Source: Paramecium tetraurelia (Eukaryota). From it: 64,000 bases of DNA. This document shows, piece by piece, positions 1 to 64,000 of this stretch. The notes beneath the pieces are model-generated. The model saw only the letters and a list, made by a program, of their open reading frames with translations, had not been told where the DNA came from and searched no databases. Both the position numbers and the translations under genes were made by a program. The first letter of the stretch is position 1. Each line of letters opens with the position of its first letter. The stretch lies in NCBI GenBank assembly GCA_000165425.1, contig CT867998.1, forward strand, positions 124,001 through 188,000. Direction: 5' to 3'.

Positions 1-70
1 CATATAATATAATTGTAAAAATTTAATAACAAATGAATTTAATATGTTAATAATTATTTTAAATATAAGT

Positions 71-367
71 ATGAGTAATTTTTTTGGAAATCTTATAGAT
101 AATCTGCTAGACAAAAAAGAACATAAATTGGAGAATTTTAGTGACTTTATTATGAAAGAAATAAGTGATATCGAAAAACATTTGATTAGTGATGTAGATT
201 AGCTCATTAGATTGGATAAATATATATTAATCATTTTATTGTTCTTAGGAATTTTAAATCTGATTATTTTCGGATTACTTATTAGATTGTTTATTAGATA
301 TAACAAGAATACTGAATAGAATACACAAATACAATATTCAAGAATTCAGTATGATGGAAGTATATGA
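71..367 (+). CDS. Small (98 aa) single-pass membrane protein, unknown function
   Basis: Intronless ORF in code 6: MSNFFGNLIDNLLDKK...DKYILIILLFLGILNLIIFGLLIRLFIRYNK...DGSI*. It has one clear hydrophobic segment. Confidence 0.6.
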
Positions 368-463
368 TTTTATGGTTATATAAATTTTTAATTATAAATA
401 CTTAGTGGATTAAAACAAATTGAAGCTTAATATTAGTAGAGAGTGATTAAATTCTGATATATA

Positions 464-820
464 ATTCTATTAGCTATAGCATAATAAATGATCTTAATTA
501 ATTACAGCCATTAAATTAACAAAACATATTAATCATAAGTCTCATATTTCTAAAGAATATTTAATGATAACATTATTAGTTAGGAATATTTTGATAAGGA
601 TGCTATATTGAAAGGAGATTTTAGGATAAATCAGAATTAACTATTCACGATATTTCTTTTTAAGCCTAGATCTATTCAGTGCCAAAAATCATCATCATCT
701 CTCGTGGTTTCTCATTGCTGAGATTCTNNNNNNNNNNNNNNNNNNNNNNNNNNNNNTATGTTTTGTTAATTTAATGGCTGTTTTTTATTAAGATCATTTA
801 TTATGCTATACTAATAGAAT
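464..820. repeat. ~64-bp imperfect inverted repeat (464-528 vs 757-820); the second arm abuts the N-gap 728-756
   Basis: 757-820 tatgttttgttaatttaatggctg...ttaagatcatttattatgctata-ctaatagaat is the reverse complement of 464-528, with a few mismatches and a 1-nt indel. Confidence 0.8.
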
Positions 821-1489
821 GCTTGTTCTGTTCAAAAAAAACAAAAACTAACGAAAAAGGGTAGAAATTATTTGGCATAGAAACCTTTAACATAAAATAG
901 AAACCATGAAGGAACATTATTTTAGTTATTTGATAACGAAAAATTTTAATTGAGTTTTTATGAATAATGAAATGATAGTTAATAATATTATAAAAGTTCA
1001 AATTTCATTGGTAATTCTGAAAGGATATTTTGAAGATTAACAATTAAATTTTTGTTAAGGTGAGATTAAACATATAAGGTAGTTGAGATCTTCATTAAAA
1101 TCAAAATTCTAATTTATTTTCAAGTATTAAGTAGAGAAATATTTTATATATAAGAATAGTATTATGAGAAAGTTTCAGAAATTTTATGATTCTATTATTT
1201 AGAATAATAGTGTATTCTATTATTTATTTATTGAAATAACTATCTATAATTCTAATTTTAATATAAGGACGACTAAGTTGAGCTAAGTACAAAATATTTC
1301 TCCACATTAATTTTGCTCTGATTAATCATAGATTTTTTGAAATTCATTTTTTAATTAATTAATTTAATTTTTAACTTAAGATAAGTTTATTTTCTTAATC
1401 TAAAGAAACTCAAGTTATTAATATTTATTCTCCAAAAAATAGAATAAAAAAATAAAAGAGCAAATAATTAATTCTATTCTAATAAAATA

Positions 1490-4400
1490 ATGAATGAATC
1501 ATTTCATTACTTAGAAAGCATAAAACTTTAAGAGCTGCTTTATGAATCCTTCAAGTAGATATACATAAATTTATATATCAATATTATTTATTTTTTTAAT
1601 TAATTTATGAATCCTCCAATATTTAGTTGCACCTATATGGCTCATAATTAGCATCCAATTATAAAATTCTGCTTAAATGAGAATTGCAAAGAAAAGAAGG
1701 ACAAACTTTGTTAAATTTGTTGGAACGAATTCCATAAGGATCATCAATTAGATTGTTTTCCAATTACAATATTATATTCTATATTATAGATTCATCTATA
1801 AAAGCTTGAAAAACTTTTTTAGTAACACTAGTCTTTATCAACTAAAGATTAATGTGATTCCTTTTCTTAAGAATTAATTGACTATTAAGATAAATTTAAG
1901 AAGCTAATTAAAAACTAATTCGATGAAATTAATATATACTAAGATAATTAGATTTTAATTAGATTTGCAAGGCAATGTTATAATAATCAAATCTCAAAAT
2001 TGTTAATAGCCTTTTTATTGAATCAAAAAATAGGAGAAAATTCAAAAAGTACGATCATTTAGATTATTCAACAAGTTTATGCATCTGATGACTCTTAATA
2101 CTTATTATTTATTCTTACTTCATAAAGTATTCAATAAATTTATCAAATATCTAGTTGAAGACTTGCTTTAATTATGCAAATACAATTTGGCACTTTAAAA
2201 AGTAAACTTTGCCCTTAAATTTCAGCTAGATTATTTTCTCTTAGCGAAAAAATGTAATGTATACTATAATTTAGATTCAATATTAATTATTATGGGTAAA
2301 AATCAAGAAGCAAACTAATTAATATATCAAGATGATTATAATAATGATACAATTTTTTAAGGTCAGGTGATGGAATTTGTTAATTACCATTACTGTATTG
2401 ATTCATTTATTTCTATTAGACAAACGAAAGCATTAAAATGATGATAGATTTAATATGCAATTGTTTCAAAGTTTTTCTCTTTTAGATTAAGGTAAAATAG
2501 ATGAAGCGAATAACATTATCAAAGCAGAATTACATAAAAAGCCAGAAAGCTTAGATATAATTATGTTTTATGGTAATCAATATTTCTTAAGAGAGTTAAA
2601 TTTTTGGTTTTGTATCAAAATAAAATTGAAGAGGCAATTCAATTTTGTTAGTTAGGAATGGAGAAATACCCTAATTGTTAGGCTTACAGTGATGCAAAAT
2701 GTAAATATTAATTAATATCAAGTTCTATGTATGCTAATGTAAGATCCAAAATAATTTTATAGTAATAATTTACAAAATATAAACGATGAAACAAAAATTT
2801 CTTATGGTAATGTATAAGAAAATAATAATAGCCATAGTATTGATTCAATCTGGTGAATTTTAGAAAGCCCTTGAGTGCTTAAACTCAATCTAAAAACATT
2901 CAAAAAAATATTCCGAGGCTTAAAGTTATATATGTAATTGTTAATTTTACAAAGTTCTTGCATAAAAATTATTTTCAAAAAATAAAGAACGTTTTTCTTT
3001 TTAATCAATTGATTAATCCAGATAATTAAGCTCACCATTAATTTAATTTATTTAAGAGTGTAAAAAAATTATTCTATAAAAGTGAAACAATTGTATTTAG
3101 AAAAAAAAATAGAGAGTGCTCTAGATCTTGTTGAGAAAAAGTTATATAAACTTCCTAATAGTTTATTTCTCAATTTGATTAAATGTTAAAATATATATTT
3201 AATTTATAGCGATTTGTTTAATTGCGTAAAAAAATTATGGGATGGCTGAATAATATTTAATTTAAGCAAGATAATAATATCCAAATGAACCTATAATTGA
3301 AATTTGTTACGGTATCTTAAAGGATAATTTAATTAGCATACAATTTAGTAGGTTTGCAAAAATATCAATAAGCTTTAGGAATAATGAGTAATCAAGTGTC
3401 TCAACAAGGAAAATCAGATTTTCTTGAATTAAAAGGTTAGATAAATATATATCATAAAGGATAAATTTACTTTCACCTTGGATAGATAGATGCTTCGCTT
3501 AATTGTTTTAAGTAATTACAATCGAATCAAATTAAAAAATCTAAAATAGACATATACTTGGGTTAATTATTTGAATCATTCATTAGGTTTGATCCATTAG
3601 GTATAAAAATAATATAACATTGCAATCAATTACTATGATGAGGCACTTAAAGTTGAAACTGGCAAGCAATAACTACTGTACAATAAAGGTAATGAAATAA
3701 TCGCATATTTTAGCACTTGCTATTTTAGAATAGAACATAAACTCAAAAGTCTAGCCTAATGATGTATCTTATGAGAAAGCCAAAAGTATCTTTCAATCCA
3801 TGAATGGATTTTTAGATTCATAATGGCTGCTAGGTGACTATCTATTATAGATTTAGTTATTCTTAATAGTTATTAAAATAATCTTAATGAGGCACATAGG
3901 TTATTGGAAATAATAAAAACAGACACTGCAAGCATAGAGAAAGCAGAAAAGTTAAAAGGTACTTGAAATTAATTTTTTAGCCAAATTATATTATAAATAA
4001 AGATTATTTGGGAGCTCAATTAATATTTATCAAAAATTCAATTTTTCATCCCTAACTATGATTGAAGTCTTATAATTCAGTAAATTAATTAATAAACTTA
4101 GTAATGTCTGCACTTCTCATAACAAATTTTGAATTGGCCGAATCATTGATAAAAAAATCTTAAGAATAATTAAAATCACTCTTTTACTTTTTTAAAGGTA
4201 CAACTTAAATATATTAAGGATTCCTAATGGAATTACAGAGTAAAAATTAAGAATCATTGCAATACTATGAAGAATTTTGTTCTTAAGAATTATCAAAAAA
4301 AGCAATTACTGAATATCCTAATATAGTTTAGGCTGCTAAACTAGCATAAAGTTTATTTTAATTAATTATATTTAGGAAAAATATTAATAAGACTATAATA

Positions 4401-4638
4401 ACAGTAAAAGGCAATTGAATTTGAAAACACCATTAAGTAGGATTATCCAAAACTTCCATTAGATACTAATTATCAAGGTAAAATATTTTATCATAATAGA
4501 CTTATTGATAAAAGAATTTGAACAAATGCGTTATCCAGCAAAACCTAATTTTGAGTTAATTAGAAGATATCAATTTGATGATATTGATGGATTATAGCGA
4601 AAGGTGTGTGCTTATCGATTAATATGACTATTTGAACA
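1490..4638 (+). CDS. Multi-intron TPR-repeat protein with N-terminal Cys/His cluster; 3' end uncertain (runs into assembly gap)
   Basis: The N-terminus reads CTYMAHNQHPIIKFCLNENCKEKKDKLCQICWNEFHKDH. TPR-like segments include GQIYFHLGQIDASLNCF and GIKQYNIAINYYDEALKV. Many ~25-nt GT..AG introns. Confidence 0.6.
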
Positions 4639-4921
4639 NNNNNNNNNNNNNNNNNNNNNNNNNNNNNNNNNNNNNNNNNNNNNNNNNNNNNNNNNNNNNN
4701 NNNNNNNNNNNNNNNNNNNNNNNNNNNNNNNNNNNNNNNNNNNNNNNNNNNNNNNNNNNNNNNNNNNNNNNNNNNNNNNNNNNNNNNNNNNNNNNNNNNN
4801 NNNNNNNNNNNNNNNNNNNNNNNNNNNNNNNNNNNNNNNNNNNNNNNNNNNNNNNNNNNNNNNNNNNNNNNNNNNNNNNNNNNNNNNNNNNNNNNNNNNN
4901 NNNNNNNNNNNNNNNNNNNNN
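4639..4921. other. Assembly gap (283 N)
   Basis: Run of n. Confidence 1.
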
Positions 4922-5495
4922 TTTTTACCCATATATATGCACCATGAATATAATAGTTTTACTATTTAATAATTTTTTATATATTAATATTCAAAGCATC
5001 AAAACAAGAAGAGTTATAATATATAATATATTTACTGTTACTTCTTAAAACATATAAGGGCATAAATATAATTAATAAAAAATAAAAAAAGTCTTAAAGT
5101 ACTAGGTCAATTTTTTTTTAATATTTTATTGAATAATAATTTAGATTTAAAATAAAGTAGATAGAATCTAACAATGCTCTATAAATACAAAGATCATGAA
5201 ATAAATAAATCATTTATATAAAAGGGTTATTATAAAATTTAGTGTTTATTAATAGTTTATTTAATTTATATAAAATGTCTCTATGTAATGTTATTCTAAG
5301 ATGATAATTAAATACTGCGTGCCAACTATTTTGCAGGCACTTAAATTTGTGGAAAAACGGTAATTTATATTAATCGGAATCAATTAAATCTTAATAGAAA
5401 GCCTAACTGAATATTAAAATATATTGATTAATTCTGAAATTTAAAGTTAAATCTGTATATATTATTTCCTAAAAATTCTATTCAAATAAATTTAA

Positions 5496-6426
5496 ATGAC
5501 TATTTTGATATTAATAGAAATTAACACATTATCTCAAAGAAAGTGTTTTTAATCTAAATTTGAAAATAAATAGCTAGAAATCACCAGAATGGGAATTATG
5601 TTTTGAATTAAAGCTGTTTTTATACCAAAATTATAATTGGAGAAATAATTATTAATTTAATAAAATGATTTAAACTGGTTTGAATATTGTACTTGAGGGT
5701 TCGGTCAAGGAAACATTAGAACAACTTAATAAATTCAAAGAAAGACCTTACAACGGGATTTTAATCACAGGAAAACCAGGAACAGGAAAGACATTTTTAT
5801 GCAAATATTTTGCTCAAATAAATGATTGTTGTCATTTGTTTTTCAACTGCGTTAATGAGTTCTCAAATTTGGAAGCATCATAGATGATTGAGTTGATAAA
5901 GCAAGAAAGAAAAAAACTGGTGTTTTTTGACGAATTAGAATATTTTAGTTTTGTGTAACAGGAGAAATATTATAAATTGATGGAAATTATTAAGATATGT
6001 TAGGAATAGGAACATAAATTAATATTTATCACTCAGTCCCCAGAGAAGCTTGACCTGTATCCTAAAAAATTACCTTATGATCGAGCTACTGTGTTATTAT
6101 TACCAGAAAATAAGTTTAGAGAATAATTAATAGCCAATAACTTGCCATCGTTTAAATTCTTAAGTGGGCTTACTGATAGCTATTCAGTGAGTGATCTTAT
6201 TGTTCTAATTAAAGATATCTAGATGGAACCACTAAAAACGATAATCAATTGTGACAGTTTTGAATTGATAGATGAAAAGTATCATCCCACTTAGGATGTA
6301 AAGGATTCAAGTGTGCTATTGAGTTACGATCAGAAACTAAAGTTTTTGTAGGAAGGTAAAATCCAAATAAAGGAATTAGAAGAGAAGGATGTGAGAAGAA
6401 TATTGAATGAGAAAAAAAGAATGTGA
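5496..6426 (+). CDS. Divergent AAA+ ATPase, Vps4/katanin (meiotic clade)-like; start uncertain
   Basis: RPYNGILITGKPGTGKT (Walker A), LVFFDELE (Walker B), and TDSYSVSDLIVLIKDIQMEPLKT resembling Vps4 TEGYSGSDI..VRDALMEPVR. The frame is open to TGA 6424-6426. Confidence 0.75.
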
Positions 6427-8169
6427 GAAATTATAATTAAATTTTTAAATTTATTTAATTTATCAAATTATCAATACTTTCACTACACAAAATGCATCAT
6501 AAATTTGTCGAATTTATAATTAACCGAGATTAATATAACATCCAAAAAATCATCAGAATAAAACTTAATCAAAGCAAAATTGTTCTTAATTTAATTTAAT
6601 GCAAATATTTTTATCAATTTGTATTATTCTAAACTTTTAATGAAGATTCAAAATATCAATGTACCATATGATTGAGTTTATAACCACTATTTTCAAACAA
6701 AAGAGAGGCTGTATATTATATCGTTAAGTTTAATATAAGCAATCAAATAATAAATAAATATTTTATTATTACATTTGATGCCAAGACTATATATCTTTCT
6801 TATTGCATGCTAATGAATCTCGAAGCAGCCTGATAGGATAATTTTTCTTTGACATTGTTTTCCTCTTGGAATTATATTTTAGCAAATATCAATTTCATTT
6901 TACATATAAATACATTTTAATTTAGAATTGAAATTTAATACGGATGGTTAAATATATATGGTATCGGTTTAATATTCCAAAAATGTTTCTGAATAACAAA
7001 GATCCTTATAATTTGGATATTATTTGTTTAATATTTAGTTACTGATGCATACAAAATTTTGTTTGTGTCTCAATAAAATCTGATAAAAGTCACTGTTGTT
7101 ATCTATCAGTAGTCTTTATATAAATCACTATTAATATCTGTATTAATCAAATTGTAATATATATTAACTTCCTATACAAACAGAAACGTTTATTAACACT
7201 ATTAAATATGTGTTAAAAATAAAATTAAGTAACAAAAAGTAGAAAATAAAGAATACCTAATTTAGCCACTCATATTTACAATTTAAAAAATAATTGGAAA
7301 AATTGTAGAATTTTGTTATAAGATAAAAGAATAAGATCTTAATTTATCTGAAATTTTAAAAGAAAATCATTTTCTTTATTTTTGACACTACTTTATTAAT
7401 TTCTCTTTAGAATAATTCATAATAATAACATTTTATTATTTTAAATCTTCTTCTATTTCATTAAATTTAATGATTTCAAAAATAAAAAAATAAATAAAAT
7501 TAAATTTGTTAAAGATAAATGTTTTTTCAGATAAGAACAATAGAAAATTAATCAATAAGATAGTTTGAATTTAAAGAATGTTAATTAACTTCTAAAATGA
7601 GAGCTAAAAACTAGTAAAATGTACAATATGGTATTAAATAATAGATGAGCAATTAACAAATTAGAAGTCTTTAATTTTCGCAATTGCTTCTTTCTTCTTA
7701 ATAAAGACAATTTCCAAAATCAAGTGGTAATTCTGAAGATTAGATATTTATCGTAAAAAAGGGTTCAACACTAACATTGTCTTATTAGATTGATAAAATT
7801 TTTTGACACCTTTGTTTATTGAAAAACCTATGTTGTAGTTCGATAAAGGAGTGCTAAAACTAAATTGCAAACTTTATATCGTATTTAATAAATGTATACA
7901 AAATAATTCACTACATTAAGCATAATTTGGTTTGATTTTATCAATAAATATTTAAATATCCTTATCCACTTTCTTCTAAACAAACTTTAAATAATTTGCA
8001 TCTTAAAGTTTATTTAAAATATTTTATAATTCTTAAATCGTTCACCAGAAGGTTGAGATATATATTCCTAAGGAACATGATGATTAAAGTACTTCACAAT
8101 ATGATAAATTACAAATTATGGAAAATCTCAGTAGAAGAAAGGTTAAAATGATAATATTAATTTAATTAA

Positions 8170-10641
8170 ATGGCATCAAAAAAAATTTTGATTTTGAATA
8201 CTTTCCTGTTCATCTTAATGGATTTGGCTACGATTTCAATCTTGCTTTTTGAATCAGTTTAAGAAGAGATAGGTTAATTATTAACGATTTCATTGATAAT
8301 TGGATATGGGTCATTCGTTATAATGCAACAACTGCTTGTATATACTGAGTGGAAATTGAATATAAAAAGTAAATTAAGTTTGGTTTCATTTTTTGGGAAG
8401 ATCGTAATTGTTTGGATTGGTGGAGTCAAATTAATCACTAATTAATACCTATTGATCTTATTTTAAATTTACATGACTTCAGAAAGTTACAGAGAAAACT
8501 CATTATAATACTTGTTCGTTTTTATGATGGTTCTAAATTTATTCGAATTCAAAAAGTTCATTAATTTTGGATATGATTAACTAATAAACTCAATGCAAAT
8601 TATTATATTGATTGTTCAACATTTTTATTAAGTAAAAAAGTCAGATGATAAATATCATTAATCATATGTACAAGTCTCAACTGGAGGTGGATAAATGTAA
8701 TAAACATTTGCAATGATGCAGGAATCCAGAAGAAGCATGCCAATGATAAATTCAATAAAGTTGGTGGAAGATGAACCGTGGTTAGACCAGTAAGAATATT
8801 ATTCTAATTAGCAAATGGTTATAATATGAGAAGTATCTTGTACTAGGAAGAGATTTAAAGTTGAAGTTCTACAGTTTCGATCTAAATATTTTGGGAAAAT
8901 TTTAAGAGATGACAGAAAACTAGAACGAAATCGTAGATTAGCTGTTAGATTAAGGAGTGAAGTTTATATCAAAATTAGAAAACAGTTAACAATCTCTTTC
9001 CTGTCAAAAAGGAGTGATAACCTTGAGGTAAGTGCTAGAGAATTAGTTGTAAACATAGATTAATTATGAACATTATTATTAAACATTCCAGATGTAGGGT
9101 CAGACTTTAGATGTATCAAAGTACTTGTTGAATGTATTTGGTTTGATTGGTAGACAATAAATGTATTATGTCATGCATTTTTAACTTGTGCCAAAATTAG
9201 CGATCGAGATTAATACTAACATTTTCGATATGTGTAAATCCCTTTCTCATGAACTAGGAACAAGTCTCAATTGCATTCAAAGCCTATCAGAAATAGCCTT
9301 ATAAAAGTCATCGGTTACTCAAGATATAAAAGATAACATCATTTAACCCATTCTTACAAACAGCCAATAATTAAATCTAATTATATCCAATATTAGAGAT
9401 TATAGTTCAATCGAAACTGATCAATTTTAATTGAGTCTTTCTACATTCAACATCTTTGAGGAAATCAAAGCAATTGCTGATTTCTTTTAGATTACTTGTC
9501 AACAAAAAGGAATCCAATTAGTTTTGCCAACTGAATCTTGTATTATTTTATAATTTATTAGTTCCAATTTTTAATGACCGAGATCGATTTCGCTAAGTTA
9601 TTTTTTAACTACTGTCGAATGCTGTTCGTTTCACAATCACTGGCACTATCTAATTATTGATCAAAAAGCAGGATTTTTTCTATGAAATTGTTGTGTCGGA
9701 TACAGGAATAGGAATGGTTAGCAATTCTACATTTACATTAGGTTGGTTAAGAAGAGAATAATCTAAGAAGAATCTTAGAATAACGCTTAATGTTGAGAGT
9801 ATCAGAAAACAGTATCGGTTCAAGTCTAGGCCTATTTATTAGCAATTTGCTTGTCAAAAAAATGAATGCTGATGATGATTGTAAAATTCAATTCACTTCC
9901 AATAAAGCAGGTTCTAGTTTTTACTTCTTTATCAAAAATATGTCTGAATTCAAAAATAACATTGACAAACTACAATCAGTCAAATTTCATAGAACAATAG
10001 TTAGATTCCAAAGCATTAATTCTTATTATGAAAATATTAATGACATACAAATCAAGTTTGGCTAACATACATTTAAGTCAATAACAAATGGATAATCAAA
10101 TCTAGATGATGGCAATGTTACTGTTTATTCAAAAGAATTCGAAGAAAATAAATAAACTATTCAACCCCTTCAATCCCTCATTCCTTAACTTTAAGATACA
10201 ATTCAAGCGTATTCTCTTAAAAGTACATGCTGCTCAAGAGTCCTAATTGTTGATGATGAATACTTTAATATTATGGCTCTATAAATGCTAATGCAATAAT
10301 ACTCTTCCATTTGTGATAAAGCTTATAATGGTATGGAAGCTATTGAACAAATAAATGAAAAGCTAGCCAACCCTTGTCCAAAATGTTAAAATTGCTGTTA
10401 TTAACTAATCTTTCTTGACATTAACATGCCGATTATGGGTGGAATTGAAGCTGTCAAAATTATTAAAAAAATGATGCAAAATAGAATTATTAAAAAAGTT
10501 TATGTTATTGCCAACACTGGCTTTAGTGATTTGGAAACCAAGGAAAAAGCCTATGATGCTGGAATAGATTATTTCATGACCAAACCTTTAAATATGATGA
10601 CTTTTAGGAGTATAGCATCCAAAATATTCCCAAGAGGATGA
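8170..10641 (+). CDS. Membrane-bound hybrid sensor histidine kinase/response regulator
   Basis: Hydrophobic N-terminus; H-box SLSHELGTSLN; N-box RFRQVIFQLLSNAVRFT; G1 VSDTGIGM; G2 GSSLGLFIS; receiver RVLIVDDE...LIFLDINMPIMGGIEA...ANTG...DYFMTKP. 5' exon structure approximate. Confidence 0.9.
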
Positions 10642-11243
10642 ATTAAATTGATATTACTTAAAACTATATATAAATTATTTTCGAATTACCACATGAAATT
10701 TTGAATATCTCTTTCTACATATTAAAGAATTTCGACTTTGTCACAAATTATAATTCTTTACTTTAATTATAAAGCGAAACATATTCCAAAAACGATATAA
10801 AATTATAAGCCAAGATTGATTCCTTTTTTCACCATTAAAAAATATATTTTATGAAGAGAAAAATGAGTTCATATCTTATTAGTTTAATATATTTTAACAA
10901 ATATTAATCAAATACTTTTGCTTGATAATAATGAACCTTCAAATTATAATTATTAATATCAATATTAAAATATGCGATTTGTTTAATGCATATAATTCTG
11001 CAATAGACAAAATTATGAGATTTATCCTAAAAATCTTATTAAATTTTTGGCATTTCTATGACATAAACAAGCATTTCATTAAAAATTATTATATCAATTA
11101 TGGTGTTTCATAGCAATGAAAATGCTATTAGATCGAAGGTTTTTAGAATCATTTAAGTACACATACTTAATAAATTATAATATAATATAATTAATTGGAC
11201 TTGTTTTGATAAATAAAAGGAATTTAAATATATATAGAAAATA

Positions 11244-12170
11244 ATGTTCAAAATAGACGCTCAAGTTAATTTTTATAGTTCTTATTCATTTAATGGTTTT
11301 TTAGAAGAGTCATTCAAATTTTATTATTCTCGCTTTTTGCTATTGATTATTTAAAAACTGTTACTTAAAAGCTCTGATTGCTGCCAAGATAATGACACCA
11401 ATTATTATGGCAACTAGACCATAAAGGTGAGTATTAGAACTTGAATCAATCGAGAAGTTCTCTACAAACAATTAACCTTTGATTGATCCGCTTACTGCTT
11501 ATGTGGGACTGCCTTCAGGTAAAGATTTTGAGTATTTTTAAAGTAAACTTATTTATTCAGATGAAATTGGGAGTGGATCTGGCAGTAAATAAACAATTTG
11601 ATCGCAATTCTCATATTCAAGATAATAGGCCATATTTTCCAATTATTTTGCTAAATCCATCAATCGCATTTAAAAATTGTTTTGGATTTAAAAGACTGGG
11701 TTTTCTTTTAATTCATTATCTAATTCTACTGAAATTGCAAACACTGCTTTTGAAGGAGTAGATGTAGCATTTATTTCTTTCATATTTAGTTGAATTTCAC
11801 ATTTTATTTACTAATTATTAGATAACTAATGAATAGCTGGACAATATATTTCAAAATTGGATGGTCCAAATGTTAAACCTCCAGGTACTTATTTAATTTA
11901 GATTTTGGACTTATCTTTGACTTCATAATCATCTCCAAATCCGATTACATATTCGCCTTCTAATTTAACTGAGATTCTCTTGACTGCCTAATTGAAAATA
12001 TAGGATATTATTAATACATAAACCCATTCTTCTTAATTTGGATAAGTTAAGTATGAATTTTGAATGCAATCTGCGAAGACTTGCTAAAGAGCTAACAAGA
12101 ATGTTAAGAGCATTATTTAATGAAAAATCAAGGAGATTTATATAAAATTATTGAATAAAAATAATGAGTG
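11244..12170 (+). pseudogene. Possible decayed or unresolved gene
   Basis: ATG in AT-rich context, coding-like patches (IDPLTAYVGLPS; ILDLSLTSQSSPNPITYSPSNLTEILL) and intron-like GT..AG stretches. I could not build a stop-free model. Confidence 0.3.
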
Positions 12171-12688
12171 AGAATATTACTCGATATTAACATTAAGCCA
12201 ATAATAATAAATTTAGAGTTGTAATAAAGTAGATGATATTTAGATAATGATTTCAGATAACAAGGCATAAATTTGTACATGAATAATTAATTGGTATATT
12301 TGATTTTTAAGAAATTAATCAGAATTTCTTTTTGTGAATTCCCATTTAAATATTTTGAATATGTTGCTCGTTATTTAATTAATTTTGGTATTCAGCTTGG
12401 GGAGTGGAAATTAATTAACAAAATAAAGGAAATTAAATGGAGACATAAATTAATTAAGATGGAGAGAGAGTCAGACAAATGGATTTGGATTGTAGATGGT
12501 GTATTTGACTGTTAATTATTTGTAATTAAATAAATAATATATATAAATTAGTAATTAAAAAGATAGATAAAAATGAAAGAAATAAGTGTATTATGTAAAA
12601 TGTTTGTATGTTGAGGATTATTGAGGAAATAAAAATATTAAAGGACTTAAAAATTCCATAAAAATCTTGAATTTAATAAAATAAAAAA

Positions 12689-13764
12689 ATGAGTGCAAAT
12701 GATCTATCCAAGCCTGAAAGTCTGGATAACTTAAGCTAACCATCTTCATAGGAAGGACAATAGAGGAAATAATATAAGGTTCATCGTTTGGGAAACAGGA
12801 AATAATTATCCAATTAAAATTATTACATTAAGGAACAGGCATCAAGCAGAGAGGAGAGAAAATTGAAATCGTATTTGTAGAGGATTGAAGAGTAACAAAA
12901 ATTAGAAGAGGTAAGTCACCTTTAACTTTAGTTTTTATTAAGGCAGCCTTATTGAAACGTAAGCGTTCCAAGGTATTTAAAGCTTATTATTCAAGCCAAA
13001 CCAGGAGACTAAGAGTAGTGAAACTTAGGAAGCTCCAAGGCAAATTGATGAAGTCATGTATTATACCATAAATATAATCTGAAGTATGCCAATATAAGCC
13101 ACAGTGTTGTTGAATCCTTTGTTGGTGCCATAGTAGTCTCAATTAGATGTGACAGCATAAACAAAGCTTCGTCTAAATCCCAAGCTCAAGATGAAAGTAT
13201 CTTAATTTAAAATATTTTTCAAAGGAGAAACATCATATATTCCTTTATCTCTCTGATTGGTACGAGAAATGTGTTGACAATGTGCAAAAACTCAATTCTG
13301 GAGCCACTTAGTCATATTCGCCACAAAAAGTGGGCAAATGTGATGTGACTAATATACAATCAATTAATTAAGATGTGTATTAGGACACTCTCATTTTAAT
13401 AAAAAATTTTAAACATTAATATTAATAATAGAATGGAAATGATTCAAAAGAGTTATTAAGCAAATACTCTGATAAGAAATTTTTAGAGACGTCATATTCG
13501 CCACAAAAAGTGGGCAAATGTGATGTGACTAATATACAATCAATTAATTAAGATGTGTATTAGGACACTCTCATTTTAATAAAAAATTTTAAACATTAAT
13601 ATTAATAATAGAATGGAAATGATTCAAAAGAGTTATTAAGCAAATACTCTGATAAGAAATTTTTAGAGACAATTTTGAGAGATAATAAATAATAAATAAA
13701 TAAAAAAATTGGATTTGAAAAGGTTCAAATATCAAATGGGAAATTTAATTCAAAGAAGCATTGA
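12689..13764 (+). CDS. Uncharacterised charged protein with a 60-aa exact tandem duplication at the C-terminus
   Basis: MSANDLSKPESLDNLSQPSSQEGQQRKQYKVHRLG..., about 4 short introns. The final exon is open through both repeat copies to TGA 13762-13764. Confidence 0.7.
13311..13670 (+). repeat. Perfect tandem direct repeat, 2 x 180 bp
   Basis: 13311-13490 is identical to 13491-13670 (gtcatattcgccacaaaaagtggg...ttttagagac). Confidence 0.97.
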
Positions 13765-14172
13765 TATAAATTACAACTCATTTTATAAATTTAATAACAG
13801 TCATCTAAACTTCTACTTCTCATCCTTTAAGGAGAACAATATAGAAGCTTACACTTATTTTAATTAATTTCATAAGTCAATTTATTATGAAAATCAATAA
13901 TAACTGCTTATTAAAGATATTTTAGAGTATATTAGGAATTATAATACTGTTTTACATATGTTCCTATGATCTTATTCATGAAAGTTCTTGGGAAAAAAAC
14001 TATGTCCAAATAAATATATTTTTATTCAGTAACAACAACCACATGAAGATATGATTCTCCACTGAAAAACAAGAAAGTTAGAAAATTTAAACCCTTTAGA
14101 TATCAAGCAACTTAAATTGAATATTTAACTATGATTGAAATAAAAATGAGTAGATCTCTTTATGAAGCTTCA

Positions 14173-16450
14173 TCATCTTATTCTCTATTTCAGTGAACAA
14201 ACTCTTTTGTGTAAATTAGTGCCACATAAACCATTCTATAGCCAAGCTTTGTAATCAATATTGTCCTTTGAATTAAATCCCATATTTGTAGGAGATGTGT
14301 TTTATCTATCCATGAAAAAATTATTTTAAGAAGTTATTCGCTTCAAGCCAATCAATTTAGATTGTTAAGGAATGGCTGCTGTATTAATCTAAATAGGTTA
14401 AACAAAAGACGACTACCTATAAATTTAAATAAATGACTTTACTAAGATTTAATTCGTTTTTATAAAGAATTAGATTACTCTATATTATTTTTCTATTTCT
14501 AATTAATCAATTGAGATCCTCTTGATTACTGTTTCGATAGACAATTGGATCCTGGGCTGTTCTTTTTGAGATTATACTTTTAGGTCAATTACATTTAGAT
14601 TTATGTTATCATCATAAAATGTTACTTGAGTACTTTACTTTGTTCAATTTTCATTTACTTTTATTGAATTACATCAAAATAAAATGTCTTAAAAATTTTA
14701 ATATCTTTTTATAAACCTGATTTTCCTAGAAGCTTTTCCCTTGTTTCCAATTCCCCTTTGAGCAATTCATTTTGATCATAATGAAATTGTAACTAATTTG
14801 GTTTGAATGGAGGCTCAATGTTCTTTTATAAAATTTAAATCCAATCACATCCTTTAAACCAGGGATGGAGCATCAATTCTTATAAACCATTCTGAGCACC
14901 CAATCTACTTTAAGGTTTCTTACATAAAAGTCCTTTAAGTAGATCTTTGATATCATCAGTTAAATTGATTTTGTCTGGGAATGTCAACTCTTCACTTAAA
15001 ATTGATTCATAAATTTCTTCAGTGTCCCTAGAATAATAAGGAGGTAATCCTGTAACTAATTCATATAAAAGGGCACCTAAACAATAATGATCCACTTAAA
15101 CATTGTGACCAACTTTCAATAACATTTCAGGAGCCATATATTCAGGAGAACCACAAAAACTATATGCATAATCATCTTCATTCATGTTTGGCTTTGATAA
15201 TCCAAAATCTGCAATTCTAATGTGGCCATCCATATCTATCAATATATTCTCTGGTTTTATATCTCTATAGACAACAGATATTGAATGTAAATAATAAATG
15301 GCCAAACAAATTTCAGTAAAATAAAATCTGGCTTGATCCTCAGTCATCCTCTTCACCTATTTCAATTACCAAAATAACTCTCCACCACTGCAAAACTCTA
15401 AGACAAAAACAATGAAGTTTTTAGACTCAAAGGCATATTCTAATTTATTTATAAAGGGATGATCCAACACAGTCATTATGTCTCTCTCATTTTACACAAT
15501 TCCTATATGATTAGTTGATCATCTACCTTATTTTTTACGTTAGATAATAAATTCTTTATCTATCAATTTCATCGCATAAAATCTGCCATCTGATTTCTTT
15601 TTCACTAGATAAACTCTTGAAAATCCTCCAACACCAATACATTTGATAAAAATGAAATCCTTCAATGTTATCTAAGATCCTTGAATGCATCCATAAAATG
15701 GTTATAAATTTAATGTTTATCCACTGAATATATCCAAGGGTTTATTTAATTACTAAATGTAAAAATCAATGGGTAAATTTTTATCAACAGTATGGAATGA
15801 TACAATTTCCATATCTAGACATTCATTGCCCGTCTCACATTGTAATTTATTTTTATTAGACGAAGATCCAGTCGTTGAATATACTACTATATTTTTTTTC
15901 ATTTCTGTTTTCAAATACTCCATCATATAACCTGTACTTTTTTACGGATCCATTGTAAACTTATATTATTAATTCAAAGAATGAACCACTACAACAATTT
16001 AATTTGCTACACTTACAAAACTCTAGTTTTTTATAGTCTATATAAATGATTTCTGAAGTTAATTAGAATTGGTTCTTCGAGTATCAGTAGTGGCAATTGT
16101 CTTTAGAATATTGGATGAGTCTGATATGTTATTCTGTTAATTAGATTTCTACGTAGACAATTATTTATGACTGGTCATTAGTTTTAATAATTCCTTTTTG
16201 TATTATTTCCCCTGTAAGAGTTATCCTTAACATTTCTATAATTGTTTCTAATCTATCCCTTGAAACCCAGAACTTTAATTAGTTTTATGAGTTGGACTCT
16301 GACTAAGCAGTCCACTTGGATTGAAGGATTGACTCAATTTGATGTTACTTTTACTCGTACAACTACAAATTACAATGGCCAATACATTCTTAATTTATTT
16401 TATTGTACGATCTCTTATAACTATTGTTAAGGACGAGTTAAATGCTGCAT
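14173..16450 (-). CDS. AGC-family Ser/Thr protein kinase (S6K/Akt-like)
   Basis: IGVGGFSRVYLV, YAMK, YRDIKPENIL, DFG, FCGSPEYMAPE, DHYCLG and the AGC tail IEPPFKP. Ends ...CSLKQRIR*. Confidence 0.93.
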
Positions 16451-17196
16451 TTGGATGTTATTAATAATTATTCGAATTTTAAATAACACTATATACTAAA
16501 ATATAAACACATCAAACTTAATTAATTTATCAACCTTGTTTCATCTCAATTATTTATGATAATCTACCAAAATCCAGTAATCATGTTAAATCTAATGAAA
16601 AGTTTAAAAAAAGAATTTCTGATCTTTCTTAAATTATAGCACACGACTACTCTGTTTTACTTTCATTTTCATCAGTTTGCACTTCAAAAATGTCGACTTC
16701 AACAACGTCGAAGATTTTGGCTCATTCTTAAGACTTGATCGAAAGAAGTTTATTCTGCAAAAAATTATGTGCCATCCTCTTTCACCAACTATGTATTTTA
16801 TCGAATTCTGCTCAAAAGAGTAAAAATACTTATTGAAGAAACAGATGACAGTATTATTATTAAATAATGAATATTTGGTTTTAACAACAAAATTTCTATC
16901 ATTTTTCTTTATGTAAACATAATTTGTGGTTTTACTTTTTTTTATAAAAAATTTTAGAAATTTTTTAGCCTCTCATAAAAAAAAGAATTCTTCATTACAT
17001 ATTTTCATTTGATGGAAGTGCAATGCAAGTAAAAAAAATTATATATAATTTCATTTATTTTATTTATTTTTTTTTGAAAGCTATTAATATAGTTTAAATT
17101 GGTCTTTTTCATAGCATTACTAACTATTTATTAAAATATATAAATCTATCTTTTCTCAATATTAATTTCAATACTACCTTTTATATTTAGACCCTA

Positions 17197-18410
17197 TGAA
17201 TACAAGTGAATAAACGAAAATTTCTCCAGATTTTGAACTGGAATCTCATTGTAACTAATTTTGAAGTATTAAATAATTTTTTTCATAATCTGTAAGCCAT
17301 TCTCTTGATAATTTCTTATAGGTATGATACTGGATACAAATAATAGTTACTTAATTTAAATCTATGCTCTTTGAGGATATATGAATCACCATAGACCAAC
17401 ATGATAACATTTATTTAAGTTATAAGAAATTTCAAACCAAAAAATTATAAATAGCATCATTTAATAAACAAAATATATAGTCTCAAAAAAGAACTATCAT
17501 AAAAAAAGCAATTGTTTCAGGAAAAATATATAGTATTCGCAAGTCAACAGAAACCTCTTGAAATTCTATGTGAAAAATCGTTCTAGGATTTATTCAGAGA
17601 GAAAACACATTTTGAATAGATCAAACGCTCCTTCCATGGACCAAGGCGATTAATTATATAATGAGTATCAATAGAAGAATCTGAATAGAGCACCACAACA
17701 AAAAAAAAATAGAAACCAATACTTCGTTTGCTTTTCTAATTCGAATTAATATATAGATTAATTATTCCACTTATTGAATTGCAACAATCAACAATTGAAT
17801 ACTAAAATATGGAGTATCTTGCAAATGATTCCCAGTAATTAGGAAGTATATTAATTGATTGAATAATCGCAGAATGATTGGAGTAAGTTGCTAGTTGTTG
17901 GTAACAAATATCGATTACAATATCATTTACAAATATTAAGGGAATAATTGTCATGTGATTGTGTAGAAGATGAAGATAATTACAGAATATTGAGATATAA
18001 TTTCATATTTGAAATGCACAACAATTATTCACTCTACCCAGTGTATAAGAGGAGTAATACAAGGAAGAGAGCTTTTGATTTATTGTTAGAGTTAAGCAAA
18101 GTCTAAATGCATCTCTATTAAATACTAGATCTAATTCAAATCAATCAGCAAACCAGAACAAGTTCTCAAGAATTAAATTCGGAATTTGGCATCAAAAGAG
18201 AACATGGATTTGTATGTCTCTATATAGAAATGGTGTGCTGTTACAAGGTCTTGGAGAATTCTAAATTTTATTATTGAGGCGAATTTGATTTAAGGATTGA
18301 GATGCTTTGATTTTTTAGGATGCAATCAATTGGTTTGCCTTATGATATTAAGATTGTTTGAGTGCTTGAAAAATCTAATTGGAATCCAAAAGTCCTTGGA
18401 TTACATGTAA
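17197..18410 (+). pseudogene. Frameshifted remnant resembling a mono-ADP-ribosyltransferase (PARP6/8/16-like) with C-terminal UBA-like segment
   Basis: Motifs occur in the expected order but in different frames: HFEQIKRSFHG (~17607-17640), YG../YLANDS (~17808-17832), VEDEDNYRILRY (~17963-17998), MQSIGLPYD...VLEKSNWN with an internal TGA. Confidence 0.35.
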
Positions 18411-18632
18411 TAAATATTATAAATATTATTAATATAATATATTAAAAAATTCAAGGCTTGAATATGGATTAAGTCAATGCCAAAGCACTATAGGATAGGG
18501 AAAAGGCAAGGATGACTCCAAATATTCCCACTAGTATTTTGTACTATTCATCATTGAGGACTTTTCTTTAATTAATCATTTAATAAATATTAATAAAATA
18601 TTGATGAATAGATATACTTATTGTATTATATT

Positions 18633-19133
18633 TCAAATAATTTCTACAAATGCTTTTGGATGTTAAAAGACTGTAGCTGTTGGTTTGACGACTTCAGCAT
18701 TTCTTGGGAGGACTGGTTATCTTTTGGTTGAAATATGTTTTTTTTATTTATTGGGTTCTGTTTTCTTTTTATCATTCTCTTAAACTCTCTTAACAAATTC
18801 TTCTCTGCATTTTGATGGCCTCAAATGATCAGCTCTGACATGGAATCTCTTCTCTACATATCTACCTCTAACTCTTCTTTGTAATGAGACACCGATTCCT
18901 CTTGGATTGACATTGAATACTCTAGCAGTACGTCCATGATAATATTAGAAGGGGACACCCTTGTGTTATGCACCATCAACCAAAATATCAACAAAATCAC
19001 CTAGGATTCATGATGGAATTGTACCTCTTCTGAAGGTTTAGAGTGTTTTGCGAATGCTAATGTTTCCATGTCCTCTGAATGGTTTAGCAAACTTGCTTCT
19101 TGTACCCTTTTTCAAACCATAACTATGTGTCAT
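18633..19133 (-). CDS. RPL21: 60S ribosomal protein L21 (eL21)
   Basis: MTHSYGLKKGTRSKFAKPFRGHG...[31 protein letters not shown]. One 24-nt intron at 19001-19024; 158 aa. Confidence 0.97.
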
Positions 19134-19234
19134 TTATTGAAGATATTAATTTTTTTTTAAATTATTTTTACTCACATACTTAGAAGGCCCTTGAGGAAAT
19201 TCAAATTGATTAATGTATGTTTGTAATATATATA

Positions 19235-19637
19235 TCATTGAGCTGCGACTGGAGCTTAAACTTTGGTGGCATCCTTTTTTTAAGTTGTTTATTAAACAGG
19301 TCGTTTTCTTTCAATGACACGAATTTTTCTGTCTTCAGAAGATCTGACTCTCACAATACGAGCATGGATAGCACATGATACGCAATACTATTCTGATTAA
19401 TATAAACACTACTTAGAGTTTGTCAAACAATTTTGGAATTGACTATTATTATTTGGTGTCATAAGCTGATGCTTCCAAGATATCCTTCTTTGATGATGCA
19501 TCAACAATGTCTCTCACTGTAAATCTCTTGATGGCCTTATCTTTGCCAACTAATCTACAACAATTTGAGCATGTAACTGGTTTGACATGTCCTCTGTTTT
19601 TCTTGGAACGACCATTATTTCTTCTCTTTGATGGCAT
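19235..19637 (-). CDS. RPS26: 40S ribosomal protein S26 (eS26)
   Basis: [26 protein letters not shown]...KDKAIKRF...[16 protein letters not shown]. One 25-nt intron at 19388-19412; 125 aa. Confidence 0.98.
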
Positions 19638-19867
19638 AAGAATTTTTATTTTTTAATAATTTATTTAAAATGATTTAATTTTTTTCATATTAACATCCCC
19701 AATACATATCTATTTAATTAATTATAGTACATACTCATTCTCATCATCACCCAATCAAAGGATATCTATATATATCATATCATATTCAATGTAATTCAAT
19801 TCAACACAAATTAACTTAAATAACAATCAATACAAAGCATAACACTTTAATATTTTATTTATTAAAA

Positions 19868-20680
19868 ATGACTGATGATCTCTAAACTATCATTATACTA
19901 TTATTAAATAATTTCATAACTGTCCTTATTAATATCCTTAAAGTATTTTTAAATATAGAAATTATCCTACATTTTTGCAATAAAATTCAATTCAACATCT
20001 TCCTCGGAGCAGCTAGGCTCGGCTGGGTTGTAGGGTGCCCTAAGTCTAAAAATTTGGCAATTGATATTTTATTATTCCTAACTTATTTCATAGCTCAATC
20101 AACAAAATTAGCAAAATCATTGATATTCAAACATTAAATAAGTGTAATTGAACAAATTTAGAATGTTTGATAATTAAATGAATCTTCTTGAATTTTTACA
20201 TCTAATATGAATTAACAGAAATAAATCTATTTTTATATGCTTCGGTATTTTTCAGATTTTTAAGCAAAACAATATTAAAAGCTTTAGGCAATTTGTTAAT
20301 ATATTCATCCTGGATTATACTCCCTTAAATTGACATTCATTTCCAATTAAAAAAATCTATATACATTATTCGCTTTTTTAAATTAATTGAATATTTATCA
20401 TCATCTAAGTAATTTCAACTGGAATTATTATTATTTTCAGTCCAATCATATATAATCAAATTCAATTCAATATATTGTTGTGTAGGTTATCAAATTAGAT
20501 AAATTGATTTCTATTAATCAGTAAAGTATACTTCTAACTTCTAATTATAAAAATTAATATCGCTAATAGTGATTACTCAGAGATCTTCTAATTGTTTAAT
20601 GAGTCCTGCAAGATTCGAAAAAATATCCTTGTGCAACAAGAAATAATATAATTTGAGGATGAAATATTTAAATTATAATA
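19868..20680 (+). CDS. Uncharacterised multi-intron gene (or 5' part of the next gene)
   Basis: ATG after an A-rich leader, coding-like patches and short introns. One frame (DYSEIFQLFNESCKIRKNILVQQEIIQFEDEIFKLQYK) reads directly into the ATG at 20685. Confidence 0.35.
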
Positions 20681-20684
20681 TAAA

Positions 20685-23318
20685 ATGGCCGATACATTTT
20701 TATTGACTGAGGCTTAGATAACTCAAAAGAAACCTGTATAACTAAGTCCTCCAAAGATAGAAACTGAAGCAGAGAAGAAAGAGAGGCATTGGTTATAGAT
20801 ATTGAATAAAATTCTATTCAATCCTCCAAATGATGACTATTATCAAAAATGGCCAATCAAACCAGGTTGATTTGAAATCATTAAACTTTAATAGGAATAT
20901 TTTTCTACAAAGCCTTGGCTATGGGAAAATTGCCAACCGAATAAATAAGAGTTAACATACCTGAAAGTGTAATGTGTTTTGAATAAACATATATTTTGAT
21001 GTACACAGATCCAGCAACAGGGCAATTGATGAGAAAAACCGATATTGGATATTAGGATTTCGAGAATAAAGTATAAGTCAGTTAAATTAGGTGCATCATT
21101 ATCATGAAGAATATTTGAAACGTCATGTCTAAGATGATAGATTTGATATGAGAACCAATGTATTTGTGAATTAGGATAACCCATATATAATAAGTAGAGG
21201 TCAAACAGGATAGGATTGGAATATGTCTAAAGCTGTATATACATTTCGGTAATAAAAAGAGAGAAAAGTTTAATTAGATAACAACAAACTAGAATAGCGA
21301 TTTGTAATATCAAGAGTAATGAAAGCAACTATTGTTCGACTTGTGTTCTATACAAAGAATTCAAAATCCTCCCATGCTAATTATGGTTATCGAATTATGA
21401 ATGTAATGGAATTATACGATCCAAATCCAAAAAAATCAATAACAAACAAAACTACTATTAATACAGAACAATAAAACTCCTTCACTATCCAATAAATTAA
21501 GGGAGTGGGATTATATGAATACGAGAAGGTTTGCGAATAGATAGTAACCTATTTGGAGAAGAATTACCCTGTAAGAATAAAGACGGGTGTTTTTGACTTT
21601 CTCTAAGATCCAGAGGGAAGGATCTGGTTATTCAATTGTAAATAATTAATAATGGAAAATGCTATTTCAATGAGTGAAATTTAAGGAGTAGGTTAAGGAA
21701 AGAAGACACTCGATTAATTGACTTGTTCAGTGTATTGTAAATTGTGTGGTATCATATTTAAGAAGGATGATGCTAGCAAAACACTTACTTATAAGTTATT
21801 ATGGGAATTAGTTTAACATTTAAAAAAAAGAAATAAATAGTTAACAAATATTAAAGTATCTCATTTATCTACCAGACCTTGTAGAGTATGTGATGTTTGT
21901 TACATGCTTATTGTTGGAGAGCATGAATTAGTTGAAATTGAATAGAAATTTGCCATTGCTTAAAACATTCCATTGGGAGATGCTATCATCAGAGTTCCTA
22001 TGGATAGTAAACCAAAGCATAGACCAGCTCTCTTGAATGAATAATTATATCAATGGAGGTTACTGTTTTATTTGGAGATGGTTGATTTGTAAGGTAAGAA
22101 ATTGATAGATTTGAATGGTAATTCTGTTGGAGACCTTAAGAATATAGTGCTATAATATCGTTTACATCAATCAAAATCATCATTTAAAACACATATCATT
22201 AAAGATGATAATTACTAAACTTTGAAATCAAATAAACAACAAACCTCACAATCTTAATAAAAATAACTTAGATTCAGTGGAATTGAAAGGTCTGATTCTA
22301 TTGATGCTCCAGATGGATAAGGGGAAGATTAATTTGCTTAAATTAATGATGAAAATTTAAAATTGAATGTCATCAGAGTCCATTACTATTTTAGTGAAAC
22401 TACAGACATAGAGAAGTTTTTGTCAGAAACAGAAATTAAAATGAGATTATGTTAAGGTTCTGAGTGGATTAATTATGTGGCAGAAGGATCTACTAAGACT
22501 ATACACCACTTTAAAAACTCATAGATGGGAGGTCAGAGACATAGAGCTTAAGTTTTGTTGTTTTTTGCTAATGGTCATTATTGCATATTGAATCTACAAG
22601 TTGGATTGGTAATTATTGTCTATATCCTTAGTTTTGTGACGGGTAGTATAATACTGGCAAATTGAATCTGTATAAATACAATAATGTGTACTTTCCAGAT
22701 GACAATTATTACAATTGTAATCCCTTCCCACCTGAATGGATGGAGATATTTGATCCTCAATATGTGAATATGCATAATACTTTTGAAGAGTAAGTAAAAG
22801 AAATAGAGGCTTACTCTCCCAAGTGTACAAAACATGAATTGAATCAAATGATAGATTTCAACAAATATAAGGAAACTACAAAGTATAAGACAGTAAAACC
22901 TAAAATTGATGCCAAAAAAAGAGATATTCAATCAGCAGCTCCTCAATATGGTTCGAATACTCAATAGGTATTACCCAAATTGCCGTAGTCGGCCAAGAAA
23001 TACTCGAATACAATGAGATAATTCGATGAACAACAATTATTGGAGCATTACACTTTGGAGGAGTAGGACATAGGGGAGTTGTTATTCGAAGAGAAGAAAT
23101 AGAACAAGAAGATTAGCAAGGAAGATAGAGAGTTCTATGAATAACACAACTTATATGATGAAGAAGCAGAGGATAGTTAAGAAGATCAGGAATTAAATTT
23201 GAGATTGAATAAGCAAATTCAAAAGTCAATGAAACAGTTGGATAATTAATCGCAACAATCTAATTCTGTGAGACCAATAAGATCAGCATAATAGTTACCA
23301 CCGAAAGGACACAGATGA
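20685..23318 (+). CDS. Uncharacterised protein with split CxxC..CxxC zinc-binding motif and acidic tail
   Basis: MADTFLLTEAQ...; LTCSVYCKLCG...TRPCRVCDVCYMLIV. Long open frame in code 6 ending PPKGHR*. Confidence 0.75.
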
Positions 23319-23345
23319 TAATATATTATTATTATTAATATAAAA

Positions 23346-23810
23346 ATGGTTTATTAGTGGACAAACTTTGTCTGGGAAAACAATGCATGGTGGTTAAGAA
23401 GAATCAGACCTGTACTTTTGTTAAAATATCATCAAGTTTATTGTCTTGGGAGGATTTGCATTTACAGCATTCTATGGGGGCAGATATTATTTCTTTGGAA
23501 AGTGGGCTTATTATAAACAAAGATAATTTTCAGAGGCTGAACTTGTAGCATAAGCAGAAGTCAATAAGAGGTGTAATTATCACACTAATGCTATATAGAA
23601 ATTGGGGATATGGAGTTTGGTACAAACCAACATTGGAGAGAAGCAGAAAGAAGTTATTGCAAGACGCATTGAAAGGTAATAGAAAGAGATACATTTTGTG
23701 TAGATAAATATAGATATGCGATGACATGGGAAGAGTTGTTTTATGAGGATCCAAGACCAGTTGAAGAAATTCTTGAAGAAGAAAACTCCTGGGAAGAATA
23801 CGAGATATGA
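23346..23810 (+). CDS. Small aromatic-rich single-pass membrane protein (possibly a mitochondrial inner-membrane complex subunit)
   Basis: MVYQWTNFVWENNAWWLRRIRP|FIVLGGFAFTAFYGGRYYFFGKWAYYK...NWGYGVWYKPTLERSRKK...WEEYEI*, with 3 short introns. The function is inference only. Confidence 0.75.
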
Positions 23811-23887
23811 CAAGATTTATATTCCCTATATTGTTATAGATATATAATTATTTCATATGAAGAGAGTCCATATGAAATTCATATCAC

Positions 23888-24573
23888 TCATTCTTGTTTT
23901 AGAGATGTGGTGATAGCTTAAGCCAATTTCACTAACTCACTTACATAACTAGATAATTGAATATTATTGCATACGTCGAAGTCAATGATGATCTACTAAC
24001 TACTGATGACTCAATCTTATTTCGCAATGCCACTATTTCATTTAATTATACTGCATCAGACAAAAGTCTTCCTTGTTTTCTCTATGATCCTTTTAATGGC
24101 AATTATAGAGTATCACTTGGTCTTTAAAATATCTTCTTTTGTGAAGATTGAGATTTCGAATTTTGAGATTGCTTTTCAATTGAATTGCTCATTAAATTCT
24201 AGCCTAAATTGTTTGAAATTCTTAAGATATTGGCTAAATATTGATTACATTTATTTCATTCCATATGCTCTATGTGGAGAGTACAGATTCTTCTGAGGAG
24301 TAAAATCATCGTTAGAATTATAATTTAAAATTGTCAAACGAGATTAAGACAAATCTCGAATTCTTGCTTGTAAATTGTCAAAAGATGGTACTCCTTAACG
24401 ATTGTCCTTTCTTTGAATAGAGATGGTTCTTACTTCACAGAATTGAAGACTGATTAATTCAAATCATTATTCAAACTCAAATTCAATCTGTCTTTCACAT
24501 GAGAACGATATGATTTCAAATCGAAATTGGCATCTAAGGGACGTCGTTAATTAGAATCATTGAATGTTCTCAT
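23888..24573 (-). CDS. Uncharacterised coiled-coil protein
   Basis: MRTFNDSNQRRPLDANFDLKSYRSHVKDRL...VKLAQAITTSLKQE*. Confidence 0.65.
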
Positions 24574-24646
24574 AGCTTATTTCAAATATTTAAATTATAA
24601 ACCTATTTTTGTTTAATTCTAGGTTATTATAAAAATAATATTGTAA

Positions 24647-25486
24647 TCAGAATTTTTTCAATTGTCTGACCGAGATTGAGTTTCTGAAATCATACAACGA
24701 ACTCAGTTATGGTAAGATAGATTTTGGAGAACACTAAGTGGAATTGGGTTTAGAACGGTTTGCAATATATTAACTAATAGGTCTATTCGCTTATTTCACA
24801 TAGTAGACTCTTTCCAACTTTTTTAATTCCTTAGGCGAAGAAAGGAAATGAGCAAACGATTTACGATTCTGATTTATCTTTGGTTTAAATTGATAAAATT
24901 CTTCATCCGAATCATGTTCAGCCAACACTTCGACATGATGTTGTTATAGTTTCAATTACCTTAGATTCAAACAATAACAAATACTTAATTCCCTCAGCAA
25001 GCAAATTGGCCACAGCAGAGGGCTTATGGATATGCACATTCTAATTGATGGCTTTTTTCATTTTATTCCTTTGTCGATCTCTTATCTTTTATACGATCTT
25101 GTATCTAATCATGAATAACACACAATGAGCATATTTCCTGAACTTTTTGTATAGTCTCCTCCTTCGATTAAAGCTAATTTGTTTAATATTAATTCAATTT
25201 ACTTGCTTTCAAAGGGAAATAACTGAAAAGTCTTTTTCATAAATGAATTGTTCTTACCACAATCAATACAATCGCAGCTGGAATCTCTTATAGCTGTTGA
25301 AAAGTATTTTTTCAATTTTCTTGATTATCGTTCGCTTAGTTATGGAATTTCCTCCACTAATGGTATTCTATGCTTTGTAAATAAGGACATTTTATCGAAG
25401 AATCTCGATGGTCTGCTGCTTTGCTGTTGGGAAATAATCTTTCGATGCTATGGTTTGATATGTGTCTACAGTAATGATTTATTCAT
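24647..25486 (-). CDS. Uncharacterised basic protein with CxCxxC motif
   Basis: MNKSLLQTHIKPQHRKII...RDSSCDCIDCGKNN...SISVRQLKKF*. Confidence 0.7.
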
Positions 25487-26170
25487 TTTATTAATAAATA
25501 TAAATTGATTTAACTGGAATACATTAACAACATAAATTTCATATTAATTATCGAATTCGTCCTCTATAATCTTCAAAATACTACTATTTTCATTATGAAT
25601 TTCTACACTTGAAATGCATTTAAATATGATCAAGTTGTAAATACTCGTGAATTTACAATTTATTAATTGTTATTTTTATTTAAATTAATAGAATATCTCT
25701 TTAAAGTTATTCTTAACCTGAAAATAATTAAAGAAGAATTAAACTTCAAATATTCCAGTTAAGATTGAGTGTTGAGATTATCTTTTAAATATATTTTATT
25801 ATAAATATAAAAAAATTTAGAATTACTTATATAAAATATAATTAACCTGCTAAAATAGAGTTTAGATCAGTAAGGTCATATTAAATTCAGTTATTGATAA
25901 CAAATTGGATAAACATATGTTTAGTTGTATTATATTTTACATCAAATTTATCATAGCAATTGAGAATATTATATTAGTTAAATCAATTATGAAATATCAT
26001 ATTAAAACATCCCTTAGAATAAAGTAAGTATTAAATATATTGGTTGTTAAGATAAAGTGAAAAATTATAAATATAATATTGAGTAATTAATTTGCAAATT
26101 TTCTGATAGAATGTTCTTTTGAGATTAAAATTCTATTCATACGTGGAATAAATAAAATAAAAAATAATTA

Positions 26171-27492
26171 ATGAAGGTTAGCATATTAGTGTTCATCTTA
26201 CTTTCTTGCACATTTGCAAAATAGTTGTATGATGTAAAAAAATCATATGTCACTCCTGTGAATGAAATCAATTTTGAGAAATAAATTAACAAAATCAGAC
26301 AAACAACAAAATATGTTACTATCGTGCATTTCTATAAATACTCAGGTATGTTTGCGAATTTGATTGGTAGATGGAGAAAGTAGATCATTTGCACCAAAAT
26401 ATGATGAATTTACAAATGAATATAAAGGTATTTTCAGAATAGCCTCATGTGATTGTGACGAAGCTGAAAAGATTTGTTAGAAAGAGAGTGTCTCAAAATT
26501 CCCCACATTTAGAGTATATCCTCCATATCCAGTTCCAGCAATTGATTATGAGGGTCCTCTTGAAATAGATGGAATCTTGAAATTGGCTACAAAATATATC
26601 CACAACAATGTTATCGAAATTACTGAAGCTAACATTAACACATTTATCAATGAAAACCCTACAGTTCCTAAAGTGCTATTATTTAGTGAAAAGAAAGGAT
26701 TCCCATTAGTTTTCAAAGGATTGAGTGTCGAATTTGAGGTATGTGCATTTGTTTAATATTCATAGAAAAAATTATCATTTGGTATAGTGAGATCATCTGA
26801 AAAGGCCTTATTGGATAGATACAATATCAAAGCATTCCCTAAGTTGTTACTTGTAAAGACTAATGAAAAAAAACCATTCCCATATACAGGAGAATATAAA
26901 TTCAAGCCAATGTTTGATTTCTTGAATGTTCACAGCGAAGTCTTCGTACCAGGAGGTGGATCTTCTTCTGATAGTGCTGCAACAAAAGAATGGATGATGC
27001 AAGTTGTTCCTTAATTACATCAAAGATCTGCAAATGATATCTGCTTAAAGGTTGATAGTGCTATTTGTGTAATCTTATTGAACAATGGAGATAAACCGTA
27101 AATTATTTAAATTAATATCCTTTAGAGACAATGGATTGGTAGATGAATTGAAGAAATTGAACTAATAATACGAGAGACATATCAATAGAGGAACAGTTTT
27201 CAAATTTATGTGGTTAGACGCAAAGACAGAATCAAAAGTAATTATATTTTGTATAATTATCTTAGTGGGGTTAAACATTAGAATTCTCAGGTGAACCAAA
27301 AATAGTGTTATTGAATCCAACTAAAAGAAAGCGATTTGCTGTTCATGATGGTGAAATGACATTTGAAGGAATATGTATATAGATTAATTAACTATTATTT
27401 TAGAAAGAACTCTAGAGAAGTTGATCAGTGGAGATCTCAAATTCAAAAATTTAGGAGAGTCATTACCCGATTTTGTGAAAATTGATTTGTGA
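26171..27492 (+). CDS. ER thioredoxin-fold (PDI-like) protein lacking the CxxC active site
   Basis: Signal peptide MKVSILVFILLSCTFA; thioredoxin-fold features (IVHFYK..., FRIASCDCDEAEKIC...VSKFPTFRVY; RYNIKAFPKLLLV); C-terminal KIDL* as an ER-retrieval-like signal; 5 short introns. Confidence 0.85.
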
Positions 27493-27624
27493 ATATTGTT
27501 AATTAGCTTATCATTAATATTTATTTATAATGTCATAAATATATATATACAAATAATTAACACATTTTAAGATGTATATAGTGTTTAATATACTTTAAAT
27601 AATAACAACAATATTATATATTTT

Positions 27625-27982
27625 ATGAAACTATTGATATTATTAATACTATTATCAAGTGTCTTATGTAGAGAATATAGACCAATGGCTGGAGGGAGAT
27701 TTAAGCCAGACCAAAATGATGAAGGACTGGGATAGGCAATAACATATGCGAAATAGCATTTTGAAAGTTTAAATGGGTTAGATAATAATAGCATCTTGTG
27801 ATGGGACTTCTGGATATGAATGGGATACAACAACGGATGTGGAATAGTAGATTGTGAATGGAAGCAATTACTATATTTCAGCTTAGTTGAGAAATGGGGA
27901 TAAAATAAAAAAAGTTTAAATTGTAGTTTATATGCCTGCATCTCCACCAGACATAAGAATAACATCATGTTCAGTGTTATGA
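27625..27982 (+). CDS. Secreted cystatin-like cysteine protease inhibitor (110 aa)
   Basis: Signal peptide MKLLILLILLSSVLC; N-terminal MAGG; QxVxG motif EQQIVNGSNYYI, visible only with TAG=Gln. One 25-nt intron at 27767-27791. Confidence 0.85.
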
Positions 27983-28001
27983 AATATGTAGATAAGATGA
28001 A

Positions 28002-28743
28002 TCAAATAATATAGTCTGTTTTGATTTTTTTATTTTATTGATCCTGTCCAAAGACTCTAGAGACCAATTTAATGAGATCTTTTTTTGTAATACTTTTTTC
28101 TAGAATTCTGAATAGAGACTCTGCAGTGATGTTGTTGGTGAGCCAATCAAACATTGTCTCTTATTAATGATCGTTTTTTTATCTAGATTAGTAAATCTCT
28201 ATATGTGTTACTTTAGTTTACATAATTCTTACCATAAATAGGCATTCTCTTTTTATAATTTATCACTTTGCTGAATGAGATATTTGAACAAAGACTCTAA
28301 CTCTTGATTTCTCAAAGTCAAAATAGATAATTGTTGATTAATTTATTCAATGCTAGGCAGTACGATAATTTAATCATTAACTTTTCTTTTAATTTAGGGA
28401 AGCAGTTCTCTTATTTGTCTTTAATATATTTTACTTCTAATTTCTTCTGAATAATTTGTGTTTAAATGAATACTTTTCTGTCTTATGAAAATCATAAATA
28501 TTCAACTTAAGTTCTTATATATAATTGAACTACCTGACGAACAAACGAAGAGTAATTGGAATGCTTAAAGTAATTAGGCAATATGTAATTCTGAAATATA
28601 TTGATATCTTTCACATCAAATCTATCTCCATTGTCATTCCAACTAACAATATCATCATAATCTTGGTGCTTAAATTGATATCAGTCAGATACCTCTAAAA
28701 TAGAATATACTTTATATAAAAACCCAGGACCTTCTTTATTCAT
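28002..28743 (-). CDS. HSF-type DNA-binding transcription factor
   Basis: PGFLYKVYSILE|HQDYDDIVSWNDNGDRF...ILPNYFKHSNYSSFVRQ|LNIYDFHK...FKH, followed by a coiled coil. Confidence 0.92.
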
Positions 28744-28748
28744 TAATT

Positions 28749-29820
28749 ATGTTATTAATTATACTATTAGCATTAAATGCATTTGCGTATCTGCATAAAC
28801 AGGAATAACACTGGATGGACTTGTATAACAAAATGAACTCAATTAAAGAATTTCTGTCTCAATTGGAATACTATACGGCTTTGGAGAAGCTAGAATTCAA
28901 ATCACAGGAGAATCTTGAATTCGAAGAGGAAAGTCTAACAATTTACAAAGAACACTATTAGGAAGTAAACATAACAACTCATAATCTAGATTATAAATTC
29001 CTTTAAGTAACAATTGACATTTAATAAAAACGAAAAGGAAGATATAAAATTATTTTTGAGGGAAACATTTCCAGAAGTTGTAGAAAGGATAAAACGTATT
29101 ATTGTAGATAAAGTAAATTAATACTTAATTTAAGGAAAAATTAATCGAAGGCGACATTAAAGAACTAGCTAAACTCAAACATTAATAGCCAGAAGACATA
29201 AGTCAAAGATTTGAAGAGTTCAATCATTTACATAAGAAAATTTAGGAAGGTACTTAAGATTAATCAATCAAGATTAGTTTTGGAATAGAATGATGAATAA
29301 ATCATTTATAAAACAGTAGAATTATTGGAATCAAAGATTATGATAGGCTCTTTCAAATAGATACAAAGTTAGGAAGTCGATTTCTTTATGAAGAGTGTTG
29401 ATAAACTTTTCAGGGAAAAGCAGAATCCTCATAAGAAATAAGATGCAATCCAATTACTCAGTCTAATGAGCAGTGTAATATCAGAATATCTTATTAAAAT
29501 CGTGAATGATTAAATTGAATCATCCTTTGAATTTCTGGATAAGGAACTCTTCTTTACCGAATCCAAAAAGACTCATTTCAATGCAAAGGAATAATACATC
29601 AATCTCTTAAATAGATTAGATTGTAATGTTTATCTTATTTTAAGAATTTCATTAAACAGTTTGGAAATAACTGATGGAATTACCATATGATAGCGATTAA
29701 TTAGAAATAGCTGAAAAATAGTTTGAATAAGCAACATAAATAGGGACTCGTGCCATATCATATCATACATAATTTATTGATATGGTAAAAGCAATGTTAG
29801 AACGGTTTTTGTAAAGATGA
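28749..29820 (+). CDS. Secreted helical/coiled-coil protein, unknown function
   Basis: MLLIILLALNAFA signal peptide, then YLHKQEQHWMDLYNKMNSIKEFLSQLE..., several short introns. Ends AMLERFLQR*. Confidence 0.75.
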
Positions 29821-30464
29821 ATTAAGTTTATATAATTAAACTATTCATCATCATCTCTCAAGTTATTAGAAACTAATTTAGTTATATATTTATTTCCATC
29901 TTAAAGTAAATAAATATATCTGATTTTATGCCCTTTCCACTATCAATAATTCTAAGATAAATTTGTCATCTAAAAAATTCTTAGAATACTGTTTTCTTAT
30001 TCATATATTTTTGTCTTATAACTTTTACTCCTCTTTAACTTTTCTTGATGCTCTAATTATAATTTATTGTATTCAAATATTGTTTTCAATCATTCAAAGT
30101 ATATTAGATCTATTTATAACTAAATATTATTCTTGCTGAATAACGGTAACTCAGACATTCCTTATCCAGATAAAACGAAAATTTACTAAAAAGGCGTACT
30201 TTATAATCAAATTCATTTTAGATCCTGGAGTTGTTCTACAATTAACAGAGTTATCCCAAGTAGAGAAAGATACAATGTAACTTCAAAAGACAAAATATCG
30301 CATTTTCATTATAAATGTATCTTAACACCTCATTCTGAATTAGTTGTTTCTATTCATCATAACATTTATTTAAAGCTTAATCAACTAAAAAAAATGTTCA
30401 AAGGTTTAATCTATATTGTTAATTCATATATATTTCAAAATTAAATACATATACAATATTATAA

Positions 30465-31745
30465 TCAAAATAGAATTGATTTCCGTTCAGAAGTGAGTTT
30501 CTATTGGTTAACTTTGATAATTTAAGAATTTAGTTATTATACCTTCTAGAACTATTTAATCCTCTTAACGAATTTCTCTGAATCACTTTATAGAATTTGA
30601 TTTTAGATGGCTTTACTAGTTCTATACATATTATCGATATTGATTTCTAACATTGAATTAAGAGATGAATCATTAGACATGCTGATATTGCGAGAAGTTA
30701 AATCATTATTGAAGTTCTAAATAAAATGTTTTGGTCTGTCAACATTTCTTGTAGTCTAACACATCCTCTCAGAAGTATCTAATTTTTTTCCTTTCTCTTT
30801 ATTTCTCATGAACATGTAAGCATATAACTTTACATCTTTGCTTAAGGGATCATTCAAAACATATTTGTCTTTTTAGAATCCTTAATATTGATTATTTTTC
30901 AATAACAACTTTCTTTTAGCTTTATTCAAGATATCCTATTCTTTTTATTGTTTCTCATTAACAAACTTCTTCAATTAATCATTAATTGCATCTCGAACCT
31001 TCTATTTAATAAATTATTTGTTATCACAACTGGTAGTATTTTCATTTTACTTTTCAACCTTTTTAACTCTTAAATATCCATGGGTTGTATATTTTACGTT
31101 ATCAAATTCACGCTATCCATTAGCTCTCTCAGTCAATAGATTTCTCTATTTTATCTTATTTTTATTTTCTTCACTCACCTCATAGAGTTGTCTAAAAAGT
31201 TACACATCTCTGAGATTGTTGTCTTCATTTGGTTCGGTTTATGAGTTCCTTTAAATTAATTTCTTTATTTTCTCAAATCTTTAAAATACTCGCACTTTTT
31301 TCTCGATTTCTTCATCTGTGAGTCCTTGTTAATGCAACGATTTGTATTTGTTTCCCACTTGCAATTAATTAGCAAACATGTTGGCTCTCTTAATGAGTTT
31401 GATCCTGCTTTTTAACTTGGCTTCCTTTTTACTTATGTGATTGCATTCATTAACTAAATTGAGAGCAGAACGTTCCCCACATAAATATTCCCTAAAACCT
31501 TGTCTAAGCTTTTCATTGAACTAAAATGGGTTTGGTTAATGCAACGGAGATTGTGTGCATATTGGATCATTTATCAATTAATATTTTGATGCAGCTAATC
31601 TCTTTGCCTGATTTCTAGATTTAAGAGCATTGTTAAAATTTCCAAACATTTGATCCCAAATTAATAAGTTCTATCGATTGCCTTCAGCTGTAGATTAAGG
31701 AGTGCTTGCTAGAGTTGTCCTAGATTTAGAAGTAATCTTTAGCAT
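30465..31745 (-). CDS. Uncharacterised basic coiled-coil protein
   Basis: MLKITSKSRTTLASTPQSTAEGNRQNLLIWDQMFGNF...KLTSERKSILF*. Confidence 0.75.
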
Positions 31746-31967
31746 TTAATTGATTCTATAAAATAAATTACACAAAACTCATTCAATCCTATTGAGATTG
31801 ATGGTTTATATGTACTTATTAAGTTATACACAAACATTAATTCAAAAATTCATTTTAAAAAAATGAAACTATCACTAAATTCAATACTTGTATTTTGTAA
31901 AGTATATATATAAGGAGTAAGAGTGAAGTTCTTGTAAATATTGAGTAATTAATTTTTATTATTAAAT

Positions 31968-32733
31968 ATGAATTATTAAGACCCTACTATTTTGGCATTA
32001 AAATAATAGAATGTTGAACAGCAGAGATAAATAGAATAATTGATGGGGAGAGTCAATATGCTCATTAAATAATAATAACTATTGAGACCTCCAAATAAAA
32101 AATTAGAAATTGTGTATAAAAAGAAAAAACTTCATGACGAAATAGTAGATGAAGTAATTAAAACATTTACTTCTATTATAGCTAAAATCGGCTAAGGAAT
32201 CTCTTTATGATCCACTGACTGAGAAAAGGAAAAAGGATGATAACTTTATCAAGAGGTTCCAACTCAATAAGGCGATTAAAACAGCCAAAGCACAAGTCGA
32301 AAAGGAACGTGAAGAACAGGCTAATTATATGAAGAAGATTAGTAGCATTCATTAGAAATCGATCGAAGAACAGAAACTATAGATGTATTAGGAAAAAAGA
32401 ACAAACAGGAATAAAGTCTAATTAAATGAATTTTAATCTAAATACAATTATTAATTATATTGGGATGAGAGAGTAAAGAAATTTGAATAAGAGTAAAAAA
32501 GTGTTAAGCATCAGCTATCTAAATCTATGATGGATTAAGAAAATTTAATGAATTATTTGGAACAATAAGAAACACTATTATTGGGAAGATTGCAATAGAG
32601 TAAGTCTTCTCAATAGTTCTTATAATAAAAATTAGAAGATGCCTAAAGATTAAAGGCGAAAGATTTTGAATAAAAATATGGGAAGCCCAAAGAATCCAAG
32701 TTTTAATAAGTACTAGATATCAAGGCTAAATGA
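31968..32733 (+). CDS. Coiled-coil protein (245 aa)
   Basis: MNYQDPTILALKQQNVEQQRQIEQL... One 28-nt intron restores the frame (738 nt). Ends LDIKAK*. Confidence 0.75.
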
Positions 32734-33056
32734 TGAACATTTTTTTATATTTAATAAATTAATTACCTATTATGACTTAATTTATAATATTGTTGCAAAA
32801 TAAGTTATATAATTATTTATAAGATTCATTTTAATCATATTTCAACTAGTTTTTTTTTTATAATAATATACTATATTTAATGAATCAATTATTCTTTGTG
32901 AATATACTATTTCAAAACGATTAAAAATTTTATTAATACTAAATAATTTCTTAAATAAAATAGATTGGTTACTTTTTAAGATCAAGAATTAAGATGATTA
33001 GCAATTATTTATACATCTTATCTATGTTGTTTTTATTATTATTTTATATTTAATAT

Positions 33057-36000
33057 TCATTTTCTAACTTGTGATTTGAAAGCTAACAAATCATTTTCCA
33101 ATTAAACTTTATCCAATTTCAATTATTCTCTTTCTTTTGTTCTTTAATCCAAATCTTTCTTTAATTTATCACAGTCTGTTTGTAATTATTTATTCTGTTT
33201 TTCTGAACTTGTCCATTTGTCATTCATTAATCCAATTTGCGATACTTTAGCTTCTAATTGTCCCTGTGTTTATTTGACTTTTGTTAACTCATTGACATTC
33301 TAGTCAAATTATTACTTCAATTAATTGAATTGATCCTCCTTAGTTTTCAATGTACTTTATAAAACAGCAATTTAATCCTTTAATCTTTATAATTCTTAAT
33401 CTTTCTTATCTCTATCCTTTGTCAGATTTGCTAAATCCTTTTGAGCTTGAGCTAATAGAATATCATATATATAGATTACCTAATTGTTATTCAAGTACTT
33501 TTAATTTGTCTGCCAATACTTTTTTATCTTATAATTATTGTTCCAAACCTGCAATTGTTTGTTTTAATTTATCACTTTCATTTCCTTTCTGTTCAAATGT
33601 TTGTTTGATTCTTGTAAATTCTTATTCAGTTGTTTATGTTTGTTTTTTGAAATCATTAAATTACTTTTCAATCAATCTAATTCTATTCAATTCAACTTCA
33701 CTTGTACTAAGTTTTTGTGATAATACATCATTTTCAGTCACCTTATCCTTATACAATTATTGTAAACGATCGACTTCTTTAGAAAGTTCTTAAGCCTTTC
33801 TATCTGCCTCAGGTAATCTGTCTTTGAATCCTTGTAACATATTAATTTCTTATTGAGCCTTATTCAACTATCTAGTTAATTCATCCAATTATCTCAGATA
33901 GTCTTTGATTTAATCTTCTTAATTCCTACATTTCTCATTCACTGATTACAATTGAACAAGTTATTGATTCAAAATTATTATTTAAGAATTCAATTACTAG
34001 ACTTCTAGTACTCTTTCTATAAGTTTCTTATTTAAATCATCATAGTCCTTTAATTTTTCATCTAATTTTTATTAGAAATCTTTAACTTGGGTTTCAAGAG
34101 TTGAAATTTCTGCTTTCAACTTTAAGATCTAAGCCTTGAGATCTTCTATTTCTTTATTTCTTTTTTCAAGAATCAGCTTCAATCTATCAATTTCTTATGC
34201 CAAAAAGACTGTTTTGGATTCAAGGTCACCTATTTTCTTTTCCAACAATTCATTGTCCTTTAAGACCTAATCATAATTCTATCGGTAGTCTTTTAATTCT
34301 TCATTAAGTGTAGCATTCTCATTTTCTAATTGATGAATTTTCCTGTCTGCTTCTTCTAAATCCTTTTCTGCCATATCAAGACTGTGATCTCTATCTTGGA
34401 TTAATTATTATAATCTCTCTATTTCTTTACGTTGATCTTCAATTTAATCTCTTAATTATTAGATCAAGAATTCCAATTCTCTTATTTTTGATTCTGCATT
34501 AGAGAGATCATTAGCTAATCTATTTAATTCCTAATCCTTCTAGGCAATTATATCTTCTGCTCTTTATAAATCTGATTCTAATCTTCTGATGATACTTTCC
34601 TGTTCTTTGATGAAATTGTCCTATCCTGAACTATTGTTCTTCAAATTAGAGTTCTCATTTTCTAATTGTCCATATCTATTCCTCCAAGTATCTAGATCTG
34701 ATTGATATTGTCTCAATTGAGAATTGAGATCATTAATTTAAGATTCATAGTTTCTGATGGCTGTATTGTATTTGCCTTCCAAATCTCCATACTTCAATCT
34801 CCAATCATCGATTTCCCTTTACATCTAATCAATGATCTATCTTAATCTATTGATCTCATCGTCCAAATTTCTAACAACTCCATTCAACCTATCTATTTCA
34901 CTCTAAGCCTATCTATACTAATTTTCTAGATTAGTGTATTTAGAAGTCCATTCATCAATGGTATTTCTCAACTCAGATTGTAATCTGTTAATATCATTCT
35001 CTCTATCTCTCAATAATCCATTGAGTCTTTCTGACTCACCTCCTGAAGAAGATTTGTAATTTGAGAATTGCATCTCCAGAGCACTGTACTTGTTTCTCCA
35101 ATCGTCTAAGTCTCTCTTATATCTTTCAATTTCTGAGTCTCTATCTCTAAGTTGATTTTTCAAATTATCCAACTCTGATTAATACTAGGCTATTTTAGAA
35201 TCATAATCTCTCCCCTTGGCTTCCCATTCTCTAAGTTTATTTTGATAATCAGATATCTGAGTTTCGTAATTCTTAATTTTGAGTTGATACTCTGAAATCT
35301 AAGTTTCCAATTCCTTAATTCTCTTATTCAATCTGTCTATATCTGATGAGGAATTTCCTTTAAGATTCTTTATCTCGTTAATATAATTCTCAATCTCCAA
35401 TTTCAACCTCTTAATATCACTCTCAAAGTTGGATTTCTCTGTATTCCAAGTCGACTTCAGATTATTTATTTCTGTTGTGTACTTACTCTCTTAATCCTTC
35501 AACTATCGTTCCAAATCCTTGATTCTCTACTCTGCCTATTATAACTTATTGGCCAATGTGTTGTCTACCTATCCCAACTTTGATTTGTATTGGTTGATCT
35601 CATCCTCTAAAGCCTTGATTTTCACGTTTTGCTAATCAATAGTTGTCCTATAAGATTACTCATCTTTCTTACTTAAACTGTTAGACCTCAAGATTATACT
35701 TCTCCTGAAGTGTAGTGTACTCACTCTGCAATTTCGAGTAGTTACCTTACAACTCATTGATAAAGGCTCTTTGATCTGAGTTTTCCCTCTGCAGTCTGTC
35801 CACTTCTAAAGCAAGTAAGAAGCACACAACTTCAGGCTTCTCTCCAAGCCATTTTCGTTCCTTTGATGGTGGAGGCACATTCACAACCTCCTATTAAGGC
35901 TTCACTCTTTATGATATAAATGAAAGAAAAGTACAGTACGGATTTACGCTGTGTGCTGCTTCTTTGGGGTGCTTCAGTTGTGTTGGTACTTGAATATTGT

Positions 36001-36083
36001 GAAGAAGTTGTGGTAGCTCCTCCTATTCCAGAAGAACGCACCGTAGATGATATGCTGCTTGAATATCTTGATGAATAAGACAT
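33057..36083 (-). CDS. Long coiled-coil, probably cytoskeletal, protein with Ser/Thr-rich head
   Basis: Head MSYSSRYSSSISSTVRSSGIGG, then roughly 900 aa of heptad-rich sequence with recurring EIDRL and DxWxxKYxxLE motifs. Ends FKSQVRK*. Confidence 0.85.
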
Positions 36084-36894
36084 TAATAAAATTTATTAAG
36101 CGCTGTTTATTAAATTTAATGTAAAACTAGTCCCTGATTAAAGGAACACCAGTATCAAATCAAGCTGAGAGGCAAATTTAGAAAAAAGAAAAATAAATCC
36201 TAATTGGATATTATTGGATTATCAAATTAGAACAAGAATCTCTTGTTCATTCAAATTCTGTCTAATGATATCTTGAAATCTCACATTAAGCAATCTTAGA
36301 CTAAAATCAATGTTGAAAAGAGTGATGATAATAATAAAATAATAGATTGAAATACTTTCATAAAAAAGGATTATAAATTGTACTAAAAATGAAGTGCTGA
36401 GTGTATATGAAATTAAAAAGATGAAATTTGATAATTAGATTATCTTTAACTAAGAATCCTTAAGAATTATCATCATAATAAGTTTGCCTTAAGTTTGTAA
36501 ATCAATTTGGAACTAATTAAATAGAATAAATACCTATATTTTGTAAACCACTTCCAATTCATCCGCTCTAGTAAATTCTAATAAATGTAGAAACTCAAAA
36601 TGTAAGATTTTTCTATTCTGGATTATCTTAGAAAATAATTATATTTATCTGAATTAATAGATATTTCAAAAATGTATTATGTATTCATTTAAGAAGTGAG
36701 TTTAAAATTATTTGGAATGCAAATGTAATACAGTATAAGTAAGTAGTAGAATGAGAAAAAAAATAAGAAGAGTTTAGATAGAGTTTATTCACCATTGATA
36801 ATGAAACTTTAGAATCTTTTTCGGAATACTTATTTAATCATCTCATAATTGAATTGATGGAGGAATTAAAACTTGATAATGTTATTTATTTATC

Positions 36895-37800
36895 TCACTA
36901 TTGTATTTCAAGGGCTATTTTATCAAATGGATATTTGATTGGGTGCTATTTGTATATTTTCTACAATGCCTATATCACAATTGTTCCTAAATCCTTATCA
37001 TTTCCTTCTCTTTTCTTTTTTCTTAATGTTTACAATAGACCCCACAAACATCTTGGCTCATTGGGATTTTTGGATAACACAAAACAATAATAGTTCTTAG
37101 CCTATGAGTAATTTTGATTGCTATAGTTGATCTTTTAATGTGCATTAATATTATTACTTCTGCTAATTTAATCCCTAAATGTAAATCCTGAGTATTAAGC
37201 AATAAAACTTCTTCAAGACAAAATTAAGCCTTGGAGTAGTTCAAGTGTTCTAAATATATGTCAGACAATTCTAGCCATGCTTCAGCATCGTTGGGGAAGG
37301 AAGTGAGAAAAGTATTCAACAAGGCTATTGCCTATTCTACATTATTTTATCTCTTTAACATATATCATTTTCAATTACCCTTAACAATGCTATTTTTCTC
37401 TTTCTTGAATTTTGATCCATCAAATTTTCAGACAGCATCTTCTCATATACCACTTAAGCATTCTCATCCTCTCCATTGGCTTCCAACAAGTATCCTTTTA
37501 ATCTCTAAACCTTTTCAGCTGTAGGGAAATTTTTAAGCAAAACTTAGAGTACTTGCTATTGTCTTTACACATATTTACATCACTTATGTTTATCAATTAC
37601 ATATCAATTGACAAATAAAACAATTCTTGAAGGAGCACTAAATATTCTGAACTTGAGGGTTTGAATTGTCTAATCAACTTATAAATCACAATTGAGAGAC
37701 CGTCCACTATGCGAATGTTACCATTTTTCATTTTATGAAACAACTGCTTTAAATTCTTCATGCTTTCCAACTATTCAATCACTAATTGATGTTCCTCCAT
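36895..37800 (-). CDS. EMC2: ER membrane protein complex subunit 2 (TTC35-like TPR protein)
   Basis: [19 protein letters not shown]...RKRKIALLR...[27 protein letters not shown]...[13 protein letters not shown]...RCLWGL matches the characteristic EMC2 TPR pattern. Confidence 0.85.
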
Positions 37801-38066
37801 TAATATATAAATATTTTAAAATATTTGTGTTAAATAAATACAACTTTGACTTTTTTTGTTACCATATGTAAATCAATATTCAACTTAAAATCATACAAAC
37901 ACAGAATTTAGAAGAGAGATTATAACATTTAACATAAAAATGAATATATTCGAAGGTAAATATGATCTTAAAGATTGCAAAAATTATTTCCTCATTTAGA
38001 GAATAACTTTCTTATCATTCAATATTTCAATTAGTTATTCATTTTAGTATATATAAATATCTAATA

Positions 38067-41000
38067 TCATTACAATAATTGATGTGTGGAAACTAATAGT
38101 CTGTTTTTAAAGCTTCGATATATTCTATTTCCTAATTCCTAATGTAGACCCAAATTTAATAGACCTATGGCATTAGGAATGCAATGCTGAATTTCCTTTA
38201 AATTATATTTAACAGTTGTGTTTTTACAATTTTTCATACTTTCAAAATATAACCAAAATCTTTTTCTCTTTTCCTAATAAAATATTGATACGTAGATTTA
38301 AGTAGGCCTCATTGTAAATACCATTCTCTTTAACAACGTGTATTAATAAGACTAATAATATCAATAAATATGTATACATACTTTGAAAGAGGAATATTAC
38401 TCATAATTGGCATTCACTTTAATTACTTAAGGACATTTCTCATCTCCTTACACATCTTAAACGATAAATTTAGAGGGATTCAATTTAAGTTATTTTTTCA
38501 ATTTGTTTAACATGTATACTGAACACTTTTAGATATCAGATTCTATGAATTCATATTGATCCACACTACAATCATTCAATTTTAAATTCTGAAGGTTCCT
38601 CCTTTCATCGTTATAATAACTATAAAGTACCTTCCTCAACATTAGTTTAAAATTCACTATTTTAGGTTGTTCAAAGAGAGTAATTCTTTAATACAATTAA
38701 AAATTCTAACTCTCATTTAATCTGATGGGTATGTATGGTTTCAACATATTAAAGGGTTTTCTAATGTTCTCAACAAATACTTCAAATAGGGCATTAACTT
38801 CATTACCCAAATAAACAACTTAAGTATATAAATTCTCTCGTAAAACCCCTTTAAATGTATCAAGATTGAGTATAAATCGATTTTATTGATTCTTAGTAAT
38901 TTTTACTCTGTCAATAAGGGATTCCCATATTTTAATTTCGAAAGTTGAAATCATATCAAGATTGTTCTTTCTTACAAGGATCTAATTAAAGAATAAATCC
39001 TTATCACTTGAATACAGATTTTCAATACTATCTTAATTTGATACTCTAGGACTATTTCTATAAAAAATACTCTTGTCAGTCTTCTATTAAAATTATGATG
39101 TAGGCAATGGCAATCTCATACTTGTTTGACCGATAGAGTTTTGCACCGAAAACTATTTGGAGAATTATTTTTTAACAAAGAGAGGAGGTTGGGTTGAGGA
39201 TCTGGCATTTTATCTACTTTGATCACTAAAGGAATCAAGCATTTTAGGAGTATCATCCAAAGGTTTATCTAAGAATTCATCCTCGTTATTAATGGAAACC
39301 TTGCTCTCAGTCAGTTTTTATAGTTCAGATTGTGGAATAGCTCTAGCCTGACTTCGCATTTCGCTATAGAAGTCTTCAAACTCATCTGGGTGATTGATGG
39401 CCATTTGATAAATTTTGTTCATTTCAGAGAATTTCCATCTATTGATATAGAATTGGTCAATAGTTTCCTTGGTCACTAAACAGGAAGGGAATATGGATTC
39501 TAAGAAGACTGGATTCATGTTTTGAAAATCATTTGATGAGATATAGCAACTGAAATTCCTACAAGTTTGTGGTATATACAATCCAATTTGAAATTTGTTG
39601 AGAGATAAATAAGATATGGTGATGATGACATACATGTTATTTACAATTTTGGTTGTTTTATATATAAATTTCTATCCTCTAAAGATGGGAGTTAACATAG
39701 TAGTATTTTTTAAGACTTTGTTAGCTTCTTCTGGCATTTATAAATTATCTATTTAGACATCCATGATTTAAACTTAAGACTTTTTTCTAAGCATAGGATC
39801 ACTAATTAAAATAGATAATTTGGGATGAGAAGATCTAGCATGTTGTTGTTCTTCTAGAATGTTGCTTCCATATGTTACTTCCGTGAATGTATTGTGAAGA
39901 TCATATTTGGATTGACTTGCAATATAAGATAATGGTATTTTGATTCCATGATAAGTGTTGGTTCTATAACATACTAAATAAGCTGTCAATATTTTAATGA
40001 TTTCACGTAACACCTTGTCTTAAAAACAATTATGTGATGTCACTTTGTTACAAATACTTTTGATGTCAGCAAAGTCCAAAACCAACTTAAATACCTTGGT
40101 TCTGCTCTCCTAAGGAGTAATTTGAAAGTAGAAGTAGGTGTGATCATTAGTTAATTGATCACAGTAAAATTCGTTAAACTAATATACTTCACATTCCACA
40201 AACACCTTACCTATATTGCTTACTCTACTTTGAGCATTAAAGGTTTTGCGATGAAAGTAGGTTTTCATGAAATACCTTAAACGACTTGAAGATATCAGAG
40301 TCAATTTCAACTGTTACTTGAAATAATAAAAAAGGATTGTTTATTTTAATAATCTATGATTTTCATTATTTATGAATTGCAAAGGATCAATTATGTACAT
40401 CAATAAAAACTAATCTAAACCACTAAACTTATCCCTATTCCGATCCTCCAAACTAACAAACTATCTATTGAATTACAAAGCTCTCCCTATTAATTTCCTT
40501 TGCAATTTGGCTTGTGATTTAATTTAATACCCTATCAATTATGGTTTGATGAATATATGAAGCATCTTCTCAATATCTTAAATTGATTGAATCGTACGAA
40601 AATAATATAAATGTTGATTAGGATTGTATAGTGTGATCTTCACCAAAAGTTTCTAATTTCTTATCAATTCATGCATGTTCTTTTTGAGAACAAGTAAATC
40701 TTACTTTGCTTATTAATCACTCAAATACAAGAGTTTGGTGTCTAGAATTTTGACTTCTCGAAAGCACGTCTCAACTTTAAAATTTAGATTCTCCTCAAAA
40801 TAATAGAATTTATTGTTGTTTATATGGAACTTAGATCTATAAGTAAGAAAGGATTTGCTATCAATTGCTTCTTCATTGGATTGATTGACCCCAGTTTCAA
40901 TAGTCAATTGAATGCCCTCTTCAGTTTCAGTCCTATTCAAATCCGGCATTAATATTAGGGAAGTTCTTTTTTCAGAATAATTAAGACATTTGATTTCTGT

Positions 41001-44000
41001 TGGAGGCATAACTTGATTGGTTCGTAAGTATTAATGGATTTCATTGTGTATGAATTCATCATAATGATTAACTCTTTTGATATACCTATCTAAAATAATT
41101 TCAGTATGTCTGTAATTATATTATTTAAGTTCCTGAGCTAAGGTCAATCTCTATGAACTACTTTTTTTCTCTTTCAATAATTCCAAGATTTACAACTTCT
41201 TTTGACGATTAGGCAATCTGATACCAGGATCTATTTAAATCAATTATTTAATTATATTCCCGTCTTGATTATCAATTACCAAATATGTTGAACCATCTTC
41301 ATAAAGGATATAACCAGTTTTAATAGAATTATCTTACCTTAATGTTACATTGAGCATTATAAATTAATCGGGATATTCTGGGAGGAATTATTCGGGTTCT
41401 GGTTGAATGATTTGACCTCTAGGGGGAAAGTAGGTAGATTTATAGTTAAACTAATTTTTAAATGAAATGATTGGGCCTTCCTGTGGTTGGTATTCTGCGA
41501 AGTCAGCCAGATTGGCAAATTAGAATTCAGGTAGATAATCATTAAGAAATTATATATCTGATTGTGATCTATCTCTGCTATACTCATCGAGACTTTATTT
41601 TGAGATGGGAGGTTCGAAATTAAATTCTTCTTTTTTTATTTCATCTGGTTTTTGTTTCTTTGAAAACTCCAAAAAGTGGCTAACATGTGTTTTCCTTTGT
41701 ACAGCATTGCGAATCAAAGCTTATGAGGAGATAATAGAATCAAATCTAGGACTAGCCATTGTGTTTCTATTATGAATTACAGAATATTATTTCTTAGGGT
41801 TCCTCTGAGGGATCTCTTAGATAAAATCTTTCTCTGAAATATTTTCAATGGATTTAAAATTATTAGAAAATTGTTTTTATTCAGTTGGGGATTAAGATGT
41901 GACACCTCCTTTTGAAAGGTCAGATTTATTATCATCTGAGTCTTAAATTATAATGCTTTGCTCTCGAGATTATTTAATCTCATCTGAGAAGAGTTGTTGT
42001 TTTCTGTTTCTGGATGATGATGAAATAGTTGGCAATTCTTCTGTTTTATGTTCTATGATTTTGATGGGTTCTATTTTGAATTGTCTTTATATCATTCTTC
42101 TTTTGTTCTCCTTTTCAATCTACTTGTTTTTATAATAGGATCTAATGTCAATAATATCGTGTTGTAATTGATGTTATATTACATCCTTCATTGATATTAT
42201 TTTGAAACCAACAACTGATCTGATCAAATAGTAATGATTTTTTAAGGCATATAACAGTTTACTCACTATTTCATGGGCATATTCAGCACCAGAAAATATG
42301 ATGGCATGATATTTGTTGGACTGATGCAGTGTTTATTATTTACAATAAATACTTAATAAACCATTAAAGTTTTGTAGTCTATCTTTGGAAAACCACCTTT
42401 AGTATTCATCCAAATAACTAGCAAAGTTGTTTATTTTGAAATTGAGTGTGTATTATTATTTATCATTTGACAATCTAAAATAAACAATTAATTGTAATGC
42501 TTTAATTGATTAAACATCTGCAAATATATTCATAATGTATTGTAACTAATTTTCTAATTGAAGTTTACTACAGATATATACATATTTCACTAGCAGATAT
42601 GTCATGTTGTATTTCTTCTTCTTCCTCCGTATCCGGATTTTGAGAGTTGGCATCACTAAAGGCTCTGACCCAAATATTGGAGAGTTTCCAAATCTTAATT
42701 TCAGAATCAAAGAACAACTTAGATAAGAAGTACAATTCCGATTCTGGTTAATTGTAGAACTCTTTAATAATTGAGACCAACTAGGATAATCAATTTATAT
42801 AACATTACCGTCTTCGCTTTATTTGAACTGGATTAGTCGGAATCAGTATTTTTGATTTCCTTAACAATGGAATCAAATCCAAAGTTTCTTCTCCTAACTG
42901 AATTCTTCATTTCTTTAATTGAAACTTTCATTTGATTCCTCCCTGTCTATTAGCTATCAATCTTCTCACTAATTTATGTTGCATTAATGGGTCTAGGAAG
43001 ATTGATAGGTGTTAATTCAATAGTTTATATCGATTATACCTTCTTTATCCCTTTAGAATATCTCCTATAACAAGACTAAATGATGGTGGCTGCCAAATTC
43101 AACTAATCCATTGTGTACTTATTGAGTAAGTCTGCAAAATGATTGTCATTCTTTTCAGAAACTTCAGTTAGCACATTCTAAATTACAGGCATCTACTAGA
43201 TTTGCTATTGCTATTATTAGGCCAAAATGGATTCAGTAGTGGGAACATGCAAATCATCCATTTGCTATTATTAGTTTAAATCTTAAATGGTTTGCAACTT
43301 ATGTATTTTTTATTCACTTTATTGAGAGTCAGATTTAATGTGGATTAGTTGACTACTCTATTTATTTAAAACACGAGGGATCAATCTATTTGATAAAAAT
43401 TTCTTTTTGCTAATATTTTTAATTTGTTAAGCAGATTCAGTTTCTTTGTTATCATTCTTCTTCTTTCTTTGTACCACATATTCTGATTTGATCTACGGTC
43501 TAGACAACAATAAATCATCAACTGTATCCTTCTTCAATTCTGTTGTTTATAATTGTTATCTATGAAAAATCGATATGAGATACTTTAACTAATCCATATG
43601 GTTCTCCAATTAATAGAGACTACTTCTTTGAGATTAGGTAGCATTGGACAATCTAGGAGAGAACAATCTATCTTAAGGTAGAAGAGATTGATTGTAAGTG
43701 GAGACAGCTCTAGATGAAGACTTCTTATTTTTGATTTGGTATTATTTCTATTTATTGTTGGAGTCATCAAATTTCTATTGAAATGATATGGTTCTCAATT
43801 TATCCTCGTATTCTATTCTGACTTTCTTCACATATTCTGGCATCTAGTACTTGGTTGTATGTTAAGTTAATTGTCCTACTATTTGCTGATACGATTTAAC
43901 TTATTGAATGATATGATGCTAAATGAAATATCTGATATAAGAATACATTAAAATTTTTGTTTGGTTTCAGTGTAACCACTTTTTTGAGCAGTTCTTATCC

Positions 44001-44866
44001 AACGTCCTTTTGTAAATCTTCCTTGAATTATTGAAAATCCACCTTCTCTTTTCCCATAATCATTTCAAATTCCATTTTCTAACTCAATTTCTCATATTTA
44101 TCCCTTGCTTTGATCGTAGCAGGTGCATCCATCCCATAGATTAACTCTGATATTTACCAGGATTTATAGAGATTACGAAGTGCTTCCTTCTCAAATCCAA
44201 CCTTGAATTACGATTTACCAATATAATAAAAAGCCTTTGCCAACATCAAAAACCATTTTTTGAATTCTTAATGAAATTCGTCCTTGGTTAGATTTCGTAA
44301 AGAGTCAAAAGTGATACCTAAACGCTATAAGATTTCGACGTATTTATTGCATTAGTCCAACATATCATCCTTTCTATGCATCATTCTACAGACTTCGCAT
44401 CCATGAAACAGTAACTAGACATACAATTTTAAAACATTTTAATCATCCTCGCTAATATTTACTCTTTTCGTATAAGCAAACTTTTCCATAAAAGGCACTA
44501 CTTCCTTGATATTCATCCAGGCTTTTTGATATTGATTTTGTTACTCATACAATTGGACAATCTGCAATATTGCATTGCCTCTTGCAAGAACAAAATTGGC
44601 TGTATAAAATATTCCACTAGTGATTGAAATCGGTGTTGTAATCTAAATGTCATTATATTATTATCTACTTCCTTTGCTCGATTGAAGAACATTTCTGCTT
44701 AAGGATTGTTACCAGATTTTAATAGAGATCTTCCATCTCTTATCAACGTATTTGCAAAATCAACTGCTGCATTAACGACAACAGGGGATTCCCATCCATT
44801 CTAGGAAAGTGTCTGTAAGTATTATCTCTCAAGCCTTTACAAATTCAAGAGCTGTCCAGATTACAT
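38067..44866 (-). CDS. Giant (~2200 aa) uncharacterised protein with N-terminal TPR-like helices and an IQ motif
   Basis: MQSGQLLNLQRLERQYLQ...AEMFFNRAKE; IQ-like LAATIIQSCYRRYSKG near 43050-43095. Long open frames with few introns. Ends VSTHQLLQ*. Could be more than one gene. Confidence 0.7.
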
Positions 44867-46621
44867 ATTAAATTATTATTAAAGAAGCTTATAAATTTTA
44901 GTTACTAATGTTTTAATGTTTATTTCTAGGTTATTTTCTATAAATATTAATATTATACAATTAATTTATAGAATATTCTGAAGGGTGAATATATAATCCG
45001 TGAATTCTATTTTTATATTTACCAAGATTAAATATCTATTGAGTGATAAATTATACTTGAATCTCATTGAAATATATGATTATAAATGTCCTATTATGTT
45101 ATTAGATGTATACTTGGATGAGATAAATGTAGTAATAAAAAGGACGATTTAATAAGATATATTTGACTATTTTATTTAAAGTCCAAAATCATAGTTAATA
45201 TATATAGTCAACGTTATAAGCATCATAACATTTTTCAATCATAAGATTATATTGATTATCGCAAATCAATTAACGACAAACCTTAGTGTTATCCAATAGA
45301 ATATGAAATCTTGTACTGCTCTTGACCAAAAAATATCATTACTGAATCAAATTAATTTTTATGAGAAATGTTTACTTTACTTAATTTATACACATAATAT
45401 TATTTTCGATATATATAACTCATATTTTAAGACAGGATTCAAGAAATGGTCTATTTGTTACTGAATGAAAATACTTTTAGGAATTCTTAAAAACAAATAA
45501 AATGATCATACGATAATAGCTAAGTGTAACTGTTACCTATATTGAATAGTTATAAGTAATGATTCAATTTGGTATTGCAATTTGAATGTATTTATATTTT
45601 CAAATATTTTATAAAAATACTATCTAATAAAGTCACTTCTTTAACACATCTATAGAATTTATTGGAGGGATAGAATACAGACGAATAAGTTCAATATCCT
45701 TGACATAAATTTATAGCTGCAATTAAATCACTTCTAATTATTGTAATTTAATACTCCAGACATACTGCAATATAATCCTGTTTTTTTCAAATATTTTGGA
45801 CTAAATAATATTAATTTTTTATATTAGCTCATTAATTATTTTCCTAAAATATAGAATTTAAAATGATCCAAGAGATTTCATGTTTTGATAACATACAACT
45901 CTTTTCTTGAATAAGTTATCTAATTTTTATACTAGGAACAATAATAATCTCTTTTACTAGAACAATCTGCTTTATATTTCTATATCTTTTGATTATACTT
46001 ACTTATCTCCTTAATTTGATAATATATAAACTTGAGTATTAAACAGATTAGAGATCAACCAGCCTTGTAAATAAGGTCAAGTTTGAAGGATACATTTTAA
46101 GTTTAAGTATATTTTAATTATTCTTAATGATTTAAATTAAATTAAGTTAACTTAACAAATAATTAGAAAAATGATTATTACCTTATAAGTTATTGTAAAT
46201 GCCATCCTTATAATGAAGATAAGCATAAAAGTTAATCATTAATCATTTTAATTTTTTTCAAGATAATTAAGATATTTTAGGATTTGAGGAATCCTTAAAT
46301 TGAATGATCTAGTATTGTAATTTAGGAGATGATATTATGGTATTAGATTGCTTAATGTTAATGTTGTTGGATTTTGTATTTATCTCTGGAATTTGATGAT
46401 AATAATAATAATTTAATATGAACCCATAATTCAAGGAATCAAATTGTGATAGCTTGTTAATGAAGTTAGTTTGTGTAATTGTAAGCAGATCCTATCCTCG
46501 GATTATTTAGAAATAGTGAATAATTCGGAAAAAGGTCCTTGCGAGATTGAGCTCATCTTCCAACTTACCCCCTTGAAGGAATACAATAATTTAAGGGAAT
46601 TTAGTGAGATGACATTAATTT

Positions 46622-47270
46622 TCATATTATTTTTATCAATTCATAGATTTACCCTTCATATTAAATTATGCATAGGGTGTTATTGCTTGGGGAAGTGTAC
46701 TTCTAGAGAACAGGACATTTGATTTTGAGAAATATCTGTCTAAATACTAAGATGACCATGTCTTCTATGTAGATGACTCCGACGCATAAGAACTTGTCAT
46801 CAAATCGTTTTTTGATGATTTCTGACAAATTTTCAGAAATGCCCAAACCTGGACAATAATTGTTTTATACATTGAATCTCCTAACCCGAAACTTGAGCTG
46901 CTAATCCCTGCATGATTCTCAAAACCATATAGCATTTATCTTTCATGGTGACAGCTCCAATAAAAAAATTTTGGCATTGCCTTAATTACATGAAAGCATA
47001 CTATAATTATTTGTGAATTTCTAAATACATCATATTTCTATTGCCCACAATTTCGATTACTCTTAGATTGATGTTTTTTTCATGATGTTTTCTGAGTACA
47101 AGACATTTTTGATTTAGCAAAGTAATTTACAAGATCTCACTATTTTTAATTTTGCCAACATCCCTAATGTCCTCAAGTTCATCCACAATCAATTCATCTG
47201 TGTATTAGGTTTACAGAGGTTGAGTATTTAATTCTTCATATTCTTTTTCTCTGAAGAGACATCCTCCCAT
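46622..47270 (-). CDS. Small protein with dual-acylation-type N-terminus (MGGC); exon structure unresolved
   Basis: MGGCLFREKEYEELNTQPLQTQYTDELIVDELEDIRDVGK... Confidence 0.6.
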
Positions 47271-47385
47271 TTATATTTTAATAAAGTTATGTTTAATTTG
47301 TTAATTAAATTTATGGCTTCAAATTACGCACTTCTGACTGAATCTATGGATTATTTTGTGTATTCGTTTGACATTAATTAATTAT

Positions 47386-47816
47386 ATGAAAATTCTGGAC
47401 GACATCAAGCAGCAAGTTGAGAAGGAAATGCTGAAATTCGATCCACGATTGGCTGAGAAGAAGTATTTGAAAATTACTCAATCAATAAAGGATTTGTTTT
47501 TGAAGGCTGTTGTGAAAGAGAAGTAAACTATTAAAGCAGTAACAATTCTTATGATCTCTAGGCTGCGCATTCCATTGGAATCAATTACTCTTCCGCCAAA
47601 GCTATCTGGGCTGAATTCAGAAGTAAGAATCAGAAGAAGAAGAAGAAAAACAAGGAAGATTCAGATTAGAAGAATGGAAACCAATTAGTTAAGCGTTGTT
47701 CCTATAAAATTTTGAACGGATGCAATAAAATAAAAAAATTCTTCATGGAAATCAAATCATCTGTCTCATAGAACTTAAGCTCAACTCATTTAATCAATTT
47801 GGAATCACATATATGA
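47386..47816 (+). CDS. Small helix-turn-helix (homeodomain-like) putative DNA-binding protein (135 aa)
   Basis: KKYLKITQSIKDLFLKAVVKEKQTIKA|AAHSIGINYSSAKAIWAEFR followed by a poly-Lys NLS-like stretch. A 23-nt intron gives a 408-nt CDS. Confidence 0.7.
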
Positions 47817-48017
47817 ATTTAAATTATTTTATCTTTTTTTATGCTACATTTAATAGTACATTATATTATTTATCAATTATACAACACCAAATCAATTTAA
47901 TTGAAATAATTAATCATGTTAGAGATCTCACTTTACGTATCACAATAATAGATGTATTTTTCATTAAAATTTATACTAATTGTTTGGAATTAAACTTGTA
48001 TTAAAATGAAATAATAC

Positions 48018-49085
48018 ATGAATAATATGTCTTCTTTACATCAAGATAAAAGGAAGGACGAAAGAGATAATGATGATAGTTATTATTGTTGCTTCTACAA
48101 AAAAAGAATATAGGTTCAATAATTGTCAAAGAATTCAAATTCAATGAACTACTCCATCCTAAATAAAAATATTATTAATTTGGAGTCTTTACAGGAAGTC
48201 TAATTTCTACTAGAAACTTATCCAGAAAGACAAGCACTTTTGAATAGTCTAAGGTACAAAGTCATTAATTTGGACAAATATCCCTTAATACTTGTATACA
48301 AAAAAGAATAATCACAACCAGACATTCAGTTTGGAGAAGATGAAGTAACACTCATATTGTCATATCCAGAATATGAAGTAGAATATACGCCACTCATTAT
48401 TCATTCAAAAATAATGGAAAATATTGATTATAAAAAGGAAATCGACTAAAGCGAAATATATTTCAGCGGTATTTTTCAACATCTCAATACCAACATCTGT
48501 GATAATGTAATTGTGATTCCATTCAGTCCATCCTTGAATATCATCGATCCAGTTTTCAATGAACTCAAACTAGAATGTCGATAAGCACTATTCAACCTAC
48601 TAATTCCATTTCTTCCTATTTTAGATAAAGTCACCATCATTCTTCCCAATGTTGTACCATTGAATAGTATAATGTCAATTGTTGAACCTCTGATAAGTTT
48701 GAGAATTAAAATGATGTCACATCCAAATTATACAACACTCATAGTCAATTGTGTTTAAGAGAACAGTCGCTTTGAAGATTTCAAACAATACAGAATTACT
48801 TTTGATCTTAAATATTATCACAAACAAGTTAACCAATTTGTGAGATAGAAATTAAGTACAGATCACAATATAGATAATTTGCCTGTTCAATTCTTGGCTC
48901 AACTACTGTGGACCAACTAACCTTTGCTAAGCTAACAGTTCTTAGAACAAACTCAATCTTTTTCGTTAAGAAAATCAGACCCCATCTAATAAACTTCCCC
49001 TGTTACTCCAATTTATAATTATGAGAGCAATTACAAATTTGAATTAGAAGGGTCATCTCTCAAAAAAGATAAAGATTCATATTGA
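48018..49085 (+). CDS. Uncharacterised intronless protein (355 aa)
   Basis: MNNMSSLHQDKRKDERDNDDSYYCCFYKKR...SSLKKDKDSY*, a 1068-nt open frame in code 6. Confidence 0.8.
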
Positions 49086-49101
49086 ATTTAATTAACTTTA
49101 T

Positions 49102-50430
49102 ATGTCTTTAATAACTGATCCATTCTCTAGAACCCAAATCTCAAATCCTAATGAATGATTCAAATTTATGTTGAATTCTGAACACACAACTTCAAAAAGC
49201 TTAGAAACTATCTACACTGCAATACATAATGAAATATAAAAAATAATTTGCCAAATTGAATTAAGGACATTATTTAGAGTTTATGATCAGCACATGTAAG
49301 TAATTAAAAAACAATATAGGAGATGAAGATCTTGAAAATAATTAACACATCATCTAATGACATTTGATCTCATTGTTCATTTGTAAAGTTATATATAGAA
49401 CTAATATATCCCTAAAATATCATACAATTCTAACTAGACTAAAGTAATCTAATATATTGGAGAATCAATATATCTCCCATAACCATCTTGATTGTAAAAG
49501 TAATATTAATAGAAGGTTCCCTAGATGAAAGTAATATCGAAATAAAGACTGATAATTTCAAATAGAGGGTCATGAAATAAATAGTAAACTACTGAAACCT
49601 ATTATGTTTATAACAATAAAAATAAAATTTAAAAAGCAGATTAAAAATGGATGTAATTTCTGAGACATAATTGATTCAACAACGTAGAAAATTTACTATG
49701 GATAATAGAGTTATTTTTTAGAGAGTTTCTTTGCAATAAATACCGTATACCAAATTAAAAATGAAATTAAATTATGAATAATATTAATGAATTAACTACT
49801 TATAGAAGCAGAAGCCATTACTCTCCATCATAATTATCATCCAGTTCTGGGTTTCTGAATTAACAATATGATGAATTTGTAAATAAGATTTATGGCAAAA
49901 CAAGACAAATAAAAATACATCATCTTATTCCTAAACAGACCAATAAAGCGTTTGAAATAACTACTCCATAGTATGAAGATGCAATATACAAAAAAATGGA
50001 TGATTACATAAAAAATGAAAAGATTAGTCAGAGAGAAACAAGGATTCAAGAAAGAATTATTGAGAAAGAAGTCATTTAACAATATAAGGCAAAATAACAT
50101 ACTTTTAAATTATTGATCCCTGATTAAAGTTATATCAAGATACTGCAGTCCTGTTAAAATTATATGCCCAAATTTAAGTTTTCCAGATTCAACAGTCCTA
50201 ACAACCAAGCGAATAACGAAAAGTTGTTACACAAAGTTAGTGAATTACTACAATAGAGAAAATCAAGACATGACATTTATAAAAAACAGTTAGAATATGA
50301 AAGAAAGAGAAGTAAGAAGATTCTAAGATAAAATTTCAGTACAGAAAAAACTCAAAGAGTTCCAAGTCCGTTGAGATTAAAAAATATTGAATAAATTATT
50401 CAGAAGTGCAAAGAATAAAGTGATGGATGT
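49102..50430 (+). pseudogene. Probable decayed coiled-coil gene
   Basis: E/K/Q-rich coding-like patches and intron-like segments, with early TGAs in the frames I tried. Confidence 0.3.
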
Positions 50431-50515
50431 AGTTCAGAAATAAAGGAGATTAATAAAAATAAATAATAATTAAATAAAAATTATTAATTAATAAAAGACT
50501 AATATAATGATATAT

Positions 50516-51897
50516 TCAATTAATGATGAATCTTTTTAATCTTAAATCCTACTCTAAATCCACTGTCACTTAAACATTATTATTTTAAGGGAATTCTTTG
50601 AACTAAGGACTTATGATATTAGGAGTTTGCACATAAATATCTAAAATTTATTAAGTCATTGATATCAGAATGCAAATAAAACTTAGAAATTACTCCTTTT
50701 GAAATTGAACTTACATTTTCCATGGTTAATATTTATCAATTAAAGTATTAATGAGTACAAAAATCTTTTATAGTTCTAAATAACCTTCAATGAATAAATT
50801 TTTATCTAATAATGCCTTAGTATTTTTGTGCAATTCCAGGAATGTTTATTTAGATTATAATAATTGATCATCCAATAAATGTTATTATAATAGCAGTAGA
50901 TTTGGTGATATTATCTTTGGTCTGAATAGTCTAAATAAGATGTTATTAAATTGGTCAATGTACGTATTCCAACACTTCTCTAGTTTTTGTTCTTCGAATG
51001 AGACATCCATATTTTAAGGCCCTTAAGTAAGGAAGTATAATCTAATTTGATTTTAGTTGTATGTCTTTAGTAATTAGAATGGATCAATAACATTTCCAAG
51101 TGACTTAGACATTTTCATCTGAATTATTATGGTAAATTTACATTATTTCTTATCCAATGGTTATGGACAATCAATTCAGTTGTAGATTGGTTATTGATTC
51201 CTTTTAAGAAGCTCGGCCAATATAAGGCATGAAATCTGACTATATCTTTGCCTATCACATGCATATAGTGATGTTACTCTTCTTGTAAGTAGCCTAACAA
51301 AGCATCTAACCATACATAAATCAATTAGTTAGCATCATTGGGAACCTCAATTCCCCAATAATATCTCTGTTTCGGTCTGCTGATACAAATACTATTAATA
51401 ATCAATTGCTTTAGTTCATTTTGATATCGTGATGGTGCTTTAGTAATGCATGTTTCAAGATAATCTTTGTCAAATTTGAAAAAATAATTCTCTTCTTCCA
51501 AATATTGATCGGTTTTATGATTTACAAAAGATTCTTCAACTTAACAATAATATCCTTTATAAGTATCCTTTAGAATGAAGCCATTATTTTAGAGCAGATT
51601 CCAATTCTTCTAAACTTTCATGATATGTTGAGGATCAGTGGTTCTAACGAAATGATCGTATTTAATAAATGAATTAGCTAATTGTTGGAATTGATTGGAA
51701 ATGGAATCACAATATTATTGGATTGGTTGATTCTTGGCACTTCTGTAGACTTTCAATCCATGCTCATCAGTTCCTGTCAGCAATTTTACTGATTTATACT
51801 TAGCGATGGCATCTGCATAAATCATTGAATAGAGATGACCTATGTGCGGTTAGGCATTCACATAAAACAAAGGTGTAGTTATTATTTATTTTATCAT
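50516..51897 (-). CDS. MARS2: Methionyl-tRNA synthetase, minimal mitochondrial/bacterial type (452 aa)
   Basis: [16 protein letters not shown] (HIGH), [17 protein letters not shown]...[35 protein letters not shown] and NTLIDKYQPWK. One 23-nt intron. Confidence 0.95.
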
Positions 51898-53133
51898 AAA
51901 AAAATTAAATAAATTTTATATAATTATAACATACATAATCCTAACCACCCTATTTATATACTTGTTATGTTGATTAGAATCTACGATTGATGCAACCATA
52001 AATGTAATCCAAACATTATCCATGATAATAAGATCATTATTTTGGTAAACACAGTTGTTTTATCTTCTTTTAACACCACAATCAAAACAATCATTAAAAA
52101 CGATATTTCAAATAAGGTATCTATGAATATGTTATTAAATGATGCTAGAATTATTCCAAATAAGTAAGGTATGACACTTGATTGTCTCTCCTAAGGTTGA
52201 GGATTCAATTAGCAGTCTTGACTCTACAGTTCCAAAGGTTTATGATAGTAATCTGGAACTCCAATTGTATATGTATTATTTGATTACTCTTATCTGCTAT
52301 GATGAGGCTATCCATCATTTAATTCATTTGCAATCTCATTATTGTACGGTATCTTGATCTATCGTAAATCCTGCAATTGCAATGAATAATCCTCCAATTC
52401 GTCTTCAAATTTCTTGATATATGATACTACAAGACTACGAGCTTAGTTTAATTGTAGATTCAATAATTTCTGATCTAAAACTTTGATTTCATAAGTAATT
52501 TCCATTTCCAACAACTCCCCGTTCTCTTTCTATGCCAGTAGTTCAGTCACATGCTTATTGAATTGTAAGGAGTATGTCGGTATCACTATTGTAGTGTTCA
52601 TCTGATTTTGAGTGTTAGTATTCAAAGACAGTAGAATACTGTCACCAACATCCAAAATATCTATTGTTTGATTTAGCTAGAACTGTAAATTATAACTAGG
52701 CTTAAAATCACTTTCAAATTCGTAGTAATCTTCAATCTTCATGTAAAATGCATATTATCCAACCATAAACTTGTTATGCACTTGCAAATTCAACACTGAG
52801 GCTGAATGTAACATCAATCTCATAGGAGTTCTATTATTGTTGTTGCTAATCAATTGATTATTTTTCAATCTCTCATCTATAGCCGTAAGATTATCCTGTT
52901 CCTCTATTAGTTACTACTTTGAGTTGGCGATTTTTTGACTCAGCAACTAGATTGCATCCTTGTAAACCTTCTCAAATTACTAAATTGTGCATTACTTATG
53001 CTTTAACAATAATTTAGATACTTACATCTTGCATACATTTATTATACAATTAACTTATCAATTGACGATCGATGGCTATATTTGAATGACTCTAAAGTAA
53101 TTCAATAAGTTCTTGCTGTTAAAATGAATGCAT
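51894..53133 (-). CDS. Uncharacterised protein with C-terminal hydrophobic (2-4 TM) region; possible 5' extension to 53363
   Basis: MHSFQQQELIELLQSHSNIAIDRQL..., one 25-nt intron giving 1215 nt. C-terminus IPYLFGIILASFNNIFIDTLFEISFLMIVLIVVL...IMILLSWIMFGLHLW...IYLIFL*. Confidence 0.75.
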
Positions 53134-53736
53134 TAATTACAATATATTTTATTTATATAATAATTGAAATTGTTTATTCCAATCTATATCAATTTATATT
53201 CCTGTTTGCTCCACCTTAGCTGACTTGTATTGAATATGTAGAATTTCAAATATTATCAAGCATACACCCTCGACATAGACTAACTCTCTATTCGAGATCC
53301 CTCATTAGTTATGAACTACTACTCTATCACAGTTAATGCCACAGCTTCAATTTGAGATGTCATTTCAATATTTAGAATAATTTATTTATTTTACTAACCC
53401 ATAATAAATGAATTAAATTGTTTAGCAAAATAACTATAAATAAAATGTATTCATTGTATATATATGAGATTGCCACAGTTTTATTTCCTCATTATGAACT
53501 CAAACTGTCCATCTCGTAAATACAAAAAAGATCTTACTAAATAGGTTACAAATTTCGATAATAAAATGAGACATTTGTGCCGCAAGTAAGAAATATTCTT
53601 TTTTTTATTATAATTCCCATTTATATAATTTAAAATGTTAGTGACAATCAAAAAGGTTGGCTTGAATTTAGTAAAATTTAATAATAAAAAATATGTCAAT
53701 CTATCAAATGGTAATAATTTTAATTAAATTTAAACA

Positions 53737-54679
53737 TCATAGTCCTTCCTGTTATTATTATGAAGAATAAGCTAGCATCCTATCAACATTTGAAATTATT
53801 ATTTATTATGATTATTGTGTTTATGGCAATTCCACTCCTTTATTTATACTTCCTTCTAATCGAGGAGGGTAGAAATTATTAGATATCGTATTAAAATCAA
53901 GCTTAAGTATTTCGATAGTGTCTTCAGAAAATTCTGCATCTATGTTTCTGATAAAATTGGATTAGTGTTTCAAAAAGCAACATAAGAATTGCTCAACTTT
54001 TGTTATGATATTCTAATTTATTTTAAATACATACACATCTACAAGGAGATCCAGATGTTATAACAGCATCTAATAGCCCTAGAGAAGTTGAAACTATTGG
54101 GCCGACTGGATCAATAAATAAGATAAAGATGAAATTCATTATTATTGGAATTAATTTGTTGGGGATTTAAAGGTCAAAAAAGAATAAGTTGGTTTCACGA
54201 TGTGGTTATAAATAACACCTCACTTATAGAATTAGAATTACTTAAGTGTGCTCATGTAAAAAAACATATTCCATAATCCATGTGATGGATGGACGTAGTA
54301 GAAAATGTAAGTGTTAATTTCTATGTAATAGAATAGTGTTATAATTGACTAAATAGTGAGAGACTATTTATTACATCAATGAAAAATGTCTTCAGAGTTA
54401 TTTCTATAAAAAAGAGAGCAGTTCCTTATGCTTTCTCCCTTTCAGCAAGTAAATTCTAAGTAAATGCAAAACTCAATAAAAAGCTTTCAATTGAAGCTTT
54501 TTCATATTATTAATTTTACAATTAAAAAGGAATGATGGAAATAACCTCCATATTTGAGTCTTAGTTATAACTTCGTAAGGTAAGAAGGAAAGCAAATTTG
54601 AAAGAATTCCAGAAGTAAAAGCATCCGAGATAAGTATTATGATAGATAGCACATACAAGGTTAAGGATCCTATTGCCAT
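53737..54679 (-). CDS. Rhomboid-superfamily pseudoprotease (RHBDD/Derlin-like), paralog A
   Basis: Hydrophobic TM1, then QIWRLF (WR motif), EREKAQGT, and HPSHGLW at the position of the catalytic GxSG. Confidence 0.7.
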
Positions 54680-54793
54680 TATTATATAATTTAAAATATT
54701 TTTATATAAAAATAGCTATTTTCATTCAATTGTTGACGGGCCATCCTAATCACAATACTCACTACGGTTTAATTGATAAATTGATACCTATTA

Positions 54794-55708
54794 TCAACGA
54801 TAATATTCTCAAAGTTAAAATTGTCCCCGCCTCCAATCTTTATTCCTTTTCCTTAAAATGATCGTTCTCTTTCTGACATTTCCTTTTCTTCAGTAGGATT
54901 AAGATCTAAATTTTATTGCATCAAATGGAAATCTTCTCTCGTCACTAAGCGTTTCAGAAAATTGCTGTTCTCTATTTTTTTAATAAATGACTAAGATATT
55001 AGTAATGCGTATGATTTACTTGACTGGGTCTGAACATCATAGAATTGAAGAACTTTGCTTCAATGTAGCCAAAAATCAGAGCAGCTATGGGGTCGTAGCT
55101 TTAGTTCATTGCAAACCCGATCAATCCATAAATAATGGGAACATATTTACCAGGAAGTTAACAGGGAAAGAACCAAATCCTAACTAATCCTTCAGGATTT
55201 GCATAGCACCTATAATAGCATTGTTATTCTTACTGTAGGCTTAGGTAAACCAAATAGATATTCCATAAACCTCTGGATGGAATGGTGTAGACTTATATTA
55301 TCAATGATAGAATTAAAAATACAACCTTGAATAAGGATATATAAATTACTTGAATCATGAAGTTTTTAAAGAAGAAATCCAAAAGAAATACAACAGTCCC
55401 CAATTTTTTTTCCGTATTTACAACTGAGGTAGAAAATATATATATCATAAACATAACTCCAAACAAGGCTAAGAATTTTGATGATAGTTACATTCTATAA
55501 ATTGGGTAAAGAACAGTCTCCATAATTAAAAACCTTTAAAGATTTTCAATGGCAAATCTTAGAACCAATAAGTAAATATCCCAGAAAATAAAGCGTCGAC
55601 GAGAGTGGCAGATATTAATAAAAGCAATATGATTTTGATGCCCAAGGGAATTTGATTGATGAAACCTGCACATGACGTGTCTGCTTATGAGTATGTTCTA
55701 AAATTCAT
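54794..55708 (-). CDS. Rhomboid-superfamily pseudoprotease with SHP box, paralog B
   Basis: QIPLGIKIILLLL..., FQLWRLFFT, IPSRGLW, LPGKYVP, and C-terminal SFQGKGIKIGG (SHP-type p97-binding motif). Confidence 0.78.
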
Positions 55709-55785
55709 GAATAGTGTTAATAAATTGATATAAAAATATATGAAATAATTAATCAGTTCTCCCTAATTAATTAATTTTTATTTCC

Positions 55786-57099
55786 ATGCAATCTATTCAA
55801 AGCAACAGCAATTAAATACAGCCCACAATGGGAAGAGACAGATATGGTTAATCTCTATCAGTGGCCTTGCCAATTTCACCAGTTAAGAAACTTGATGTGA
55901 CCAATGTGACATTACGAAAATATGATCGTTATACAGGGAATCCGGAAACCATAGCTTGGGAGAAACATTTGTTATGCGAAATCGGAGTAAGTGATTGTTC
56001 CATTCTTTAAGGATGAAGATTTGAACTTTATAAAAGATTTTTACTTAGAAGAGAAATCATACAAAGATGAAGAGTTTTACTTCAGGTACATCGATTCAAT
56101 CAGAAGCAAATATCTGGCTGGAGCAAAGGAAGCTTACACATTGGCAAAAGACATATGCAAATAGTTGGTGGCCGAAGATCTGATAAAGACTTAGAGATTA
56201 AGGAAGAACCATAAATAAGTGACCCAAAGGATCAGACAAACATTAGGAACATTTAAGCAGACTAAAAATGAAGATATCTTGAGATGGGTACGAATGACCT
56301 ATTAAAGTAGAAAACTGGATTGAAGAAATTATTTCACGAGATGAGAGATGCAATCTAACACATTCTGGATGCAGGAGGGGAAAAGGAATTCTTTAGATTG
56401 GAAGAATTAATAAAATAGAAATAACACATAACAGAAGATTTTCTTAAGGGACTTCCAATTAGAAATGTTTAGGAAATCAACAAATATTTGCAATCAATAA
56501 GACTGTTCATCTCTAAAAAAACAGATGAGTTCTAATAACACAAGTTAGAACACGGAGATGATTTCCACTTTGATGAGAAAACTATTAGGGAATTGTCGAG
56601 ATCCTCATTGGAGGACACAGCTTCCTGTTACTCTGATCGGTTGACTGAGATTAGAGCACATTCTAAGAGGGAGAAATAGAAGGAGGCTGAGAAGTAGATA
56701 GAAAAGTTTTATGATCTGAATTAATTGAAAAATAAATGGAAAACTACTAATGTAGATTAATTGAAGGGAACGATTAGGAGAGTTTTAGTGAAGGAGACGT
56801 TATCTGAAGCTGAACACATTCGTGCAAGGGCGTATAGGTTGGAATAAGAGAAAAAGGGGATTTAGATTTTAAAAGTGTAGAAACCGAGGAAGGTTTAATA
56901 GACGGCTTAACAAAGGATTCAGGAAAGGAAGGAAAAGAAAGATAAGAGATCAGTGGCTGAATAATAAAGGAAACATACTTTAACTAGGGAGGAAATGAAG
57001 ACGGAACAATTGAAACAAGAGTTTTTTACAAAATACAATCCTAAATCTAGCATTGGAGAATAATTTTGTGTTGCTGTTGGTTATAATAATTTATTTTGA
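55786..57099 (+). CDS. Uncharacterised coiled-coil protein
   Basis: MQSIQSNSNQIQPTMGRDRYG...; E/K/R-rich open frame ending CVAVGYNNLF*. Confidence 0.75.
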
Positions 57100-57123
57100 A
57101 TCATAATAAAACAACTATTAAAA

Positions 57124-58949
57124 ATGCCATAATTTTTATAAACTACATAAAATCTTGTCTTAAAATTTCGTGATGTTGCCATAGATCAACTAGACATCTT
57201 CGGCCAACCTCCCAATTTCAGAGTGCTAAACAGATAAAAATATAACTCTATGATTGGATTGATAACGACCATACTTATTGGAGGTGTCACGTTTATTTAC
57301 TTGGCGAATGAATTAATCACAATGTTAGGCAAAGCTGAGCCGTCTGTGGTGTCCTCGGAAATCCAAGTGTTTGATACTTAAGTAAAGTAGAGTCATTTAA
57401 ATTAGACATTTCCTTTGTTAAACGATAACTTTACCTTAGCCATTTCAGCCACCAATAGTGCAGGAAATCAGCTCAATGGCCAGGGAAAGTATTATAATAT
57501 TTCAATTTTCCATTGCATAAGGAGCAGAACCAAAAATGAGACAACAGGATTGATTGCGGTCAGTGTGGAGTAATCATTTCATCAATATCTTATAAGATGT
57601 TCTCTTCTCCCAACAGAAACCTGTAATATGTCCCATTTTGTCACTGAATAATAGAATGATTATTTTAGTCGAATGAGATTAGGTGCCATGCAATGTATTA
57701 ATCGAGAGTATCTTAAAATAAATCCACCAGTATTTCTAATTTCTAAATTTACTAGCCATTGCAAGGACAATTGAATGCTATGGTCTATCAATATTTGAAA
57801 ATACAACTGACGGTTTGCCATAACTCAACCGAATATTAGAAATGCGCATCCCCAGAAGAAATCAAATCCATCTTAATGTCAGGACATTATGTAGTTTATA
57901 CGAGTGATTACCTAACGCAACTCAATAATCCCAGCGAACCCTACAAACAAATTATCAATAGTGAGTTTTCAGGCTACTCTGTATCCACATCTAAAATGAT
58001 TAAACAATATTACAGAATCATCTAGACTACCAGCGATGACGGCTGGTTGTTATAGAACATACATGTTAAAGAAAATCTCAAACAGCAGGAATGGAGAGAA
58101 ACCACAGAGTTGTACAATGGTGAATATATTGTGGAACACTACATTGCTCTGGATTATCGTCAAACCAATTATAATAGAAACTACGTTAAAATCCAAACTG
58201 TGTTAAGTAGACTAGGAGGCATTTGGCAGATCTTTATAATCATTGTGGCCTCCATCATAAAACCTATTATTAACACACTCATGAATTTGGACATAGCTAA
58301 CAGGGTTTTTCGGTTTTAATTAATGGAAGATGAGAAGGATCTCAAAACTAAGAACAATAGTCAAATGACTGAAACCAAAACGAATGAAGAAAAAATCACA
58401 ATTTATAATTGGAAATGCCAAAATCATAAACTATCAAGTGATATCACTTCAAAAATGTTAATTCTCTTTGGCTGTCGGAATTAAAAAAAATTATTATTCA
58501 ATCATGCCAAAGACCAAATTATGCAGAGCTTAGACATCATTAACATGATTAAAAAATTGTAGGAAATTGATCTCATTAAATAGATCATCTTTACTAAGGA
58601 ACAGCAACTCCTGTTCAATATCATACCTAATCCTCTTATTCAGTTGAATAATGAGTAGGAAAATAATAATTTAAAAATTAATAATATTGATTTTATTAAG
58701 CACATCAATCAAATATCCCAACACAATAATAAATACTACACCTACTTGGAATCGTATCACAAAATGATCAACACCAAAGATAAGAATCCTTTTGATGATA
58801 GAATTATTCAATTGTTGGATAAACAAACTCTAACTTTCTTTGACAAATAAATCGGGTAATTGAATGTTTCGCAAATTTCCAAATCCCCAGCCTATCTAGA
58901 AAGCAAAGACGAGGATATCAACGAACCAATACCATTATTACCGAAATGA
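57124..58949 (+). CDS. Two-TM membrane protein of an expanded ciliate family; DEG/ENaC-like topology
   Basis: LDIFGQP..F..KYNSMIG before TM1; large loop with Cys and N-glycosylation sequons (CHNSTEYQKCAS); YNRNYVKIQTVLSRLGGIW leading into TM2; cytosolic LDIINMIKKLQEIDLIKQIIFTKEQQLLF. Confidence 0.8.
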
Positions 58950-59085
58950 TATTGTGATTGATTACTTAGTTTATTTAATTAAAACAAGTTGTTTAATCAA
59001 AACAGAGTTTATTTAGCACTTTATATAATATAATCAGTAAGAAATTTTATAGATATTTTCAATAATAATATGTATAGTTATAGAT

Positions 59086-59601
59086 TCAAGTTAGACACTT
59101 CTAGAGGTGCTAGATGAAGGTTTAAGTCAATGAGAAGATTTCTGGAGATAGATTGATAGAATGGATTAGCTAATTCAATTCATTTACCTTCTCATTAGGT
59201 TTGCAAAACATAGATTCTTATTCGATTCTCGTATCACAGCCCCTAAGATAAAAATCTTATTATTACATTTAGTAGAGGTCTTTGTATTTGTCCCTCAAGT
59301 GCTTGTAATACCTGTTTTTTACCATACTGTATGATTTGTTTGGAAAATAAAGAGCTATTTTCACAAATTTCGGTCCCACTTCCTGGACCAATCTCAGGAT
59401 TCGCTTATCTTCCTCTTGAGTAAATTGGGACAGCGAGTGATTTTTGTGCTGTGAATCCTTTAACTTGTTTTTCTTTCTCAATTAACGATTGATATTGTAT
59501 TAAATCCTTTTCTGACCAGTTTTAATTGTGTAATCCCTATTGGCATAAAAACCATATTGTTTAATTGCTGAACATCGCTTCTCTCTCTTCATTTGTTCCA
59601 T
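59086..59601 (-). CDS. Single-repeat Myb/SANT DNA-binding protein (171 aa)
   Basis: FTQEEDKRILRLVQEVGPKFVKIALYFPNKSYSMVKNRYYKHLR in an intronless 516-nt frame. Confidence 0.88.
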
Positions 59602-61712
59602 AATATAAATAATAAATGGAAAATAAATTTTGGATTTGAATGCCGCTCCAGAATAAGATTTTGTGTTTTAAAATATAAGCAAGTTGTCTTTATCTAAAAT
59701 AAATTGATTTTAAGTACCATTTCAGTTCGAAATTAAAATGGCCCACCACTGTTTTTGCTAATTTGTAGTTGACCCTTAAATTAAATATATCCTGAAGTAG
59801 TAAATTTATAACTTCATTTAGATGGCGATTTGAATATAAAATTAGCAAAAAGGCATGGAGATAAATGAATTTCATTCAAAAGGAAAATTATGAACATTAA
59901 AAACTTCCAGTTTTTGAAAACAATTAAATCAAATTCAAAGGATATAAATTGAGTAATAACTTATTCTCATTTGGAGTGTATTGAAAATAAAAATTTATTA
60001 AAACATGTATTGAATTTAATAGCCTAATTTTTAAAATTAAACTCAAAAAGAGAGAATTTCACAAATTTTTTCCCAATTTTAAGTAATTTATCAACTATGA
60101 TTGATTGCTATTCTATTTTCAATCAATATTGAGATTCAATTAAAAAGACTTTCATCCACCATTAGTATGGGGTAATAAAATGTAGAGTATTTAGTTTATA
60201 CTTGTTAGGCTTGTAGTTTCGTGCCATAAATTTACTATTTATTTAGACTTCTTAAAAAGAAATAAATTGATAATGTAATAAAAATTTCATTTCTCTTTAC
60301 TTTACAATTCAGCAAAGCTATCAGGGTAGATTTGTAAATGATTTACAGAAAAATAGTTATTTCTCTAAAGCCTTAAAATAGAATCTGATAAAATTTTGGT
60401 TTCAAGCGAAAAATTATAATTAAAAATCGCAATTTCAGGTACATTGTATAAAGTATAAGGTCTTGATTTTGATGATCTAGTCAGTTATATATATTTGGAA
60501 AGAATGGAAATTGATAATAAGGTAAATAGTTTAGGTGTTTCAAAATTTATTTTAAGAGGATGTTTACTTAATTCCACAGGATCTGCTAAATTGAAGTTAG
60601 ACAGAAGAAAAATTAATTTCGTTAAATTTTATCAACCAAAATTTTAGTCTTGTTTATGATTTTAGGAAAACCACTTATATATTAGGAGGAAACAGTTATT
60701 AATATTAATCTATTTTAATAAGCAACGTATTTATATGCTGATATTTTCCAAGCTTCTGTTTAAAAAATAAACCATCAATATTTTCTCCATTATTACTATA
60801 AGGAATTAAACACAAATCAGTTTAAAAATCTAATTCCAATTAATACATTTACTATGACTTTTCTGCTTTCTCTAATAAGATTGTTTGTTCACATTCAGTA
60901 AAATAAAAATTAAATTTTGAATTCTCTCAGAAGAAAAATAGAGTGTCCGATGCTGAACTTGATATTTGAGTTACCCTTTGAGTTTTTCCTACCTAGAGGC
61001 AAATATTGGCGCGGAAACAGTCTAAATAAAATAACATAAAGTAATGTAACCCAGATTTTTTTTTCAAGAGATTAGAATTGCCAATTTAACTACAAATCCA
61101 GATCCTCAATTAAATGATAAGTTTTTCTCTTTTCAACTATTTGAATTAGCAGCTATTATATAACTAGAACTGAGAATTGGCATATAGGAGATTGATTTAA
61201 TAAGAAAGCAAAAATAGTTCCTATGATTAATGCCCCCTCAGGATACCTAATTTTCTTATTGAATGTTGAAACTATCTCGAGAGCAATCCACTCAGAGTTA
61301 TTTGAATCTTATCAACAACTTAAAATGACAAAGAAGAATTTTGGTTTAAGCTAAAGATGATTGAATCAATTTAGAAAATGAATAAATTAAGTTTAGTAAA
61401 GCTGAAGGAGTAAATATATGTATCACATGTAATAGATTTGCTTGTTAAAAATATGAAGTCTGCTGGCTTTATTTTTAGTTTCACAAATCTAAATATCATA
61501 TCATTATTTAGAAATTTGTTTAATTAGGACATAAGTTGCATCAAAAGAAATAGGCAGACAGTTTTAAATATATATATTTATTGTTTACATGTTATAACAA
61601 TAATATATGAACAAAAGAAGTCAGGAAAATGTCTTTAAGTTAAATGAAATTTGGAAAAATTTTAGTTTTAACCTTAGAATCTGAAGGAAGGGGAAATACA
61701 TATTTTTTAATT

Positions 61713-63110
61713 TCAAATGATAAAAGCTAGTAATATCATATTTACAAATGCTAAGAATCCATAATCACCGCATACTTCACATTCATAATCTGCACAGTAC
61801 TCCTATCCTTCAGGTTTTATACATGTAATTTCCTCACTCATAGTATTAATACATATACCTGGATCGTGTTCTTAAGTTGGATTTAATAGTAATGTTTAAA
61901 CTTAAATCCTAACAGATTTCCAAACTACTTCTGCTTTTAATTAAACAATCACTTAATTTAAAGTAGCATTAATAAATTAAACTGGTTTTACTTTTTTATC
62001 CAATCCATAACCATTAAACCAGACATCTGCATCAGTAAAATAGTAGTCTTTTTTATTATCGAGTATATAATGAATTTTAAAAGAAAATAAATCATTAAAG
62101 TGCAAGTTTGGAGATTCTTCAAACAATGTTTAACATGTCAGATCAGTGCACCATCTTATCCTACCATTTATATCAAACTATGTTTTAAGACGAATTTGAA
62201 TTGTGGTTTCAATATTATTGAGAGAAGGAGTTTCAGATAAAGCAGAAATCACCTTGATATTTAATTTGCTCAAAGCAATAGTTGCTTCCAATTATAGTAT
62301 AACCTATCCGGGAATTGTATTATTTATTTTAATTGGTTCTTATTTTTGATTAAATCCATTACCAGAATACCACACTTCAGTATTTTTCAAAAATTATTTA
62401 CTTTTTTCACTATCTAAAATCACTTATTTTATAAAAAATGTGTCATTAATTAAGATAGAGGGAGTTACATTTAATTTTGATATGCAATCGAAGTCACCAC
62501 ACCAATATAATTCAGATTATGGTGCATCGGAATTTGCTTATTCAGCTAAAATTTTATATTTGAATGATGTATCAAATAGTTTTTAAGAATCCTTAGTTGC
62601 AGTAATAGTGAAATTATAGATAAATTCATATTAAAAAGCTTCTTGATTAGCTGATTCAAAAATTATTGAATAACATCCTTCATATACATTATTAATGATA
62701 TTGAGTAATAAATTTTAATCTAATTGCGAAACTGGTATTTTGAATGAATATTATCTTGATTAATTAATTGAATTATTTGAAGATATAATTGGTAAGTCTG
62801 ATATTAAATAAGAGGATTAGTGATCAACTTTAGAGACGTATAATACTTTAAGTTTAAGACATGTTGTTTCTGGTTTCTTTCCATCTTCTACTACCAAGCC
62901 AAAGTAAATTGGATCTTCAAAGAGAGCGTCAATATAATTCACATTAATTTAAACTTCTTGTGACTCCTAAATGTAAACTGCATCTCCACTAAAAATATTA
63001 TGTGATTCATTAGTTCCAAATTTAGAGAAATATTTATTGCAATTAATTGAATTACTCTTAGAGCTCATTGCAATTACGATGAATTAGATAAACAATATGA
63101 TGTTCTTCAT
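61713..63110 (-). CDS. Predicted GPI-anchored surface protein (465 aa)
   Basis: Signal peptide MKNIILFIQFIVIAMS; two WCxDxxC motifs (YWCGDFDC, RWCTDLTC); Cys-rich C-terminus ending in a hydrophobic tail GDYGFLAFVNMILLAFII*. Confidence 0.75.
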
Positions 63111-64000
63111 TTCTATTAATTTAATTTATATTATATAAATATAATATGTCTATTAATCAAAAAAATCCAAAATAGCTTATCTTGAAAAATAATGGATCAA
63201 ATGATGAAATTAAGAAGTACTAAATTAATATTTTATTTCATCTTACAATATATGCTTTTTTAAATACTCATAATTGTTTTAATTAAATATCTATTATGTG
63301 TTGTTTTTCTTCAAAGCTTTTTGAGAATGTCCCTCAATCTTGATTGGATGATCCAATTCATAACAGTTTGGATCTCATTTAAATCAAATTAATAAATATT
63401 GATTGGTAAAATTGAATATAATTGAAAAGGTGATTAAATTACATTTTTCACTAGGAAAAAGGAATTTGTCTAAAAGAATCAAGAGAAAACTACTTGTTAA
63501 TACTTTCGTATTAAATTATAAAATCTAAAAAATTAAATTGTTCTCTATCCTCTTATATAGGAATCTCTATTTAGAATTTTCTATTTATAAAATAAACATA
63601 AATGAATTAAAATTTTACCATAGCCCAAAGTTTATAAATGTTGTATTACCTTACTAGAATTAATTAACAAAAATCATAGATTTTGGCAATTAAGTAGATA
63701 TATATTTTAATTAAATAATTGTATTAATCAAAAAGTTTATATGTCATTTATTAATTTATCAATAATTTTTTACAAATTATTCTTTTTTATTGAGATGTTG
63801 CTATTTAGAATGAAACTTTTAACACTATTGTTATTACTCAACTAAGTAAAGTATTCTCTTTGGAAAAGTCTTTTATCAAAAGTCAATACATTCATAGGTC
63901 CTAAGGGTTCACTTTATTTTTATACATGTCCCCATAAGTGCTTGTATTTAAGTAGTGCATCTTTAAATCTAGTAGGATGAAATTCCAAAGTTTTAGGTTC

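What the first reader, a model, noticed from the sequence alone, without database searches (positions are those of the whole stretch)
51894..51897. Bacterial-style ATGA stop/start overlap between two same-strand nuclear genes
The membrane-protein gene (53133->, 405 codons after one 25-nt intron) ends ...TTT TTA TGA, and its A-TG-A contains the MetRS ATG at 51897. There is no intergenic DNA. Either the MetRS promoter lies in the upstream CDS and the upstream polyA site lies inside MetRS, or there is a bicistronic mRNA with termination-reinitiation or -1 frameshift fusion. A U-rich run (TTTTTTT) sits immediately before the overlap. A fusion could supply the targeting or anchor sequence MetRS appears to lack.
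Basis: partly seen in the sequence, partly recalled or inferred. Interest (0 to 1): 0.7.

Follow-up and report, generated by a model that had tools for sequence, protein, structure and literature searches.

The report
Overlapping Paramecium genes misannotated as fusion
In Paramecium tetraurelia the stop codon of a small membrane-protein gene overlaps the start codon of the mitochondrial-type methionyl-tRNA synthetase gene; sister species keep this layout, and it is most likely read as two separate genes, although public annotations fuse them or cut the enzyme short.

Summary
On the minus strand a 404-codon membrane-protein gene ends TTT TTA TGA (51896..51894), and the A-T-G of that ATGA (51897..51895) starts a mitochondrial-type MetRS. 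An independent DNA contig reproduces 51733-51976 without a difference.

The window is P. tetraurelia. Its public model (842 aa) fuses the two genes through a 35-nt GT..AG "intron" (51984..51950). The duplicate locus is annotated as two neighbours, with MetRS cut back to Met25, which removes the HIGH motif. Both look like artefacts of gene callers that avoid overlapping coding sequences.

- The "intron" is conserved as codons, and a distant homologue differs from it by an in-frame 2-codon gap.
- Six fused models use three different junctions.
- P. bursaria has a stand-alone MetRS with the same start.

Sparse stranded RNA reads cover the MetRS 5' end but are absent from the 246 nt upstream.

Best reading (0.72): two overlapping transcription units, with the MetRS promoter inside the upstream coding sequence. 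Overlapping genes are already reported for Paramecium (PMC5485702). Splice fusion, stop-restart and -1 frameshifting are not supported but not excluded. Interest is moderate to low.

The parts
51894..51897 (-). ATGA: MetRS start ATG (51897..51895) overlapping the upstream gene's stop TGA (51896..51894)
   Evidence: an independent contig (X16, read as DNA) matches without a difference
51898..51904 (-). Run of 7 T. With A 51897 it forms U UUU UUA in the upstream frame, and the -1 frame is the MetRS frame
   Evidence: the motif is at chance frequency
53026..53133 (-). Membrane-protein gene, exon 1 (36 codons)
   Evidence: orthologous models start MHSYQQQ..
53001..53025 (-). 25-nt intron (GTAAGT..AAAG) of the membrane-protein gene
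   Evidence: all 8 full-length orthologous models keep two residues at the exon junction (HK in 7, YK in 1)
51894..53000 (-). Membrane-protein gene, exon 2 with stop. It holds a beta-rich middle region and 3-4 hydrophobic C-terminal segments
   Evidence: (hydropathy)
51142..51897 (-). MetRS exon 1 (252 codons; PHIGH at residues 17-21)
51119..51141 (-). 23-nt MetRS intron (GTAAAT..TTCAG)
   Evidence: all public models read ..[14 protein letters not shown]..
50516..51118 (-). MetRS exon 2 with stop (KMSKS motif at its start)
51950..51984 (-). 35-nt GTAGAT..AAATAG stretch that the public 842-aa model removes as an intron to fuse the two genes. Here it is read as codons SQILINITSIQIG of the membrane protein
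51733..51976 (.). Stretch shared with the duplicate (ohnolog) locus. It is a single contig at higher depth (109 against 65-68 in the flanks), and its low end abuts the first amino-acid difference between the duplicates (N56H, nt 51732)
   Evidence: the identity is inferred from contig boundaries
51874..51914 (-). Bin in which stranded RNA coverage of MetRS ends. The inferred MetRS transcription start lies here or a little upstream
   Evidence: 33 + 40 reads of 58 nt only
51934..51936 (-). Nearest upstream ATG in the MetRS frame; it would add MYVIIIQNLFNFF. There is no ATG in any frame between 51930 and 51897

Best explanation
These are two separate nuclear genes of Paramecium tetraurelia whose coding sequences share four bases. 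The upstream gene encodes a 404-aa protein restricted to Paramecium, with a beta-rich middle region (possibly C2-like) and a hydrophobic C-terminal membrane anchor. It terminates at TGA 51896..51894. The downstream gene encodes a 452-aa mitochondrial-type methionyl-tRNA synthetase that starts at ATG 51897.

Each gene most likely has its own mRNA. The MetRS promoter and very short 5' UTR would lie within roughly the last 20-40 nt of the upstream coding sequence. The upstream gene's 3' UTR and poly(A) signal (about 45 nt in this species) would lie within the first MetRS codons.

Shown: the overlap, the conservation of both frames, the conservation of the layout, and an abrupt RNA coverage boundary at the junction. 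Inferred: the exact transcription start, the poly(A) site, and that no ribosome passes from one frame to the other.

The public fused model (842 aa) and the truncated MetRS model (428 aa) are read as artefacts of gene callers that avoid overlapping coding sequences.
For: 1. Sequence. ATGA lies at 51897..51894. The MetRS homology starts 4 residues after this ATG.

2. Start codon. The P. bursaria MetRS model P0007 (459 aa, stand-alone) begins [13 protein letters not shown]. Two more distant relatives also have short N-termini (P0124: 10 residues before ITTP; P0008: 6).

3. The upstream tail is coding in its own frame.
- In alignment A1 of 5 sequences, 42 of the last 46 columns are invariant, against 231 of 331 elsewhere.
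- The fragment P0228, from an unnamed more distant relative, aligns to the tail at 53% identity (E 8e-14). It has a 2-residue in-frame gap inside the supposed intron, and WLGLC(V/M)L is conserved after it.

4. Fused models disagree. The 6 fused public models use 3 different junctions: HQS|VV, LWL|M and LW|M. The implied introns are 35 nt here and, by my reconstruction on this window's sequence, about 47 nt for LW|M. The species' typical intron is 20-30 nt (PMC8354472 passage) and averages 25 nt (PMC8997360 abstract).

5. The unfused annotation of the duplicate locus starts MetRS at Met25, after the HIGH motif (P0220, P0221). That is what a caller that avoids overlaps would produce.

6. RNA. 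Two oligo-dT stranded runs give about 43 read-equivalents at 51710-51914 and none in 51915-52160. The orientation fits minus-strand RNA, and no joints were listed.

7. Differences between the duplicates. Three sites at which part of the RNA reads differ (51790: 3 of 7 and 5 of 10; 51847 and 51850: 2 of 5 and 4 of 8) are third-codon synonymous changes in the MetRS frame. The difference inferred at 51977 is synonymous only in the upstream frame (CTA/TTA) (my codon arithmetic).

8. Literature. 5' UTR median 19 nt, 3' UTR median 44 nt, 'overlapping UTRs', 'genes ... sometimes overlap', and Cap-Seq split 649 gene models (PMC5485702 passages).
Against: - The RNA evidence is thin. There are 33 + 40 reads of 58 nt, from runs that share only the species label. 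No read was shown to cover the ATG, no cap or poly(A) ends were seen, and the upstream gene has only about 7 read-equivalents. Its 3' end is therefore unmapped, and zero coverage cannot exclude a rare read-through or spliced form.
- The 5' peak of MetRS coverage is about 4 times the gene body. Cross-mapping from the duplicate locus explains only part of this.
- A codon-usage log-odds test does not favour the upstream frame in its last ~55 codons. The last 30 codons score -5.7, against a true-frame mean of 4.4 (sd 2.4). The MetRS frame scores 0.07 to 3.3 in 30-codon windows over that stretch.
- Six of 10 public models that contain the membrane protein are fused.
- The initiation context TTTATG is T-rich.
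- I could not read the DNA of any orthologous or duplicate locus, so no dN/dS was computed per frame.
Confidence: 0.72

Rival explanations
1. MetRS carries a short N-terminal extension. Transcription would start further upstream and translation would begin at the in-frame ATG 51936 (adding MYVIIIQNLFNFF) or at ATG 52023 (42 extra codons). The two coding sequences would then overlap by 43 or 130 nt in different frames.
For: - The MetRS frame is open back to 52023, and the Met at 51936 is present in all 6 fused translations.
- Codon statistics in this stretch do not favour the upstream frame.
- The extension could stand in for the presequence the enzyme seems to lack.
Against: - RNA depth is 0 at 51915-52160 in both runs.
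- With TGA as the only stop, an open stretch of 42 codons is expected about half the time in this composition (my estimate).
- The first 7 positions of the frame-B stretch vary at 5 sites among 6 models, through changes that are silent or mild in the upstream frame (inferred codons).
- The difference between the duplicates at 51977 would be Ser/Phe in this frame.
- P. bursaria MetRS starts at the short form.
- The extension has no basic residues.
Confidence: 0.08
2. This is one gene. The 35-nt stretch 51984..51950 is a real intron, and the product is an 842-aa membrane-anchored MetRS, as in public model GSPATT00029389001.
For: - The stretch has GTA..TAG ends.
- Removing it joins the frames exactly (..LWLHQS|VVRIMYV..MIKQ).
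- Retaining it ends at a TGA, as expected for a non-3n intron.
- 6 of 10 public models that contain the membrane protein are fused.
Against: - The 'intron' and what follows it are conserved as protein in the unspliced frame in 5 sequences, and in a distant fragment with an in-frame 2-codon gap.
- The 6 fused models use three different junctions.
- 35 nt (about 47 nt for LW|M, reconstructed on this window) lies above the usual 20-30 nt.
- The fused annotations of the other species used comparative evidence, so they may have inherited the fusion from the older model (my inference).
- RNA depth upstream of the junction is 0 while the MetRS 5' end has 5-10.
- A hydrophobic segment would abut the first Rossmann strand without a linker.
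Confidence: 0.06
3. A bicistronic mRNA with stop-restart. Ribosomes that terminate at UGA would re-initiate on the overlapping AUG, as in prokaryotic ATGA coupling and some eukaryotic viruses.
For: - The AUGA overlap is exact and is kept in 8 loci of 4 species.
- There is no intergenic DNA for a conventional promoter.
Against: - There is no read continuity across the junction.
- No structure upstream of AUGA exceeds shuffled sequence (z -0.60).
- After a 404-codon ORF, eukaryotic re-initiation normally needs a dedicated element. Complementarity to 18S rRNA was not tested.
- MetRS RNA depth exceeds that of the upstream gene.
Confidence: 0.05
4. Programmed -1 frameshifting on U UUU UUA just before the stop, producing a minor fusion of the membrane protein and MetRS.
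For: - The heptamer is in the correct phase.
- The -1 frame is the MetRS frame.
- A stop codon follows immediately.
Against: - No stimulatory structure lies downstream. The best element is a weak A-U hairpin (z -0.7 to -1.3).
- The motif occurs at chance frequency (4 against 2.79 expected).
- The tail residues LIFL fully explain the T run.
- The mechanism needs a read-through transcript that was not seen.
Confidence: 0.03

Closest known systems
Overlapping transcription units in the compact Paramecium macronuclear genome (Arnaiz et al. 2017, PMC5485702; passages read)
   Same: The organism is the same. That paper reports tiny UTRs (5' median 19 nt, 3' median 44 nt), 'overlapping UTRs' and genes that 'sometimes overlap'. 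It also reports gene models wrongly fused until Cap-Seq split 649 of them.
   Different: Here the coding sequences themselves overlap, by 4 nt on the same strand, and the layout is shared by both duplicates and 4 species. The passages I read do not describe this locus or stop/start overlaps. I could not see the v2 model for this gene.
Overlapping mRNAs in microsporidia and nucleomorphs (Williams et al. 2005 and Corradi et al. 2008, as summarised in the Background of PMC3629993)
   Same: Extreme gene density makes transcripts start inside upstream genes or end inside downstream genes.
   Different: Those transcripts often contain several ORFs and are tied to the spore stage. In Paramecium the UTRs are very short, and the RNA seen here stops at the junction.
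Prokaryotic ATGA / TGATG overlaps with translational coupling (PMC6728339, abstract seen in the listing)
   Same: The four letters and the same-strand order are identical.
   Different: Those gene pairs sit on one operon mRNA and ribosomes re-initiate. Nothing here shows a shared mRNA.
Viral stop-restart: calicivirus VP2 (PMC2793014, abstract seen) and victorivirus AUGA (recalled; also named in scan note e1-7558285)
   Same: A eukaryotic ribosome meets an overlapping stop and start.
   Different: Those systems need a bicistronic RNA and an upstream element. Here no structure was found and no bicistronic RNA was seen.
Mitochondrial-type class I methionyl-tRNA synthetase (Pfam PF09334)
   Same: HIGH and KMSKS motifs are present. 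Identity to enzymes that their sources annotate as mitochondrial MetRS of other eukaryotes is about 40%.
   Different: There is no recognisable presequence: only 4 residues precede the ITTP strand. This is also true in P. bursaria.

Membership tests
Class I methionyl-tRNA synthetase (PF09334) | Pfam match above the curated cut-off | tested here: met
   170.7 bits against 20.1 for exon 1; 33 bits against 20.1 for exon 2
Class I methionyl-tRNA synthetase (PF09334) | HIGH and KMSKS signature motifs | tested here: met
   PHIGH at residues 17-21. KMSKS is at the start of exon 2. The motif names are established knowledge.
Same-strand overlapping transcription units of a compact eukaryote | Two independently conserved coding sequences with no intergenic DNA | tested here: met
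Same-strand overlapping transcription units of a compact eukaryote | The downstream mRNA starts inside the upstream coding sequence, as a separate molecule | tested here: inconclusive
   The coverage boundary lies in 51874-51914 and depth is 0 for the 246 nt upstream. There are only 73 short reads and no cap data.
Same-strand overlapping transcription units of a compact eukaryote | The upstream mRNA is polyadenylated inside the downstream coding sequence | not tested
   No poly(A) loose ends were listed, and the upstream gene is barely covered.
Spliced fusion gene (public 842-aa model) | The removed stretch behaves as an intron: free to vary, typical size, same junction in orthologues, spliced reads | tested here: not met
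   It is conserved as codons with an in-frame indel. It is 35 nt against the usual 20-30 nt. The 6 fused models use 3 junctions. Spliced reads could not be assessed because depth there is 0.
Termination-reinitiation (stop-restart) | A bicistronic mRNA plus an upstream stimulatory element | tested here: not met
   No coverage spans the junction. The upstream fold has z -0.60. Complementarity to rRNA was not tested.
Programmed -1 ribosomal frameshifting | Slippery heptamer X XXY YYZ in phase | tested here: met
   U UUU UUA at 51903..51897 in the upstream frame
Programmed -1 ribosomal frameshifting | A stable stimulatory structure a few nt downstream | tested here: not met
   z -1.28, -0.69 and -1.13 for 67, 97 and 137 nt

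The most novel reading that the evidence does not exclude
The conserved AUGA, preceded by an in-phase U UUU UUA, could be a working recoding or coupling site. On a minority read-through transcript, ribosomes that finish the membrane protein would either restart on the overlapping AUG or slip -1. The second route would give a membrane-anchored MetRS that supplies the targeting the enzyme lacks. This would be a cellular, nuclear-gene example of a strategy otherwise known from prokaryotic operons and viruses.
Probability: 0.07. Interest if true: 0.8.

Novelty: new member of a known kind. Interest (0 to 1): 0.35.

Why it matters
It corrects a family of public gene models. Six are 'membrane-anchored MetRS' fusions, and two are MetRS models that lack the catalytic HIGH motif.

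It is also a clean, evolutionarily stable case in which a eukaryotic promoter and 5' UTR would sit inside the codons for a membrane helix, while the upstream gene's 3' end would sit inside the codons of an essential enzyme. The stretch around the junction appears almost identical in the two duplicated loci. That makes it a compact test bed for what a minimal Paramecium promoter and poly(A) signal look like, and for how such signals coexist with coding constraint. It does not change what is known about gene expression unless translational coupling is shown.

Tried and rejected
- Whole genome: none is held for this window, so the duplicate locus could not be read as DNA.
- The look-up of sequencing runs: no RNA holder listed. 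Three raw RNA runs were offered by species label only.
- Read laying: the contigs of X3 (kind guessed RNA) gave no piece across 51611-51991. The tool says a hole proves nothing.
- Metagenome scan for related loci: the 80 loci kept all had 34-40% identity in the best segment and were not inspected further. No Paramecium relative was found, and none was used.
- Pfam on the membrane protein: nothing at E <= 0.01, and only sub-threshold noise at E <= 1.
- AlphaFold2 of the membrane protein from a 5-row alignment: mean pLDDT 39, so no fold search was run.
- ESM Atlas: a C2-family cluster (rank 3) at score 0.93. This is a lead only.
- Profile search of 1.84 billion representatives: only the family itself and 5 short fragments.
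- Codon-usage frame test: inconclusive, and if anything against the upstream frame in the tail.
- Literature:
  - The gene ids occur in no paper text and not in the one held supplement of PMC5485702.
  - Searches for Paramecium plus overlapping genes or bicistronic, and for ciliate plus termination-reinitiation, returned nothing on such overlaps in ciliates.
  - bioRxiv supplements are closed and could bear on this.
- Earlier scan notes: none for this genome or sequence.
Rejected.

Full report
**What is in the sequence.** The window is AT-rich (GC 0.19-0.34) and reads as long open frames only when TAA and TAG are read as glutamine. The protein hits show that it is Paramecium tetraurelia macronuclear DNA.

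On the minus strand, an upstream gene starts at ATG 53133. It has a 25-nt intron (53025..53001) and ends ATT TTT TTA TGA, with the TGA at 51896..51894. That gives 404 aa plus the stop.

The A at 51897 and the TG of that stop form the ATG of a class I methionyl-tRNA synthetase:
- Pfam PF09334 matches at E 5.5e-50, with profile position 2 at residue 5.
- PHIGH lies at residues 17-21.
- A 23-nt intron (51141..51119) precedes KMSKS.
- The stop is at 50518..50516, giving 452 aa.

**Is it an error or chance?** A contig of a separate run (X16; its kind is not on record and I read it as DNA) covers 51733-51976 with no difference and no gap. Public models translate the same string in both frames..YLIFL-stop in 4 models and ..NFFMIKQ.. 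in 6. The 7-T run is therefore real.

The letters alone are not unusual. TTTTTTATGA occurs 4 times in the window against 2.79 expected, and 16 of 34 long-ORF ends have A before TGA. What is not chance is that this ATG is the true MetRS start and that the layout is conserved.

**What the public annotations do.**

| Locus or species | Public model(s) | Treatment |
|---|---|---|
| This window | GSPATT00029389001 (P0005, 842 aa) | Fuses both genes by removing 51984..51950 (GTAGAT..AAATAG, 35 nt); junction ..LWLHQS\|[21 protein letters not shown].. |
| Duplicate (ohnolog) locus, another scaffold | GSPATT00035648001 (P0001) and GSPATT00035649001 (P0221) | Two consecutive genes. P0001 ends ..KIYLIFL. 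P0221 (428 aa) starts at Met25, after the HIGH motif |
| P. octaurelia | P0218; P0223 + P0220 | Both solutions occur |
| P. pentaurelia, P. primaurelia | 4 models | Fused, but with other junctions (LW\|MVRIMY.., LWL\|MLRIMY.., LWL\|MVRNMY..) |
| P. sonneborni | 2 models of 404 aa | Unfused, ending ..KIYLIFL. No MetRS model was found in either length class |

In total, 6 of the 10 public models that contain the membrane protein are fused, using 3 different junctions. The other 4 are unfused. The layout of membrane-protein gene directly followed by MetRS is therefore documented in 8 loci of 4 species, which means it predates the last whole-genome duplication.

**Why the fusion is probably an artefact.**
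1. The stretch removed as an intron, and the 17 codons after it, are conserved as protein in the unspliced frame. In an alignment of 5 sequences, 42 of the last 46 columns are invariant, against 231 of 331 elsewhere.
2. A profile search of 1.84 billion representatives found only this family plus 5 fragments. One of them, P0228, comes from an unnamed and more distant relative. It aligns to the tail at 53% identity (E 8e-14), with a two-residue, in-frame gap inside the supposed intron and WLGLC(V/M)L conserved beyond it. That is how codons behave, not introns.
3. A real intron should give one junction in orthologues, not three.
4. The 35-nt stretch (about 47 nt for LW|M, by my reconstruction on this window's sequence) exceeds the 20-30 nt described as characteristic of Paramecium (PMC8354472 passage) and the 25-nt average (PMC8997360 abstract). 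The annotations of the other species combined ab initio prediction with comparative evidence, so a fusion could be inherited from the older model. That last point is my inference.
5. P. bursaria has a stand-alone 459-aa MetRS that starts [13 protein letters not shown], and two further relatives also have only 6-10 residues before ITTP. The short N-terminus is therefore ancestral and does not need a fusion to explain it.

**RNA evidence.** Only one lay was allowed. Two oligo-dT, paired, stranded runs with the same species label gave 33 and 40 reads of 58 nt.

| Interval | Depth (X22 / X23) |
|---|---|
| 51710-51873 | 3.3-8.8 / 5.3-9.9 |
| 51874-51914 | 0.73 / 0.41 |
| 51915-52160 (six bins) | 0 / 0 |
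| 52161-52406 (upstream gene) | about 7 read-equivalents in total |

Nearly all reads have the orientation expected for minus-strand RNA. At the density of the MetRS 5' region, about 50 read-equivalents would be expected in those 246 nt, or about 25 if half of the peak is cross-mapped. So most MetRS mRNA does not extend into the upstream gene.

No joints, indels or loose poly(A) ends were listed. With zero depth, however, splicing at 51984..51950 could not be assessed, and the upstream gene's 3' end remains unmapped.

There is no ATG in any frame between 51930 and 51897. A start site in that interval, consistent with the 19-nt median 5' UTR, makes 51897 the first AUG.

**The duplicate locus.**
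- Part of the RNA reads differ at 51790 (3 of 7 and 5 of 10 reads in the two runs) and at 51847 and 51850 (2 of 5 and 4 of 8). By my codon arithmetic, all three are third-position synonymous changes in the MetRS frame (codons 36, 17, 16). I attribute these reads to the expressed duplicate.
- The X16 contig 51733-51976 has depth 109, against 65-68 for its flanks. It ends exactly beside the first amino-acid difference between the duplicates (N56H, nt 51732).
- Its other end implies a difference at 51977. Because the two proteins are identical there, that difference can only be CTA/TTA (Leu). It would be Ser/Phe in the MetRS frame.
- I infer that the duplicates are identical over 51851-51976. Elsewhere their proteins differ by 5.4% (MetRS) and 14% (membrane protein).
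- This fits stacked constraints (codons, promoter and 3' end signals together) or gene conversion. I cannot tell which.

**Results against my reading.** A codon-usage log-odds test trained on 17 or 16 ORF stretches of this window gives -5.7 for the last 30 codons of the upstream frame, and -7.2 and -7.6 for two earlier overlapping 30-codon windows. True-frame windows average 4.4 (sd 2.4). The MetRS frame scores 0.07 to 3.3 in 30-codon windows over that stretch. The negative terms come mainly from TGG, TGT, TCG and ATA codons, so I put this down to the composition of the hydrophobic tail. It remains a mark against the upstream frame. It also keeps alive a rival in which MetRS starts at the in-frame ATG 51936.

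The amino-acid changes visible in the frame-B translations (5 of the first 7 positions vary among 6 models) map mostly to third positions of the upstream frame. Translations hide synonymous changes, so this is weak evidence.

**Recoding and coupling.** U UUU UUA (51903..51897) is an in-phase slippery heptamer, and the -1 frame is the MetRS frame. However:
- Folding the 67, 97 and 137 nt downstream gives z -1.28, -0.69 and -1.13.
- The 104 nt upstream gives z -0.60.
- The motif is at chance frequency.
- Both frameshifting and stop-restart need a read-through RNA, which was not seen.

These mechanisms are not excluded as minor events.

**Comparison with what is known.** Arnaiz et al. 2017 (PMC5485702, passages read) report overlapping UTRs, genes that sometimes overlap, and 649 gene models split by Cap-Seq. 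Overlapping transcripts are also known from microsporidia (Background of PMC3629993). The ATGA form is the classic prokaryotic coupling overlap (PMC6728339 abstract) and resembles viral stop-restart (PMC2793014 abstract; victorivirus recalled and named in scan note e1-7558285).

This locus works like the first group, and I file it there as a new, well-conserved member with a coding overlap. It fails the tested criteria for the spliced-fusion, stop-restart and frameshift classes.

My searches found no paper on this locus or on stop/start overlaps in ciliates. That covers only the held open-access library.

**Verdict.**
- Observation: confirmed.
- Interpretation: the 'embedded promoter / embedded poly(A) site' alternative is favoured (0.72). 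The fusion and targeting idea is not supported.
- Novelty: a new member of a known kind.
- Interest: 0.35. This rests mainly on the correction to public models and on a compact natural case of regulatory signals inside coding sequence.

Noticed in passing
window 49774-50526 (+) against 50516-51118 (-): A 250-aa plus-strand ORF converges on MetRS. Its coding score is 19.1 in frame against -11.5 and -54.3 off frame, and it has no Pfam family. Its last three codons plus TGA overlap the last MetRS codons plus TGA by 11 nt, so MetRS may be overlapped at both ends.
   Followed up: partly
window 53001-53031 (-): The public model P0005 joins ..CMQD|QCT.., which implies a 31-nt first intron. All 8 full-length orthologous models keep two more residues there (HK in 7, YK in 1), which fits the 25-nt intron 53025..53001.
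   Followed up: partly
P0003 (P. primaurelia, 498 aa): This fused model breaks off inside MetRS (..KVQNIGIYFKIMDLQ). That suggests a frameshift, a missed intron or a decaying copy in that locus.
   Followed up: no
window 51733-51976: This stretch appears almost identical between the two duplicated loci. It is a single contig with raised depth, and the only variants are three synonymous RNA differences. The flanking protein sequence differs by 5-14%. The cause could be constraint or gene conversion.
   Followed up: partly
window 42653-42707 (-): Two long tandem minus-strand ORFs (42707..43948 and 38361..42653) lie only 53 nt apart. This shows how little intergenic DNA the region has.
   Followed up: no
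window 51914-51922 (-): TATATAAAA lies 17-25 nt upstream of the MetRS ATG, inside codons of the membrane protein. In this AT-rich DNA that carries little weight.
   Followed up: no
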